Both the position numbers and the translations under genes were made by a program. A stretch of DNA of 64,000 bases from Capsulimonadaceae bacterium. GTDB taxonomy: Bacteria > Armatimonadota > Armatimonadia > Armatimonadales > Capsulimonadaceae. The number at the start of each line of letters is the position of its first letter. Within the stretch, counting starts at the first letter, position 1. Positions 1-64,000 of the stretch are shown piece after piece. The notes beneath the pieces were generated by a model. It had not been told where the DNA came from. It ran no database searches and worked only from the letters and a program-made list of their open reading frames with translations. The DNA is taken from positions 4,768,001 to 4,832,000 of the forward strand of contig OZ244065.1 of NCBI GenBank assembly GCA_965215505.1, in the 5' to 3' direction.

Positions 1-606
1 CACGGCGACGACGGGCCGGGACACCAGCCCCGCCACCACGCTCGCCAGTGCCCCCTCCATGCCCGCACAGACCACCAGCGCGTGAGCATTCTGAACGGTG
101 TCCAGGCGACCCAGAATCCGGTGCAGGCCGGCAACCCCGACATCGTACAGCCGCTCAATACGGCTCCCGTGCCACTCCAACGTCAGGGCCGCCTCCTCGC
201 CGACCGGCGTGTCCGCCGTCCCCGCCGTCAGCACCGCAACGTAGCGTTCGGGGTTGGCTGGCTTGGGCGGCTCACCCACTGTGATCAGCCGGGGGAGGGT
301 ATGGTACACCGCCTGCGGCAGCACGTCTTTGACCGCCGCGTACTGCGCCGCCGTCGCCCGCGTCGCCAGCACCCGGTCCGAGTGTTCGGTCAGTCGGTGC
401 ATGATCGCCGCCACCTGCTCCTCGGACTTGCCGGGGCAATACACCACTTCGGGCGCTCCCGTCCGCACGGCGCGGTGCGTGTCGAGCTGTGCGAAGTCCC
501 CGACGCTGTCAAACGGCAGCGACCGCAGCCGCTCCAAAGCGTCCGCGACGGCGACCTCACCGCTCTGGACACCCCCCAGCAGCGCGGCCAGGCGATCAAT
601 GTCCAT
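1..606 (-). CDS. larB: Nickel pincer cofactor biosynthesis protein LarB (AIR carboxylase-like), partial, runs off the window
   Basis: Manual translation from ATG at 606: MDIDRLAALL...DTHRAVRTGAPEVVYCPGK...TAGTAD...DVGVAGLHR...AGMEGALASVVAGL, the LarB signature motifs; adjacent to larE. Confidence 0.9.
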   Translation of the reverse strand, partial: MDIDRLAALLGGVQSGEVAVADALERLRSLPFDSVGDFAQLDTHRAVRTGAPEVVYCPGKSEEQVAAIMHRLTEHSDRVLATRATAAQYAAVKDVLPQAVYHTLPRLITVGEPPKPANPERYVAVLTAGTADTPVGEEAALTLEWHGSRIERLYDVGVAGLHRILGRLDTVQNAHALVVCAGMEGALASVVAGLVSRPVVAV

Positions 607-1474
607 GCGTTTCTCCCAGGGCGGCGTTCAGGCTGCCGCTCTTGTACCCGCCCAGCTCGACAGCGACATAGGTGTACCCCAGCGCCTTCAGCCGCTCGCT
701 GACCTGCCCGCGCAGGTTCGGGTCGAGCAGCCGGTTCATCTCGGCAGGGTCCACTTCCAGCCTTGCTATGCTGTCATGGTGCCGGACGCGCACCTGCCGA
801 AAGCCCAGGTCATGCCGCAAATAGTCTTCGGCGGCGTCCAGCCGCGCCAGAAGCTCCGCCGTGATGCGCGTCCCGTAAGGGAACCGCGACGACAGGCAGG
901 CCAGCGCGGGCTTGTCCCAGGTCGCCAGTCCCAGCACTTTGGACAGGTGGCGTATCTCCGCCTTGGTCATCCCGACTTCCAGCAGCGGGGCGCGCGCCCC
1001 GAACTCCTGCGCCGCCGTCTGGCCGGGCCTATAGTCCCCCAGGTCGTCGTGGTTCGCCCCGTAGGCGATCCAGCGGATGCCGCGCTCCTCCGCCACCCGC
1101 GCCAGATGCGTGAACAGCTCGGCCTTGCAGTAGTAGCAGCGGTTGGTCGGGTTGGAAGCGTAGTTTTCGTCTTCCAATTCGCGCGCCTCCACCGTCAGCA
1201 CCGGCACGCCGATGGCCGCCGCCAGAGCCAGGGCGTCGTCGCGCTCGCGCTTCGGATAGGACTCCGACAGGGCGATCACGGCCAATGCCTTGTCCCCCAG
1301 CACGTCGTGGGCGACCCTGGCAAGCAGGGCACTGTCCGCCCCACCCGAGAAGCCGATCACGACCGCCCCCAGCGACCGCAGGTTTTCGCGCAGGGCCTCA
1401 TATTTCTCTTCCAGCGTCGGCGTCTCAGGGCCTAGTTCGGCGTTGACGGGCAGAAATCGTGAAAGTGTTTGCAT
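596..1474 (-). CDS. larE: ATP-dependent sacrificial sulfur transferase LarE
   Basis: PP-loop FSGGADS, NPTNRCYYCK, DYRPG, ACLSSRFPYG, QVRVRHH motifs. Confidence 0.92.
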   Translation of the reverse strand: MQTLSRFLPVNAELGPETPTLEEKYEALRENLRSLGAVVIGFSGGADSALLARVAHDVLGDKALAVIALSESYPKRERDDALALAAAIGVPVLTVEARELEDENYASNPTNRCYYCKAELFTHLARVAEERGIRWIAYGANHDDLGDYRPGQTAAQEFGARAPLLEVGMTKAEIRHLSKVLGLATWDKPALACLSSRFPYGTRITAELLARLDAAEDYLRHDLGFRQVRVRHHDSIARLEVDPAEMNRLLDPNLRGQVSERLKALGYTYVAVELGGYKSGSLNAALGETHGH

Positions 1475-1488
1475 GGATGCTCTATCGT

Positions 1489-1513
1489 GTAGGGGCGCGA
1501 TTCATCGCGCCCT
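1489..1513 (+). repeat. GTAGGGGCG-type REP palindrome (related copies at 5172-5196, 12719-12741, 19766-19789 inverted, 19800-19823, 51766-51790, 63471-63494)
   Basis: GTAG tetranucleotide followed by a GGGCG...CGCCCT hairpin, recurring in intergenic regions near gene ends. Confidence 0.75.
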
Positions 1514-1545
1514 CTTCTCCGCCCGGCCCTCTTCTCCGCCCGGCT

Positions 1546-2595
1546 CTACTCCCCCAGCGAGGCCATGTCAATGACGAATCGGTACTTGACGTCGTTCTTG
1601 AGCATCCGCTCATACGCCTCGTTTATCTTGCTGATGGGCGTCATCTCGATGTCGCTGACGATCCCGTGTTCGGCGCAGTAGTCCAGCATCTCCTGCGTCT
1701 CCTGGATGCCGCCGATGTTCGAGCCGGCCAGCGAGCGCCGCTTGCCCGCCAGCGGGAAGGCCGAAACCTGGGCCGGGTTCTCCGGCAGGCCCACCAGGAC
1801 CATGCTGCCGTCGCGCCGGAGCAGCGAAAGGTACATGTTCAGGTCGTGCGGGGCCGAAACCGTGTCCAGGATAAAGTGGAACGTGCCCGCCAGCGCCTTC
1901 AGCGCCTCCGGGTCCCGCGTCAGCACTACCTCGTCTGCCCCCAGCCGCCGCGCGTCTTCTTCCTTGCCCGGCGAGGTCGTGAACTGCGTGACCTGTGCGC
2001 CGAACGAGTGGGCGAACTTCAGGGCCATGTGCCCCAGCCCGCCCAGGCCGACGACGCCGACCTTCTGGCCCGGCTGGATGTTCCAATGCTTCATCGGGGA
2101 GTAGGTCGTGATCCCCGCGCACAGCAGCGGCGCGGTCGCGGCCAGGTCCAGCTTGGGCGAGATCTTCAGCGCAAAGGCTTCACTGACGACGATATTGTCC
2201 GAATAGCCTCCATACGTCGGCGTCCCGTCCGGGAAGCGGCTGTTATAGGTGAAAACGGTTTTGCTGCGGTCGCAGTACTGCTCCAGGCCGGCCTGACAGC
2301 TCTCGCACTCCCGGCAGCTATCCACCATGCACCCGACCCCGGCCAGGTCGCCGACCGCGAACTTCGTGACACCCGCACCCACCTGTGCGACCTGCCCGAC
2401 GATTTCGTGGCCCGGAACCATCGGGTAGATGGACCCGCCCCACTCGTCGCGCACCTGATGGATGTCCGAGTGGCAGACCCCGCAGAACAGGATCTCGATG
2501 CGGATGTCGTCCGCCCCCAGCTCGCGCCGCTCGAATTCGAACGGCCCCACTTGCCCCGTCGCGTTCTGCGCGGCGTAGCCCATTGTCTTGGTCAT
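1546..2595 (-). CDS. NAD(P)-dependent zinc alcohol dehydrogenase (cinnamyl alcohol dehydrogenase/YahK family)
   Basis: CGVCHSD, GHEIVG, CxxCxxC structural Zn site, GLGGLG, C-terminal DVKYRFVID. Confidence 0.93.
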   Translation of the reverse strand: MTKTMGYAAQNATGQVGPFEFERRELGADDIRIEILFCGVCHSDIHQVRDEWGGSIYPMVPGHEIVGQVAQVGAGVTKFAVGDLAGVGCMVDSCRECESCQAGLEQYCDRSKTVFTYNSRFPDGTPTYGGYSDNIVVSEAFALKISPKLDLAATAPLLCAGITTYSPMKHWNIQPGQKVGVVGLGGLGHMALKFAHSFGAQVTQFTTSPGKEEDARRLGADEVVLTRDPEALKALAGTFHFILDTVSAPHDLNMYLSLLRRDGSMVLVGLPENPAQVSAFPLAGKRRSLAGSNIGGIQETQEMLDYCAEHGIVSDIEMTPISKINEAYERMLKNDVKYRFVIDMASLGE

Positions 2596-2621
2596 AAAAC
2601 TTCCTTCTGTTCGCGTCTACG

Positions 2622-3932
2622 TCAGCCCGGAACCACGATCTCTTTCTCTTTCGGAATCGCCGCCAGTGTTTCGCGGCTCAGGTCCAGATGCTGCATCACC
2701 AGAGCGGGCGGCGTGTGCGACAGCCACTCCGAGAGCGCGATGTCCTGATAGCGGTCGCTCTTGAACATCTCCAAGTAGATCAGGTCCGTGTCGCCGGTGT
2801 TCTCGATATAATGGCCCATCGTCTTCGGCGCGTACCCGACATCCCCGGCATTGAAGTTCATCGTCCGCGCCTTCGCCCCCGTCATGAACAGCGTCATCCG
2901 GCCCTTGCCCTGAATGTAGTACTGCCACTCGTCGGCATTCGGGTGCCAGTGCAATTCGCGCAGCGCGCCCGGCTTGACGACGACATGGGCGGCGGCGATA
3001 GTCGTAGAAACGGGGAAGTTGCGCGAATCGATGATGCGGACCTCACCGCCCCCCGTCGTCTTGGTCGCCGCCATCGCGTGCATCGGGAAATCAAACGACG
3101 CCGGGGACGGCCCCCGCGACCCCGACACCGCCCGCCTGTCCTCGGCCAGCGGGCCGGGAAGCGCGGCAGGGAAGATGTACCGTTCCGCCTTCGGCATGTT
3201 CGCCAGGGCGCGCTCGGGGACGCCCCAGTTCTTCGCCAGCACCTCTTTGGGCGTGTGCGCCGCCCATTCCGAGAGCAGGGTCGTGTCGAACTCGGAGAAC
3301 TCGCCGTCGTCGAAGACCAGCAGGAACTCGCACCCGTCCGGCCCCAGGCCCTGAATCGAGTGCGGGATGCCCGCCGGGAAGTACCACAGGTCGTTCTTCA
3401 CCACGTCGTTGACATACGAGCGGCCGTCCGCGTCAACCGCCGTCAGCCGGGCGCTCCCCGACAACATGAGGGACCACTCCCCGGCCTGATGCCAGTGCAG
3501 CTCGCGCACCCCGCCCGCTATCAGACGCATGTTGACGCCCGCGATGTCTTTAGAGATCGGCAGGTCCTTGACGTTCACCTGCCGCGCCCACCCGCCCTCC
3601 TGGATGCGCCGGTGGGCCAGCGCGAACGAGTACCAGAAGGTCGGAACGTCCCCGTGGTCGGTGGGGGGAGGCATGACGGAAGAAGGGTTCTGCGCGGCCA
3701 CCGGCGCGTTCTCCGGCCCGGCGTCGCTCGCGCTCCGGTCCCGCTCGGCCTGCGAAACCTCGGCGGCGGAGGGCGTCTGCGCCCCGACCCGCCCCCCCGC
3801 CAGGGCCGCCGCCGCAAGCGCCGCCGACCCCGCCCCCAGGAACCCGCGCCGCGAGATCATCGCGGACGGTCCTTGCCGTTCCTCCCCCGCCGGAGCATCC
3901 CGCTCCGGCATCCCTTCCGTCGTCTCAGGCAT
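2622..3932 (-). CDS. Oxalate decarboxylase-family bicupin with Tat signal (start 3932 or 3860)
   Basis: Two cupin motifs RELHWHQAGEW and RELHWHPNADEW, GGWARQV; N-terminal SRRGFL. Confidence 0.88.
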   Translation of the reverse strand: MPETTEGMPERDAPAGEERQGPSAMISRRGFLGAGSAALAAAALAGGRVGAQTPSAAEVSQAERDRSASDAGPENAPVAAQNPSSVMPPPTDHGDVPTFWYSFALAHRRIQEGGWARQVNVKDLPISKDIAGVNMRLIAGGVRELHWHQAGEWSLMLSGSARLTAVDADGRSYVNDVVKNDLWYFPAGIPHSIQGLGPDGCEFLLVFDDGEFSEFDTTLLSEWAAHTPKEVLAKNWGVPERALANMPKAERYIFPAALPGPLAEDRRAVSGSRGPSPASFDFPMHAMAATKTTGGGEVRIIDSRNFPVSTTIAAAHVVVKPGALRELHWHPNADEWQYYIQGKGRMTLFMTGAKARTMNFNAGDVGYAPKTMGHYIENTGDTDLIYLEMFKSDRYQDIALSEWLSHTPPALVMQHLDLSRETLAAIPKEKEIVVPG

Positions 3933-4039
3933 CGCAGACTTTCTATTCTTTGGGATTTCCCCCCATGTCTTACCCGGCGGTTCGGGGGCGGAAACATTGG
4001 GTAGAAAATACCAGAGACAGACAGGAACGAGGCTAATCC

Positions 4040-5122
4040 ATGGACACGACACGACGAGACTTGTTGAAGACCGGGGCCGCAATCGCCGGCACGGCGGCGG
4101 GCCTTGCCCTCGCCGGCGGCGCGCTCGCCCAGGGCGCACAGACGGACGTTGCGCCCGAAACCGCCGCCCCCGCCATGCCGCCGACTCCCCCCAGCACCCG
4201 CAAGGGCGACATGCCCTACCGCACCCTGGGGCGCACCGGCGCGGAGGTCTCCATCGTCGGCATGGGCGGCTTCCACATCGGCAAGCCGGACATGGACGCC
4301 GAGGGCATCAAGCTGATCCACTCCGGCATCGACCGGGGCATCAACTTCATGGACAACTCCTGGGACTACAACAACGGCAACAGCGAGGTCCGCATGGGCA
4401 AGGCGCTGGCCCAAGGGGGCTACCGCCAAAAAGTGTTCCTAATGACCAAGATAGACGGCCGCACGGCGGCCTCGTTCAACAGCCAGTTAGAGCAGTCTTT
4501 GACCCGCCTCCAGACCGACCATGTGGACCTGGTCCAGTTCCACGAGGTCATCCGCATGGAGGACCCCGACCGCATCTTCGCCAAAGGCGGCGCGCTCGAA
4601 GCCGCCGTCGCCGCCCGTCAGGCCGGCAAGGTCCGCCACATCGGGTTCACCGGCCACAAGGACCCGCTCGTCCACCGACGCATGCTGGAAGTGGCCGACA
4701 AGCACGGCTTCCAGTTCGACACCGTCCAGATGCCCGTCAACGTCATGGACGCCCACTTCCGCTCGTTCACCCATCAGGTCCTGCCGCTGGCCGTCCAGAA
4801 GAACATCGCCGTCCTCGCCATGAAGACCTTCGGCGACCACTTCATCCTGGACCGCGTCCTTGCCGAGAAGATCGCCACCCCCACCGAGATGCTGCACTAT
4901 TCCATGACCATGCCCGTCGCCGTCGTCATCACCGGCATTGACCGCATGGAGATTCTGGACCAGGCATTGAACGCCGCCAAGACCTTCACCCCCATGAGCC
5001 AGGAGCGCATGGCCTCCCTCCTCGGCCACACCCAGGTCGCCGCCCTCGAAGGCACGACCGAACTGTTCAAGACCTCGCCCCACTTCGACAGCACCGCCCA
5101 GAACCCCGCCTGGCTGGGCTGA
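4040..5122 (+). CDS. Aldo/keto reductase with Tat signal
   Basis: TRRDLLK signal; MPYRTLGRTG, GINFMDNSWDY, MTKID, RLQTDHVDLVQFHE. Confidence 0.88.
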   Translation: MDTTRRDLLKTGAAIAGTAAGLALAGGALAQGAQTDVAPETAAPAMPPTPPSTRKGDMPYRTLGRTGAEVSIVGMGGFHIGKPDMDAEGIKLIHSGIDRGINFMDNSWDYNNGNSEVRMGKALAQGGYRQKVFLMTKIDGRTAASFNSQLEQSLTRLQTDHVDLVQFHEVIRMEDPDRIFAKGGALEAAVAARQAGKVRHIGFTGHKDPLVHRRMLEVADKHGFQFDTVQMPVNVMDAHFRSFTHQVLPLAVQKNIAVLAMKTFGDHFILDRVLAEKIATPTEMLHYSMTMPVAVVITGIDRMEILDQALNAAKTFTPMSQERMASLLGHTQVAALEGTTELFKTSPHFDSTAQNPAWLG

Positions 5123-5129
5123 CAAACAC

Positions 5130-5159
5130 AGCGGCCCGGCCCCAAAAGGCCGGGCCGCT
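5130..5159. terminator. GC-rich hairpin, probable terminator between convergent genes
   Basis: AGCGGCCCGGCC-6 nt-GGCCGGGCCGCT perfect 12-bp stem just after the AKR stop; no clear U-tract. Confidence 0.5.
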
Positions 5160-5229
5160 CACCGCTCGCCCGTAGGGGCGCAATTCATCGCGCCCTCTTC
5201 TCCCGTCCGCGCCCTCCGCCCGGCAGGCT

Positions 5230-5859
5230 CTACGGCAGGCCCTCCCGCCGGACGTGTGCCTCGCGGTAGTCGTTCAAGCGCCCCACGAACTCATCCGACG
5301 TCACCGCCATCAGCCCGTCGTAGATGATCAGCCGCCCCCGCACCCACTCCAGGCGCAGGGCGGCGGCCTTCAGCCAGGGCAGGCGCGGCAGGAACCCCGT
5401 GACGTCCCGGAGCATGAGGAACACCGGGCGCGGCACCGCGCCGCACCGGATCAGGCCGGGCGTGTCCCACGGGTAGGCGCGGGCGAGGTCCGGCCAGGGG
5501 ATGAGGCCGACCTGGTAGAAGGAGGCGTTGTCCACGAGGCCGTCGCGCCGGAATACCACGGCGGGCAGGTCGTCCCGCAGGCAGCGGCCCAGCGACAGCG
5601 CCCACCGCACGATGCACAGGACGCACGGGCAGTAGAAGACCAGGACCACGGCGAGTATGCCCCGCACCACCAGCCCGGACTGACCGTGCAGCACCAGCCC
5701 CTTGTGCAGAGTGCCGGACAGGACGCCGTTGCCGAGGACGTCCAGGATTGCCAGCCCGCCCGCCGACAGGATGACCGCGTGGAGGAACATCAGTCGCAGG
5801 TTTCCCCGGTCAAAAGGGATCGCTACCTCGTCCCCGCTCCTCATGTCCTCGTTTGTCAC
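5230..5859 (-). CDS. Hypothetical membrane protein
   Basis: GTG start after AGGAGG; two hydrophobic segments then GLVDNAS...GLIPWPDL. Confidence 0.6.
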   Translation of the reverse strand: MTNEDMRSGDEVAIPFDRGNLRLMFLHAVILSAGGLAILDVLGNGVLSGTLHKGLVLHGQSGLVVRGILAVVLVFYCPCVLCIVRWALSLGRCLRDDLPAVVFRRDGLVDNASFYQVGLIPWPDLARAYPWDTPGLIRCGAVPRPVFLMLRDVTGFLPRLPWLKAAALRLEWVRGRLIIYDGLMAVTSDEFVGRLNDYREAHVRREGLP

Positions 5860-5887
5860 CGTGAAGCCTCCTGGACTCAGAACATCA

Positions 5888-6100
5888 TCAGGGCGCGGCG
5901 GGGCGAGACATCTGCGACAATACCTCGTTGAGCATCGCACCGTAAATCCTGCCGCTTGGCTCGCCGGATGGCAGCGGCAGACTGTACCGCGTTGCCCGCG
6001 GCCCGACTCTGACGATCACGACCTCCTGCCACCCGGCAGGGCCGCCCCGGTCATCGCAGACTTCGACCAAAATATGGTCGCCGACTTCGTATGGATGCAT
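5888..6100 (-). CDS. Small hypothetical protein
   Basis: ATG at 6100 preceded by GGAG; packs between neighbouring genes. Confidence 0.45.
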   Translation of the reverse strand: MHPYEVGDHILVEVCDDRGGPAGWQEVVIVRVGPRATRYSLPLPSGEPSGRIYGAMLNEVLSQMSRPAAP

Positions 6101-6132
6101 CTCTTGCTCCGAGGACCACGCGCGGGGAGGGG

Positions 6133-6651
6133 TCAGGCCGGCTTCGCGCCAGGCTTGACGACGCGGGCCTTCCCGTCCGTCGTGATCGTCTGCGACAACT
6201 GCGTCTCCCGCCAAACAAGCCACGTCGGCCCGCTTTTCACCCAGACGCTCCGCCAAAGCCCGTCGAAAATCAGGGCGTGCGTCTTGTGGGTGCGGCGGCC
6301 GATGATATGTAAAACCGTATGCTCACGCGACAGAACGACCGCGCCCTTCGATGTGGCCTGGACCGTGAGGATCGTCGGCTCGCTTTCCATGGACTGGGAG
6401 TAGGAGAGCGACCTCCCGAGGTTTTGCTGTGCCTGCCGCTTGTCGTAGACGCCTCCCGAGATGTCGCGGCCCTGGAAGTCGTCCGCGTAGCCTGCCATGT
6501 ACCCCTTGACGTCCCTGTGGACCATCCTCTGCTCGCCCCGATGAACAGCGGCCTGGATCTGTTCTCTGACGCTGCCGACGCCGCCTGAAGCGGCGTGAGA
6601 CGATAACCCCCAAACGGTCAGCGCCACCATCGTCTTGACCACCTTGTGCAT
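6133..6651 (-). CDS. Secreted NTF2-like (DUF4440/SnoaL-like) protein
   Basis: Signal peptide; ...DVKGYMAGYADDF...RSVWVKSGPTWLVWRE pattern typical of NTF2-fold proteins. Confidence 0.65.
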   Translation of the reverse strand: MHKVVKTMVALTVWGLSSHAASGGVGSVREQIQAAVHRGEQRMVHRDVKGYMAGYADDFQGRDISGGVYDKRQAQQNLGRSLSYSQSMESEPTILTVQATSKGAVVLSREHTVLHIIGRRTHKTHALIFDGLWRSVWVKSGPTWLVWRETQLSQTITTDGKARVVKPGAKPA

Positions 6652-6849
6652 CAATCCCCCTCACGATGACAGCCGCCCATCTTCACATTGCGCGCCCGCG
6701 TGAACCAAAGGAAGCGGTTTCCGTTCGCCTGCATGGGCCGGGGGCTTGCCCCGGCACGGAGCGATGAAGACGAGCCACCGGGTCCCCACTGGAAACTCGG
6801 AAGGCTTTAGAACGCCGGACTCCAGGCAAACCCGATGCCTCGCCCTGCG

Positions 6850-6946
6850 GCCTCACAGCGAACCACCCGGCAACACCGTCTGTACAGCCGCGCGGACCCG
6901 CAGGAACAACGGCAGCAGTGGCGTCCGGCGCAGCGCGATGTTAGGC
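6850..6946 (-). repeat. attC site 1 (degenerate core GTGAGGC)
   Basis: GCCTCAC at 6850 ... GTGGCGTCCGGCGCAGCGC ... GTTAGGC at 6940. Confidence 0.7.
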
Positions 6947-6961
6947 CGACACCCGGAAGGC

Positions 6962-7195
6962 TTACTCCTCAACGCCCACGTCAAACGCCTGCGCCCGAAG
7001 CTCCTCCGAGAGTCGGTGGGCCGATGCAAGCGGGACACCCTCCCGGATCACCGTTCTGCCCGCATCCGTGCAGTCCGCCGCCATGTCCACGGCCTCCCGG
7101 ATTGAGCAGGAGAGGTGTTCCCGCAGGGCCTTGACGAGAAGGAGCAGGGGCCGTTCACTGCCGGGCATCCATCCCCGGAGTATGATCTTAGCCAT
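6962..7195 (-). CDS. Cassette ORF, small hypothetical protein (weak L7/L12 C-terminal-like pattern)
   Basis: LVKALREHLSCSIREAVDM; lies between attC2 and attC1. Confidence 0.6.
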   Translation of the reverse strand: MAKIILRGWMPGSERPLLLLVKALREHLSCSIREAVDMAADCTDAGRTVIREGVPLASAHRLSEELRAQAFDVGVEE

Positions 7196-7234
7196 CGTCA
7201 ACACTCCCGGAACACTCCCGGATCATGAGCAGCG

Positions 7235-7332
7235 GCCTGACGGCCGCGCCCTCCGGCGACACCGGCCCGCACAGCCAACCGATCCCACAGAGCAAAAGGA
7301 CAGGTGGCGTCCGGTGCAGCGCCGTGTTAGGC
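7235..7332 (-). repeat. attC site 2 (degenerate core GTCAGGC)
   Basis: GCCTGAC at 7235 ... CAGGTGGCGTCCGGTGCAGCGC ... GTTAGGC at 7326. Confidence 0.8.
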
Positions 7333-7560
7333 TGCTGGCTTGTCAGGCTTACGCCGCTGAAGGATTTTTCGGAGTGCCGTATGATACCCGCAAAAAGTCA
7401 CGGCCCATAAACCGAAATCCAGCCCTAGCTCACCGACATTCAACGGGCCGGAAAGGATATTGTAATGAAAGCCCGCTAACCGTTCTAGTAGCCGTGTAGT
7501 CACATAGGTCGCTACCAAAACAGCCCAGAACTTGCCATCTTGCCAAAACTTGCCGTTCAT
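7327..7560 (-). CDS. Cassette ORF, small membrane protein
   Basis: 77 aa, two hydrophobic segments; TAA stop inside the inverse core of attC2. Confidence 0.7.
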   Translation of the reverse strand: MNGKFWQDGKFWAVLVATYVTTRLLERLAGFHYNILSGPLNVGELGLDFGLWAVTFCGYHTALRKILQRRKPDKPAA

Positions 7561-7600
7561 AGTGATTTGTCTCCGTGCAAGAATAGCCTTTCACCCAGCG

Positions 7601-7698
7601 GTCTAACGGCTGCGCTCACCGGCGACGCCTGATTGCACAGCCGCTCGACCCCGCAGAACACAAGGACAGGTGGCGTCCGGTGCAGCGCTGTGTTAGGC
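7601..7698 (-). repeat. attC site 3
   Basis: GTCTAAC at 7601 ... GCTCACCGGCG ... CGTCCGGTGCAGC ... GTTAGGC at 7692. Confidence 0.88.
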
Positions 7699-7968
7699 CG
7701 CAGACTGGTCACCGTCATCGTGTATCACAGCCATTGGACAGGCAATCAGGGCTTCGTGACACTGACGCTCTTCCTCTTCTGTTTCTGGTTGCTTGTAAAT
7801 GAAATAGCTCCAGGAAACCCCGCCCTCTTCATTGTAACGAAACCCGCCCTCTTCATTGTAACGAAAGTTGTTTGGTGCAAGGTCGGCACAAATGCCATGG
7901 GCCAAGCAGCCTTCACAATCAATCCAATATTTGCCTGCTACGCTTTGCGGGTGCTTTTCGCCTTGCAT
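7693..7968 (-). CDS. Cassette ORF, single-cluster ferredoxin
   Basis: CLAHGIC...ACP (CxxHxxC...CP) and KQPETEEE motif; stop inside attC3 inverse core. Confidence 0.75.
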   Translation of the reverse strand: MQGEKHPQSVAGKYWIDCEGCLAHGICADLAPNNFRYNEEGGFRYNEEGGVSWSYFIYKQPETEEEERQCHEALIACPMAVIHDDGDQSAA

Positions 7969-8003
7969 TCTGTTTTCGCCTCAAGAGAGCCGTTCGCTCT
8001 GCG

Positions 8004-8102
8004 GCCTAACGGGGGCGCTCACCGGCGACACCGCCGCACTCGATTTGCGATACTAGCCACGACACCGGCAGCGGTGGCGTCCGGTGCAGCGCAGTGTTAG
8101 GC
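8004..8102 (-). repeat. attC site 4
   Basis: GCCTAAC at 8004 ... GTTAGGC at 8096 with conserved internal boxes. Confidence 0.9.
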
Positions 8103-8116
8103 CGCTGGTTGTTTCG

Positions 8117-8532
8117 CTACCATGTCAAGAGCATTCCGAGATTGTGGACCCTACACGTCTGGAAGAATATTCGTGTCCCCAGTAGTCAGTGACATCATAC
8201 CAATTGGGATCAGATATATCTGTCTCTGCCTCCATCGGGAAATCCCAACTCGCTTTAAGTTGAAGATGTTGAATGTATGCTGGTGACCAAACTATCTCTC
8301 CTATCACATTCTTTTCGTCGAAGCATACCACCCCGGTTGCCTTCGCCAATACAAGTTGACAGGAAAAACCATCCAAGCTACCTTCCGCGATACAGCAACC
8401 ACACCAACCCGCCAATTGTTTGACCTCGGCAGCCGCCTCCAAAAATATCTGCCGCAAATTGGGATCGGCTATTTGCCCCTGGTTCTTTTCCAGTGATTGC
8501 CCATCTTTTGTTAAGTATGCTTCCCAGCCCAT
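8117..8532 (-). CDS. Cassette ORF, hypothetical protein, probably frameshifted near 8177-8180
   Basis: Track ORF 8125..8532; the alternative frame after ...DYW gives TRIFFQTCRVHNLGMLLTW* (stop 8117-8119), matching the paralogous fragment at 11687-11770. Confidence 0.6.
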
Positions 8533-8574
8533 ATTTATTCCTGTGACCGCCTCAAAAGAGCCTTCAGCCCAGCG

Positions 8575-8673
8575 GCCTAACGGGGGCGCTCACCGGCGAC
8601 ACCTGAATTGCACAGCCAACCGACCCCGCAGAGCCAAAGGACAGGTGGCGTCAGGTGCAGTGCAATGTTAGGC
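8575..8673 (-). repeat. attC site 5
   Basis: GCCTAAC at 8575 ... GTTAGGC at 8667. Confidence 0.9.
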
Positions 8674-8973
8674 CGATTGCCCTGTAGATTTAGGGGTCGG
8701 TTCGCCACTCGATCTTGGCGTGATCCCCTGTAAGACCTGAGCGACAATAAAAAAAGTTACTGCAATGCCAACACGCAAATAAAGAGGGAACGAGTGTGGC
8801 ATACAGTTCATAACGGCGAATATACCGGCGAAGCACGCACCGGCGAGAGACGACAGGATGACAGAGCGCTGGCTACCATCAATGCTGCCGAGCCGCCTTT
8901 GAATCCAGATGCGGAAGAGAAGCATTGGTATACAGACCGCAAGCCAAATCGCCAATTTTTGGGACCATTCCAT
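8668..8973 (-). CDS. Cassette ORF, small three-TM membrane protein
   Basis: MEWSQKLAIWLAVCIPMLLF...; stop inside attC5 inverse core. Confidence 0.7.
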   Translation of the reverse strand: MEWSQKLAIWLAVCIPMLLFRIWIQRRLGSIDGSQRSVILSSLAGACFAGIFAVMNCMPHSFPLYLRVGIAVTFFIVAQVLQGITPRSSGEPTPKSTGQSA

Positions 8974-9049
8974 AATCAACCCCTGCTCAATCCATACTGC
9001 TGTTGATTTCGAGCGGTACGTGGACTTGCCTTTGCCATCGCCGCAAACG

Positions 9050-9149
9050 GCCCAACGGCTGCGCTCACCGGCGGCACCTGAACTGCACAGCCAACCGAAC
9101 TTGCAAAGCAATCCCGACAGGTGGCGTCCGGTGCAGCGCGGTGTTGGGC
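9050..9149 (-). repeat. attC site 6
   Basis: GCCCAAC at 9050 ... GTTGGGC at 9143. Confidence 0.9.
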
Positions 9150-9233
9150 CGTCTGGAAGCGCTACTCCCGATAACGGACCTTATGCAATCTTTAGAACCG
9201 ATGGCGATACGGCATCGGCTACAATGGACTGTG

Positions 9234-9587
9234 CTAGTGGTGATCCACGTCGGCAGCGGCATGATTTCGACCGATGCCCTGCATCGTCCTAGAAGGCTGA
9301 GTGAGAAGCATGCCGACGCCGACAGCCACGAGCATAGCTCCCAGAAGGAGACACCAAGCCCAGTAGGAGAAGGTTTGCCAACGCACCAGTTTCGGGCTGT
9401 CCACCAATGCCCCTTCCCCCGTCTTCTCCAAACCAAAGACCTTCATTTGCCACCGTAAGATCGCCTCTTGGAACCGGAGATTAAGCCGGACAATCACGGG
9501 AGTTAAAAGCAGCACGGCGATTCCTATAACTATTAAGGCAACGCACTCCCATGGAGGCGCAGAGGCTTCAGACACAGAATGAGACAT
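9234..9587 (-). CDS. Cassette ORF, membrane protein
   Basis: MSHSVSEASAPPWECVALIVIGIAVLL...; two hydrophobic segments. Confidence 0.65.
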   Translation of the reverse strand: MSHSVSEASAPPWECVALIVIGIAVLLLTPVIVRLNLRFQEAILRWQMKVFGLEKTGEGALVDSPKLVRWQTFSYWAWCLLLGAMLVAVGVGMLLTQPSRTMQGIGRNHAAADVDHH

Positions 9588-9706
9588 AATCACTTTTTCT
9601 AGCAATAAATCAGGCCACAGCCACCCGAAACGGAGAGGCAGGGTTCCCGCTTCCCATCTGTTTCCTATAAGTTGCGTTCTGCAACAGTGAAGCATCCCGC
9701 CCAGCG

Positions 9707-9804
9707 GCCCAACGGCCAAGCTCACCGGCGGCACCACCTGCATAGCCAACCGACCCAGAACGGGACAAGGCAGCGGTGGCGTCCGGTGCAGCGCCTTGTT
9801 AGGT
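9707..9804 (-). repeat. attC site 7
   Basis: GCCCAAC at 9707 ... GTTAGGT at 9798. Confidence 0.9.
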
Positions 9805-10383
9805 GGCAGGCTTAACTAGCCTTGCGCCACGGCGGCTTCGGTTCACACTCCATATGAGGAGAAGACAAATCAAGGCGCCCAAAGCTACAACATTAAGACC
9901 CGTAACTGCTACCGCTGGTAAGGCGACCACAACAGCTCCCGCATCTGAAACCAACGTCGAAGGCGTATTCCAAGACGCCCGTAACGAAGCCAACAAGCCC
10001 CAGCTGAAACCCAGATTGTTCCCATCTTCGCCAGTATAATAGCCCACCACCAACTTCGGCCCACAGACAAACGAGTAAATGACGCCCGCTGTACTGATCT
10101 GGAACAGTTGCAATGCTTGAACGATGAGCGAGAGAATGATGCCCGCGTTCTTATTCGCCACGAGCAGAACGCCAGCCACGAGCGCCAGCAGAAAGAGACT
10201 GAAAGCTGCGGCAGTGACGAGGAAACTCGATCCGCTGGCGTCGGTAACAGCAAAATAGATGCCTGCCGCACCTCCCATAACTTGAATGGAGGCAATCAGC
10301 ATTCGCCAGAACTTCAGCCAGAATAAGTAAACAGCGGGATTGTCTTGCTCGATAGTGTCTTGCTCTGGTGTTGCGAAAGCCAT
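9799..10383 (-). CDS. Cassette ORF, multi-pass membrane protein
   Basis: MAFATPEQ...; about four hydrophobic segments; stop inside attC7 inverse core. Confidence 0.72.
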   Translation of the reverse strand: MAFATPEQDTIEQDNPAVYLFWLKFWRMLIASIQVMGGAAGIYFAVTDASGSSFLVTAAAFSLFLLALVAGVLLVANKNAGIILSLIVQALQLFQISTAGVIYSFVCGPKLVVGYYTGEDGNNLGFSWGLLASLRASWNTPSTLVSDAGAVVVALPAVAVTGLNVVALGALICLLLIWSVNRSRRGARLVKPAT

Positions 10384-10423
10384 TTCTTCTTGCCTTATGT
10401 CCCAGGAGACGCCTGCTCCTGCC

Positions 10424-10520
10424 ACCTAACGGCTAAGCTCAGCCGCGACACCGCAAGCAGAGCCGAACGAACTTGCACAGCATACGGCAGCGGTGGCGTC
10501 GGCTGCAGCGGGTGTTAGGC
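10424..10520 (-). repeat. attC site 8
   Basis: ACCTAAC at 10424 ... GCTCAGCCG ... CGGCTGCAGC ... GTTAGGC at 10514. Confidence 0.9.
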
Positions 10521-10534
10521 CGCTGTTAGTAACG

Positions 10535-10657
10535 TGTCCGTGACGGGGGTTGAACCCGCGACCTCCGGGCCGCCGCTGACGGAGCCACCGCCAGCGACTC
10601 CGCGCCGTGGCGAGCGACGCTTATCCGGCGCTCTCAACCGGTCTGAGCTACACGGAC
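10535..10657 (-). ncRNA. tRNA-like RNA (123 nt) with a 54-nt structured insert replacing the anticodon loop; sole content of an integron cassette
   Basis: Minus strand: GTCCGTG TA GCTC-AGACCGGTTGA-GAGC G CCGGA [54 nt] CCCGG AGGTC GCGGG-TTCAACC-CCCGT CACGGAC A; perfect 7-bp acceptor stem, D stem and T arm; no encoded CCA, no recognisable anticodon. Confidence 0.8.
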
Positions 10658-10667
10658 ATGGAAGCCG

Positions 10668-10767
10668 CTGACGGCAAGGCTTTGTCAGCGGCCTGACGGC
10701 AAGGCTTTGTCAGCGGCCTGACGGCAAGGCTTTGTCAGCGGCCTGACGGCAAGGCTTTGTCAGCGGC
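10668..10767. repeat. Perfect tandem repeat, 4 x 25 bp (CTGACGGCAAGGCTTTGTCAGCGGC)
   Basis: Direct reading; abuts the attC9 core site. Confidence 0.95.
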
Positions 10768-10863
10768 CTAACGGGGGTGCTCACCGGCGACACCTGACTG
10801 CACAGCCAACCGACCTCGCAGAGACAAGGGACAGGTGGCGTCCGGTGCAGCGCCTTGTTGGGC
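10766..10863 (-). repeat. attC site 9
   Basis: GCCTAAC at 10766 ... GTTGGGC at 10857. Confidence 0.9.
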
Positions 10864-10909
10864 CGTCTGGCTGTTAAGGTATTGTCCCAAGTCTCACGCG
10901 ATGCAACCG

Positions 10910-11266
10910 CTAATGCCTACCAACCAGTATCAATAATTTCTTCAAGCCAAGTCCTAACACGGCTATCGGCAGAATTGTAACCATCAGAACCATTACATCC
11001 CGTAAGCCCCGCGAGAAGGCAGGTAGCTTATGCAAAAACAATAGACAAAGAATACCCGGCAGCACAAAAACCATAGGAAATACGATGAGGTCAGCGACAT
11101 AAGGGATACCCGTTAGTCTTACCAAATGCTTGAGCGGAAAAAGACACCAAATTGTCAGGAAAAGTGACGGAAGAATCATGGCATAACCAAGAGTATACTG
11201 ACGTATATTTTGTTGGGTTGCTGGCAAATTGTGTTTTTTAAGTTGTGACTCTGCGGTAGGGTTCAT
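10910..11266 (-). CDS. Cassette ORF, three-TM membrane protein
   Basis: 118 aa, low GC, hydrophobic. Confidence 0.68.
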   Translation of the reverse strand: MNPTAESQLKKHNLPATQQNIRQYTLGYAMILPSLFLTIWCLFPLKHLVRLTGIPYVADLIVFPMVFVLPGILCLLFLHKLPAFSRGLRDVMVLMVTILPIAVLGLGLKKLLILVGRH

Positions 11267-11306
11267 GTCAATTATTCCGATATCGTTTCAAGTTAGCGGT
11301 GACACC

Positions 11307-11534
11307 CTATCTTTGGCCCCCAAGCAAATAGTAGGCGGCATAAGCGACGGGCAATGTCCCCAACAAAATCAATCCAACAGTTGTAAATCGCTTTTGAACT
11401 TCTTTGGCGCGGGTTATTGAATCGCCTGATTGTCCTGCTTTGAGTGTGATAAGAAATACTCGCACGATGAGTACCACGCCAAGTAACATCCACAAGCCAA
11501 AGGGAATAAAAAATGCCTGTTGATGCTGATTCAT
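11307..11534 (-). CDS. Cassette ORF, small two-TM membrane protein
   Basis: MNQHQQAFFIPFGLW... after an AAAGGAG RBS. Confidence 0.68.
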   Translation of the reverse strand: MNQHQQAFFIPFGLWMLLGVVLIVRVFLITLKAGQSGDSITRAKEVQKRFTTVGLILLGTLPVAYAAYYLLGGQR

Positions 11535-11575
11535 CTTGTTCTCTCCTTTCGTCCCTGCACTGCCTTCGTCCAGCG

Positions 11576-11674
11576 GCCCAACGGTGGCGCTCACCGGCGG
11601 CACCTGAACTGCAAAGCCAAATGAACTCGCAGAGCCAAGGGACAGGTGGCGTCCGGTGCAGCGCAATGTTAGAC
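11576..11674 (-). repeat. attC site 10
   Basis: GCCCAAC at 11576 ... GTTAGAC at 11668. Confidence 0.9.
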
Positions 11675-11686
11675 CGCTGACCCTCG

Positions 11687-11770
11687 TTACCAAGTGAATA
11701 AGATTGCGAGACCGTTTTGGGCACATGTTTCTAGGAACAAGCGTGTCTCCCATCGTTGGTATTCATCTAA
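11687..11770 (-). pseudogene. 3' remnant of a truncated cassette gene
   Basis: LDEYQRWETRLFLETCAQNGLAILFTW* ending just before attC10; 5' part replaced by high-GC sequence. Confidence 0.6.
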
Positions 11771-11795
11771 ATCCCGATCGCGACAAGGCCACACC

Positions 11796-12722
11796 ATGTC
11801 CGCCGCCACTCTGCCCGGTCCTCACGCTGCCGCCACATCCCACACCGCCGCCACCGGCCCCCGCACGCCCGCCGGCAAGGCCGTCGCCGCCCGCAATGCC
11901 ACCACCCACGGCCTCTTCGCCCGCGACATCGTCCTGCCCGCCCTCGGCGAAGACCCCGAAGGCTACCGGCAGGTCGCCGACGAACTCGCCGCACAGCTCC
12001 AGCCCGAAAACCTCCTCGAACAGCACTACGTCGAGAAGATCGCCGCCGCCTCCTGGCGTCTGCGCCGCCTCCACCGCTGGCAGGCCCAGCTCTTCGAGGA
12101 CCGCGCGCTCACCGAGGACGAGCGCCTGGACAAGCTCGACAAGGTCCTCCGCCATGAGAGCCGCCTGCATCGGCAAATAGACACAGCGGTAAGGATGCTC
12201 AACCGGGAAGTCCCCGACCTCCACCAGAGCCGCGCCCGACGCCGGGCACTCCTCAACACCCAGAAGTTCGAGGCCGAGTGCCGCGCCGACCTGGAGGCCG
12301 ACCTGGAAGTGACTGTCGAGGCCCGCCGCCTCTTGCAGCCCCTCACCGCCGCGCCCGCCCTCGACACCGCCCTGCTGGACACCGCCCCGACCGCCCAGGA
12401 CGAGGAAGACCGCATCAGCGAAGAAAAACGACAAAACGAACCCCCGCCCTGGCTGGCGGCGCGTCAGGAGGCCGCCGGGCGCGAGCGGGCGCGTCTCCTG
12501 GCGACCCTGGATCACGACATCTCCGAAATCCTCCCCGACGGCCGCCCCGTCTATGTGGACGAAAACACCTGGGCGACCATGCAGCGCCGGCACGAAATGG
12601 GTCGCCCCGAAGAAGCCGCCCGGTACGCCGCCTCCGACCGCGAAGACTTCCTCAAAGACCAGGCCGCCGCCCGCGCCCTCCGCGCCGCCGAAGCCGCCCT
12701 CCCCATGGAGGCCCCCGCGTAG
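11796..12722 (+). CDS. Hypothetical protein (TGPRTxxGK...NAxxHGL family)
   Basis: TGPRTPAGKAVAARNATTHGLFA motif; strong high-GC codon bias. Confidence 0.75.
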   Translation: MSAATLPGPHAAATSHTAATGPRTPAGKAVAARNATTHGLFARDIVLPALGEDPEGYRQVADELAAQLQPENLLEQHYVEKIAAASWRLRRLHRWQAQLFEDRALTEDERLDKLDKVLRHESRLHRQIDTAVRMLNREVPDLHQSRARRRALLNTQKFEAECRADLEADLEVTVEARRLLQPLTAAPALDTALLDTAPTAQDEEDRISEEKRQNEPPPWLAARQEAAGRERARLLATLDHDISEILPDGRPVYVDENTWATMQRRHEMGRPEEAARYAASDREDFLKDQAAARALRAAEAALPMEAPA

Positions 12723-12797
12723 GGGCGGGGTCCCCCGCCCTCATCCTATTCTGACTAACTGACGTTAGGCATGGTCCGCTATAGTGCCCACGCCAGT

Positions 12798-13034
12798 CAG
12801 GACGAGTGATCAAAATCACTCGCTCCATTCGGATTTGTCCCAGGGACAAGGGAGCAGGCTTCCAGAGACTGATCGCTGAGTGCGGGGTCTTTGGAGTGCG
12901 GGGTCTTTGGAGGGCGGGGTCTTTGGAGTGCGGGGTCTTTGGAGGGCGGGGTCTTTGGAGTGCGGGGTCTTTGGCCGGTCTTCTGTCCCCTGGACAGGTC
13001 CGGCGGCAGCGAGTGATTTCAATCACTCGTCCTG
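12798..13034. repeat. REPIN/MITE-like element with 27-bp terminal inverted repeats enclosing a 6 x 16-bp tandem repeat (12878-12973)
   Basis: CAGGACGAGTGATCAAAATCACTCGCT / AGCGAGTGATTTCAATCACTCGTCCTG (25/27 complementary); unit GAG(T/G)GCGGGGTCTTTG. Confidence 0.75.
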
Positions 13035-13237
13035 TCTCGTCCTGCCTCCCCTCCCGCCCTCATCCTAATCTGACTAATCTGACCCCCCTCTCCCGCTTGC
13101 AGGGGCAGGGGCGGGGGGTGGGGGTCCCAAAGCCCTGCGAATCGTCGAACTGTGGTAACATGACCGTGCCCGCCGCACACTGCCCGCCGCGCACTGCCCG
13201 CCGCGCACTGCCCGCCGCCGTCAACCGAGGAGAACAA

Positions 13238-14803
13238 ATGGACACCGAAAACCCACTGCCGCGCCTGATCCAGAGAGACGGCCGCCACGCCCTGTTCGTG
13301 GACGACGCCCCGTACCTCATGCTCGGCGCACAGGTCAACAATTCCAGCGCCTGGCCCAGCGAACTGCCCAAAGTCTGGCCCGCGATGGACTTTCTGGGGG
13401 CCAACACCGTCGAGATTCCCCTCTACTGGGAGCAGATGGAACCCGAGCCGGGGCGGTTCGACTTCTCGCTCGTGGACACCCTGCTCGCCCAGGCCCGTGA
13501 ACACGAGATGCGCCTGGTCCTGCTCTGGTTCGGGACCTGGAAGAACGGCAGCGCCCACTACATGCCGGAATGGATGAAACTCCGGCCTGACCTCTACCCC
13601 AACATCGTCGGCGCGGACGGCAAGTTCGTGGACTCGCCTTCGCCGCACGCCCCCGCCACGCTCGAAGCCGACATCAAGGCGTTCACGGCCCTGATGGCAC
13701 ACCTGAAAGCATCCGACCCGCAGCGCACCGTCCTCATGGTGCAGGTGGAGAACGAGCCGGGGGCCTGGGGCAGTGTCCGCGACTTCTCCCCCGCCGCCCA
13801 GCACCTCTTTGACGGGCCGGTGCCTGACACACTCCTCAGCGCGCTCGGCAGAGGGGCGACGGGGGCGAACTGGAGCGCGGCCTTCGGGGAGGACGCCGAC
13901 GAGTTCTTTCACGCCTGGTCGGTCGCCCACTTCATCGGGCAGGTGGCCGCCGCTGGGAAGGCGGTGTACCCGCTGCCGCTGTATGCCAATGCCGCCCTGC
14001 GCGACCCCCTGAAGCCGACCCGCCCGCCGTCCTACGAAAGCGGCGGCCCGACCGACAACGTGCTGGACATCTGGAAGGCCGCCGCCCCCGCCCTGGACCT
14101 GCTGGCCCCCGACATCTACCTCAGCGGCAGCCCCCGCTGCCTGCGCGCCCTCGACCTGTACGCCCGGCCCGACAACGCCCTGTTCGTCCCGGAGATCGGG
14201 CGCTCCCCCGAGTACGCCCGCTACTTCCACGCCGCGCTCGGGCGTGGTGCCATCGGGTTCGCGCCCTTCGGGCTGGACTACACCGGGTACGCCGACGCCC
14301 CCCTGGGCGCGCCCCCGGTCACGGAAGAGACGCTCGCGCCGTTCGCCTTGAACTACCGGGCGATAGGCCCGATGATGCGCGAGATCGCGCGGCTGAATTT
14401 CGAGGGCAGTGTTTATGCCGATGTTGAGCAGGACGACGTGGCGCAGCCGGACGTGCCGCTCCGGACTCTCGCATTGGGCGCGTGGGAGGCGACGGTCGCC
14501 TACGGCCTCCCCTCCTTCGGCGACGGCGTGGTCCCGCGCGGCAACCCCCAGCCCGTCGGGCGCGCTCTCATCGCCCGGCTTGCCGAAGACCAGTTCCTCG
14601 TCACCGGCTTTTTCTGCCGCGTCCGGTTCCGACCTGCCGGTGCGGACGCCGACCGGCCCTGGCAGTACCTCCATGTGGAGGAAGGCCGCTACGAAAACGG
14701 CGTGTTCCGCGCAAGCCGCTTGTGGAACGGCGACCAGACCGATTGGGGCCTCAACTTCGCCTCCGGCCCGCAGGTCCTGCGCGTCTCGCTCTCGCTGCGC
14801 TGA
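13238..14803 (+). CDS. GH35-like beta-galactosidase with DUF5597-type C-terminus
   Basis: [49 protein letters not shown]. Confidence 0.85.
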
Positions 14804-15051
14804 CCGCCTGCGGCCAAGAAATGCCCATTCCCAGTGCCGCGAAGCGGTACTTCCCGGCGTCTGCGCCGTATAGCCGTGCCATTTATGGCATGGCCCGCTC
14901 TCGAACACGGTCTGCGCTCGCGCATGGTCCGCGCTCGCGCATGGTTCGCGCTCGCGCATGGTCCGCTCGGACGCGGTTCCCGCCCGCGATCCGCCCGCCC
15001 TTGCTTCTGCCTTGCTCCTGCCCTTGCCAACCGCAAGGCGATATGCTATAA

Positions 15052-15843
15052 TTGCGCGTGTCAGTGGCGCGCAAGTCAACATCGGCGGCAACGGCGGGGG
15101 GCAAGTCACCCCTGAAGGGCGATCGTCGGAACATCAACGAATTTCGCCAAAACGAACTCCGGGCCAAAGCCGCCCGCATCGAGGCCGTCATGACCGAAGC
15201 CTACGGCCCGCGCGTCTGGCGCGCGGAGAACCACCTTGACGACGTTTTGGGCGCACTCGTCGCGACCGTCCTGTCCCAGAACACCAGCGACCTGAACTCG
15301 GGCCGCGCCTATGCGTCCCTAAAAATGGCCTTCCCCGGCGGCTGGGACGATGTCCGCACCGCAAGCGTCACGGCTGTGGCCGACGCCATCCGGGCGGGCG
15401 GACTAGCCAACATCAAAGCCCCGCGCATCCAGGCCATCCTGTCGGACGTGTACGAGCGCAGCGGGCGCACCGACCTTGACCACATCCGGGAGTGGGATGA
15501 CGCGACCATTCGGGACTATTTACGCTCCTTCCACGGCGTCGGCGCGAAGACCGCCGCCTGCGTCCTGATGTTCAACCTGGGCCGCCCCGTCCTGCCCGTG
15601 GACACCCATGTCCACCGCGTCTCGCAGCGGCTCGGCCTCATCGGGCCGGCCGCCAACGCCGACCAGGCCCACGACCTGCTGCCGGGGCTGCTCGACGACG
15701 ACCAGATCTACTCGTATCACGTCCATTTTGTTGAACACGGCCGCCGCGTCTGCCATGCCCGGAACCCGGCCTGTGATGCCTGTCCGGTTCGTAGTGAGTG
15801 TGACTATCACAGCGACCGGCTCTGGGCGGACGTGCCTGAATGA
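15052..15843 (+). CDS. Endonuclease III family HhH-GPD DNA glycosylase (start uncertain)
   Basis: VLSQNTSD, HhH FHGVGAKTA, PVDTHVHR, Cx6Cx2Cx5C FeS loop. Confidence 0.88.
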   Translation: MRVSVARKSTSAATAGGKSPLKGDRRNINEFRQNELRAKAARIEAVMTEAYGPRVWRAENHLDDVLGALVATVLSQNTSDLNSGRAYASLKMAFPGGWDDVRTASVTAVADAIRAGGLANIKAPRIQAILSDVYERSGRTDLDHIREWDDATIRDYLRSFHGVGAKTAACVLMFNLGRPVLPVDTHVHRVSQRLGLIGPAANADQAHDLLPGLLDDDQIYSYHVHFVEHGRRVCHARNPACDACPVRSECDYHSDRLWADVPE

Positions 15844-16244
15844 GCGACGCGCGTCTTACCGATGACGGCCTGTGCTTCGGGTGTGGTCCCCATAACGACA
15901 CCGGCCTGAAGCTGACCTTCGCCTGGGAAGGCGACTCCTGCGTCACCTCTTGGACGCCCCGGCCCGAGCATCAGGGCTGGGCCGACCGGGTCCACGGCGG
16001 CCTGCTGGCCCTCGTGCTGGACGAAGTCTTGTCGCGAGCCGCCCTGGAGCGCCACGGCCTGCATTGGGTGACGGCCGAACTGACGATGCGCCTGAAGCGC
16101 CCCGCCCCCGTCGGCCACCCGCTGCGCGCGCGAGCCTCTATCGTCGCCGTCCGCCCGCGCCTGATCGTCTGCGAAGGCGACATCCGGACCGAGGCCGGCC
16201 TGGTCGTAGCCACCGGCGCGGCCAAGCTCATGCGCGCGCCCTGA
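15840..16244 (+). CDS. PaaI family thioesterase
   Basis: CFGCGPHN, HQGW..VHGGLLALVLDE. Confidence 0.88.
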   Translation: MSDARLTDDGLCFGCGPHNDTGLKLTFAWEGDSCVTSWTPRPEHQGWADRVHGGLLALVLDEVLSRAALERHGLHWVTAELTMRLKRPAPVGHPLRARASIVAVRPRLIVCEGDIRTEAGLVVATGAAKLMRAP

Positions 16245-16265
16245 ACCCGCTTCTGGAACCAACCG

Positions 16266-16841
16266 ATGCCCGAAAACCCGTATCTAAAGAGTGACAGCGC
16301 GGACCCGGAGGCCGCCGAGACGGCCATCGCCGAAACCCCGCTCGAAGCCGCCACCCGGCACGAGGAGCAGGAGGCGGACATGCTCGTCGCCGACATCGAC
16401 GCCTACGTCGCCGAAACCGACCCGGACTCGCTGCCCGAGGCCGAGCAGGCTCTAAACGACTGGCAGATCCCGACCGACCCGCTCGAAGGCGTGCCCGACA
16501 ATATCGCCCTGAACCCCGACGCCGAGACGGAGCCGCTGGTCGCCGTCCTCGCCGCCGGGAGCGAGATGGAGGCGAACATCGTGCGCGGCCTGCTCGAAGC
16601 CGCCGGCATCCCGGCCACCTTCGACGGCCTGCCCGCCCCCATGCTGGGGAACGTCTTCCAGGCCGGCGAGACCCGCTGGGCCGACATCCTCGTCCCCGCC
16701 CGCCTGGCCGACCAGGCCCGCGCCGCCATCGCCGAGGCCACCGCCTCCGCCCAGGCCGACGACCAGACTCTGACCGACAGCCAGACTTTGACCGACAGCC
16801 AGACTCTGACCGACAGCCAGACTTTGACAGATAATCCGTAA
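16266..16841 (+). CDS. DUF2007-like domain protein with C-terminal (QTLTDS)n repeat
   Basis: EANIVRGLLEAAGIPA...ILVP...ARAAI; 18-bp tandem repeat at 16763-16830. Confidence 0.7.
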   Translation: MPENPYLKSDSADPEAAETAIAETPLEAATRHEEQEADMLVADIDAYVAETDPDSLPEAEQALNDWQIPTDPLEGVPDNIALNPDAETEPLVAVLAAGSEMEANIVRGLLEAAGIPATFDGLPAPMLGNVFQAGETRWADILVPARLADQARAAIAEATASAQADDQTLTDSQTLTDSQTLTDSQTLTDNP

Positions 16842-16856
16842 CCGAGGTCCATCATC

Positions 16857-18344
16857 ATGCGTAACCCATCGGCAACAACGATCGCCCTTCTCGCCCTGAC
16901 CGGCACGCTGGCGACCGGGGCCATCCTGGCACAGACCGCCACGACCGCACCCGCCGCCCTGGCCCCCGCCGGCCCCATCCAGATCGCGCTGCCGTTCAAC
17001 AAGGCCATCGTCCGCGAGTCCGTCCCGATCCGCCTGCGCGAGTTCCCCAAAGGCGGCTACGTCTCCATCAGCATTGATGGCCGGTTCGTCACCGCCCAGG
17101 CCCTCCCCGACAACCCGCGCGAACCCGTCTACATCTGGGACACCAAGGCCCCGTATGCCCCGACCGACTCGCCCGACACGCTCCGCACCTACAATGACGG
17201 CCCGCACGCCCTCACCCTGGCCGTCTATGAGGGCCTGCGCGGGAGCCGCCTCATCGGCCAGGACACCGTCTCCGTCCAGCTCGCCAACAAGATCAACCTG
17301 CCCTCCGGCCAGGGCATCACCATGACCTACCCCTGGAAGACCAGCCGCGACCTGCGCTACCAGCGGCGCACCGACCTGACCGCCGCCGCGACCGATGCCG
17401 CCCCCACCACCGCGCCGCCGCCCATCCAGGAGTCGCGCCTGCGCTTCACCCGCAGCGTCGAGAACGCCGAAGGCGGCGAGTATCTCATCCGCGATGAGAT
17501 CATCCCCGTGGACCACGCCGCGCGGCCCAAGCCGTTCGTCTCCTACGTCTCCACGCGCGGCAGCGTCGCCCCGCTCGGCACGGTCCGCGCCCTGTACCGC
17601 ACCGTGGACGCGCGCGGGCGCGTCCTGTCCGACCTGCCCTCCCAGAACCGGGGCGACGCCGTCGGCTTCTCCATCCCCGTGCTGCCCCCGCGCCGCGTCT
17701 CCGTCGGCGCGCACTGGGAAACCCCGGTCAAGCTCACCCTGGACTGGACCTCGCCCACGCCCGCGTCCGTGACGGCCACCAGCACGCTCGAAGACTTCGA
17801 GTGGCAGGACCGCTACCCGACCGCCAAGATCCGCGAAACCTATGTCGGCCCCGCCCTCTTCCGGCCCGCCCCCGGCTCGCCCCTGCCGCCGCTCGCGGCC
17901 CAAGACATCAAGTTCGAGCGCGTCATCTACTTCGCCTACAATGCCGGCCGGGTCGTCCGCACGCAGACGACACTGTCCGTGACCACGACCACGCCGGGCC
18001 TCCTCTCGGGCGGCGGGGGCTTCGGCGGGGGCTTCCCCGGCGGCGGCTACCCCGGTGCGGGTGGCGGCGGATTCCCCGGCGCAGGCGGTTTCCCCGGCGG
18101 CGGCTACCCTGGGGCCGGCGGCGGCTTCGGCGGTGCCGCCAATGAAGAAGGGCGGCCACAAGGCGGCTTCGGCGGCGGCTACCCTGGGGCCGGCGGCGGG
18201 GGCTTCCCCGGCGGCGGGGGCTTCCCCGGCGGCGGCGGCTATCCCGGCGCGGGCGGCGGCTTCGGCGGCGGGTTCACCGGCGGCGCGGGCAATCCCAATT
18301 CGCCCACCAAGCTCGTCTACACCGAAACCACCGTGATCATCTAG
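16857..18344 (+). CDS. Secreted hypothetical protein with GG(F/Y)PG low-complexity insertion
   Basis: Signal peptide; Ig-like N-terminal segment; repeated GGFPG/GGYPG near the C-terminus. Confidence 0.75.
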   Translation: MRNPSATTIALLALTGTLATGAILAQTATTAPAALAPAGPIQIALPFNKAIVRESVPIRLREFPKGGYVSISIDGRFVTAQALPDNPREPVYIWDTKAPYAPTDSPDTLRTYNDGPHALTLAVYEGLRGSRLIGQDTVSVQLANKINLPSGQGITMTYPWKTSRDLRYQRRTDLTAAATDAAPTTAPPPIQESRLRFTRSVENAEGGEYLIRDEIIPVDHAARPKPFVSYVSTRGSVAPLGTVRALYRTVDARGRVLSDLPSQNRGDAVGFSIPVLPPRRVSVGAHWETPVKLTLDWTSPTPASVTATSTLEDFEWQDRYPTAKIRETYVGPALFRPAPGSPLPPLAAQDIKFERVIYFAYNAGRVVRTQTTLSVTTTTPGLLSGGGGFGGGFPGGGYPGAGGGGFPGAGGFPGGGYPGAGGGFGGAANEEGRPQGGFGGGYPGAGGGGFPGGGGFPGGGGYPGAGGGFGGGFTGGAGNPNSPTKLVYTETTVII

Positions 18345-18410
18345 CGTCATCATCTAGGCAGCGACGGCGGGGCGGGTTTCAACCCCCGCCCCCGACGGCA
18401 TAATTGAACC

Positions 18411-19214
18411 ATGTCCACCAAACTCCAACTCAGCGGCCCGGAACAGGACCCGAAGCGCGACGAAGAACGGAAGGCCGAGCTGACCGAACACCTGGCCGAG
18501 CTGCGGACGCGCCTCATCCGCGCCTGCCTCTACGTCCTCTTCGGCATGGTCGCCGTTTACCTCCTCAGCAGTCAGATCGAGACGACGCTGATGGCCCCGA
18601 TCAACAAGGTCATCAACGCCCGCAAGGTCGTGGACGGGCAGACGCAGCTCCCGCCCTTTGCCTTCCACTCCTTCACCGACGGCTTCTTCCTGACTCTCCA
18701 GATCGCCACCGTGGGCGGCCTGATCGTCGCCCTGCCGTTCGTGATCCTGGAACTCTGGGGCTTCATCGCCCCCGCCCTGACGACGCACGAGAAGAAGGGC
18801 GTCTACTTCATCGCCCCCATGTCCGTCGTCCTGTTCCTCATGGGCCTGTCCTGCGCCTACCTCATCCTGCCCATGGCCGTCCATTGGTTCCTGAGTTACA
18901 TCCCGCCCGGCGCGGTCCTGATGCAGAACCCGCTGACCTACATCGTCTTCGTCGTCAAGCTCCTGCTCGTCTTCGGCCTGCTCTTCGAGCTGCCCGTCGT
19001 CCTCATGTTCCTCGGCAAGATCGGCATCATCAACTCCGCCCTGATGATCCAGTACTGGCGTCAGATCGCCGTCGCCCTCTTCACCCTGGCGATGGTCGTC
19101 GCCCCCTCCAATGACCCCGGCACCATGCTGGCACTCGCCATCCCGCTCACCCTGCTCTTCTTCGCCTCCATCGGCTTGGTCAAACTGGTCGAGCCGAAGG
19201 TCCAGCTAGACTAG
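18411..19214 (+). CDS. tatC: Twin-arginine translocase subunit TatC
   Basis: LTEHLAELRTRL, WGFIAPAL..HEK, FELP, multi-TM. Confidence 0.95.
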   Translation: MSTKLQLSGPEQDPKRDEERKAELTEHLAELRTRLIRACLYVLFGMVAVYLLSSQIETTLMAPINKVINARKVVDGQTQLPPFAFHSFTDGFFLTLQIATVGGLIVALPFVILELWGFIAPALTTHEKKGVYFIAPMSVVLFLMGLSCAYLILPMAVHWFLSYIPPGAVLMQNPLTYIVFVVKLLLVFGLLFELPVVLMFLGKIGIINSALMIQYWRQIAVALFTLAMVVAPSNDPGTMLALAIPLTLLFFASIGLVKLVEPKVQLD

Positions 19215-19430
19215 ACCTGTATCCGCAAAAATACCGGTTTCGCCGCCCCCCGCGCGAATCCCGGTATCCCCCACAGGCCCCCGGCGGGGACTTGGCCCGG
19301 TTTGTGGATAAGAGGTAGGTGTAAGTCCGCAATAGAAGGCCGTGATGGGGGAGGGGAACGCGCAATGGTCGCTTTGGAACAGCAGAACGCTCGCAAGCAG
19401 AACGCTCGCAAGCAGAACGACGGGGGGACG

Positions 19431-19742
19431 ATGACATGGGGCCGTGCCTGGCTCGCCTGGGACAGCCTGCTCCTCTTCCTGATCTGCACCGCCGACATGT
19501 GTTCGACTCTGTACTGGGTGCATGCCGGGGCGGCCTCGGAGGCGAACCCCTGGATGGCCTTCTGCCTGCACCACGGCGACCTCGCCTTCTGCGCCGCCAA
19601 GATGGTCAGCTTCCTGCCCCTGCTCGCCTTCGCCGCTTACTACCGCCCGCGCCGCCCCCGCCTGATCGCCGTCTCCCTGCGCGGCACCGCCGCCCTGTAT
19701 GTGGGGATCTACCTGATGGCCGTCGGGGGACAGTGGCTATAG
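19431..19742 (+). CDS. DUF5658-like small membrane protein
   Basis: D..ST...EANP.M...K motif. Confidence 0.7.
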   Translation: MTWGRAWLAWDSLLLFLICTADMCSTLYWVHAGAASEANPWMAFCLHHGDLAFCAAKMVSFLPLLAFAAYYRPRRPRLIAVSLRGTAALYVGIYLMAVGGQWL

Positions 19743-19860
19743 GCCAGAAGAGGGCAGACAAAAAGAGGGCAGGGAAACCCTGCCCCTACGCCGCATCTCG
19801 TAGGGGCGGGGTCCCCCCGCCCTCCTCATCCCCGCCCTTTATCCTCTGCGGAATCCAGCC

Positions 19861-20313
19861 CTAAATATAGTACATCAGCGCCTCGACCGCCTCACCCGTC
19901 CGCGCCGGGCTGGCCGCCCCGTCCTCCGCCAGCACCTCGATGGACGTGTTCTCCAGGATGTCCCTGATGCTGTCCCGGACCCGGCGCAGGACGCGGGCCA
20001 ATTCCGACGAATCCGCGTTGTCGTCCGCCCACTTCGGGATCGGCATCAGCAGGCCCTCCAGGTGACGCAGGGCCTCCGCCAGCGACACGTCGCTCGGCTC
20101 CCGGTTCAGCCGGTAGCCGCCGTGCTGCCCGCGCTTGCTCTCCAAAATGCCCGCATGGGACAACGGCAGCAGAACCTGCTCCAGGTACTTCTGGGACGTG
20201 TCGCAGCGCGAAGCCAGCTCCCCGACTTGCAGGTAGCCGTTGCCCGCCCGCCAGTTGCGGATGAGGTCGCCCAGTACGCGCAGGCCGTACTGGCTCTTAG
20301 TAGTGAGTCGCAT
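19861..20313 (-). CDS. Rrf2 family transcriptional regulator (CymR-like)
   Basis: MRLTTKSQYGLR, YLEQVL, SKRGQHGGYRL, C-terminal MYYI; lacks IscR cysteines. Confidence 0.9.
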   Translation of the reverse strand: MRLTTKSQYGLRVLGDLIRNWRAGNGYLQVGELASRCDTSQKYLEQVLLPLSHAGILESKRGQHGGYRLNREPSDVSLAEALRHLEGLLMPIPKWADDNADSSELARVLRRVRDSIRDILENTSIEVLAEDGAASPARTGEAVEALMYYI

Positions 20314-20385
20314 AGAGGTGAATGAAGGCGGGGAAAAGGAACAAAAGAGGGCGCACCCACGGGTGCGCCCTTCGTCTAGTGGCTG

Positions 20386-21291
20386 TTACGGGGGGCAGAC
20401 TTTGCCGCCGCCGTCCGTTCCGGCCACAGTCGGTACTTCGCGCTCGATAGGGGCACCGATGATGGACCCCCATTCGGTCCACGAGCCGTCATAATTCTTG
20501 GCGTTCTCGTAGCCCAGCAGGTTGTACAGCACGAACCAGGTGTGCGACGACCGCTCGCCGATTCGGCAGTACGCGATTACGTCCTTACCCTCGCTGACGC
20601 CCTTGCCCGCGTAGAACGCCTTCAGGTCCTCGGCGGATTTGAATGTGCCGTCGTCCTTCACCGCGTTCAGCCACGGGGCCGACTGCGCGCCGGGGATGTG
20701 GCCGCCGCGCTGCGCCGTCTCGCTCATGCCCGGAGGTGCAATCACCTTGCCGGTGAACTCATCGGGTGAACGGACGTCAATCAGGGTCAGATTGGGGTCG
20801 TTCAGCTTCTGGAGGACCTGGTCGCGGTAGGCCCGCAGTTCCCAGTTCGGCTCCGAAGCCTGGTACTGCGCCGGGGTGGGGGAGGGGGCCTCGGTCGTCA
20901 GTTCGCGGCCCTCGGCCACCCACTTTTTTCGGCCGCCGTTGACCAGCTTCAGCTTGCTCCGGTCATGGCCGTAGATCAGGAACAGCCAGTAGCCGAAGGT
21001 CGCGAACCAGTTGTTGTTGTCGCCGTAAAGCACCAGGGTGTCGCCGTTACCGATCCCCGCGCGGCTCAACAGTCTCTCCCACTGGCCCTTGTCCGGCACG
21101 TCGCGCCGCAGGGTGTCTTCAAGCTCCGTCTGCCAGTTGAAGCCAATCGCGCCCGCGATGTGGCCCTGGGCGTAGGCCTCGGTGTCCACATCAATTTCAA
21201 TCAGCTTGAACTCGCCGGAGTCCAGATGCTGCGCCACCCAATCGGTCTCGACAAGGACCTCCGGGTGCGCGTAATTGCTTCCGTCTGCCAT
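20386..21291 (-). CDS. Thiosulfate sulfurtransferase (tandem rhodanese, SseA/CysA-type)
   Basis: YAHPEVLV, GHIPGA, YCRIGERSS, NYDGSWTEWG. Confidence 0.93.
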   Translation of the reverse strand: MADGSNYAHPEVLVETDWVAQHLDSGEFKLIEIDVDTEAYAQGHIAGAIGFNWQTELEDTLRRDVPDKGQWERLLSRAGIGNGDTLVLYGDNNNWFATFGYWLFLIYGHDRSKLKLVNGGRKKWVAEGRELTTEAPSPTPAQYQASEPNWELRAYRDQVLQKLNDPNLTLIDVRSPDEFTGKVIAPPGMSETAQRGGHIPGAQSAPWLNAVKDDGTFKSAEDLKAFYAGKGVSEGKDVIAYCRIGERSSHTWFVLYNLLGYENAKNYDGSWTEWGSIIGAPIEREVPTVAGTDGGGKVCPP

Positions 21292-21323
21292 CGTTGGTGT
21301 TCTCCTCTGCCCCTTCGGGCGAC

Positions 21324-21596
21324 TTAATACGCCTGCACTTCTTCCGCGCCGATGAAGCCGACGCCGACGCCGAACGCCTTCCAGAATGCGATGCTCTCGT
21401 CGATCTGTTTTTCGGTGCCGGTCAGCTCCAGCATGATATAGCCGCCCGTCTGCGGCTCGACCTGCGCCCGCCGGATGTCGGCGATGACACCGAAGTTCCG
21501 GATCGCCTGCGCCAAAAGCGGCTGGTCCACGCGCTCGACCGGGAATGTCAGGTTTAGCCGGACGGACTGCGAACTGTCGGGGGATGTGATGCTCAT
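21324..21596 (-). CDS. NIL domain protein
   Basis: RLNLTFP...QPLL...DIRRAQV...GYIMLELTG. Confidence 0.75.
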   Translation of the reverse strand: MSITSPDSSQSVRLNLTFPVERVDQPLLAQAIRNFGVIADIRRAQVEPQTGGYIMLELTGTEKQIDESIAFWKAFGVGVGFIGAEEVQAY

Positions 21597-21653
21597 GGTG
21601 AATGACCCGGCCTGACCGGCTGTTAAGCCTTTGTTTACATTGTCTAGCGATTT

Positions 21654-21710
21654 ACAGGACAAAGCATCCTGTGTTCGGGCAATATACCCGGCAGGCGGGG
21701 GAGGTGTCAA
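21654..21710 (-). promoter_or_regulatory. Sigma70-type promoter with downstream palindromic operator for the NIL-rhodanese-Rrf2 genes
   Basis: TTGACA (21710-21705), 18 nt, TATATT (21686-21681); ACAGGA-N7-TCCTGT at 21654-21672. Confidence 0.65.
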
Positions 21711-21761
21711 GAGGCCAGTGACACGAAAGGGGACGCACCGGCAGTGCGCCCCCCTGCCCGA

Positions 21762-23240
21762 TTAATACTTCGGAACACTCGGGTCTACGTCGTCCGACCA
21801 GGCCAGGATGCCGCCAGTCAGGTTGTGCAGCTTCTTGAACCCCGCCTCCTTGAAGATCTGCAAAGCCTCGGAGGACCGCTTGCCGCTCTTGCAATGCAGG
21901 ACGATGTCATCCGCCGTGTCGAACTCGTGCAGGCGCTCTTTGACTGTCCCCAGTGGCACCAGCTTGGAGCCGGGAATGTGGCCGATGGCGTACTCATACG
22001 GCTCGCGCACGTCAAGCAGGGTGAACTTGTCGCCCCGTTCCTGCCGCGCCTTCAGCGCGAGGGCCGTGATCTCCTCGCCGTCCGTCAGTGCCGGGCCTTC
22101 GTTCCCGCGCCCGACGCCGCAGAACTCGTCGTAGTCGATCAAGTGCGTGATCGTGGGGTTCTGGCCGCAGACCGGGCAGTTTGGGTCTTTACGCAGCTTC
22201 AGCTCGCGGAAGGACATCTTCAAGGCGTTGAACAGCATCAAGCGCCCGACGAGCGGCTGGCCTTCGCTCAGGATCAGCTTGACGACCTCGATGGCCTGGA
22301 TGACCCCGATGATGCCGGGCAGGACGCCCAGCACGCCGCCCTCGGCGCACGAGGGGACCAGGCCGGGCGGGGGAGGCTCCGGGTACAGGCAGCGGTAGCA
22401 GGGGCCGTCCTGGGCGTAGAAGACGCTGGCCTGACCCTCGAACCGGAAGATGGAGCCGTAGACGTTCGGCTTGCCCAGCAGCACGCAGGCGTCGTTGACG
22501 AGGTAGCGAGTCTGGAAATTGTCCGTGCCGTCCGCGATGACGTCGTAGTCCTTCAGGATGTCCATCGCGTTCTCCGAGGTCAGCATGACCTCGTGCTTGA
22601 CGATGTTGACATACGGGTTGATCTCTTTGAGCGTCTGTTCGGCGCTGTCGATCTTCGGCATCCCGATGGAGCTTTCCCGGTGGACGATCTGCCGCTGCAA
22701 GTTGGTCACGTCCACGGTGTCAAAGTCCACCAGGCCGATGGTGCCGACGCCCGCCGCCGCCAGGTACATGGTCAGGGGTGCGCCCAGGCCGCCCGTGCCG
22801 ACGCACAGCACCTTTGCCGCCTTGAGCCGCTTCTGGCCCTCCATCGTCACTTCCGGCATGATGAGGTGCCGCGAGTACCGCATCACCTCATCGTTGGAGA
22901 GGTCGATCAGGTCAGGATTCTGCGCCAGGTGGAACGAAGGCGACCCGCCCGAGCCGACCGCGTCCAGGCCGCCCGCGATGCTCGGCACGATGGTCAAGGT
23001 GTCGCCGTCCTTCACCGGCGTCGCCCCCGCCTGCAAGTACCGGCTGTCCTCGTCGTTGACGTAGACGTTGACAAAGGCCCGCAGCGTTCCGTCGTCGTTG
23101 AACAGGTGCTTGCGGATGTCGGGGTAGTTCTCGGCGAGGTGCTGCAAGGCGTGGTCCACGGTCGCACCGCCCACCTCCACCTCTTCCTTGTTCATCGTGT
23201 ACCGCTGCATCGGGGTCGGTACGACTATCTTCACGGACAT
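21762..23240 (-). CDS. MoaD/CysO ubiquitin-like sulfur carrier fused to MoeB/MoeZ adenylyltransferase-rhodanese
   Basis: N-terminal beta-grasp ending VPSIAGG; RYSRHL, GTGGLG, NLQRQ, CYRC, PSCAEGGVLG, CPVC; C-terminal rhodanese HCKSGKRS. Confidence 0.92.
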   Translation of the reverse strand: MSVKIVVPTPMQRYTMNKEEVEVGGATVDHALQHLAENYPDIRKHLFNDDGTLRAFVNVYVNDEDSRYLQAGATPVKDGDTLTIVPSIAGGLDAVGSGGSPSFHLAQNPDLIDLSNDEVMRYSRHLIMPEVTMEGQKRLKAAKVLCVGTGGLGAPLTMYLAAAGVGTIGLVDFDTVDVTNLQRQIVHRESSIGMPKIDSAEQTLKEINPYVNIVKHEVMLTSENAMDILKDYDVIADGTDNFQTRYLVNDACVLLGKPNVYGSIFRFEGQASVFYAQDGPCYRCLYPEPPPPGLVPSCAEGGVLGVLPGIIGVIQAIEVVKLILSEGQPLVGRLMLFNALKMSFRELKLRKDPNCPVCGQNPTITHLIDYDEFCGVGRGNEGPALTDGEEITALALKARQERGDKFTLLDVREPYEYAIGHIPGSKLVPLGTVKERLHEFDTADDIVLHCKSGKRSSEALQIFKEAGFKKLHNLTGGILAWSDDVDPSVPKY

Positions 23241-23258
23241 GGTCTCATCTCCTCGGGA

Positions 23259-23684
23259 TCATTCTACCAAAGTAACGGCGTCTTCGTCGAAGCCACCCCG
23301 GTCCTCACGCAGCAGCCAGTTCCGCATCTCCTGCGGGACGCCCTGCCGGACCGACACGATGACGTAACAGTACCCCGGCCAGGCGTGTTCCCGGTCGAAG
23401 TTTGACGGCTGCGCGGGTGCGTCCGGGTGTGAGTGGTAGAACCCGACCACGCCCAGTCCTTCCGCCCGCGCCGCCCGGTCGGTCCTGACTAGCTCGCCGG
23501 GGTCAATCTCGAAGCGGTTGCGCGGCGAGTCCTCCCGCGTGTTCGCGGCGGGGACGGTCCGGGCCACCGTCACCGCGTCCCCGTCTGCTCTGCCTACGAG
23601 GAACCCGCAGCACTCGTGCGGGTAATCCCGCGCCCCGTGCGCGCGCATGGCAGCGTCGTGTTCGGCTGTGATAACTAAAGGCAT
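23259..23684 (-). CDS. JAMM/M67 metallopeptidase (Mec-like CysO-cysteine peptidase)
   Basis: YPHECCG and YHSHPD...PS..D JAMM motif. Confidence 0.9.
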   Translation of the reverse strand: MPLVITAEHDAAMRAHGARDYPHECCGFLVGRADGDAVTVARTVPAANTREDSPRNRFEIDPGELVRTDRAARAEGLGVVGFYHSHPDAPAQPSNFDREHAWPGYCYVIVSVRQGVPQEMRNWLLREDRGGFDEDAVTLVE

Positions 23685-23691
23685 GATGTGT

Positions 23692-24075
23692 TCACTTTAC
23701 AGGCGGGGGCGGCCAAACCCCTTCATCCACTTGATTGGGACGGGGGGCAGCTTGCGGCTCGCCATTATCCCAGCGCACTTCTACTCTGTTCGAGAACAGC
23801 CCTAGCCACTCCGCGCCGCAGCAGACCCATCCGCCGTGTTCCTGGCCCAGACTGTCGCGCACCGTGACATGGTAGAAGGTCCTGCCATGGGGGTTCTCCC
23901 AGCGGAAAGGCCCGAGGTTGACCAGCGGCTGCTTCTTCGCGAGAACGGTGTACCCAAGTTCCTCAGCCCAGTCGGAAATCATCCTGCTGGACCGTCGCGA
24001 CTCCCAGAAGATCGCCGCAAGTGCAACGACAACTAAGAGCAGAAAGCCGACGAGGATGATGACAAAAGGGTCCAT
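23692..24075 (-). CDS. Hypothetical single-TM protein ending VWPPPPVK
   Basis: N-terminal TM; co-oriented within the operon. Confidence 0.65.
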   Translation of the reverse strand: MDPFVIILVGFLLLVVVALAAIFWESRRSSRMISDWAEELGYTVLAKKQPLVNLGPFRWENPHGRTFYHVTVRDSLGQEHGGWVCCGAEWLGLFSNRVEVRWDNGEPQAAPRPNQVDEGVWPPPPVK

Positions 24076-24107
24076 GCTGACGGCCGCCGCCTTTCGCCTT
24101 TGACGTG

Positions 24108-25049
24108 CTAAATCTGCGGGTGCGGCTCTTCCTCGCCCTCTGTCCAGAACCGCTCGGATAGATACCGGTCCGCGCTGTCACACAGAATGGTCACGATGAC
24201 GCTGCCGGGCGGCGCGGTCTTCGCCACTTGCAGGGCGCTGTGGACGTTGCCGCCCGCCGAGATGCCGACAAGCAGGCCCTCCTCGCGGGCCAGGCGCTTG
24301 ACCATGACGTAGGCGTCCTCGGTGCGGCACTCGACGTTCTCGTCGGCCACGGTCGGGTCATAGATGGGAGGCACGATGGCCGTCTCCAGGTGCTTCAAGC
24401 CTTCCAGGCCGTTAAAGGGCGAGTCGGGCTGCATGGAGATCAGCTTGATGCCGGGATGCACCTCTTTGAGGTAGCGCCCCGTCCCCATCATGGTCCCGGT
24501 CGTTCCCAGGCCGGCGAGGAAGTGGGTGATGCGGCCCTCCGTCTGCTGCCAGATCTCCGGCCCGGTCCCCTTGTAGTGCGCCCGCCAGTTGTTGTCGTTG
24601 CCGTACTGGTCGGGGTAGAAGTAGAGGTCCGGGTCCTCGGCGTACAGCTTCTTGACCATCCGAATGGCCCCATCCGACTGCTCGGCGGGCGGCGTGTAGA
24701 CGATCTCCGCGCCATAGGCCTGCAAGATCTTCTTACGCTCCGGCGAGACGTTCTTGGGCAGGCACAGGCGCACCTTGTAGCCCCGCGCCGCGCCGATCAT
24801 GGCATAGGCGATGCCCGTATTGCCCGAGGTCGCGTCCAGGATGACCTTGCCGGGATGCAGCAGCCCGGCCTTCTCGCCCTCCAGGATCATGTTGAGCGCG
24901 GGCCGGTCCTTGACCGAGCCGCCGGGGTTGAAGAATTCGGCCTTGCCGTACAGCTCGACGCCGGGCGCGTCCCGCTCGATGCGGCACAGGCGGACGAGGG
25001 GCGTGTTCCCGACGAGGTCTTCCAGGCGATGGGCGGACGGGGTGGGCAT
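24108..25049 (-). CDS. cysM: PLP-dependent cysteine synthase (CysM-type)
   Basis: VGNTPLV, NPGGSVKDR, TSGNTG, GTTGT, EEGLLVGIS, RYLS. Confidence 0.9.
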   Translation of the reverse strand: MPTPSAHRLEDLVGNTPLVRLCRIERDAPGVELYGKAEFFNPGGSVKDRPALNMILEGEKAGLLHPGKVILDATSGNTGIAYAMIGAARGYKVRLCLPKNVSPERKKILQAYGAEIVYTPPAEQSDGAIRMVKKLYAEDPDLYFYPDQYGNDNNWRAHYKGTGPEIWQQTEGRITHFLAGLGTTGTMMGTGRYLKEVHPGIKLISMQPDSPFNGLEGLKHLETAIVPPIYDPTVADENVECRTEDAYVMVKRLAREEGLLVGISAGGNVHSALQVAKTAPPGSVIVTILCDSADRYLSERFWTEGEEEPHPQI

Positions 25050-25208
25050 GGTCTTTTCCTAGTAAGGTACTAGGGAATAGTATACCCACATTCCTGCGCG
25101 CTGTTGGCGGCTCCGCGTGAGAGGATGATACTACGCCGCCCCGGTTTTGCCCGATTTAATGGTGGGAAAATCGTCTGTGAGACACGGATTTTGTAGGAAG
25201 GTAAGAAC

Positions 25209-26018
25209 ATGGCAGACAGTTATCCCAGCCCGGAGCGGCAGAAGAACGAGCAGCAGACCCAGGAAGTGATCCAGGAGAAGGTAAAGGCCAAGAACCTCCT
25301 CCCGTTCGTCATCGCGGGAGTCATTGCAATCGCCCTGATCGCCTGGCTTGCGACCAGCCACTACCGGGCCAGCACGGATGCCAGCCGGGGCGGCCCGGAT
25401 GGCAACGTCTCCACAGCGGGCGCGTCCGGCGGTGGCGCATCGGGCAGCAGCGCCGGAGGCGGCGGGACATCCGGGGCGGGTGCGACCGGCGGCGGCGCTC
25501 CCGGCACCGTCGGCGGGTCGTCCGGCGCGACAAGCGGCGGCGCGGCGGGCACCACGACGAGCGGCGGGAATTCGTCCACGAGCAGCACGGCGACCGGCAG
25601 CGGCGCGACCGGCAGCAGCGGCGGTAACAGCTCCAGCGGCACGACGCCGGGCACGGGCGCGACGAGCGGCGGAGCCTCCGGCTCTGGCGCGGCCGGCGCG
25701 AGCGGCGGGGCGGGCGGTGGGGCTACAGCGGGCGCAGGCGGCGGCGCTACGCCCGGTCCGGCCGGCGCGGGCATGACCGGCGGTAATGCCCCGGCGGCGG
25801 CATCCTCCGGTGCGCCCGGCGCGGGCGGAACCGGCACGACTGGTGCGGCGGGCGCGACCGGAGCAGGTGCGGGTGCCGGAGGCACGGCGGGCGCAGCCGG
25901 AGCGGGCGCGAGCGGCGTCGGCGGGACCGCTGCCGGCAGCTCGTCGGCGGGCGGCTCTAGCGGCGGCGGCGCGGGTGCCAGTGGCGGTGGGGCCGGTGGT
26001 GCAGGCGGCGGCGGTTAA
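25209..26018 (+). CDS. Membrane-anchored Gly/Ala/Ser/Thr-rich low-complexity protein
   Basis: AGGAAGG RBS, single TM, long G/A/S/T tail. Confidence 0.7.
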   Translation: MADSYPSPERQKNEQQTQEVIQEKVKAKNLLPFVIAGVIAIALIAWLATSHYRASTDASRGGPDGNVSTAGASGGGASGSSAGGGGTSGAGATGGGAPGTVGGSSGATSGGAAGTTTSGGNSSTSSTATGSGATGSSGGNSSSGTTPGTGATSGGASGSGAAGASGGAGGGATAGAGGGATPGPAGAGMTGGNAPAAASSGAPGAGGTGTTGAAGATGAGAGAGGTAGAAGAGASGVGGTAAGSSSAGGSSGGGAGASGGGAGGAGGGG

Positions 26019-26069
26019 CGGGCCTGTACCCGCTTTCCGGCGGGAGGAAGCAGGCGAAGGAGAACACCC

Positions 26070-26365
26070 ATGGCGACTGACTATCCTGGTCCCGGTGCGG
26101 GCGGTGACAAAACCCAGAGCATCCCCAAGAAGCTGATGTTCGTGCTTCTGATGGGGATCGTGGCGCTCGTGTTCGTGACAATGCTTGTTCTGATGCATAA
26201 CCACGGCGGCACGAGTTCCGGCAAGGCCGGCCAGCCCGCCGACGCTGCGACCGGGCCGCAGATGGGAACGGAAGGCCCGGCTCGGCAGGGACGCGGACCG
26301 GCGGCGCGTCGAGCGGGTCGCCCGCCGCCCCTAACGCGGGAGCGCCAGGGGCGGCGGCACCTTAA
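26070..26365 (+). CDS. Small membrane-anchored Gly/Ala-rich protein, probable frameshift near 26275
   Basis: AAGGAG RBS and TM; alternative frame continues GSAGTRTGGASSGSPAAPNAGAPGAAAP* to TAA at 26363-26365. Confidence 0.5.
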
Positions 26366-26895
26366 ACGGAGGGGCGGGGTTCACCCCCGCCCCTTTGACT
26401 CTCCTCCGCGCCTTGGAGCAGAAACACATAGTCGAAATTCGGCGGGGCAATCCCCATCCGCTGCAAGGCCATCGAGATCTGCCCCGTGTGCCACGTCTGG
26501 TGATTGCATAAGTGCAGCAGGACCTCTTCCGCCGTCAGCCGCACCGTCCGGCCCCACTGCGGCAGGTCGGTCGTGATGACGCGGCTCAACGCCTCGGCAT
26601 CAGCGCGGGCGGCGAACTCCAAAGTGCGGGCGCGAATCCGGTCCCAATCGGCGAACAGTCCTTCCAGCGTCCCTGCCGGTGCGTCCTCATAGCGGGGCGG
26701 CGGGCCTTCCCCGTAGAGCCGCCCCAGGGTCCAGCGCCGCTCCGCGCCGACGAGGTGCGCGACGAGCTGCCCGACCGTCTTGTAGGCCGCCGTCGTCTCG
26801 AACGGCACGCCCAGCGTCTCCGGGTGCGCGGTCAAAGTCTCATGCAAAAGGCGGCGGGCGTTCTCGGCGTAGGCGAGTTGGCGGCGGATGTCCAT
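26362..26895 (-). CDS. DinB family protein
   Basis: HLVGAERRW and HLCNHQTWHTGQI motifs. Confidence 0.85.
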   Translation of the reverse strand: MDIRRQLAYAENARRLLHETLTAHPETLGVPFETTAAYKTVGQLVAHLVGAERRWTLGRLYGEGPPPRYEDAPAGTLEGLFADWDRIRARTLEFAARADAEALSRVITTDLPQWGRTVRLTAEEVLLHLCNHQTWHTGQISMALQRMGIAPPNFDYVFLLQGAEESQRGGGEPRPSV

Positions 26896-26945
26896 GCCGC
26901 CATTGTACCTCATGCCGCACCCCCTAATCGGGTACAATGGAGGCC

Positions 26946-27716
26946 ATGAAAGTCACCGTCCTCGGCTGCGGCACCTCCCACGGCGTCCCCATGATCGGCT
27001 GCGACTGCGCGGTCTGCACCTCCCCCGACCCGCGCAACCGACGCCTGCGCCCCTCCATCCTGGTCACCGCCGACGACGGCGCGAACGTCCTGGTGGACAC
27101 GCCGCCCGAGATGCGGATCGCCTTCCTGGAAAACCACGTCCGGCGGCTCGATGCCATCCTCTACACGCACTCCCACGCCGACCACATCTTCGGGCTGGAC
27201 GACGTCCGCACCTTCAACTACCGCAGCGGGGCCGCCATGCCGGTCTACGCCGAGCCGAACGTGCTGACCGACATCCGGCGCATCTACGCCTACATCTTCC
27301 AGCCCACCCAGGTCGGCGGCGGCAAGCCCCAGGTGGAGCTGCTTGAAACCGGGCCGGGCGTGGCTATGGCCCTGCACGGCCTGGACATCCTGCCCCTGCG
27401 CGTCTGCCACGGCCGCCTGCCCATACTCGCCTACAAGTTCGGCCCGCGCTTCGCCTACGTCACCGACGTCAGCGTCATCCCGCCCGAAACCTGGCCGCAC
27501 CTCGAAGGCCTCGACGTGCTGATGCTTGACGCCGTCCGCCGCGACCCGCACGAAACCCATTTCCACCTCGACGCCGCTTTAGAAACCATCGCCCTGCTCC
27601 AGCCCAAGCGCACGCTGTTGACCCACCTCTCCCACGACTACGACTACGCCCCGACCAACCTCGAACTCCCCCCCGGCGTCGAACTCGCCTACGACGGCCA
27701 GACCCTGGAACTGTGA
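26946..27716 (+). CDS. MBL-fold metallohydrolase (PhnP/YycJ-like)
   Basis: LGCGTSHGVP..GC.C.VC, THSHADH..GLDD, THLSH, AYDG. Confidence 0.9.
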   Translation: MKVTVLGCGTSHGVPMIGCDCAVCTSPDPRNRRLRPSILVTADDGANVLVDTPPEMRIAFLENHVRRLDAILYTHSHADHIFGLDDVRTFNYRSGAAMPVYAEPNVLTDIRRIYAYIFQPTQVGGGKPQVELLETGPGVAMALHGLDILPLRVCHGRLPILAYKFGPRFAYVTDVSVIPPETWPHLEGLDVLMLDAVRRDPHETHFHLDAALETIALLQPKRTLLTHLSHDYDYAPTNLELPPGVELAYDGQTLEL

Positions 27717-27783
27717 TCGTGCAGGAATTTCGCCCCGCTCCGCCGAATGACCAGTCTGTCAATCACCAGGCAAGCAAGTCCCC

Positions 27784-30333
27784 ATGCCCAAAGAAGCCAA
27801 AGCGCGCATCAAGATCAATAAACTGCTGGAAGAGGCCGGATGGCGCTTCTTCGACGATGAGAACGGCCCGGCAAACATTGCCCTAGAGCCGAACGTCAAG
27901 CTCACGCAGACAAAAGTGGATGCTCTCGGGCAGGACTTCGAAACCGCCATGAACGGCTTCATTGATTTCCTGCTGCTGGACGCCAATGGTTTCCCCGTCG
28001 CCGTACTCGAAGCCAAGGCGGAGGATAAAAACCCACTCATCGGCAAGGAGCAGGCCCGAAAGTACGCCAGAGCGCAGGACTGCCGCTTTGTGATCCTCTC
28101 CAACGGCGACCTGCATTATTTCTGGGACTTGCTCCACGGCAACCCCCACCAGATCACCGACTTCCCCCAGCCGGACTCCATCCAAACCCGCACCACCTTC
28201 CAGCCCAGCCCCGACAATCTCGTCGCCGAGCCGGTGGGGCGGGATTACATCGCGCTGACCCAGATGCCGGGCTACGCGCAGGAAGTCGGCTGGAAAGACG
28301 AGGTCGAGCGGCCCGCGTTTTTGGAGAAGAACAAACTGCGGCTGCTGCGCCGGTATCAGGAGCAGGCCGTTCATAAGCTGCAAGCGGCGGTCCAGGCCGG
28401 CAAAGATCGGTTCCTGTTCGAGATGGCGACCGGCACCGGCAAGACCCTCACGTCGGCGGCCGTCATCAAGCTCTTCCTGCGGAGCGGCAACGCCCGCCGG
28501 GTCCTGTTCCTGGTGGACCGCCTGGAACTCGAAGACCAGGCTGACAAAGCCTTCACGGCACTGCTGAAGAATGATTTCAGTTCCGTGATCTACAAGGAGA
28601 AGCGGGACGAGTGGCGCAAAGCGGAGATCGTTGTCACCACGGTACAGTCTCTGCTTCACAACAACCGCTTCAAATCTCTCTTCTCGCCGACCGACTTTGA
28701 CCTCGTGATCTCCGATGAAGCCCACCGCTCGATCAGCGGGGACGCCCGCGCCGTCTTTGAATATTTCGTCGGCTACAAGCTGGGCCTGACGGCTACGCCC
28801 AAAGACTACCTGCGGAAGAATCACCAGGCCACCCCTGCCACACGCGACCCGCGCGAGATCGAGCGCCGGCACCTGCTGGACACCTACAAGACCTTTGGCT
28901 GCGACTCCGGCGAGCCGACCTTCCGGTACACGCTGCTGCAAGGCGTTGAAGATGGGTATCTCATCAACCCGATTGTGGTGGATGCCCGCACGGATGTCAC
29001 GACCGAGTTGATCTCGGAAGAGGGCTACGCGGTGATCGTGGCCTCGGAAGAGGAAGGGGAACCCGAGGGGGAAGCGACGTTCGTTCACAAGGACTTTGAG
29101 AAAAAGTTCTTTTCCGAGCCGACCAACCGCCTCTTCTGCGAGACGTTCCTCAAGAACGCGCTGCGGGACCCGATCAGCGGCGAGATCGGCAAAACCCTCG
29201 TGTTCGCCGTCAGCCAGAACCACGCGGCGAAGCTGACCCAGATCCTCAACGAGATGGCGGATGCCCTGTTCCCTGGCAAGTACCAGTCTGATTTTGCCGT
29301 GCAGGTCACGTCCCAGGTTGACCATGCCCAGCAGTTCACGATCAACTTCACCAACAACACCCTGCTCGGCTCAGGCAACTTCCTGGACAGCTACAAGACC
29401 AGCAAAGCCCGCGTCTGCGTTACTGTCGGCATGATGACGACGGGCTACGACTGCCCCGACCTGCTCAACCTCGCCCTGATGCGTCCGATCTTCTCCCCCG
29501 CTGACTTCGTGCAGATCAAAGGACGCGGCACCCGCAAGCACCGGTTTACCGATGAGCTGTTCGATGCCGCCTCAAGAGCCGACGTGGCCCACCCGGATAA
29601 GCTGCACTATAAGCTCTTTGACTTCTTCGCCAACTGCGAATACTTCGAGGAGAAGTTCGTCTACAATGAGGTCCTGAAGCTGCCGCGCCTCAGCAGCCCG
29701 CGGAAGATCAGGGAGAACACGGACGGCGATCAAGGCGGTGCGTATCAGTACGGCTATGAGTACGCCGGCCCGGACGACGTGCAGACCTTCACCGAAACCC
29801 AGATCGGGCTGGACGGCATGAAGATCGACCGGATGCTGTTCCAGAAGTTTGAAAAGGCCGTGACCGGCGATGCCGCAGTCCAGGCCCTGGTGGACGATGA
29901 CCGCTGGGAGCAGGCGGCCACTTATGTCGTGGAACACCTGCTGGATAAGCCCGCCGAATACTTCACCCTGGACAAGCTCCGCAAGGCCGCCGGCATAGAC
30001 CGGCGGCTCGGCCTGCGCGAGATCCTGGAAAAAGCCTTCGGGCGCATCAGCCGCTTCAAGTCCAAAGACGAGCTGCTGGAAGAGGAGTTCGGCAAGTTCC
30101 TCCTGACCAACCATGTCACCGAGGTCGAGAACATGGCCGCCCTGCGCTACTTCTTCAAAGCGTATGCCACCGACAGCCACCTGCGCCAGATCCTCGACAG
30201 CGGCGAGTTGACCAAACTGAACACGAACCCCACGCTCACGGTTTCCGACTTCAAAGCCGTGCCGGAGGAATGGCGGAAGCGCCTCCCCGAGTACATCAAA
30301 GACTACGTCTCGCTTAACTCGTTCCTGTCGTGA
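27784..30333 (+). CDS. hsdR: Type I restriction enzyme R subunit (nuclease + SF2 translocase)
   Basis: D..LEAK nuclease motif, MATGTGKT, DEAHRS, GLTATP, MMTTGYD, QIKGRGTR. Confidence 0.9.
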   Translation: MPKEAKARIKINKLLEEAGWRFFDDENGPANIALEPNVKLTQTKVDALGQDFETAMNGFIDFLLLDANGFPVAVLEAKAEDKNPLIGKEQARKYARAQDCRFVILSNGDLHYFWDLLHGNPHQITDFPQPDSIQTRTTFQPSPDNLVAEPVGRDYIALTQMPGYAQEVGWKDEVERPAFLEKNKLRLLRRYQEQAVHKLQAAVQAGKDRFLFEMATGTGKTLTSAAVIKLFLRSGNARRVLFLVDRLELEDQADKAFTALLKNDFSSVIYKEKRDEWRKAEIVVTTVQSLLHNNRFKSLFSPTDFDLVISDEAHRSISGDARAVFEYFVGYKLGLTATPKDYLRKNHQATPATRDPREIERRHLLDTYKTFGCDSGEPTFRYTLLQGVEDGYLINPIVVDARTDVTTELISEEGYAVIVASEEEGEPEGEATFVHKDFEKKFFSEPTNRLFCETFLKNALRDPISGEIGKTLVFAVSQNHAAKLTQILNEMADALFPGKYQSDFAVQVTSQVDHAQQFTINFTNNTLLGSGNFLDSYKTSKARVCVTVGMMTTGYDCPDLLNLALMRPIFSPADFVQIKGRGTRKHRFTDELFDAASRADVAHPDKLHYKLFDFFANCEYFEEKFVYNEVLKLPRLSSPRKIRENTDGDQGGAYQYGYEYAGPDDVQTFTETQIGLDGMKIDRMLFQKFEKAVTGDAAVQALVDDDRWEQAATYVVEHLLDKPAEYFTLDKLRKAAGIDRRLGLREILEKAFGRISRFKSKDELLEEEFGKFLLTNHVTEVENMAALRYFFKAYATDSHLRQILDSGELTKLNTNPTLTVSDFKAVPEEWRKRLPEYIKDYVSLNSFLS

Positions 30334-30347
30334 CGGAGTCGCAAGCC

Positions 30348-30535
30348 GAGTCCCCTCCCGTCTCGTCCCTCGCCACCCTCCCCACTCCGTGGAGAGGGTT
30401 AGCAAAGAAACACAGGGGCGACGGGGCGCGGTCGGAAAAAGAAGCGGTATTTCCGTTGCCGGCACCAATCATCCGGCATCTTAACCCTCTCCACGGAGTG
30501 GGGAGGGTGGCGAGGGACGAGACGGGAGGGGACTC
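30348..30535. repeat. Inverted-repeat doublet A (perfect 54-bp arms 30348-30401 / 30482-30535)
   Basis: Arms are exact reverse complements and contain a CCCTCCCC-ACTCCGT-GGAGAGGG hairpin. Confidence 0.9.
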
Positions 30536-30566
30536 CTTTTCCCCTGCCCAGGCCAAGGAGAGCCCT

Positions 30567-30992
30567 ATGACACCCGAAGAAGCGCGGCGGCGCGAAGAGG
30601 CCCGAAACAACCGGCAGATGCAGTGGAGGCTGGCCCGCGAGGCCCGACGGGAGCCGACTCCCGCTGAGAAGGCGCTCTGGGAGCGGGTGCGCGCCCACCG
30701 CTGCGGTGGCCTGAGCATCCGGCGGCAGACCCTCGTCGGCCCGTTCCGCCTCGACTTCTACTGCCCCGCCAAGAAGCTGGTCATCGAGGTAGACGGCGGC
30801 ATCCATCAAGAGCCGGAGGTCGCCCGCCGGGACCGCGACCGGCAGCAGGCCCTGGAACACGACTTCGGCTTCCGATTCCTGCGGCTGACCAACGACGTCG
30901 TACTCAGGCGGCCGGACGAAGCCGTCGCCGCCATCCTGGCCGCCGCCCGTGCGTCAGAGGACATGTCAGAGGATGTGGAGGACGCGGAATAG
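30567..30992 (+). CDS. DUF559 (Vsr-like) endonuclease domain protein
   Basis: AAGGAG RBS; T.AEKALW, RRQ..VGPFRLDFYC, LVIEVDGGIH, D..R, FLRLTN. Confidence 0.88.
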   Translation: MTPEEARRREEARNNRQMQWRLAREARREPTPAEKALWERVRAHRCGGLSIRRQTLVGPFRLDFYCPAKKLVIEVDGGIHQEPEVARRDRDRQQALEHDFGFRFLRLTNDVVLRRPDEAVAAILAAARASEDMSEDVEDAE

Positions 30993-30999
30993 GAAGCCG

Positions 31000-31211
31000 G
31001 AGTCCCCTCCCGTCTCGTTCCTCGCCACCCTCCCCACTCCGTGGAGAGGGTTGGAAGTTAGGAAAGAGGGGGTGCGCGGGTGAGTAGGCGTGGCCCCACG
31101 CGCCGACCCACACGCCGACCCCACATGGCAGCGCCGCATGAATCCTCGTCTTATCTTGACCTTCTCCACGCAGTGGGGAGGGTGGCGAGGAACGAGACGG
31201 GAGGGGACTCC
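31000..31211. repeat. Inverted-repeat doublet B, same family as A
   Basis: 31000-31052 and 31159-31211 near-identical to the arms of doublet A. Confidence 0.88.
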
Positions 31212-31278
31212 CTTCCGCTTTCCTCCCAGTGGCCGCCGCTTCCCAGTGGCCGCCGCTTCACCTTGAAAGTCCTACTAT

Positions 31279-33174
31279 ATGCTAGACTCCGTCACCAAAC
31301 GCCGCATTGACTCCTGCCGGGATATTCTTGTCGGCAAAGTGCCCGATCCCAAATCCCAGGTCGAACAGATCACCATCGCCCTCATCTACAAGTTCATGGA
31401 CGACATGGATGCCGAGTCGGAACTACTCGGTGGCAGGCGCTCCTTTTTTGCCGGGGACTTCGCCAAGTACGGCTGGGCCAAGCTGCTCTCCCCCGCCGTC
31501 GGCGGCTTCGACATGATCGCCCTTTACAGCGAAGCCATCGCCAAGATGCCCCAGAACCCCGGCGTTCCGACCCTCTTCCGCGACATCTTCAAGAACGCCT
31601 ACCTGCCGTACCGCGACCCCGAAACCCTGCGCGCCTTCCTCAAGGAGATCAACGGCTTTACCTACGAACACTCCGAGAAGCTGGGCGATGCCTTCGAGTA
31701 CCTGCTGTCCGTGCTGGGCAGCCAGGGCGATGCCGGCCAGTTCCGTACCCCACGCCACATCATCGACTTCATCGTGTCCGTCGTGGACCCCCAGAAGGAA
31801 GATACCGTCCTCGACCCCGCCTGCGGCACGGCCGGCTTCCTGATCTCCTCCTACAAGCATATCCTCCAGGCCAATGGGAAGGACCGGCCCGGCGATCTGC
31901 TCACCGCCGACGAGCGCATCCGACTGGCCAAGAACCTGACCGGCTACGACATTTCCCCCGATATGGTCCGGCTCTCCCTCGCCAATCTCTACCTGCATGG
32001 CTTCACCGACCCGCAGGTGGAGGAGTACGACACGCTGACCAGTGAGGACAAGTGGAACGAGTACGCCGATGTCATCCTCGCCAACCCGCCCTTCATGTCC
32101 CCCAAAGGCGGCATCAAGCCGCACAAGCGGTTCTCCGTCCAGTCCAACCGCAGCGAAGTCCTGTTCGTGGACTACATCGCCGAACACCTGACCCCGGCGG
32201 GCCGGGCGGGCGTGATCGTCCCGGAGGGCATCATTTTCCAGTCGGGGGGCGCGTACAAGGACCTCCGCAAGATGCTGGTGACGAAGCACCTTGTCGCCGT
32301 GATCTCGCTGCCCTCGGGTATCTTCCAGCCCTACACCGGCGTTAAGACCAGCGTCCTCATTTTCGACCGGCGCAGGGCCAAAGAGAACCGCAGTATTCTG
32401 TTCACCGAGATCAAAAACATCGGCTTCAGTCTGGGCGCGAAGCATACCCAAATTGACGCGAACGATCTGCCGCAGTCACTCCTTGACTACCGTGCCTTCC
32501 GGGACGGGCAGGCAATTCATTCTGGCATCTCGTTCACTGTCCCGAAGGAGAAGATCGCAGCCAACGGTTACATCCTGAGCGCGCAGCGTTACCGTGCCTT
32601 GGCTCCTAGAGGTGACGGTTTCCGCTTCCTCGCCTTGTCAGAGGTTTGTACTATAGAGAAGGGAAAGTCGTCCAGCACTAAAACTAAGCCGGGTCCATTC
32701 CCGTTGGTCCTAACGGCTGAAACGCGCGGTTTCTCTGATCACTATGACTTCGAAGGCGACGCTGTGTGTGTGCCGTTAATTTCCTCGACTGGTCACGGAA
32801 AAGCCTCAATCAAGCGAATACACTATGCCGCCGAGCGGTTCGCGCTGGCGGACTTGATGGTGGCTTTAAGGCCTGTTGACCCAGATACGTTAGACACGCG
32901 GTTCCTGTTCCATGTTCTGAACCAAGTTAAGCCAGCCTTAGCGGGCTTGATGTCCGGGGCCGCTAATGTGTCCATGAAAGCATCCGATCTAGGGGACTTC
33001 CAAATTCCTATCCCTCCTCTCGCCACGCAGAAGGAGATCGTGGCGTATCAGCATCGTGTCGATGAACTCAGGCGCGAGATAGCTGAGCAGGAACGGAACA
33101 TTACTGAGGCCATCAGCCGCGTGTGGGGTGACAACGGTTCCGTAGTGGAAAGTGACGCGGAAGACGTAGAATGA
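31279..33174 (+). CDS. hsdM: N6-adenine DNA methyltransferase fused to a single HsdS-type target recognition domain
   Basis: GQFRTPRH, DPACGTAGFL, NPPF; C-terminal TRD with IPIPPLATQKEIV coiled coil. Confidence 0.9.
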   Translation: MLDSVTKRRIDSCRDILVGKVPDPKSQVEQITIALIYKFMDDMDAESELLGGRRSFFAGDFAKYGWAKLLSPAVGGFDMIALYSEAIAKMPQNPGVPTLFRDIFKNAYLPYRDPETLRAFLKEINGFTYEHSEKLGDAFEYLLSVLGSQGDAGQFRTPRHIIDFIVSVVDPQKEDTVLDPACGTAGFLISSYKHILQANGKDRPGDLLTADERIRLAKNLTGYDISPDMVRLSLANLYLHGFTDPQVEEYDTLTSEDKWNEYADVILANPPFMSPKGGIKPHKRFSVQSNRSEVLFVDYIAEHLTPAGRAGVIVPEGIIFQSGGAYKDLRKMLVTKHLVAVISLPSGIFQPYTGVKTSVLIFDRRRAKENRSILFTEIKNIGFSLGAKHTQIDANDLPQSLLDYRAFRDGQAIHSGISFTVPKEKIAANGYILSAQRYRALAPRGDGFRFLALSEVCTIEKGKSSSTKTKPGPFPLVLTAETRGFSDHYDFEGDAVCVPLISSTGHGKASIKRIHYAAERFALADLMVALRPVDPDTLDTRFLFHVLNQVKPALAGLMSGAANVSMKASDLGDFQIPIPPLATQKEIVAYQHRVDELRREIAEQERNITEAISRVWGDNGSVVESDAEDVE

Positions 33175-33527
33175 CACATTCAACAGCCCTCATCTCTGCG
33201 CTATCCGCGAAGTATGGTATCCAAGAAACCGACGTGATAGGAATAGCCGTGGCTGTTTTGAAGGACTTACATCGCGTTGCTGTGCAGGGCGAACAAGGAC
33301 CTATGACCGCGCTTTACGAGTGCAAGTGGCTACTCGACGAGGAAGGGCAATACCATCTTGTCGGAGTTGTCGCCGAGCTTATGAGAGAGGAAGCCCCGGA
33401 TTACTACAGAGGGCTGATAGAAGACGTTTTCCGATATGTTAGCCCCGAGCGTGACCTCCGGAACGAGGGGTTGAAGCGCTGGGTGAATGAGAAACAATCA
33501 AGCCGCGCTGTAAACGACAGCGATTAG
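33171..33527 (+). CDS. Hypothetical protein, lower GC
   Basis: ATGA overlap with the methyltransferase stop. Confidence 0.55.
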   Translation: MTHSTALISALSAKYGIQETDVIGIAVAVLKDLHRVAVQGEQGPMTALYECKWLLDEEGQYHLVGVVAELMREEAPDYYRGLIEDVFRYVSPERDLRNEGLKRWVNEKQSSRAVNDSD

Positions 33528-33647
33528 GCCATCGTGGCGGAGATCGAGGAGGAGCAGCGGCTGGTGGCGGCGAGCAAGGAACTGGTGCGGCGCTTCGAGG
33601 CCAAAAGCAAGGACGCCATCCGCCGCGTGTGGGGGGAGGGGGCGTAG
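33528..33647 (+). pseudogene. Orphan C-terminal coiled coil of an HsdM-S protein
   Basis: AIVAEIEEEQRLVAASKELVRRFEAKSKDAIRRVWGEGA*, resembling the end of the upstream gene (EIVA...EAISRVWG). Confidence 0.7.
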
Positions 33648-33652
33648 GGAGA

Positions 33653-33844
33653 GGAGTCCCCTCCCCCCGCCCCTCCCCACTGCGTGGAGAGGGGAGCCGG
33701 AAGAAGAACGTGCCGGGCCTTGTCCGCGTCAGCCTTCCTCGGATCGGACTGGTGCCTTTTCTCGCTTCCGGCCTCCTCTAATTCCCCACTCGACTTCTTA
33801 CTCCCCTCTCCACGCAGTGGGGAGGGGCGGGGGGAGGGGACTCC
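33653..33844. repeat. Inverted-repeat doublet C (perfect 44-bp arms), same family as A/B
   Basis: 33653-33696 is the reverse complement of 33801-33844. Confidence 0.88.
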
Positions 33845-33881
33845 TTCCGCGTCCCTCCCCGGCCTGGAGACCCATGGGCCA

Positions 33882-34124
33882 TCATGGCCCGTCTGCCCCG
33901 AGCCAGAAGTCGTGCGGGAGGGGGGCCTCAAAATCCTCCGCGATCCAGTACCGGCCCGCGTGCAGGCCCGGCGTCCGGGGGGACTGCCGCACCGCGTTAT
34001 CCTCCGCCTCGGTCTCGCGCAGGGCAAGATGCTGGATGTACCCGGCCACATCCCGACCCTCGCGGGCGGCCCGGCGCGTCAGCCGGTCTGCGGCATCCAG
34101 CGGCAGTTCAATGGTGATGGTCAT
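33882..34124 (-). CDS. Putative antitoxin (DUF2281-like), no adjacent toxin
   Basis: MTITIELP... N-terminus and RTPGLHAG..WIAEDFEAPLP.DFW C-terminus typical of PIN-toxin-associated antitoxins. Confidence 0.65.
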   Translation of the reverse strand: MTITIELPLDAADRLTRRAAREGRDVAGYIQHLALRETEAEDNAVRQSPRTPGLHAGRYWIAEDFEAPLPHDFWLGADGP

Positions 34125-34218
34125 AGGGGAGTATGCCTGATGTAGAGGCCGTAGGGGTTATCCTGGTAAAGTCGCGCGGCGGGCAGACTTGGTCATGTCC
34201 CGCCGCAAGGCCCCGCCC

Positions 34219-34247
34219 TTGACAACCGCCGCGCGGGCCTCTATAAT
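34219..34247 (+). promoter_or_regulatory. Perfect-consensus sigma70 promoter upstream of the glycoside hydrolase cluster
   Basis: TTGACA-17 nt-TATAAT. Confidence 0.85.
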
Positions 34248-34310
34248 AGCAATACATACCCCCGTCAATGCCCGCGCGTGAACGCCCACGCGCCCCGTAA
34301 GGTCTTTCCC

Positions 34311-37301
34311 ATGTCCCGGAACAAAACCCATCTCGCCCGCGCCGGACTCGCCCTGCTCGCCGCCTGCTCCGCCGCCTCGGCCTTCGGGCAGGCCCCGACG
34401 CCGCCCTACCAGGACCCGAAGGCCCCCCTGGAGGCGCGCGTCAATGACCTCTTCGACCGGCTGACCCCTGACGAGAAACTGAGCCTGCTGACCGGGACCG
34501 GCTTCACCACGCGGGCCATCCCCCGGCTCGGCGTCCCCGCCATGGCGATGGCGGACGCCGGGCAGGGCGTCCGGGGCGGCATGGACACCACGTTAGGACC
34601 CGCCACCCTTTTCCCCGCCGGAGTCACCATGGCCTCCACCTGGGACCCCGCCCTGGTCGGCCGCATCGGGGCGGCCATCGGGCAGGAGGCGCTTAACAAA
34701 GGCACGGGCGTACAGGTCCTGCTCGGCCCCGCCGTCAACATCCACCGGTCGCCGCTCGGCGGGCGCAACGGCGAGTATTTCAGCGAAGACCCCTACCTCG
34801 CGGGCCGGCTGGCCGTCGGCTACATCCAGGGCATGCAGAGTACGGGCTGCGCGGCCTGCATCAAGCACTACGCCGCCAACAACGAGGAAGTGGACCGGGA
34901 CAACGTCAACGTCCTGGTCGGCGAGCGCGCCCTGCGCGAGATCTATTTGCCCGCGTTTGAGGCGGGCACGACGGAGGGCCACGCCTGGACCCTGATGTCC
35001 TCCTACAACCGGATCAACGGCCCCCACGCCACCGCCAACGAGTACCTGCTGACGGAGGTGCTGAAAAAGGGGTGGGGGTGGGACGGCATGGTCATGTCCG
35101 ACTGGGGCGCGGTCCACGAAACCGCCGCCGTCATTGACGCCGGCAACGACCTGGAAATGCCCGGCCCCGGCTTCCTCGTGCCGAAAAACGTCACGCCCGC
35201 CTTGTCGCGCGGGACGACGACGCAGGCCGACATCGACGCCAACGTCCACCGCATCCTGCGCGCCATCCTCCGCGTCGGCCTGCTTGACGGCCCGCGCACC
35301 CCCGACCACGCCCTCGTCAACTCGCCCGAACACCAGCGTTTGACGTTCGAGGCGGCCTCCAAAGGCATCGTCCTGCTGAAGAACGCGGGCGGCGTCCTGC
35401 CGCTGGACGCCGCAAGGATCAAGTCCATCGCCGTCATCGGGCCGGCCGCCGTGGACATGCAGTACGGCGCGGCGGGCAGCCCCGGCCTGACGCCTTTCTA
35501 CTCCATCAACCCGCTGCAAGGCATCCAGGACGCGGTCGGCCCCTCGGTCGCCGTCAGTTATGTGCGGGGGACGCAGACCGGGACGCCGGTCCCCGCCCCC
35601 GCATTCCTCCTGCCCGACGGCTCCGGAATCGGCCTGCGGGCGGAGTATTTCGCCAACAAGAACCTGGAAGGGACGCCCGCTCTGGTCCGCACCGACGCAC
35701 AGATCCAAGAGGACTGGAACACGAATTCCCCCGCCCCGACCCTGCCGCGCACGAATTTTAGTGTCCGCTGGACCGGTAAGCTGGTCGCGCCGAGGACGGG
35801 CCGCTACGCCCTGTCCCTGACCGCCGACGACGGCTGCCGCCTGTTCCTGGACGGCAAGCAGCTCGTCAACCACTGGATAGACGGCGCGGCCTCCCCGCAG
35901 ACGGTCGGCGTGGACCTGGTCGCGGGCCGTGCCTACGACCTGCGCGTCGAGTACTACCAGAACGGCGGGCTGGCCGTCGCCTCGCTGGACTGGATACTCC
36001 CCGGCCAGGCCCGCTTCACCGAGGCCGTGGAGGCCGCCCGCAGGTCCGACGTGGCCGTCGTCTGCGTCAGCACCGAGGGGACCGAGGGCGAAGGCAATGA
36101 CCGGCCCTCCATGGACCTACCCGGCGACCAGGACGCCTTGATCCAGGCCATTGCTGCTGTGAATAAGAAGACCATCGTCGTCCTGAACAACGGCACCCCC
36201 GTCACCCTGACCGCCTGGCTGGAGCGCGTGCCCGGCCTGATTGAGACCTGGTTCCCCGGCCAGGAGGGCGGGCACGCGCTGGCCGCCGTCCTGTTCGGCG
36301 ACGTCAACCCCTCCGGCAAGCTGCCCGACACCCTGGCCGCTCGGCGCGCGGATTACCCCGATTTCGGCCACTTCCCCGGCACGAAGGGGCATGTGGACTA
36401 TGCTGAAGGCATCTATGTCGGCTACCGGCACTTCGACAAGGCGAAGATCGCGCCCCTGTTCCCCTTCGGCTACGGCCTGTCCTACACCACCTTCCGCTAC
36501 GGCGCTTTGACGCTCGACCGGACGACGCTTGCGCCCGACGGGACGGTCACGGCGAGCCTCGACGTCACCAACACGGGCCGCCGGGCCGGGGCCGAGGCCG
36601 TCGAGCTGTACGTCCACGATCCCAGCCCCAAGATAGACAAGCCGGTGCGCGAGCTGAAAGACTTCGCGAAAGTCGAGCTGGCACCGGGCGAAACTAAGTC
36701 CCTCACCTTCATGCTAAAGCCGCGCGCCCTGGCTTACTGCGACGTTCCCGGCAAGCAGTGGAAGGCGGACGCCGGCGACTACGACATCCAGGTCGGGGCA
36801 TCCTCCCGCGACATCCGGCACCAGGCGCGCGTGCGGCTGGCCGCCGACTACACCCAGCCGATCCCGTTCCTGGGCGAGGTTAGGCCCGCCCCGACCGCCC
36901 CCGCCCGGACGGAGAAAGACCTCGCCGCCGGCCGCCCCGTCACGGCCTCCTCCGTGCAGGACCCCGCCCTCTACAAGCCGGAGGGTGCCGTGGACGGCGA
37001 CGACGCCACGCGCTGGAGCAGCGCCGCCTCCGACCCGCAGTGGATCGCCGTAGACCTGGGCAGCGTCACGCCGGTCAGCCACGTCCTGCTCAACTGGGAG
37101 ACGGCCTACGCCGCCGCCTACAGCATCCAGGTCAGCCTCGACGGCAAGACCTGGACTGACGTCTACAAGACAGCCGACGGTGCGGGCGGCACGGAGGAGA
37201 TCAAGTTCACGCCCACTCCCGCCCGCTTCGTGAGGATGTACGGCACCAAGCGCGCGACCACTTTCGGCTACTCGCTGTTCAGCTTTGAAGTCTACCGCTG
37301 A
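34311..37301 (+). CDS. GH3 beta-glucosidase with PA14, Fn3-like and F5/8 (CBM32) domains
   Basis: GRNGEYFSEDP, IKHY, MSDW, VLLKN, PA14 FSVRWTG/ADDG, FGYGLSYT, C-terminal discoidin; signal peptide. Confidence 0.92.
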   Translation: MSRNKTHLARAGLALLAACSAASAFGQAPTPPYQDPKAPLEARVNDLFDRLTPDEKLSLLTGTGFTTRAIPRLGVPAMAMADAGQGVRGGMDTTLGPATLFPAGVTMASTWDPALVGRIGAAIGQEALNKGTGVQVLLGPAVNIHRSPLGGRNGEYFSEDPYLAGRLAVGYIQGMQSTGCAACIKHYAANNEEVDRDNVNVLVGERALREIYLPAFEAGTTEGHAWTLMSSYNRINGPHATANEYLLTEVLKKGWGWDGMVMSDWGAVHETAAVIDAGNDLEMPGPGFLVPKNVTPALSRGTTTQADIDANVHRILRAILRVGLLDGPRTPDHALVNSPEHQRLTFEAASKGIVLLKNAGGVLPLDAARIKSIAVIGPAAVDMQYGAAGSPGLTPFYSINPLQGIQDAVGPSVAVSYVRGTQTGTPVPAPAFLLPDGSGIGLRAEYFANKNLEGTPALVRTDAQIQEDWNTNSPAPTLPRTNFSVRWTGKLVAPRTGRYALSLTADDGCRLFLDGKQLVNHWIDGAASPQTVGVDLVAGRAYDLRVEYYQNGGLAVASLDWILPGQARFTEAVEAARRSDVAVVCVSTEGTEGEGNDRPSMDLPGDQDALIQAIAAVNKKTIVVLNNGTPVTLTAWLERVPGLIETWFPGQEGGHALAAVLFGDVNPSGKLPDTLAARRADYPDFGHFPGTKGHVDYAEGIYVGYRHFDKAKIAPLFPFGYGLSYTTFRYGALTLDRTTLAPDGTVTASLDVTNTGRRAGAEAVELYVHDPSPKIDKPVRELKDFAKVELAPGETKSLTFMLKPRALAYCDVPGKQWKADAGDYDIQVGASSRDIRHQARVRLAADYTQPIPFLGEVRPAPTAPARTEKDLAAGRPVTASSVQDPALYKPEGAVDGDDATRWSSAASDPQWIAVDLGSVTPVSHVLLNWETAYAAAYSIQVSLDGKTWTDVYKTADGAGGTEEIKFTPTPARFVRMYGTKRATTFGYSLFSFEVYR

Positions 37302-37362
37302 CCTCTATCATCGCCCACACTCCGCGCCCGTAAAGGCGGGTATCATCCTAGGAACACAGCAC

Positions 37363-39822
37363 ATGACATTCACATCAACACTCCGCGCCTGGCTCGCCCC
37401 CGCCCTGCTGGCCGCCGCTGCGACCGCCGCCCACGCCGCGCCGGGGCAGCTCACCGTCCAGGTGGACAAGCCCGGCGTCAAGATCAGCCCCACCTTCTTC
37501 GGCCTGATGACCGAGGAGATCAACCACGCCTACGACGGCGGCCTGTACGGCGAGCTGATCCAGAACCGCGCCCTCAAGGACGACCCGAACGGCCCCGCCC
37601 ACTGGTCCGCCGTTACCAGCGGCGGCGGGACGGGCACGGTGGCCCTGGACACCGCAAACCCCATCGCCGGGACCGCGCTGACCAACTGCCTGCGGCTGGA
37701 CATCACCGCCGCCACGGCGGGCCAGCACGTCGGCGCGGCCAACGAAGGCTATTGGGGCATCCCCGTCAAGCCGAACACCACTTACCGCGCTTCCTTCTAC
37801 GCCAAAGCCGGCCCGGCCTTCACCGGCCCGCTGACCGTGGACATCCAGAGTGCCGACGGCGCGGACGTCCGCGCCACCGCCCAGGTGCCCGCGCTGACCG
37901 CCGACTGGAAGCAGTACACCGTCACGCTCTCCACGGGTGCCGCCGCCCCCTCCACGGCGAACCGCTTCGTCATCTCGGCGAGCGGCGCGGGCACGGTCTG
38001 GCTGTCTCAGGTTTCGCTCATGCCGCCGACCTTCCACGACCGGCCCAACGGCAACCGCATCGACCTGATGCAGAAGATGGGCGACATGCAGCCCGCCTTC
38101 CTGCGCCTGCCCGGCGGCAACTACCTGGAAGGCAACACTCTCGCCGAGCGGTTCGAGTGGAAGGACACGATCGGACCCGTCGCCCAGCGGCCCAGTCATC
38201 AAGGGCCGTGGGGCTACCGCTCCACCGACGGGATGGGCCTGCTGGAGATGCTGGAGTGGTGCGAGGACCTCAAAATGCAGCCCGTCCTGGCCGTCTTCGC
38301 CGGGTACGCCCTGCGCGGCGACCACGTCGCCCCCGGCCCCGACCTGACCCCCTATGTGCAGGACGCCCTGGACGAGATCGAGTATGTGACCGGCGACGCC
38401 AGCACCACCTGGGGCGCGCGCCGCATCAAGGACGGCCACCCGGCCCCGTTCCCCCTCACCTATGTGGAGGTCGGCAACGAGGACAACTTCGACCGCTCGG
38501 GCAGCTACAGCGGCCGGTACGCCCAGTTCTATGACGCCATCAAGGCCAAGTACCCGAAATTGCAGATCATCGCCACCGCCCGCGTCCAGGGCCACACGAT
38601 GGACGTGCTGGACGACCACTACTACCGCTCGGCGGCGGAGATGGCGCGGGACGCGGGCCACTACGACAAGACCGACCGGAACGGCCCCAAGATCTTCGTC
38701 GGCGAGTGGGCCTCCACCGAGGGCAGCCCGACCCCGACCATGCAGGCCGCCTTGGGCGATGCCGCCTGGATGACCGGCATGGAGCGCAACTCGGACGTCA
38801 TCGTCCTGGAGTCCTACGCGCCCCTCCTCGTCAACGTCAACCCCGGCGCGCGCCAGTGGGGGACCAACCTCATCGGCTATGACGCACTCAGCAGCTTCGG
38901 CTCGCCGTCCTACTATGTGCAGAAGATGTTCGGCACCAACCGGGGCGACACCGTCCTGCCCGTCACCCTCGTCCCGCAGGGCGGGGACGCGCCGGTCGCC
39001 GCCCCGCTGCCCACGGGCAGGATCGGCGTCGCCACCTGGGCCACGCAGGCCGAGTTCAAAGACATCCAGGTGACGCAGGGCGGCAAGACGCTCTACTCCA
39101 AGGACTTCACCTCGGGGGACGCCGACTGGGCCTTCCGCCAGGGCACCTGGGTCGCCGCCGACGGCGTCCTGCGGCAGACCGGCACCCTGACCAACTCGCG
39201 GGCCACGGCGGGCGATGCGGCCTGGACCGACTACACCTACCACGTCCAGGCCCGCAAGCTCGGCGGCGATGAGGGCTTCCTGATCGCCTTCCACTTCCAG
39301 AACGCCAACAACTACCTCTGGTGGAACATCGGCGGCTGGGGCAACACCCGCACCGCCATCCAGCAGTTCCGGAACGGCACCAACACCCAGCTCGGCCCCG
39401 ACTTCCCCGTGACGGTCGAGCCGAACCGCTGGTACGACATCAAGGTCGAGCTTCAGGGTCGGCAAATCCGCTGCTTCCTGGACGGCAAGCTGGTCGAGGA
39501 GGTGACCGACACGCCCCCCGCCCCGCCCGCCCCGCTCTACGCCGTCGCCAGCCGCGACACGAGATCGGGCGACGTCATCCTGAAAGTGGTCAACACCTCC
39601 CCCGCCGTCCAGCAGATCCAAATAGACCTGCAAGGGGCGCGCGGCATCGCGAAGACCGCCACGGCTGTGGTCCTGGCCGGCGACCCCGCCGACGTGAACT
39701 CGCTCGACGCGCCCGAAAAAGTCGCCCCGCAGACGACGACAGTGACCGGCGTCGGCGCGACCTTCCTCCACGAGTTCCCCGCCCACTCCGTCACCGTGCT
39801 GCGGGTGAAGGCGCGGAAGTAG
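37363..39822 (+). CDS. GH51 alpha-L-arabinofuranosidase
   Basis: EEINHAYDGGLYGELIQNR, LRLPGG, VEVGNED, VGEWA, SYAPLL; signal peptide. Confidence 0.92.
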   Translation: MTFTSTLRAWLAPALLAAAATAAHAAPGQLTVQVDKPGVKISPTFFGLMTEEINHAYDGGLYGELIQNRALKDDPNGPAHWSAVTSGGGTGTVALDTANPIAGTALTNCLRLDITAATAGQHVGAANEGYWGIPVKPNTTYRASFYAKAGPAFTGPLTVDIQSADGADVRATAQVPALTADWKQYTVTLSTGAAAPSTANRFVISASGAGTVWLSQVSLMPPTFHDRPNGNRIDLMQKMGDMQPAFLRLPGGNYLEGNTLAERFEWKDTIGPVAQRPSHQGPWGYRSTDGMGLLEMLEWCEDLKMQPVLAVFAGYALRGDHVAPGPDLTPYVQDALDEIEYVTGDASTTWGARRIKDGHPAPFPLTYVEVGNEDNFDRSGSYSGRYAQFYDAIKAKYPKLQIIATARVQGHTMDVLDDHYYRSAAEMARDAGHYDKTDRNGPKIFVGEWASTEGSPTPTMQAALGDAAWMTGMERNSDVIVLESYAPLLVNVNPGARQWGTNLIGYDALSSFGSPSYYVQKMFGTNRGDTVLPVTLVPQGGDAPVAAPLPTGRIGVATWATQAEFKDIQVTQGGKTLYSKDFTSGDADWAFRQGTWVAADGVLRQTGTLTNSRATAGDAAWTDYTYHVQARKLGGDEGFLIAFHFQNANNYLWWNIGGWGNTRTAIQQFRNGTNTQLGPDFPVTVEPNRWYDIKVELQGRQIRCFLDGKLVEEVTDTPPAPPAPLYAVASRDTRSGDVILKVVNTSPAVQQIQIDLQGARGIAKTATAVVLAGDPADVNSLDAPEKVAPQTTTVTGVGATFLHEFPAHSVTVLRVKARK

Positions 39823-39888
39823 TCCCCCCGCCTCTGATCCTCCCCCCGGCGCTGTGCGCCGGGGGGAGGATCGAAAAGGAAACCGAAC

Positions 39889-40038
39889 ATGACCGATCAG
39901 CCCCCAACCGACGGTCCCGTTCCTATGATTAAAGAGGAAACCGTCAAGGACGACGGCCGGACCCTGATCTATTACACCTTTCCCAACGGCCAGGACGACC
40001 CGGCACCGCCTGTCATCCCGGAGGCCGCCCATGTCTGA
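39889..40038 (+). CDS. 49-aa small protein overlapping the galT start
   Basis: AAAAGGA RBS; MTDQPP...KDDGRTLIYYTFP...HV*; TGA lies within ATGTCTGA. Confidence 0.6.
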   Translation: MTDQPPTDGPVPMIKEETVKDDGRTLIYYTFPNGQDDPAPPVIPEAAHV

Positions 40039-41011
40039 GCTACGCTGGCATCCTATCCTGGAAGAGTGGGTCATCACGGCGACCCAGCGGCAGGACCGCA
40101 CCTTCTTCCCGCCGCCCGACTACAACCCGCTCGCCCCGACAAAGCCCGGTGGCTTCCCGACCGAGATTCCGCGCCCCGAGTACGACATCGTCGTCTTCCA
40201 GAACAAGTTCCCCTCGCTCCAGCCGCACCCGCCCGCGCCTTCTGTCGAGGGCACCGCCCTGACACCCGTGCTGCCCGCCGTCGGCGAGTGCGAGGTCATC
40301 GTCTATACGCCCCAGTCCGACGCCACACTGGCCGAGCTTCCGTTAGAAAAGATCGAACACCTGGTCTGGGTCTGGACCGACCGCTTTGCCTCTTTGGAGG
40401 CGCTGCCCGAGATCAAGTACGTCTTTTTCTTCGAGAACAAGGGCCGCGCGATTGGCGTCACCCTGGCCCACCCGCACGGCCAGCTCTACGCCTATCCCTT
40501 TATCCCCCCCCGCCTCCAGACCGAGCTGAACGCGGCCAAGAAGCACTGGGACGCGCACGGCACCAACCTCTTCCTGGACGTGCTGAAGCAGGAACTGGAA
40601 GACGGCCGGCGCGTCGTCACCCAGAACGACAGCTTCGTGGCGACCGTCCCGTTCTTCGCCCGCTACCCGTATGAGGTCCACATCACCGCCCGCGCAGCCG
40701 GCAAGGCGGCCCTGACCGACTTCACGCGCGCCGAGCAGCGCGATCTGGCGGCGATCCTGAAGACGGTCCTGGTCAAGTACGACAACCTGTTCAACGTCTC
40801 GCTGCCATACATCATGGCCCTGCACCAGCGGCCAACTGACGGTGGCGACTACCCCCATTACCAGTTCCACATCGAGTTCTACCCGCCGAACCGGACGAAA
40901 GACAAGCTGAAGTATTTAGCCGGGTCCGAGGCGGGCGCGGGGACCTACATCAACGACACTCTTGCGGAGGAGAAAGCCGCCGAGCTGCGCGCCCTGGAGC
41001 CGCGCGTGTAG
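40031..41011 (+). CDS. galT: Galactose-1-phosphate uridylyltransferase
   Basis: RQDRT, NKFP, FENKG, HPHGQ catalytic motif, KLKYLAGSE. Confidence 0.95.
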   Translation: MSELRWHPILEEWVITATQRQDRTFFPPPDYNPLAPTKPGGFPTEIPRPEYDIVVFQNKFPSLQPHPPAPSVEGTALTPVLPAVGECEVIVYTPQSDATLAELPLEKIEHLVWVWTDRFASLEALPEIKYVFFFENKGRAIGVTLAHPHGQLYAYPFIPPRLQTELNAAKKHWDAHGTNLFLDVLKQELEDGRRVVTQNDSFVATVPFFARYPYEVHITARAAGKAALTDFTRAEQRDLAAILKTVLVKYDNLFNVSLPYIMALHQRPTDGGDYPHYQFHIEFYPPNRTKDKLKYLAGSEAGAGTYINDTLAEEKAAELRALEPRV

Positions 41012-41027
41012 CCGTCAGTCAACCGCC

Positions 41028-43886
41028 ATGAATAAAACCTTCTCCCTCCTTAGCCTCGTATTCGCCCTGAGCGCGCCCCGCCTCGCCACCCAGGCCGCGC
41101 CCGCCCCGCGCCAACACCTGCGCTTCGACGCGGGCTGGCGCTTCCACCGGGGGGACGCCCCCGGCGCGGAGCGGGCTGGCTTTGCCGACGCCTCCTGGCG
41201 GCGCGTGGATCTGCCCCATGATTGGAGCATCGAAGACCTGCCGCCCTTGACCACGCCCCAGACGCCGAGCCTTTCCGTCGCGGCGGGTCAATGGCGGTTC
41301 ACATTAGGCGACGACCCCACCTGGAAGAGCGCCGACTTCGACGACTCGGCCTGGAAGACCGTCACACTCCCAGCCTACTGGAGTACGCACCTCACCGGCG
41401 ATTTCACCAATAGGTTCGGCTGGTATCGCCGCCGCTTCCCGGTCCCCGCCGCCTTGCGCGGCCATGACGTTCTCCTGCTGCTCGGCAAGGTAGACGACTC
41501 CGACGAGACGTTCGTCAACGGCGTCAAGGTCGGCGGGATGGGGGCCTTCCCGCCGAACTACGAGACGGCATACTCCGCCACGCGCCGCTACCTCGTCCCG
41601 GCCGGTCTGCTGAAGGGCGACGGCACGGACCTCGTCGCCGTGCGCGACTACAATGGCGGCGGCGACGCGGGCATCTACGAGGCCGCCGCATTGCCGGACC
41701 GCAGCGGCCCGTTCGACGCCGAGAGCGAGGGCGGGGCGGCCCAGGGCTTTACCGAGGGCGGCGTCGGCTGGTATCGCAAGCCGTTCGCGCTCCCCGCAAG
41801 CCTCAAAGGCAAGCGCCTGAGCGTGACGTTTGACGGCGTGTACATGGACTCCAAGGTCTGGCTTAATGGGCACCTGCTGGGCACACACCCCTACGGCTAC
41901 ACAGGGTTTTCCTATGATCTGACCCCCTATGCCCGGCTGGGCGGCGCATCGAATGTGCTGGCCGTCCGGGTAGACGCCAGCGGTAAGACGAGCCGCTGGT
42001 ACTCGGGCGCGGGCATCTACCGCCACGTCTGGCTGACGGCGACCGCGCCCACGCACATCGCCCAGTGGGGCGTCTACGTCACCACGCCAAGTGTCAGCGC
42101 CCGAACCGCGACCGTGCGCGTCCGCACGACGATTGACGGGCGGGTCAAAGGGCAGAGCCTGACCCTGCTTTCGATCCTCGTAGATGCACACGGCTTGCCC
42201 GTCGGTGCGGCTGCGGACGGCGGGCCGCGCGTTGCTGAGTCCGGTACGTTGGACCAGCAGTTTGAAGTCGCCCAGCCCCGCCTCTGGTCCCCGGATACGC
42301 CGACGCTCTACCATCTGGTCAGCACTGTCAGCATCAATGGCAAAGTCATGGATCGGACCGAGACGCCGTTCGGCATCCGCTCGCTCTCCTTCGATGCGAC
42401 TCACGGCTTCCTGCTGAACGGCAAATCCCTGAAACTGCGCGGCGGGTGCGTCCACCACGACGACGGCCCGCTCGGGTCGCGCACCTACGACCGGGCCGAG
42501 GAGCGCCGCGTGGCCCTGCTGAAAGCGGCCGGGTTCAATGCCATCCGCACGAGCCATAACCCTCCCTCGCCCGCCTTCCTGGATGCCTGCGACCGGCTGG
42601 GCGTCCTGGTCATGGATGAGGCCTTCGACTGTTGGAAGTACGGCAAGAACCCACAGGATTATGGCCGGTTCTTCGACGCCAACTGGAAAAGCGACATAGA
42701 CAGCATGGTGCAGCGCGACCGCAACCACCCCAGCGTCGCCCTGTGGAGCATCGGCAACGAGATCCCCGAACAGAACGGCCCGGAAGCCGGCCCGCGCGGC
42801 GCGATGCTGGCCGGCGAGGTACGCGCGTTGGACCCGACGCGCCCCGTCTCCCAGGCGACCAACCCCGACGCCGACAAATTGGAGCCGCTGCTGGAACACC
42901 TCGACGTTGCCGGCTACAACTATCAGGCCGGACGGTTCGCCGCAGACCACGCCAAGCACCCGGACCGCGTGTTCGCCCAGACCGAGTCTTTTCCTAATGA
43001 CTGCTTCAACTCCTGGATGCAGGTCGTGGACCACCCCTACGTCGTCGGCGACTTCGTCTGGACCGCCCTCGACTATCTGGGCGAGGCGGGCATCGGGCGC
43101 GACATCTACCCCGGCGAGGGCGGCGGGTTTGTCGGCGATTACCCCTACGCCGTGTCCGGTTGCGGCGACCTCGACCTGACCGGCACCCGCAAGCCGCAGA
43201 GCTACTTCCGGGGCATTATGTGGGACACTGGCCCGCGCGTCGTCGCCTTCACGGACGCCGTAGCCGAGGGCGAGCCGGGCTACAAGGTCAGCGGCTGGGG
43301 CTGGCCCGATGACCGCGCGAGCTGGACCTGGCCCGGCTCAGAAGGCAAAAACCGGACCATCCGCGTCTACGCCAACACCCCCCGCGTCCGCCTGCTGCTG
43401 AACGGCCGCGACTTGGGCGAGAAGGAGACGACGCGGGCCACGCACGACACGGCTACTTACACCGTCCCCTACGCGCCGGGCGAACTGGCCGCCGTCGGCC
43501 TGGACGCGGGCGGCAAAGAGGTTTCGCGCTGGACCCTGAACACGACCGGCCCGGCCGCCGCCCTGCGCCTGACGCCGGAGCGTACCATCATCGCCGCCGA
43601 CGGCCAGGACCTCGCCTACGTCCAGGTCGAGGCCCTGGACGCGCAGGGCCGGCTGGACCCGAACGCCGCCGCCCTGGTCCATTTCTCCGTAAGTGGACCG
43701 GGCCGGATCGTCGCCGTCGGCAGCGGCGACCCGCGCAGCAAGGAGAGTTTTCAGCAGCCCCAGCGCCGGACCTTCCGGGGCCGTTGCCTCGTCATCCTCC
43801 AGTCGTCCGAGCGCGCCGGGACGCTCCACCTGACCGCCCAGGCCGACGGCCTGAAAGGCGCGGCCACGGCCGTGACCGTGCGATAG
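41028..43886 (+). CDS. GH2 beta-galactosidase/glycoside hydrolase
   Basis: LPHDWSI, FDGVY, SRWYSGAGIYR, IRTSHNPP, DRNHPS..WSIGNE, WTALDYLGE; signal peptide. Confidence 0.92.
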   Translation: MNKTFSLLSLVFALSAPRLATQAAPAPRQHLRFDAGWRFHRGDAPGAERAGFADASWRRVDLPHDWSIEDLPPLTTPQTPSLSVAAGQWRFTLGDDPTWKSADFDDSAWKTVTLPAYWSTHLTGDFTNRFGWYRRRFPVPAALRGHDVLLLLGKVDDSDETFVNGVKVGGMGAFPPNYETAYSATRRYLVPAGLLKGDGTDLVAVRDYNGGGDAGIYEAAALPDRSGPFDAESEGGAAQGFTEGGVGWYRKPFALPASLKGKRLSVTFDGVYMDSKVWLNGHLLGTHPYGYTGFSYDLTPYARLGGASNVLAVRVDASGKTSRWYSGAGIYRHVWLTATAPTHIAQWGVYVTTPSVSARTATVRVRTTIDGRVKGQSLTLLSILVDAHGLPVGAAADGGPRVAESGTLDQQFEVAQPRLWSPDTPTLYHLVSTVSINGKVMDRTETPFGIRSLSFDATHGFLLNGKSLKLRGGCVHHDDGPLGSRTYDRAEERRVALLKAAGFNAIRTSHNPPSPAFLDACDRLGVLVMDEAFDCWKYGKNPQDYGRFFDANWKSDIDSMVQRDRNHPSVALWSIGNEIPEQNGPEAGPRGAMLAGEVRALDPTRPVSQATNPDADKLEPLLEHLDVAGYNYQAGRFAADHAKHPDRVFAQTESFPNDCFNSWMQVVDHPYVVGDFVWTALDYLGEAGIGRDIYPGEGGGFVGDYPYAVSGCGDLDLTGTRKPQSYFRGIMWDTGPRVVAFTDAVAEGEPGYKVSGWGWPDDRASWTWPGSEGKNRTIRVYANTPRVRLLLNGRDLGEKETTRATHDTATYTVPYAPGELAAVGLDAGGKEVSRWTLNTTGPAAALRLTPERTIIAADGQDLAYVQVEALDAQGRLDPNAAALVHFSVSGPGRIVAVGSGDPRSKESFQQPQRRTFRGRCLVILQSSERAGTLHLTAQADGLKGAATAVTVR

Positions 43887-43912
43887 CTCACTGCCGCGCC
43901 CAAGGAATACAT

Positions 43913-46453
43913 ATGCGCTTCGCCCTCTCCGCTGCCCTCGCCTTCCTTGCCGCTCTTGTACCGACCGCCGCCTGCCATGCCGCCGCGCCGCCGACGCCCC
44001 CCGCCATCACCACCGACGCGGACGGCGTGACCATCCATGGCAAGCGGACCATCCTGTTGATCGGCACCTTCCAGCCCTCCCGCACCGACCCCTCCGACTG
44101 GGACCGGAGGCTGGGACAGTTCGCGGGAAGCGGCTACAATACGATAGACTGCCTCGTGCCCTGGAACTTCCACGAGCCGGAGGAAGGCCGCTTCGACTTC
44201 TCCTCGCCCACGCACGACCTGCCCCGCTTCCTGCGGCTCTGTCAGAAGCACCACCTGTACGTCTTCCTCCGCTCCGGTCCTTACGTCTGCGACGAGTGGG
44301 ACGGCGGCGGTTTCCCCGCCTGGCTCATCCCCAAGGCCGGCCTCGCGATCCGCCGCACCAACCCGCGCTATCTGGCCGCCGTCCGCGAGTTCGTGCGCGC
44401 CCTAGACAAGATCGTCCGGCCCTACCAGATCACGAAAGGCGGGCCGGTCATCCTGAACCAACTGGAAAACGAGCTGGACTATTTCGGCGGGGCGGGGCCG
44501 GACGACGACCGCCGCGTCTACCTCACCGCCCTGCGCGATTACGCCCGGCAGGACGGCCTGGACATCCCTTTGACCGCCTGCGTCGGCGGCCCGAACAGCA
44601 CCGACGGGCCGCTGCGGCGGGCGATGGGGCTTGCCGATGGCATCATCCCCACTGGCAACTTCTACGGCGGCGGCGCGATCGAGGCGCGGGCGCACGGGTT
44701 CATCGCCGCCGTCCACGCGGCCAAGTCCGCAGACGGCGCTTCGCTCGCCGCGTTCCCCGTCGTCTGCTCCGAAACCGGGCGGGACGAGGCCGGGCAGCGA
44801 CGCCTGCTGGCGGCGGGGCTGAAAGGCGTCTCGCCCTTCAACTTCGTGTCCGGCTCGAACTTCCTGTTCAACAACGGCGACACCAACTGGAACAGCCCGA
44901 TCTCCTATATCAGCACGTCCGTGGACTTCGGCGGCATGATCAGCTTCAGCGGCGTCCAGACTGCCAACTGGTACGCCGCCCGCCGCCTGGCCGGCTTCGT
45001 CAACACGGTTTCGGATGCCCTGGGCCGCGCCGCGTCCGACACGAACTGGGAGGGCGGGTTTTCTGCCTCCAACGCCGCCCTCGGGGCCGACGAGGGCGGC
45101 GGCAAGCCCCGCCGCCTGTACCGGCTAGCCGCCCCGAACGGCCCGCAGTTCGTGTTCCTGTGGAACGACGGCGGCAAAGCCCAGCCGACGACGCTGACGG
45201 TCGGCGCGCTGACCCTGCCGCGCCACTCCGCCCTCACCGTCGCGCCCGGTTACGACCAGATCGTGCCGCTAAACCTGTCCCTGGCCGCCTGGGGCCTGCC
45301 CGCTGTCACCCTGCGCTACGCGACCGGCGAGCTTTACCACTGCGAGGAAGAGGGCCAGACGACGACCCTGACGCTGGCCGGGAACGCGGGTGATGAGGGC
45401 GAGGTCAGCCTGTCTGCCGCGCCCGCCAAGGTGTTCGCCACGGGCACCCCTGCCCGCGTCTATGCCGACGGCGGCGACTGGACAGCCGCTTATCGGACCG
45501 GGCAGACGCGCGGCCTGACCCTCTTCTACGGCCCGCGCCGCCTGGTCGTCCGGCTGGTTTCACGGCAGGAACTCGACGCCGTCCCGAACGCCAAGCCGCC
45601 GACGCGCGACCTTCTGGCCGGGGGTGTTTGGCGCACTATGGATGCCGCCGCCCCCGCCGCTTCCGCCGCCCGCTCCTTCGCCGGGCCGGAACCGCCGACG
45701 ATGGAGGCGGTGGGTCTGTGGCACGGCGCAGCCTGGTATCGGTGCGCCTTCGCCGCCCACCCGACTGCGGGCGGTGTGGCCCCCGTCCTCTCCCTGGCGC
45801 ACGCCGGGGACCTCGTGACGGCTTACCTCAACGGCAAATCCCTGGGAACTCAGCGCGGCCTCGGCAGCGAAGTCAAGTTCGACGCGGCGGAGGCGCTTCA
45901 GGAGGGGACGAACACGCTCGCCGTCCGCGTCGAAGTGTGGGGCCACGCGAACTTCGACGACGGCCGCAATCCCAGCCTGCGCCTGAACAGCCCGCGCGGT
46001 TTATGGGGGCCAATCCGCCTGGGCGATGCGCCCCTAAGTCCCGTCGGCGGCTGGCGGGTGTCCGCCGAGGACCCGTCGCCGCCGGCTTCCTTCGCGGGGC
46101 CTGACGGCGCGCTGACCGTTGGCGAGACCGGCCGGGGCACCTGGCATGAACGGACGCTGAAGCTGTCCGGCTCTATCTCCTCCAGGGGCTACGTCCTCAG
46201 CCTGGCCGGGAAGAACGTCCTGGGGCACCTGTTCGTCAACGGCCACCCCCTGGGCCGCTGCCTGTTCGGCCCCGCGATGGACCCGCACATGGCCGGCGGC
46301 CCGTCCGACCTGTTCTACGTCCCCGCCGCCTGGCTTTCCCCCGCCGGTCGCCCCACGCGCCTGAGCGTGTGGACATTGGCGACCGGGCCGGATGCCGCCC
46401 TCACAAAGATGGACTGGACGCCTGTCCCGCCGAACGCCGAGGAAACCCGATGA
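43913..46453 (+). CDS. GH35 beta-galactosidase family protein
   Basis: VPWNFHEPEEG, RSGPYVCDEWDGGGFPAWL, GGPVILNQLENE; signal peptide. Confidence 0.88.
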   Translation: MRFALSAALAFLAALVPTAACHAAAPPTPPAITTDADGVTIHGKRTILLIGTFQPSRTDPSDWDRRLGQFAGSGYNTIDCLVPWNFHEPEEGRFDFSSPTHDLPRFLRLCQKHHLYVFLRSGPYVCDEWDGGGFPAWLIPKAGLAIRRTNPRYLAAVREFVRALDKIVRPYQITKGGPVILNQLENELDYFGGAGPDDDRRVYLTALRDYARQDGLDIPLTACVGGPNSTDGPLRRAMGLADGIIPTGNFYGGGAIEARAHGFIAAVHAAKSADGASLAAFPVVCSETGRDEAGQRRLLAAGLKGVSPFNFVSGSNFLFNNGDTNWNSPISYISTSVDFGGMISFSGVQTANWYAARRLAGFVNTVSDALGRAASDTNWEGGFSASNAALGADEGGGKPRRLYRLAAPNGPQFVFLWNDGGKAQPTTLTVGALTLPRHSALTVAPGYDQIVPLNLSLAAWGLPAVTLRYATGELYHCEEEGQTTTLTLAGNAGDEGEVSLSAAPAKVFATGTPARVYADGGDWTAAYRTGQTRGLTLFYGPRRLVVRLVSRQELDAVPNAKPPTRDLLAGGVWRTMDAAAPAASAARSFAGPEPPTMEAVGLWHGAAWYRCAFAAHPTAGGVAPVLSLAHAGDLVTAYLNGKSLGTQRGLGSEVKFDAAEALQEGTNTLAVRVEVWGHANFDDGRNPSLRLNSPRGLWGPIRLGDAPLSPVGGWRVSAEDPSPPASFAGPDGALTVGETGRGTWHERTLKLSGSISSRGYVLSLAGKNVLGHLFVNGHPLGRCLFGPAMDPHMAGGPSDLFYVPAAWLSPAGRPTRLSVWTLATGPDAALTKMDWTPVPPNAEETR

Positions 46454-49374
46454 TCCCACTTGTTCCCGCCCACCTCACCTGTGAGTACCGCGCCGACCCG
46501 CGCGGCATTGACGCCCTGCGCCCGCGCCTGAGCTGGCAGGTACAGTCGCCCCTGCGCGGCGAACGGCAGACCGCCTACCGGATACTTGTCGCGGACAGTC
46601 CGCAAGAACTCGCTCGGAGCCGAGGGAACGTCTGGGACAGCGGCAAGGTCCTGTCGGGCCGGACCGTCGCCGTCCGCTACGGCGGCCCGGCCCTGGCCTC
46701 GGGGCGTGTCTGCTTCTGGAAGGTCCGTGTCTGGGACAAAGACGGCAAGCCCTCGCCGGGAAGCGCGCCCGCACAATGGCAGATGGGCCTCCTGCGTCCT
46801 TCCGACTGGCGCGCGTCTTGGATCAGCGCGGCCACCCCGCGCGACACCAAGGACGGGGGACTCACCCTGCCGCCCTGCCCCTACCTGCGGAAGACGTTCA
46901 CACTGGACAGATCCATCAAGCGGGCCACACTCTACGCCACGGCGCGCGGCTTGTATGCCCTCAGCGTCAACCGCAAGCGGGTGGGGGATGCCGTGTTCGC
47001 GCCCGGCTGGACCGACTACACCAAGCGCATCGTCTATCAGACCTATGACGTCACCGGGCGGCTGCACGTCGGCGCGAACACCCTGGGCGCTGTCCTCGGT
47101 GACGGCTGGTACGGCGGCTATGTCGGCTTCGGACGCCGCCGAGATCTTTACGGCGACCGCCCACAGTTTCGGGCGCAGCTCGTGATCGAGTACGCCGGCG
47201 GCAGCCGCCAAACGGTCCTGACCGACGGCTCCTGGCGCGGCGCGGTCGGCCCGCTCCTGCACTCGGACTTCTTGCAGGGCGAGACTTATGACGCCCGCCG
47301 CGCCCCGTCCGGCTGGCGACCGGTCGTGGTCCAGCCCGCCGCCCCGCGCTTGAAAGAAACCGACGTGACCGCGAGGCTCCAGGCGCGGGTTCAGAACGAG
47401 GCCCTGAGCGTCGTCGCCGACAACAAGATCGCGGGCGACCCCGCCTATCTCACGCCCAAACGACTGCGGGTGGACTACACCTTGGGGGGCGTAGCCCATT
47501 CGCAGACTACTGCCGAGGATGCGACGCTGACGATCCCCGGACCCGGCGAAACCCCCGGCCCGCTCGTCATAAGGCGCGCGGTCTACGGCGCTCTGGGTGA
47601 CCCGACCGGCCCCCCCAGCCTCGTCGCCCAAATCGGGCCGCCGGTGCGCGTCACGCAGCACCTCCCGCCCCGCCGCGTGACCCGGCCCGCGCCGGGGACG
47701 TATCTGTACGACTTGGGCCAGAACATGGTCGGCTGGGCGCGGCTCAAAGTCAAGGGCCCGGCGGGGACGGCCGTCCGGCTGCGCTTCGGCGAGATACTGA
47801 ACCCCGACGGCACCCTCTACACGACCAACCTGCGCTCGGCGCGGGCGACCGACACTTACATCCTCAAAGGGCACGGCGTTGAAACCTGGGAGCCGCACTT
47901 CACCTTCCATGGCTTCCGCTACGTTGAAGTCACCGGCTACCCTGGCAGGCCGCGCCCGGACGCCGTGATGGGCTGCGTCGTCGGCTCGGACATGCCCCCG
48001 GCGGGAAAATTCATTTGTTCCCAGCCGATGGTGAACAAGCTCCAGCATAACATCGTCTGGGGCCAGCGCGGCAACTTTCTCAGTGTCCCGACGGACTGCC
48101 CGCAGCGCGACGAGCGCCTGGGCTGGATGGGCGATGCCCAGATATTCGCCCGGACCGCCACCTACAACCGGGACGTGGCGGCGTTTTATGAGAAGTGGAT
48201 GGACGACGTTGACGACGCCCAATCCCCCTCGGGCGGCTTCTCCGACGTCTCGCCGCGCCTCGTGGACGGGTCCGACGGGGCACCCGCCTGGGGCGACGCC
48301 GGCATCATCGTCCCCTGGACCGTTTACCAGGCCTACGGCGACACTGGCATTCTCGCCGCGCACTGGCCCGCGATGACGCGCTGGCTGGGCTACATCACGT
48401 CGGTCAACCCCGACGGCCTGTGGACACGCCGCCGCAACAACGACTTCGGCGACTGGCTCTCCATCGCCGCCGACACGCCCAAAGACGTGCTTGGAACGGC
48501 CTACTACGCCTACGACGCCTCCCTCATGGCGCGCATGGCCCGCGCCCTGGGCCGCACCTCGGAGGCCGCGCGCTATGACGCCCTGTTTGGCCACATCAAG
48601 TCGGCCTTCAATGCCGCCTACGTCTCGCCTGACGGGCGCATCAAGGGCGACACGCAGACCGCCTACGTCCTGGCCCTGCGCTTTAATCTCCTCCCGGATA
48701 CCCTGCGTCCGCTGGCAGCCCAGCGCCTCGTTGCCGACATCGCGGCCAAGAACAATCACCTCTCCACCGGGTTCGTCGGCGTCGGCTACCTCTGCCCCGT
48801 CCTGACCGAAACCGGGCACAACGATGTCGCCTACAGGCTGCTCCTCAACGACACCTTCCCGTCGTGGGGGTACTCCATCAAGCAGGGCGCGACGACCATC
48901 TGGGAGCGGTGGGACGGCTACACCAAAGAAAAGGGCTTCCAGGACCCCGGCATGAACTCGTTCAACCACTACTCGCTCGGCTCGGTCGGCCAGTGGCTCT
49001 ACCAGGACGTTGCCGGGATTGACACCGACCCGAACCAGCCCGGCTTCGCCCATATCTTGATCCGTCCGCACCCCGGCCCCGGTCTGACCCAGGCCCGCGC
49101 CATCTACGACAGCATCCGGGGTCCCATCACCTGCGCCTGGCATACGGGCGGCGCGGGCCTGACCCTGGACGTGACGGTTCCCGCCAACACCACGGCGACT
49201 GTCTTCGTGCCCGCGCCCGGCGGGGCAGATGTGACCGAGGGCGGTGTTCCCGCCGCCCGCGCGCCGGGCGTCTCTTCGGCGCAGCGGGTAGGAGATCAAG
49301 TCGTGGTTTCCATCGGTTCCGGCTCGTACCATTTCCAGGTGCGCCAGGGTGCTGCGACCGAGGCGAGGAGATAA
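46450..49374 (+). CDS. GH78 alpha-L-rhamnosidase
   Basis: PRLSW, DLGQNMVG, FHGFRYVEV, PTDCPQRDERLGWMGD, GATTIWERW, MNSFNHY. Confidence 0.95.
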   Translation: MIPLVPAHLTCEYRADPRGIDALRPRLSWQVQSPLRGERQTAYRILVADSPQELARSRGNVWDSGKVLSGRTVAVRYGGPALASGRVCFWKVRVWDKDGKPSPGSAPAQWQMGLLRPSDWRASWISAATPRDTKDGGLTLPPCPYLRKTFTLDRSIKRATLYATARGLYALSVNRKRVGDAVFAPGWTDYTKRIVYQTYDVTGRLHVGANTLGAVLGDGWYGGYVGFGRRRDLYGDRPQFRAQLVIEYAGGSRQTVLTDGSWRGAVGPLLHSDFLQGETYDARRAPSGWRPVVVQPAAPRLKETDVTARLQARVQNEALSVVADNKIAGDPAYLTPKRLRVDYTLGGVAHSQTTAEDATLTIPGPGETPGPLVIRRAVYGALGDPTGPPSLVAQIGPPVRVTQHLPPRRVTRPAPGTYLYDLGQNMVGWARLKVKGPAGTAVRLRFGEILNPDGTLYTTNLRSARATDTYILKGHGVETWEPHFTFHGFRYVEVTGYPGRPRPDAVMGCVVGSDMPPAGKFICSQPMVNKLQHNIVWGQRGNFLSVPTDCPQRDERLGWMGDAQIFARTATYNRDVAAFYEKWMDDVDDAQSPSGGFSDVSPRLVDGSDGAPAWGDAGIIVPWTVYQAYGDTGILAAHWPAMTRWLGYITSVNPDGLWTRRRNNDFGDWLSIAADTPKDVLGTAYYAYDASLMARMARALGRTSEAARYDALFGHIKSAFNAAYVSPDGRIKGDTQTAYVLALRFNLLPDTLRPLAAQRLVADIAAKNNHLSTGFVGVGYLCPVLTETGHNDVAYRLLLNDTFPSWGYSIKQGATTIWERWDGYTKEKGFQDPGMNSFNHYSLGSVGQWLYQDVAGIDTDPNQPGFAHILIRPHPGPGLTQARAIYDSIRGPITCAWHTGGAGLTLDVTVPANTTATVFVPAPGGADVTEGGVPAARAPGVSSAQRVGDQVVVSIGSGSYHFQVRQGAATEARR

Positions 49375-49375
49375 G

Positions 49376-51769
49376 GTGACGAACCCGGAGGAGCCTAAAC
49401 CCCTTATCGCCGTCATCCCTGCTCCACCGCCCGCCTTGCAGGGCGGCCTGACCATGGGAACAGCGCGCTCCCCGGACGGGCGCGAGATCACCGTCAACAG
49501 CCGGAGCCTCCTGCGTGACGGCCTGCCCTGGCTGCCCGTCATGGGCGAGTTCCACTACGCCCGCACTCCCGAGGGCGAGTGGCGTGATGAACTCCTCAAA
49601 GTGCAGGCGGGCGGCATTGACATCGTGGCCTCGTACCAGTTCTGGATACACCACGAGGAGCAGGAAGGACGCTGGGACTGGTCGGGCCGCCGTAGCCTGC
49701 GCCGGTTCGTTCAGCTCTGCGGCGAGGTTGGCCTGGCGTTCGTCGCCCGCATCGGCCCCTGGTGTCATGGCGAGGTCCGCAACGGCGGCCTCCCCGATTG
49801 GCTCCTGGCAGCGTCCGAAACGCGCACCGACGATCCCCGCTATCTCACCCACGTCCGCCGGTTCTATGCCGAAATCGCCGCACAGCTTCAGGGCCTCCTG
49901 TGGAAAGACGGCGGCCCCGTCGTCGGCGTCCAGATCGAGAACGAGTACGGCGGCCCCGCCGAACACCTGCTCACCCTCAAGCGTCTCGCCCGCGAGGCCG
50001 GCCTGGACGTGCCCCTGTACACCCGGACGGGCTGGCCGGAGCTGAGTACCCCCATGCCCCTGGGGGAGCTGCTGCCCCTCTTCGGCGGCTACCCGGACGG
50101 CTTCTGGGACCGGTCGCTTGAAGAGATGCCGCCCGGCTTCCGGGGCGCGTTCCGGTTCAGCGCCGTCCGCGCCGACGCCGCCATCGCGACCGACCAGCTT
50201 GGCGACCGGGACGCGCAGGAGGAAGACAACCTGCACTACCCCTACTTCGCCTGCGAGATCGGCGGCGGCATGGAGCGCAGCTACCACCGCCGGATTCGCA
50301 TGGCTCCAGCGGACATAGCCGCCCTGGCCCTGGTCAAGCTCGGCTCCGGCAGCAACCTCCAGGGCTACTACATGTACCACGGCGGCACCAACCCCGAGGG
50401 TAGGCTGTCCACGTTGCAGGAGTCCCAGGCCACCGGCTACTGGAACGACCTGCCGGTCAAGTCCTATGACTTCCAGGCCCCCCTGGGCGAGTTCGGCCAG
50501 GTCCGCGCCCACTACCACTCACTGCGTCGGATGCACCTGTTCCTGCGCGACTTCGGGGCGGGCCTGGCCCTCATGCCCTCGGTCCTGCCGGAGAGACGGC
50601 CCGCGCCTCCCGACGACACGGACACGTTGCGCTGGTCGGTCCGGTCGGACGGACGCGGCGGCTTCCTGTTCGTCAACAACTACCAGCGCCTCCAGTCGAT
50701 GCCGCCCAAAGAGGGTGTCCAATTCGACCTGCGTCTGCCGACCGGGCCGCTCGTCGTCCCCAATCAGCCTGTCACGCTCCCCGCTGACTGCGCCCTCTTT
50801 TGGCCGTTCAACCTGGACATGGGCGGCGCGGCGCTTGTGTACGCCACCGCTCAGCTTGTCTGCCGCCTGGAAGATCAGGGGACTGACTACTCCGTGTTCG
50901 CCCAGACCCCCGGCGTCCCTTCGGAGTTCGTGTTTGACGCCGTGGGCCTGTCCGTAGAGTCGGCGAACGGCGAGGTGACGGAGGCGGCGGGCCGAACCCG
51001 CGTCGAGCTACAGCCGGGGACCGAGGCCGCCCTGCGCCTGCGGACGGCGGACGGGCGGCATGTCGCCGTCCTGCTGCTGGATGAGCCGCAGTCTCTCGCC
51101 TGCTGGAAGGGTGTGTTCGCGGGCCGCGAGCGCCTGTTCCTGACCCGCGCCGCGTTGCTCCTCGATGGTGACGACAGTAGCCTGCGCCTCCGCGCCGCCG
51201 ACCCCGCCGACCTGACGGTCGGCATCTTTCCCGCGCCCCCGCCGCTCACGACCGGCGGCGTTCCGGCCCCGGCGCTGCCCGACGGTCTTTTCCACCGCTT
51301 CACCGCCCATGCCGTCCCCGCCGTGTCGGTCGAGGCCACCTGGGAGCAGATCAAGGCCGCCGGCCCCGCCCGCCGGATCGTCCTGGGCAGCCAGGGCGTC
51401 GCCGAAGCACCTTCCGAGGCTGATTTCGAGGACGCCGCCGTCTGGCGGCTGCACCTGCCATCAGATATGGGCACGGACCGCGCCCTGCGGCTCCGCATCC
51501 ATTACACGGGCGATGTCGCCCGCGTCCTGCTCGACGACGTCCTCCTGACCGACAACTTCTACAACGGCGACCCCCTTGAGGTCGGCCTGAAGCGCCACGC
51601 GCCCGACATATACGCGGGCGATCTGCGGCTCCAAATCCTGCCGCTCCGCTCCGACGCGCCCATTCATTTGCCCCAGGACGCCTGGCCGGACGGCAACGCC
51701 GACTCTATGGCGTCGCTCCACTCCATTGAAGTCGTCGAGGAACTGGAAACAGAATTCCGATCCCCGTAG
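49376..51769 (+). CDS. GH35 beta-galactosidase family protein
   Basis: MGEFHYAR, FWIHHEE, RIGPWCHGEVRNGG.PDW, VQIENEY, YYMYHGGTNP, SYDFQAPLGEFG. Confidence 0.9.
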   Translation: MTNPEEPKPLIAVIPAPPPALQGGLTMGTARSPDGREITVNSRSLLRDGLPWLPVMGEFHYARTPEGEWRDELLKVQAGGIDIVASYQFWIHHEEQEGRWDWSGRRSLRRFVQLCGEVGLAFVARIGPWCHGEVRNGGLPDWLLAASETRTDDPRYLTHVRRFYAEIAAQLQGLLWKDGGPVVGVQIENEYGGPAEHLLTLKRLAREAGLDVPLYTRTGWPELSTPMPLGELLPLFGGYPDGFWDRSLEEMPPGFRGAFRFSAVRADAAIATDQLGDRDAQEEDNLHYPYFACEIGGGMERSYHRRIRMAPADIAALALVKLGSGSNLQGYYMYHGGTNPEGRLSTLQESQATGYWNDLPVKSYDFQAPLGEFGQVRAHYHSLRRMHLFLRDFGAGLALMPSVLPERRPAPPDDTDTLRWSVRSDGRGGFLFVNNYQRLQSMPPKEGVQFDLRLPTGPLVVPNQPVTLPADCALFWPFNLDMGGAALVYATAQLVCRLEDQGTDYSVFAQTPGVPSEFVFDAVGLSVESANGEVTEAAGRTRVELQPGTEAALRLRTADGRHVAVLLLDEPQSLACWKGVFAGRERLFLTRAALLLDGDDSSLRLRAADPADLTVGIFPAPPPLTTGGVPAPALPDGLFHRFTAHAVPAVSVEATWEQIKAAGPARRIVLGSQGVAEAPSEADFEDAAVWRLHLPSDMGTDRALRLRIHYTGDVARVLLDDVLLTDNFYNGDPLEVGLKRHAPDIYAGDLRLQILPLRSDAPIHLPQDAWPDGNADSMASLHSIEVVEELETEFRSP

Positions 51770-51850
51770 GGGCGCCGCTTGCCGCGCCCTCCTCATCTTT
51801 CCGGCCCTCCTCATCTTTCCAATCCCTCTTGGCACCCCCCGAAAAATAGA

Positions 51851-51908
51851 TGCTAGAAAATTAGCATTTTCCTTGACATCCTGCTCCCAATGTGCTAAAT
51901 TATTAGCA
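51851..51908 (+). promoter_or_regulatory. Promoter with two palindromic operators for the BlaI/BlaR1 operon
   Basis: TGCTAG-AAAA-TTAGCA (51851-51866) and TGCTAA-ATTA-TTAGCA (51893-51908); TTGACA (51873)-17 nt-TAAATT; ATG 6 nt after the -10 suggests a leaderless mRNA. Confidence 0.8.
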
Positions 51909-52294
51909 TGGCTACCGACACCGCCCTCAGCCGCCGCGAGCGGCAGATCATGGACATCATCTACCAGCAGGAGAAGGCGACCGCCGCCGACGTGCTGGCC
52001 GCCCTGCCCGACCCGCCCTCCTACTCCTCCGTGCGCGCTTTACTCGGCGTCCTGGAGTCGAAGGGCCACCTGCGGCACGTCAAGGACGGCGCGCGTTACG
52101 TCTACTCGCCCGTCCGGTCCCGACGTGGGGCGGCCAAGTCCGCCTTGCAGCAGGTCATGCAGACCTTCTTCGCCGGCTCGGTCGAGCGGACCGTCGCCAC
52201 CCTCCTGTCCGCCTCCGACGCGCCGCTGTCCGAGGAAGAATGCGAGCGCCTGTCGGCGCTCATTGACCGGGCGAAAGAAGGGGGCAAGAAATGA
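51908..52294 (+). CDS. BlaI/MecI/CopY family transcriptional repressor
   Basis: LSRRERQIMDIIY, SYSSVRALL..LE.KG, RYVY.P, FFAGS. Confidence 0.95.
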   Translation: MATDTALSRRERQIMDIIYQQEKATAADVLAALPDPPSYSSVRALLGVLESKGHLRHVKDGARYVYSPVRSRRGAAKSALQQVMQTFFAGSVERTVATLLSASDAPLSEEECERLSALIDRAKEGGKK

Positions 52295-54111
52295 GTGAAG
52301 TGCCTCCAGTCCTGACGTGGCTCCCCGTGCTGGGCAGCCTCGCTTTGAAAAGCCTGATCCTGTTCCTTGTCGCGGGCGCGGCCCTGCTCGCCCTGCGGCG
52401 GGCGTCCGCCTCGGCGCGGCACCTCGTCTGCCTCCTGGCGCTGGTGGGCCTGCTGGCCCTGCCTCTCCTGTCTCTGGCCCTGCCGGGCTGGCGGCTTGCG
52501 GTGCTGGCCCCGCCTGCCGCGCCGCCCGCACCCGCCGTGCCGTCTGTCGTTACGGTGCCGGTGCTTGTCCCTACGGAGACGGGAGCGCCGACGAAGGTGG
52601 TCCCCTTCGTGCCCCCGTCCGCCCGGCTCGCCCCCCTCCTGGCCCTGCCGACGCCCGCCCCTGCCCCGCGTCCCTTCCCCTGGCTGATCGCCCTGGCCGC
52701 CCTCTGGCTCGGCGGCGTCCTGATTGCCGTCCTGCGGCCCCTCCTCGGCCTGTGGGGTATCGCGCGGCTCTCCCAGGCCAGCGCCGCAGTCACAGACGCA
52801 TCCATCCTGGCCCAAGCCGCCGAATGCGCGTCCGCCCTTGGCATCAGCCAGGCACCCGCCTTGCGTCAGGCCGATGCCTCCGTCCCGATGACTTGGGGCT
52901 GGCATCGCCCCGTCGTCCTGCTGCCTGCCGAGGCGCGGGACTGGCCCGAGGGCCGCCTGCGAGCCGTCCTGCTGCACGAGCTGGCCCACGTCCGGCGGCG
53001 CGACTGGCTCTCCCACCGGCTGGCCGATGTCGTCTGCGCCCTCTACTGGTTCCACCCGCTCGCCTGGCTCACCGCCCGTCGCCTCAAAATGGAGAGCGAG
53101 ATCGCCTGTGACGACCTCGTCCTGACCTCCGGCGTCGCCGCCCCGGACTACGCCCGGCACCTGCTGGACGTCGCCCGCGCCCTGCGCCCCGCCCCCGCCC
53201 TCGTTCCCACCGCCGCCATCGCCATGGCGCGCACCGCCCGCATCGAAGGGAGACTGACCATGATCCTGGACACCACCCGCCCCCGCCGCGCCCTGACGCG
53301 CCGCGCCCTGCTGACGGTCCTCAGCCTCAGCGCCGCCGCCCTCGTCCCGCTCGCCGTCCTGCGGCTTGAAGCACGGGCACAGGCCGCGCCCGGCGTCATC
53401 CCCGCCCGGCACCTCACGACGCTCCATGTGACCACTGCCACCCCCACGATGGTTGCGGCAGGCGTCATGCCCATCCAGTTGGCGCGAGTCTACACTGACC
53501 TATGGGAACTTCACGGCCTCAGCCGTCGCCGTGTCCAGTTTGCCTTCCGGCTACCTGCTGCCGCGCGGGATGTCACGGTCAAGTATGCGCTGACCGGCAG
53601 CCTGTATTCTTCTTCGGACGGCACTTGGCCCTCGAAGATGCAGGGCACCAGCGGGCAGACAGAGGCACAGCTTAACGCCCAGACCGGCGGGGCGCGCATC
53701 GTGACTGCGACCTTCCCCTCGTCCGTCTCCAAGACCAATGTCCGCGTCAGCACCGCCTCCGGTCACTGGGAAAAGGAAGCCGCCGCCGCCCCGACCCGCT
53801 ACACCGGCTCCAGCGTCACGACCAGTCGCGGCACGTTCATCTTCAGCCCGGTGACGCCGGAAAAAGGCAACATCTGGGGGGTGACGATCACGACCGGCCA
53901 GCCGAAGGAAGACGTCCGCATCGTGGCTATAGACGCGCGCGGCCATGAACTGCTGCCCTCCACCATCGGCGATACGACCGCAGGCGGCCTGGACCAGATC
54001 ACCGCACGGTTCGCCGGTCTGCCCCTGCCGCAGATCAAGGAGTTCCGCGTGGAATCCCGCCCATTCCACTCCGTCGAGTTCAAAAACGTCGCCTTGCGGC
54101 CCGCGAAGTAG
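52291..54111 (+). CDS. BlaR1/MecR1-like M56 metallopeptidase with non-PBP C-terminal domain
   Basis: PMTWG..RPVVLLP, HELAHVRRRD, WFHPL.W, E.ACDD.V, YARHLL, MA...IEGRL.MIL. Confidence 0.93.
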   Translation: MSEVPPVLTWLPVLGSLALKSLILFLVAGAALLALRRASASARHLVCLLALVGLLALPLLSLALPGWRLAVLAPPAAPPAPAVPSVVTVPVLVPTETGAPTKVVPFVPPSARLAPLLALPTPAPAPRPFPWLIALAALWLGGVLIAVLRPLLGLWGIARLSQASAAVTDASILAQAAECASALGISQAPALRQADASVPMTWGWHRPVVLLPAEARDWPEGRLRAVLLHELAHVRRRDWLSHRLADVVCALYWFHPLAWLTARRLKMESEIACDDLVLTSGVAAPDYARHLLDVARALRPAPALVPTAAIAMARTARIEGRLTMILDTTRPRRALTRRALLTVLSLSAAALVPLAVLRLEARAQAAPGVIPARHLTTLHVTTATPTMVAAGVMPIQLARVYTDLWELHGLSRRRVQFAFRLPAAARDVTVKYALTGSLYSSSDGTWPSKMQGTSGQTEAQLNAQTGGARIVTATFPSSVSKTNVRVSTASGHWEKEAAAAPTRYTGSSVTTSRGTFIFSPVTPEKGNIWGVTITTGQPKEDVRIVAIDARGHELLPSTIGDTTAGGLDQITARFAGLPLPQIKEFRVESRPFHSVEFKNVALRPAK

Positions 54112-54148
54112 CCCTGCCCCATCAGGGAGCAGAGGCAGGAGACAGGCC

Positions 54149-55111
54149 ATGAAGCGCAAGCCGTATGAACTCGCCCTCTGGGTGGCCCTGCCGATGGCCC
54201 ACACGCCCCGCATCGAAGGAAGGCTACGAATGATCCTCGACGCTGGCCGCCCGCGCCGGACACTGACGCGGCGCGCTCTGCTCGTGTCGCTGGCCGCCGC
54301 GCTCGGGTGCGGAGTGCTGGCCACTTTGGAGCCTGGGAGGCGGGCGCAGGCGGCAGGCACCCCAACCCCGTGGAAGCAGACACTGGCGAACGGGATGACC
54401 GTCGAAGTTCTGGGCGTCTCAGACGCGCCGACGCGACAGCGGGGCGGCTGGTGGAGGCCGGACGGGTCGCCGCTGGCGGGGGCACCATTCGGACGGTATC
54501 TGGAGTCTCCAATCACGGGGCAGGACCGACGGGCTTTCGCCATGCGTGTCCTGCCGTCCCCAAGCGGCCCGCAGTGGGGCTTTCCCATTTATGAGGTCGC
54601 AGGGGCTGCTCTGGTGCGGACCAGTTCCTGGGTGATGATGTCCGATTCGACAAGGATGGTGGGCCTTGATATCGTTTCGGCGGGCGCCGACGCACTGCCG
54701 TCGCCAGGCACACTGCGCTGCGGTGTCGCGGCGGGGACGTGGGAGACGCTGAAATCCGCCAACGTCTCCATCCTCCCGGCGGGGGGCGGGTTCACCTTCC
54801 ATGGACACGCCGGCAGTGTTGTCTTCTCACGTCTGAGTCAGACGCGCGGGAGTGCCATGGTGACTATGAGTGACACTTTCCCGAACGGAGAAGGGGTGTC
54901 CCGAGTTGCGGCGCTGGATGCCTCAGGGAAGACTGTCGAAGGCGATTCCGATGGTGGGGCGGAGACCGGGGCGATGCGCCAGACCGTCATCGTCTTCAGG
55001 GGTATGCCATTAAGCCGCATCAAAGAGGTCCGCTTCCAGGCGCTGCCCTATCAGTGGGCGGAGTTCCGGGGGATCGCCCTGAAGCCGGGTGGCAGTGTGG
55101 CACACCGATGA
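54149..55111 (+). CDS. Headless BlaR1-type C-terminal module 1 (junction segment + TM + extracellular domain)
   Basis: AGGAG RBS; ALPMAHTPRIEGRLRMILDAGRPRRTLTRRALL...AQAA; C-terminus resembles that of the M56 protein. Confidence 0.8.
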   Translation: MKRKPYELALWVALPMAHTPRIEGRLRMILDAGRPRRTLTRRALLVSLAAALGCGVLATLEPGRRAQAAGTPTPWKQTLANGMTVEVLGVSDAPTRQRGGWWRPDGSPLAGAPFGRYLESPITGQDRRAFAMRVLPSPSGPQWGFPIYEVAGAALVRTSSWVMMSDSTRMVGLDIVSAGADALPSPGTLRCGVAAGTWETLKSANVSILPAGGGFTFHGHAGSVVFSRLSQTRGSAMVTMSDTFPNGEGVSRVAALDASGKTVEGDSDGGAETGAMRQTVIVFRGMPLSRIKEVRFQALPYQWAEFRGIALKPGGSVAHR

Positions 55112-55143
55112 GAGTCCCATTACACACGAAAGAAAGACTCGAC

Positions 55144-56661
55144 ATGCTCTCGACCGAAACCCGACGCCGCCTGCTCCCGCTCCTCGCGCTCGCCCCGCTG
55201 GCCTGCCTCTCCGGCATGGCCGGCGTGAAGGCGGACCCGGCCCGCCACCCCGCCAAGGAAGACACCTACACCATCACTTCAGTTCTGCGGGTGCTGCCGC
55301 CCGTGGACCCCGCCGCCATGAGCGACGACTTCCAGGACGTGCGCGTTCTGGCCCGAGACAAAGCCTCGGCTACGGTGGAAGTGACCTACTACCCGCTCTA
55401 CCAGCAGCCCGTCGGCGAGGACCCCGACTGGCGCAAGGACGACGCGGGCATGACCGCCTTCCTCCAGCCGACGCCCGCCGAGAACTGGGACGCCGCCATG
55501 CGCCGTGACCTGCTGGCACAGCTCAAGCAGGACGGCATTGACCCGGACGCCCTAACCGACAAGGCCCTCGTCGAGCGGGTCTCCCGCTGGGCCATGCACC
55601 GGGCACATGAGGCGAGCGCCTTCACGGTTTGGGACGTCTATTACCCGGACGGCAAGCCTACCGTTTTCCCCGCCCTGCGCGCGGCCTTCGACCAGCAGAA
55701 GCCCGCCCCGACCTGGACCGACCAGCAGATGTTCGACCAGGAGGCCCTGGGCAAATCCATGTTTTACAACAAGGTCCACGGCTCCTGCACGTCGTCCTCG
55801 ATCTATTTGACCACCATCTTCCGCGCCCTGGGCATCCCCACCCGCACCGTCCTGTGCATCCCGCCGTTCGACCCGAACGACGGCGCGCAGGCGTCCAAAT
55901 TCTACGCGGCCGTCCACGACAACGCCGTGCGCGAAACCGTCCGCGCCGCCCTGGACGGAATGGGAGGCTTCGCCAACCACCTGTTCAACGAGGTCTACGT
56001 CGGCCACCACTGGGTGCGCCTCAACTACGACCGGCTGGGCCAGCCGATCTTGGACCCCGACTATTTCGGCCTGCTGACGCACATCGCGACGAGCGCCGAC
56101 CTGAGCAAGACGCCGCTGGCGCAGACCTGGGGGCTGCGTTATGCTGAGGACGCGCCGGACCAGCCCAAGCTCTCCTCGGTCAACCCGTACATGCTGCTCT
56201 CCGTCAGCGACCACTTCGGCGCGAACGCCCACCTGGACAATCCCGCCGTCCCCATCGCCGAGCTACGGACGGCCACGATCACCGGGCTGCTGCCGAAAAC
56301 CTCGCCTGCCCTGCCCAAGTGGGTCGCAGACGACACCCCCAAAGACAGCGCGTTCGACTTCTTCATCGTCTACAAGGAATGGGTGCCCGGCTCCTACATG
56401 CAGATGCGCGCGTTCGGCAAGCGGGCCGCTCACGATTTCTTACTGACCGCGCCGGGCCGGCGGGATGTCAAGGTGCGGCTGAACGGCACGATGGACAGCG
56501 ATGGTGCCGGCACCTTCCAAGCTTTCGGGGCGCGCATCATGCCCGAAGACAAGGCGAAACTCGTTCCCGGCGTCGCCTACACGCTCACGCCGCAGAACAC
56601 CAGCGACACCTACCGCTGGGCCGTCACGCCCGGCGTGACTCTGACACTGCCCGCCAAATAG
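55144..56661 (+). CDS. Secreted transglutaminase-like protein
   Basis: GSCTSSS...FRALGIPTR and NHLFNEVYVG..WV motifs; TRRRLL signal-like N-terminus. Confidence 0.78.
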   Translation: MLSTETRRRLLPLLALAPLACLSGMAGVKADPARHPAKEDTYTITSVLRVLPPVDPAAMSDDFQDVRVLARDKASATVEVTYYPLYQQPVGEDPDWRKDDAGMTAFLQPTPAENWDAAMRRDLLAQLKQDGIDPDALTDKALVERVSRWAMHRAHEASAFTVWDVYYPDGKPTVFPALRAAFDQQKPAPTWTDQQMFDQEALGKSMFYNKVHGSCTSSSIYLTTIFRALGIPTRTVLCIPPFDPNDGAQASKFYAAVHDNAVRETVRAALDGMGGFANHLFNEVYVGHHWVRLNYDRLGQPILDPDYFGLLTHIATSADLSKTPLAQTWGLRYAEDAPDQPKLSSVNPYMLLSVSDHFGANAHLDNPAVPIAELRTATITGLLPKTSPALPKWVADDTPKDSAFDFFIVYKEWVPGSYMQMRAFGKRAAHDFLLTAPGRRDVKVRLNGTMDSDGAGTFQAFGARIMPEDKAKLVPGVAYTLTPQNTSDTYRWAVTPGVTLTLPAK

Positions 56662-56688
56662 CCGGAGCCGGGCACGGAAAGGCCGACC

Positions 56689-57972
56689 ATGACACACAAA
56701 CTGACGCCTTTGGACCTCGCGCTGTGGGCCGCCCTGCCGATGGCCCACACTTCGCGCATCGAAGGGAGGCTCCAAATGATCCTGGACCGCACCCGCCCGC
56801 GACGCGCCTTGACGCGCCGGTTCCTGCTGACTGCGCTCGGCCTCGGGGCCGCCGCCCTCGTCCCGCTGGCGATGCTGCGGCCCGCCGCACGGGCGCAGGC
56901 CGCTGACACGCCGCTTAAGCATCACATGACCAGGGCCACGACGCGGGTGTCGGCGGTCAGTGCCGTCCCCGGCGAGTTCGACGCCATGCAGCTTGTCGCC
57001 GAGGGGCGGTCACTCACGCCCCGCGCGGCGGCGGATTTGGAGCGGGCACTGACGCTGCACCCGGACGATTACGCCGCCCACATCCGGCTCCTCGGCTATT
57101 ACGGGAGGCAGCAGTACGAGCCAGGTTTCGGGAGAGCGGCTTACCAAAGGCAGGTGTTCTGGTTCATCCAGAACCACCCGGAGTCGGTGCTGGCGGGGAC
57201 GCCCAACATGGGGCTGACCAGGAGCATCGACGCGGCTGCCTTTGAAGAGGGGAAGACGCTCTGGCTGGCGCAGATTTCCAAACAGCCGACCAACACCGCC
57301 CTCCTCGGCAAAGCCGCCGACTACTGCCTGCTCTCCGATAACCAAGCGGCGGAACGGCTGCTGCGGCAGGCGGAAGCCCTGGAACCGAAAGACGCGCAAT
57401 GGCCCGACAAGCTGGGCCACCTCTATCACTTGCAGGGAGAGGCGCGAACCGCATCCGCCGGTGACAGCCGCCTCTGGGCACAGAAAGCACTCGCCGAGTT
57501 CGAAGCCGCCGCCGAGGTCTCGACGAACAAAACGCTCCAGCACAGCACATCAGCCGATCTCGCGGTGACGGCCTTCGACGCGGGCGACTATGACAAGGCC
57601 CACCGCTACGCCGCCGACTTGTTGCTGCGCGGCCAGAACAAAGAAGGTCAGAGCCTTGACCCGAGCGACGATCTGCATCACGCCAACCTGATCCTGGGCC
57701 TTCTGGCCCTGCGCGACGGTGACACCGCCGGGGCGGAAGCGCATTTGCTGGCGATGGGCCGCGTCTCCGGCTCGCCGGTTCTAGGCTCGTTCGGCCCCAA
57801 CATGCGGCTCGCCCAGGAGTTGCTGAAAGCGGGGAGACGCGAGGCCGTGCTGGCCTACTTCGATGAGTGCGCTAAATTCTGGGCGTTCGACCGTGGGGCG
57901 AAGCTGAAGCAATGGAAATCGCAAGTCAAGAAGGGCGAAGTGCCTGACTTCGGCGGCAACCTCGTCTACTGA
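56689..57972 (+). CDS. Headless BlaR1-type C-terminal module 2 with TPR-like helical extracellular domain
   Basis: ALPMAHTSRIEGRLQMILDRTRPRRALTRRFLL...AQAA; helical repeats; SFGPNMRLA...PDFGGNL end. Confidence 0.8.
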   Translation: MTHKLTPLDLALWAALPMAHTSRIEGRLQMILDRTRPRRALTRRFLLTALGLGAAALVPLAMLRPAARAQAADTPLKHHMTRATTRVSAVSAVPGEFDAMQLVAEGRSLTPRAAADLERALTLHPDDYAAHIRLLGYYGRQQYEPGFGRAAYQRQVFWFIQNHPESVLAGTPNMGLTRSIDAAAFEEGKTLWLAQISKQPTNTALLGKAADYCLLSDNQAAERLLRQAEALEPKDAQWPDKLGHLYHLQGEARTASAGDSRLWAQKALAEFEAAAEVSTNKTLQHSTSADLAVTAFDAGDYDKAHRYAADLLLRGQNKEGQSLDPSDDLHHANLILGLLALRDGDTAGAEAHLLAMGRVSGSPVLGSFGPNMRLAQELLKAGRREAVLAYFDECAKFWAFDRGAKLKQWKSQVKKGEVPDFGGNLVY

Positions 57973-58032
57973 CCTCTGGAGACGGAGGTAGAAAAAGAGC
58001 GAGGCCACCGCTGGCCCCGCCCTTTCTCGTCG

Positions 58033-58305
58033 CTAATTCGCGGGTACGAAAAGCACCATCAGATGCTCCCGCTCCTTGATCTCGTCTTCTATGTCGGTGA
58101 GTAGATCGTAATACTCATAGGCGCGCATCTTCCCGGCTTGCAGCCGGATGGGGATGTACCACCAGCCTTCTTCCAAATGTAGCGCCTCCTCAAGAATTTC
58201 CGGCGCGGTTTCGCCGATGGGGTTGTGTTCCAGGTAAGGGCGGACACGCCCCACGATTTCCTGCGCGACGTTTTCCAGATCGTTCCCCGTGGTCATTGTT
58301 GCCAT
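58033..58305 (-). CDS. Small acidic hypothetical protein coupled to the HEPN gene
   Basis: Starts 1 nt after the HEPN stop; GGGAGG RBS. Confidence 0.7.
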   Translation of the reverse strand: MATMTTGNDLENVAQEIVGRVRPYLEHNPIGETAPEILEEALHLEEGWWYIPIRLQAGKMRAYEYYDLLTDIEDEIKEREHLMVLFVPAN

Positions 58306-58306
58306 G

Positions 58307-58720
58307 TCAGATCTCCTCCCCGCGCTCCACTCCTAATAGCTGTAGGACTCGGCCCAAGTCACGCGCCGATCTCTTGGCTGCTGCCAGATCCACAATGGCT
58401 GTTGCGACATAGTCCGCTTCGGCACGCCCCCGGTATAACCGCCGCAACGCCTTGTTGATCTCAAAACGTGATACCAGTGAGAGCGTCGTCAAGTTGTTGA
58501 GGACGTAGCCGGGCAATCCGGCGTGTCCAGGATTGTTGCCGCCGTACCCAAGTGTGATCCCCTGCCGGACGAGCGCCGACGTGATGGCTGAGTACGCCGC
58601 GTAGTAGGCCCGGCTCACACTGCTCCGGTAGCATTCCACTTCCAGCAGGCGCTGGGCCGCTTTGCGGCTGTCCCGGCTGATCGCCCGCCACCGCGCCGCC
58701 TCTTCTTCCCGTGTCGGCAT
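58307..58720 (-). CDS. HEPN domain protein
   Basis: SVSRAYYAAY...H...LYRGRAEADY. Confidence 0.85.
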   Translation of the reverse strand: MPTREEEAARWRAISRDSRKAAQRLLEVECYRSSVSRAYYAAYSAITSALVRQGITLGYGGNNPGHAGLPGYVLNNLTTLSLVSRFEINKALRRLYRGRAEADYVATAIVDLAAAKRSARDLGRVLQLLGVERGEEI

Positions 58721-58768
58721 CCGCGTCCTCCTTAACTTCTTGGGTCCTCCTCGAACACCGCCATTGTA

Positions 58769-59779
<1,011 letters not shown>

Positions 59780-59786
59780 GATGCGT

Positions 59787-60545
59787 TTATTGTACCCGGC
59801 GGGACGGGTTCCTGGGCTTCTTGCCCAGGCGCGCGGTTTCGTCGGCCAGCAGCACGGCGGGGCGACGCGCCCGGAGCGGTGTCTGGCGCTCCGTCTCGCG
59901 CCTCACCCCCGCTTGCGCGGCTTCTTCCAATGCCGCAAGCCTTGCCAACTCATCCTGATAGCACTCCTCAAGGCGGCTTATGTCCCGGTACTCAGGCTCT
60001 CGGCGGAGCGCTTGGAAATGACCCTCCAGGCACCCGTGTTCGCGACACTCCTCCGCCAGCCAGCGGCCCTGCTCGAAGAGGTAGACGTGGTGCCGTCTGG
60101 CCCTATAGACAGTGTCGCCGTCCTCATCGAGCCGCGCCCGCTGCTCCCGAAGGGTGTGGGCCAGGGTGGAGTGCCGCGCCGCCATGCCGCCGACCATCTG
60201 CCGCACCGACTGGTCGATTCCAAGGGCCGCGTTGCATACGGAGTGGTCGGGCAGCGCCTCCGCGTCATGGCCGATGACCAGGTAGGTGGTGTCCCTATAG
60301 ACTATCAGGTCGCCGACGGCTGCTCCATGAAAAGCGTGGGCGAAAGGGGCGTCTTCGTACACGGTCAGCACCGCCTGGCCTTGTACCGTGAAGTCTTCGC
60401 CGCCCCGCCCGTCTACGATGCCGAAGACCTCCAGGCCACCTTCCGAGAACAGCACCAGTAGCGCGCGCAAGGTAGGCGGCGGGTGAGGGTGTGAGTGATG
60501 TGTCAGCTCCTCCTGAGCTTCCTGCCGGCTAAAACCTCGTGTCAT
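59787..60545 (-). CDS. Hypothetical protein
   Basis: AAAGGAG RBS before ATG 60545; fills the gap between glgP and the ABC ATPase. Confidence 0.65.
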
Positions 60546-60565
60546 AGCGCTCCTTTCGGGTGTTT

Positions 60566-63013
<2,448 letters not shown>

Positions 63014-63028
63014 AGGTAAAAGCTCTTT

Positions 63029-63364
63029 CTATTTCGTACTTGCTGCGGCCCCTGCCCCTGCTGAGTTCGTCGGGGGTGGGGGCCAGATGTCGTCGTTGGA
63101 AGTAAAGGAGCGGAGGCCGCGCTGCCGCAGGAGTGTCTGTAGCCTCTTCTTGCGCCAATGGTTGTGCCGCCAGGAGGGGATGCAGAGGCCCAAAGTGAGT
63201 CCGATGAGTACGCCGAAAACAGCCCCAATCAGCATCCCCCAATCGTTATCGGCGTGGTTCTGCGGCGTCCCTATGAGGCCCATAGCAGAGCCGCACAAGG
63301 CCCCGACGATGAGGCCGCAGAGGGTGCCTAGAACGGCCCACAAAATTATGCGGATGGTTTCCAT
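63029..63364 (-). CDS. Small two-TM membrane protein with IWPPPP motif
   Basis: Gly-rich TM helices; DDIWPPPP near the C-terminus. Confidence 0.65.
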   Translation of the reverse strand: METIRIILWAVLGTLCGLIVGALCGSAMGLIGTPQNHADNDWGMLIGAVFGVLIGLTLGLCIPSWRHNHWRKKRLQTLLRQRGLRSFTSNDDIWPPPPTNSAGAGAAASTK

Positions 63365-63385
63365 TCTTATCTCGCCAATGGGGAG

Positions 63386-63571
63386 GCCACGGGTTGAAAC
63401 CCGAGGCTGCCAATTGCCCAGCGTCCAGGGGACGCAAGAGAGAAGACATAGGACCGTAGAACATGGCCGCGTAGGGGCGGGGTCCCCCCGCCCTCCTGTT
63501 CTTGTCTCAGGTTATTGTCTTACGTCGCTTCGACGGTGGGCACTTCTCAGCCTCGGGTTTCAACCCGTGGC
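63386..63571. repeat. REPIN-like element: perfect 24-bp terminal inverted repeats with a nested GTAG REP
   Basis: GCCACGGGTTGAAACCCGAGGCTG (63386-63409) / CAGCCTCGGGTTTCAACCCGTGGC (63548-63571). Confidence 0.8.
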
Positions 63572-63573
63572 TC

Positions 63574-63756
63574 CTACTCGGGCAGTTCGCTGATCTCTAG
63601 AACCCCCAACTGCCGTTGCTGTTTAATCTCTTCCCCATCCACAGGACTTAAGGCGTCCATCTGGAAGCTGTAGACAAGATAATCAAACTTCCCGTCATCG
63701 TATGACTGCTTGAAGAGGCGAAGGTCGTCGGCAGGCCAATCATCAAATTGCGACAT
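63574..63756 (-). CDS. Small hypothetical protein, lower GC
   Basis: MSQFDDWPADD...; start uncertain. Confidence 0.35.
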   Translation of the reverse strand: MSQFDDWPADDLRLFKQSYDDGKFDYLVYSFQMDALSPVDGEEIKQQRQLGVLEISELPE

Positions 63757-63805
63757 CCTACCGGCTTTCGTGTAAAAGAATGGCAGGGGTTTCTTGTCCC
63801 ATCCC

Positions 63806-64000
63806 TTAATCCGCATCTTGTGTAAGACGCCACTCTTGTTTCAGTTGCGCGGCTTGAACCAGATCTGAAAAGGCTTCTTCTATTGTGGCTCGGTCGAGCC
63901 GCATGACTAGCAGATCGGGGCCAATCAGGTAGCGACCACCCAAGTTTTCCCCAGTATGATAGTTCTCCCAATGCGTCCGTTCCAAACACTTGAAGGTCCA
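63806..64000 (-). CDS. Hypothetical protein, 3' end only (enters from the window edge)
   Basis: Open frame WTFKCLERTHWENYHTGENLGGRYLIGPDLLV...TQDAD* to TAA at 63806-63808. Confidence 0.5.
   Translation of the reverse strand, partial: WTFKCLERTHWENYHTGENLGGRYLIGPDLLVMRLDRATIEEAFSDLVQAAQLKQEWRLTQDAD

Follow-up and report, generated by a model that had tools for sequence, protein, structure and literature searches.

The window, by which we mean the whole 64-kb stretch of DNA analysed, contains between positions 51908 and 57972 of the forward strand a run of five genes in the order blaI, intact M56, HL1 ("headless"), a transglutaminase-like gene and HL2. The blaI-type repressor (51908..52294; 128 aa) belongs to the BlaI/MecI type (PF03965 at 6e-28) and adjoins the full-length, BlaR1-like M56 gene (52291..54111; 606 aa), the start of which overlaps the blaI stop by 4 nt. 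HL1 (54149..55111; 320 aa) and HL2 (56689..57972; 427 aa) each consist of a module of leader, helix α9 and transmembrane (TM) helix followed by an ectodomain, TPR-like in HL2. Inserted between them is the gene for a transglutaminase-core protein (55144..56661; PF01841 at 2.9e-07) with a signal-peptide-like N-terminus with a Cys and an uncertain start, its ORF opening at 55054. ORF and domain checks matched the description of these genes in the first-pass annotation of this DNA. The host is a soil bacterium, and its genome holds eight blaI-type genes, each adjoining an M56 gene.

Upstream, the region 51850..51909 holds a promoter-like site, TTGACA-17-TAAATT (51873-51901), located by scanning for the consensus and inspecting the sequence, and two 18-bp dyads, likewise found by inspection, that flank and overlap it: ATGCTA-N6-TAGCAT (51850-51867) and GTGCTA-N6-TAGCAT (51892-51909), all on the forward strand. 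The second of these dyads reaches into the blaI ATG. Both dyads could serve as BlaI operators, and transcripts of blaI may have almost no leader; blaI, the M56 protease, HL1 and HL2 are very probably carried on one transcript from one promoter.

The M56 protein matches PF05569 over aa 129-325 (7e-29; 101 bits against a cut-off of 31) and has a gluzincin core, with HExxH at aa 229-233 (52975-52989) and the downstream E270 and D274. Residues H229, E230, H233, E270 and D274 align with positions 201, 202, 205, 242 and 246 of S. aureus BlaR1 (HExxH 201 on 229, E242 on E270, D246 on D274) and are invariant in 17 orthologues. There is no sign of a penicillin-binding sensor, no Pfam domain being found on aa 372-606, and the NCBIfam model blaR1_generic reaches 94 bits (cut-off 400) and covers aa 135-341 only; judged by these matches, the protein is not a BlaR1 beta-lactam sensor/transducer in the strict sense. 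Its ectodomain is beta-rich and unlike a PBP, and forms beta-sandwiches in the structure model. Between core and ectodomain lies the junction (aa 308-366; 53212..53388, forward strand), delimited by alignments and by the landmarks of S. aureus BlaR1, whose numbering differs by a constant 28, and made up of AAIAM, helix α9 with the invariant Arg321, an RR motif, TM4 and an AxA-like c-region. It has low pLDDT in the monomer model, and its invariant residues are A309, I310, M312, A313, T315, R321 and L326.

The headless module and its family

A three-way alignment bears out the proposal that HL1 and HL2 begin with close copies of an M56 segment: M56 M312...A366, the stretch from the end of the peptidase domain through the last TM helix, corresponds to HL1 aa 16-70 and HL2 aa 18-72, within modules that span HL1 aa 1-70 (54149-54358) and HL2 aa 1-72 (56689-56904). 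A profile of this block scores 114-119 bits on the three locus copies (E about 1e-33), and the rest of the 6.18-Mb genome yields three weak matches only (22-35 bits), all in other full-length M56 genes, which rules out chance or low-complexity similarity. The two HL proteins also share a leader, LALW.ALPMAH, at the place where the M56 protein has AAIAMART, so that the leader is, as had been noted, private to the headless genes. Sequence, Pfam and NCBIfam scans agree that neither HL protein has HExxH, a PF05569 match or any NCBIfam match; with the PF05569 region they share only the last ~15 profile positions' worth (α9), and they would thus not count as M56 peptidases.

Might these genes be the remnants of truncated receptors? 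The gaps that separate them from the upstream stop codons are just 37 nt (HL1) and 27 nt (HL2), which leaves no room for a decayed peptidase, the finding that had been named in advance as refuting the proposal. The leader is itself translated and evolves like coding sequence, if we may judge from its pairwise differences at codon positions 1, 2 and 3 (0.128, 0.115 and 0.362). Recent gene conversion as the source of the likeness is ruled out for the locus copies by their many synonymous differences. The residues invariant among HL proteins are W13, L16, P17, M18, E25, R27, L32 and R43, the last belonging to the RR motif before the TM helix, in which a second Arg comes next in 17 of 20 alignment rows.

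The claim that each HL gene has its own ribosome-binding site also held, an SD-like AGGAG standing 8 nt 5' of the HL1 ATG and an SD-like GGAAAGG 5' of the HL2 ATG. Within HL2, a purine-rich run of rare codons, GAA-GGG-AGG (Glu25-Gly26-Arg27), followed by the ATG of Met30 (56761..56778), forms an SD-like internal start that gene callers have chosen, and the public protein collection's model of HL2 (P0053, 398 aa) begins at the internal Met of MILD. The same run and ATG occur in M56 (53245-53262) and HL1 (54215-54232), again on the forward strand. Codon-level conservation of the leader supports the upstream HL2 start used in the first-pass annotation.

The module is by no means confined to this locus. 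A search with HL2 aa 1-75 gave 61 matches, two of them with PF05569, and a module profile run against 1.84 billion representatives gave 1456 matches at E<=1e-3 and 104 at E<=1e-10. The 192 proteins classed comprise 87 HL proteins with the same leader, 23 HL proteins with variant leaders and 70 full M56 proteins, the remainder being late-start gene calls (6), fragments (3) and others (3); the architecture is accordingly common to about 110 database proteins, and the leader, whose absence elsewhere would have spoken against the proposal, is carried by about 87 others. The profile match starts at position 2-4 in HL proteins versus 9-14 (mostly 13-14) in M56 proteins. Among 18 related Capsulimonadaceae loci, close kin picked because they had matches, 16 have one to three HL genes (G008 and G019 have none), and in 14 of those 16 the HL genes directly follow blaI-M56 and share its strand and contig, in keeping with the expected co-occurrence; all HL frames examined in relatives are open. 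Scanning genome contigs for the leader pattern gave 15 loci, labelled Armatimonadota but for one labelled Janthinobacterium. At E<=1e-8, a representative of the second leader class (P0129) matched 9 of 301 genomes of the phylum; these belong without exception to families f1 and f2 and owe the match mostly to ectodomains, and the count is uninformative on distribution outside the family. Given the short gaps, the roughly 110 proteins, the synteny and the coding-like leader, the HL proteins are, on this comparative evidence, a conserved family and not products of decay.

The ectodomains differ, as had been described. That of HL1 is related by paralogy to the C-terminus of M56, with 144 aa aligned at 28% identity (E 3e-12), and consists of two beta-sandwiches; HL1 has no Pfam or NCBIfam match, and a fold search of its model against the PDB gave no match at E<=1e-3, with weak tandem Ig-like rows only. 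HL2 is TPR-like by a marginal match (PF13428, TPR_14, 24.0 bits against a cut-off of 23.5), its only domain match, PF13432 falling below cut-off. The HL2 ectodomain is found again at the C-terminus of full-length M56 proteins, at 52, 48 and 44% identity in G013, G017 and G016, and each of the three ectodomain types of the locus occurs among database proteins both fused to M56 and headless, which supports the functional equivalence of the fused and free forms.

Exchange between the forms can be seen in the relatives. The M56 protein of G019 is the junction-swapped allele that the first-pass annotation had suggested looking for: over aa 132-341 it matches the M56 core of G001 at 80-97% identity in each 30-residue window, from aa 318 to 650 it matches the body of a G005 HL protein at 71% overall, and the crossover falls within α9. 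On the tree, junctions cluster according to lineage whether they come from M56 or from HL genes, with six state changes, a likeness that could stem from recombination and not from co-evolving contact surfaces. In a close strain, a 4940-nt contig (X4) with flanks about 98-99% identical has another gene body where HL1 would lie; it is the only contig used as evidence from four DNA runs compared at 85% likeness, and in runs X4-X6 the stretch 54336-55147 is barely covered or not at all (depth 0-4.7). Many short joints among the three junction copies (e.g., 53312->54173 and 53312->54368) were not counted as recombinants because their sides are 20-53 nt, lie in repeats and come from metagenomes. Recombinational swapping of domains, one of several suggestions made at the outset, is therefore supported on the evolutionary scale; nothing shows it to be programmed.

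A BlaR1-type element, proposed to act in trans

In S. aureus BlaR1, for which there are five cryo-EM structures (8EXP, 8EXQ, 8EXR, 8EXS and 8EXT), the part of the structural report used here describes α9 and the last TM helix as domain-swapped onto the partner's protease core, with the loop before α9 sitting in the active site and autocleaved before a bulky hydrophobic P1' residue, and with Arg294' acting in trans on Asp246 (PMC9834060). The constant offset of 28 sets the P1' Phe284 on Met312 and Arg293/294 on Arg321, assignments that come from constant spacing and the model, as alignment to BlaR1 stops at aa 280; direct residue mapping of the junction by sequence or profile was for that reason set aside. 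We infer that AAIAM is the autocleavage site, with Met312 at P1', and that the HL module would correspond to the P-side of the autocleavage loop together with the domain-swapped α9 and last TM helix of BlaR1, the P1' Met and trans-acting Arg included. The earlier idea that the HL proteins mimic a C-terminal cleavage product can thus be refined: because ~8 conserved P-side residues stand at the presumed scissile bond, HL would mimic more than that product, namely the uncleaved loop plus the swapped α9/TM.

Docking of an HL N-terminus on the peptidase core, proposed as a check, is favoured by the complex model. M56 aa 1-306 with HL2 aa 1-75 gave an ipSAE of 0.65 in three of three runs (best of three controls, 0.01), with contact agreement between runs of at least 94% and partner pLDDT of at least 73. 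In calibration, 116 solved complexes out of 157 attain this ipSAE mark, as do 2 mismatched pairs out of 215, counts that are only roughly valid here because our own alignments were used for the model. Predicted contacts join HL2 10-21, 27-28 and the TM helix to core residues 194-202, 229, 230, 233, 270, 271 and 274, which sets the leader at the HExxH site and brings Arg27 next to Asp274. The result may reflect likeness to, or memory of, the solved BlaR1 (8EXP family), and it resembles the rejoining of the halves of a split protein.

We therefore suggest, at a probability of roughly 0.5, that the HL proteins are alternative sensor subunits that dock in trans, and that the junction repeats also drive the shuffling of cassettes. 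HL1 and HL2 would be free-standing copies of the BlaR1-type C-terminal element, that is, a substrate-loop-like leader, cytoplasmic helix α9, last TM helix and extracytoplasmic domain. Once expressed, each would dock in cells on the M56 core with its leader (Trp, Leu-Pro-Met) in the substrate cleft, conceivably to be cleaved at Pro-Met, and with its invariant Arg paired with Asp274; the beta-sandwich or TPR ectodomain would then gate BlaI cleavage, so that several inputs could reach one protease/repressor switch. The junction, being repeated in direct orientation, would act as a recombination site and move ectodomains between M56 and HL genes over evolutionary time. The suggestion of alternative sensors in trans thus gains from the complex model and from the ectodomains that occur fused or headless, the docking itself being predicted. 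Against it, the M56 protein's own tethered loop, α9 and TM helix should out-compete a partner unless autocleavage or a heterodimer frees the site.

A bolder version, which we offer tentatively, has sensors swapped at two levels. A cleaved core would shed its own α9, TM helix and ectodomain and take up HL modules, whose leader would re-create the substrate loop and re-wire the switch to different extracellular cues, and the junction repeat would let ectodomain cassettes enter and leave the core gene; the SD-like run and ATG in α9 could moreover yield leaderless short forms from every gene, M56 included.

Other readings and how they fare

The predicted position of the leader at the HExxH site would equally suit a pseudo-substrate or decoy, a negative regulator and not a sensor, which only inhibits when docked, either because the M56 active site is blocked by a leader that has Pro at P1 or because HL caps the swapped interface. 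The HL-specific invariant Trp13, Leu16 and Pro17 would suit a tighter trans ligand, and the BlaR1 loop in the cleft, intact or cleaved, is incompatible with BlaI binding according to the same part of the structural report (PMC9834060). A plain inhibitor, however, needs no large, diverse, well-conserved ectodomains interchangeable with those of the receptor, and a Pro before the Met is also present in full-length M56 proteins of other lineages and is thus no HL-specific block to cleavage; we consider this reading unlikely. Improbable, too, is that the HL genes are by-products of easy tandem partial duplication, a DNA reservoir of ectodomains with no role as proteins. The G019 chimera, the junctions that group by lineage with their six state changes, and the different body in the HL1 slot of the close strain, along with the low cover there in runs X4-X6, all fit such cassettes, but silent copies would not retain a start codon, an SD-like site and an invariant private leader with a threefold excess of third-position change, nor would one expect all HL frames to be open and the locus copies not to be recently homogenised.

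There is a similarly small chance that the modules are borrowed Tat or Sec signals of secreted or periplasmic ectodomains, the leader being an n-region relic or, along the lines of another suggestion in the first-pass annotation, clipped by M56 to license export. Tat-like features are visible by alignment in both the HL module and M56 TM4: an S/T-R-R-x-F/L-L motif before the TM helix, a moderately hydrophobic h-region, and an AxA-like c-region within a basic Pro/Ala-x-Ala-Gln stretch after it. The genome has a TatC gene (181 bits), located in the window at about 18486-19145. Signal n-regions normally vary freely, yet the best-conserved residues here are in the leader and α9 (W13, LPM, E25, R27) and not in the RR motif or h-region; the same block, besides, is TM4 of a polytopic protease, and release of the ectodomain would uncouple sensing. 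Least probable of all is a proteolytic relay in which activated M56 cuts HL at Pro-Met for turnover or release, HL being outputs and not inputs, for although the leader offers P-side residues and a Met at the presumed P1' as in the receptor's own loop, the cut would remove about 17 residues only, the product would have the same form as the autocleaved receptor fragment and no obvious cytoplasmic output domain, and the operon already carries the gene for the system's known output, BlaI.

Relation to known systems

BlaR1/MecR1 signalling underlies staphylococcal beta-lactam resistance, and how autocleavage, domain swap and sensor communicate is still debated. What we describe is a receptor seemingly cut exactly at its autocleavage loop, with both parts kept as separate genes: a natural split system in which α9, TM helix and sensor could be tested in trans along with the role of the active-site loop. 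Environmental phyla abound in M56/BlaI pairs, most of which lack an explanation, as the eight in this genome illustrate, and HL proteins could help explain them; were the proposal true, bacteria would have a compact means of connecting several signals to a single regulated-proteolysis switch. About 110 unannotated proteins gain a tentative placement. No description of headless BlaR1-type modules was found in the main texts of the literature searched.

In Neisseria, nearby pilS copies truncated in their 5' part recombine with the expressed pilE through a conserved junction. The HL genes are likewise 5'-truncated neighbours with a conserved junction, but unlike pilS they have their own start, SD-like site and translated leader, and recombination is seen between genomes only. 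Dual Sec/Tat-inserted polytopic proteins have twin arginines, a last TM helix, basic residues and a folded C-terminal domain that is exported, a layout that HL and M56 resemble; unlike in that class, a conserved cytoplasmic helix and leader belong to the HL/M56 design, and Tat dependence here is hypothetical.

The closest likeness is to S. aureus BlaR1/MecR1 as described in the part of the structural report used here (PMC9834060): a BlaI-type gene beside a membrane gluzincin with HExxH, E and D, and an active-site loop, α9 with Arg and last TM helix, with the M56 landmarks at an offset of 28. The M56 locus differs in having no penicillin-binding sensor, its ectodomains being beta-sandwich or TPR, and in that separate genes, equipped with the private leader, also encode the swapped element; that part of PMC9834060 describes no free-standing partner of BlaR1. 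Sensor-less "atypical" BlaR proteins are reported from M. tuberculosis, M. abscessus and P. aeruginosa (PvmS) in the part of a preprint used here, where the M56 core is retained, the sensor is separable and BlaI/BlaR pairs control more than beta-lactam resistance (bioRxiv 10.64898/2026.08.03.742534). As far as that part goes, atypical BlaR proteins are cores without a sensor, and the HL proteins are the converse: α9/TM sensors that lack a core and whose genes neighbour that of a complete receptor.

The blaI-M56 cluster and its headless genes

The window spans 4768001-4832000 of the source genome, which is a single contig of 6.18 Mb with 66.5% G+C, and five closely packed genes occupy its + strand at 51908-57972. 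The first, blaI (51908-52294, +; PF03965, 6e-28), is followed by the gene for a BlaR1-like membrane protease, here M56 (52291-54111, +; 606 aa, protein P0002; PF05569, 7e-29 over aa 129-325; HExxH at aa 229), then by HL1 (54149-55111, +; 320 aa, no Pfam or NCBIfam match), a transglutaminase-core protein (~55144-56661, +; PF01841, 2.9e-07) and HL2 (56689-57972, +; 427 aa, a marginal TPR_14 match); the gene starts are inferred. HL1 and HL2 are headless: each encodes a module (a leader of its own, then a close copy of the α9 and TM helix of the M56 junction) and an ectodomain, with no peptidase core. The transglutaminase-core protein between them has a signal-peptide-like N-terminus containing Cys, and is kept in a related-strain contig (assembled from public sequencing run X4).

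A strong promoter-like site, which agrees with 10 of 12 consensus positions and ends 7 nt upstream of the blaI ATG, is flanked by two 18-bp dyads at 51850-51909 (ATGCTA-N6-TAGCAT and GTGCTA-N6-TAGCAT), of which the second extends over both its -10 element and the start codon of blaI. Each dyad is a candidate BlaI operator; the blaI mRNA may be near-leaderless. Within the cluster the + strand shows a single terminator-like site, at 54651 in HL1, too weak to convince; given this and the one promoter-like site before blaI, the genes from blaI to HL2 likely form a single operon.

The first-pass annotation held that a segment of the M56 protein is copied at the N-terminus of both HL proteins, and a three-way alignment bears this out: the common block runs from M56 Met312 to about Ala366, matching HL1 aa 16-70 and HL2 aa 18-72, and its profile scores 114-119 bits for each copy. 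Neither HL sequence contains HExxH, as had been noted, and a decayed M56 peptidase upstream of HL1 or HL2 is ruled out because just 37 and 27 nt, respectively, separate them from the preceding stop codons. The three copies of the block in the window differ at many synonymous sites (mean column identity 78%); they are old copies whose similarity has been maintained at the protein level. Elsewhere in the genome the block profile finds only three weak matches (22-35 bits), all within other full-length M56 genes; there are 8 M56 genes, every one beside a blaI-type gene, and of these pairs only the one in the cluster has headless partners. Against the strict BlaR1 equivalog (cut-off 400 bits) the M56 gene of the cluster fails with 94 bits, and it lacks a penicillin-binding domain; it is a Pfam M56 member and a BlaR1-like transducer. 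The HL proteins are not M56 members, since they have no core.

Of 23 other genomes in the same genus, 21 have a module match; the single sister-genus genome has none (0 of 1), and the next family has weak matches in 4 of its 16 genomes. The genomes concerned are titled Capsulimonadaceae or Armatimonadota MAGs, bar one contig (L035/G018) on which a Capsulimonadaceae-type blaI-M56-HL locus is deposited as a Janthinobacterium lividum MAG, likely a binning or labelling error. We fetched 18 relatives' loci, picked because of their module matches, from genomes that are close kin and with heuristic gene calls; 16 of the 18 carry 1-3 HL genes. These lie directly 3' of blaI-M56, on the same strand and contig, in 14 of the 16 loci, with a contig end falling between in the other two; two genomes (G008 and G019) have the M56 gene without HL genes. 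Because flanking genes recur (a 90-aa ORF, a 137-aa HEPN protein and a 336-aa ORF), the loci suggest an orthologous locus. In the window, just downstream of the cluster, 58033-58720 on the - strand encodes an ORF of 90 aa and a HEPN-domain protein of 137 aa (PF05168, 2.4e-07), possibly a toxin-antitoxin-like pair; several of the relatives' loci (e.g., L013, L014 and L016) have ORFs of equal size in the corresponding position. In one locus (L015 of G015, 5781-7633) the M56 protein ends only ~113 aa past the junction, and a separate 138-aa ORF stands between it and two HL genes; a frameshift in the ectodomain or a sequencing error in the MAG may be the cause.

A leader private to the headless family

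Searching HL2 aa 1-75 against a 5.8-billion-protein collection gave 61 matches, only two of which (600 and 648 aa) contain PF05569, the others being 250-545 aa long. In all the homologues inspected a short basic stretch leads into the same leader, followed by an α9-like helix, the RR motif, the TM helix and an Ala-rich basic exit; their C-terminal parts vary. A profile of 20 modules (alignment A2) found 1456 matches among 1.84 billion representatives at E<=1e-3, with 104 at E<=1e-10. The 192 proteins classified comprise 87 HL proteins with the same leader, 23 with variant leaders, including a second class with the Trp at a greater distance from Leu-Pro-Met, 6 called from an internal Met, 70 full-length M56 proteins, 3 truncated fragments and 3 others. 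Headless modules are on these counts a family rather than an accident. Two long frames were also seen: an 843-aa protein (P0067) in which an M56 with ectodomain runs into a complete HL start in the same frame, and a 696-aa frame (L023 of G009, 5958-8045) in which an HL gene is followed by an in-frame second module without leader; these could be stop-codon losses, assembly errors or real fusions.

The leader, described at first from the two HL proteins and as absent from the full-length M56, proved to be conserved beyond the window in the 87 HL proteins just counted and private to the headless form, with matches to the module profile starting at position 2-4 in HL proteins and at 9-14, mostly 13-14, in M56 proteins. 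Invariant in the 20 HL modules are W13, L16, P17, M18, E25, R27, L32 and R43, and in 17 M56 orthologues A309, I310, M312, A313, T315, R321 and L326. The two sets have Met-Ala-x-Thr, the Arg and a Leu in common, and the HL proteins carry Trp and Leu-Pro at the place of the M56 Ala-Ile-Ala. Over nine leader codons, the 20 HL genes differ pairwise by 0.128, 0.115 and 0.362 at codon positions 1, 2 and 3, which reads as a signature of purifying selection on the protein and, for that reason, supports the upstream ATG as the HL2 start over the internal Met of the public gene model (P0053).

A purine-rich, SD-like run with an ATG lies in α9 at 53245-53262 (M56), 54215-54232 (HL1) and 56761-56778 (HL2), and at the same place in loci L013-L030; public gene models therefore begin at this internal Met in the six proteins so called. 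The run stands 6-9 nt upstream of the ATG, which is retained in 17 of 17 M56 genes. Within the conserved Glu-x-Arg of α9, Glu is GAA in 15 of 17 M56 genes (AAA replacing it in the other two) and in all 20 HL genes, and Arg is a rare AGA or AGG in 15 of 17 and 18 of 20; across the genome, GAA accounts for 25% of the codons for Glu, and AGR for 7% of those for Arg. The pattern suggests a constraint on the nucleotide sequence, either an internal start that yields a short form lacking the leader or a pause programmed ahead of the TM helix.

Fit to the BlaR1 arrangement

In S. aureus BlaR1 (8EXP/8EXS), the loop 271-289 between α8 and α9 occupies the active site and is cut at Ser283/Phe284, a bulky hydrophobic residue being preferred at P1'; the dimer is domain-swapped in α9 and in α10, its terminal TM helix, with Arg294' of the swapped α9 paired to Asp246 in the partner chain (PMC9834060). 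With phmmer, M56 aa 192-280 align to BlaR1 aa 162-252, so that HExxH 201 falls on 229, E242 on E270 and D246 on D274, an offset of 28; past M56 aa 280 neither phmmer nor a profile gave a sequence alignment to BlaR1. Carried forward by spacing and by the complex model described below, the offset would put P1' Phe284 on Met312 and Arg293/294 on Arg321. By this mapping, the HL module would correspond to the P-side of the autocleavage loop together with exactly the swapped element, its P1' and Arg assignments again resting on spacing and model.

We modelled M56 aa 1-306, a core stripped of its loop, α9 and TM4 (core alignment A4), with HL2 aa 1-75 (A2). The ipSAE was 0.65 in all three runs, as compared to 0.01 for the best of three controls, with at least 94% contact agreement between runs and partner pLDDT of at least 73; of 157 solved complexes 116 score this high, as do 2 of 215 mismatched pairs, and these counts apply here only approximately, since our model was run on our own alignments. 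Confident HL2 contacts involve residues 10-21 (the leader), 23-24, 27-28, 30-32 and the TM helix, and on the core side residues 194-202 (edge strand), 226, 229, 230 and 233 (HExxH), 270, 271, 274-276 and TM helices; for HL2 Arg27, the pairing with 270/271/274 has an expected error of 1.4-1.6 Å. The model reproduces the BlaR1 arrangement and speaks to compatibility, not binding; it resembles the reassembly of a split protein and may stem from likeness to, or memory of, the solved BlaR1 structures. The full M56 monomer model has pLDDT values under 50 for aa 304-313 and of ~45-61 through α9 and TM4, as might be expected of a swapped element.

These considerations lead us to propose, at roughly even odds, that HL proteins are trans-docking sensor subunits of the M56 protease. 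An HL protein would insert N-in/C-out, its α9 and TM helix would take the place of the BlaR1-like swapped α9'/α10', its leader would fill the substrate cleft of M56, and its ectodomain would modulate the access of BlaI to the protease. We infer that the extra invariant hydrophobic residues of the leader, Trp and Leu-Pro, are what an untethered ligand would need to compete with the tethered loop of the receptor itself. Two less likely rival explanations are that HL proteins are pseudo-substrate inhibitors or that they are trans substrates of M56.

Exchange of ectodomains and comparison with known systems

Clustering of the parts beyond the TM helix matched the TPR ectodomain of HL2 to the C-termini of full-length M56 proteins in G013, G017 and G016 at 52%, 48% and 44% identity, respectively (E 3e-124 to 2e-50); the headless ectodomains of these three genomes are mostly of the beta-rich type, the single one of G013 matching neither type. 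HL1 is modelled as two beta-sandwich domains (pLDDT ~90) that gave no PDB fold match at E<=1e-3. All three ectodomain types of the window are found among database proteins in headless form as well as on M56; for example, P0060 and P0118 are M56 proteins with the HL1 type, P0141 and P0140 carry the HL2 type on M56, and P0012, P0034 and P0076 are headless with the M56 type. That the same ectodomains function fused or free over evolutionary time argues that the free form would do the same job as the fused one, namely sensing. The initial suggestion of alternative sensors acting in trans is in this respect strengthened, as it is by the complex model, with the binding itself a prediction of that model.

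A further, less likely rival is that HL genes are pure recombination cassettes. The G019 M56 is a chimera: in windows of 30 residues its aa 132-341 match the core of the G001 M56 at 80-97% identity, and its aa 318-650 are 71% identical to a G005 HL protein, the crossover falling within α9; beyond these comes another HL-type domain, with 58% identity to an HL of G015. In a junction tree of 66 shared columns, M56 and HL sequences mix by lineage with 6 state changes, one mixed clade having 99% SH-aLRT and most forks staying open with so few columns. A 4940-nt X4 contig differs from the window by 27 of 2235 nt over blaI-M56 and 60 of 1759 nt over transglutaminase-HL2, with flanks ~98-99% identical, and has the HL1 body (54164-55130) replaced by ~946 nt of other sequence with an HL2-like junction; the replacement begins at HL1 codon 5-6, and two stretches of it resemble, respectively, the junction and the 3' end of HL2. 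Cover over 54336-55147 is absent or very low in three runs (X4-X6) from two studies, and the difference in the HL1 slot looks like strain-level cassette turnover. The chimera, the lineage-mixed junctions and the X4 replacement go part of the way toward the recombinational swapping first suggested.

Tat/Sec export with a borrowed signal is also a less likely rival. The Tat-like features are real, namely the RR motif, the basic Pro/AxA exit and a TatC in the window, and TM4 of full-length M56 has them as well. The presence of the genome's sole TatC match (181 bits, ~18486-19145; G000:C1:4786486-4787145) in the same 64-kb window as RR-motif modules is probably a coincidence.

We found no description of free-standing α9/TM/sensor modules in the open-access articles searched. 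Only the converse case turned up in them, in a report of sensor-less BlaR proteins (bioRxiv 10.64898/2026.08.03.742534): those are cores without a sensor, whereas the HL proteins of the window are sensor modules without a core.
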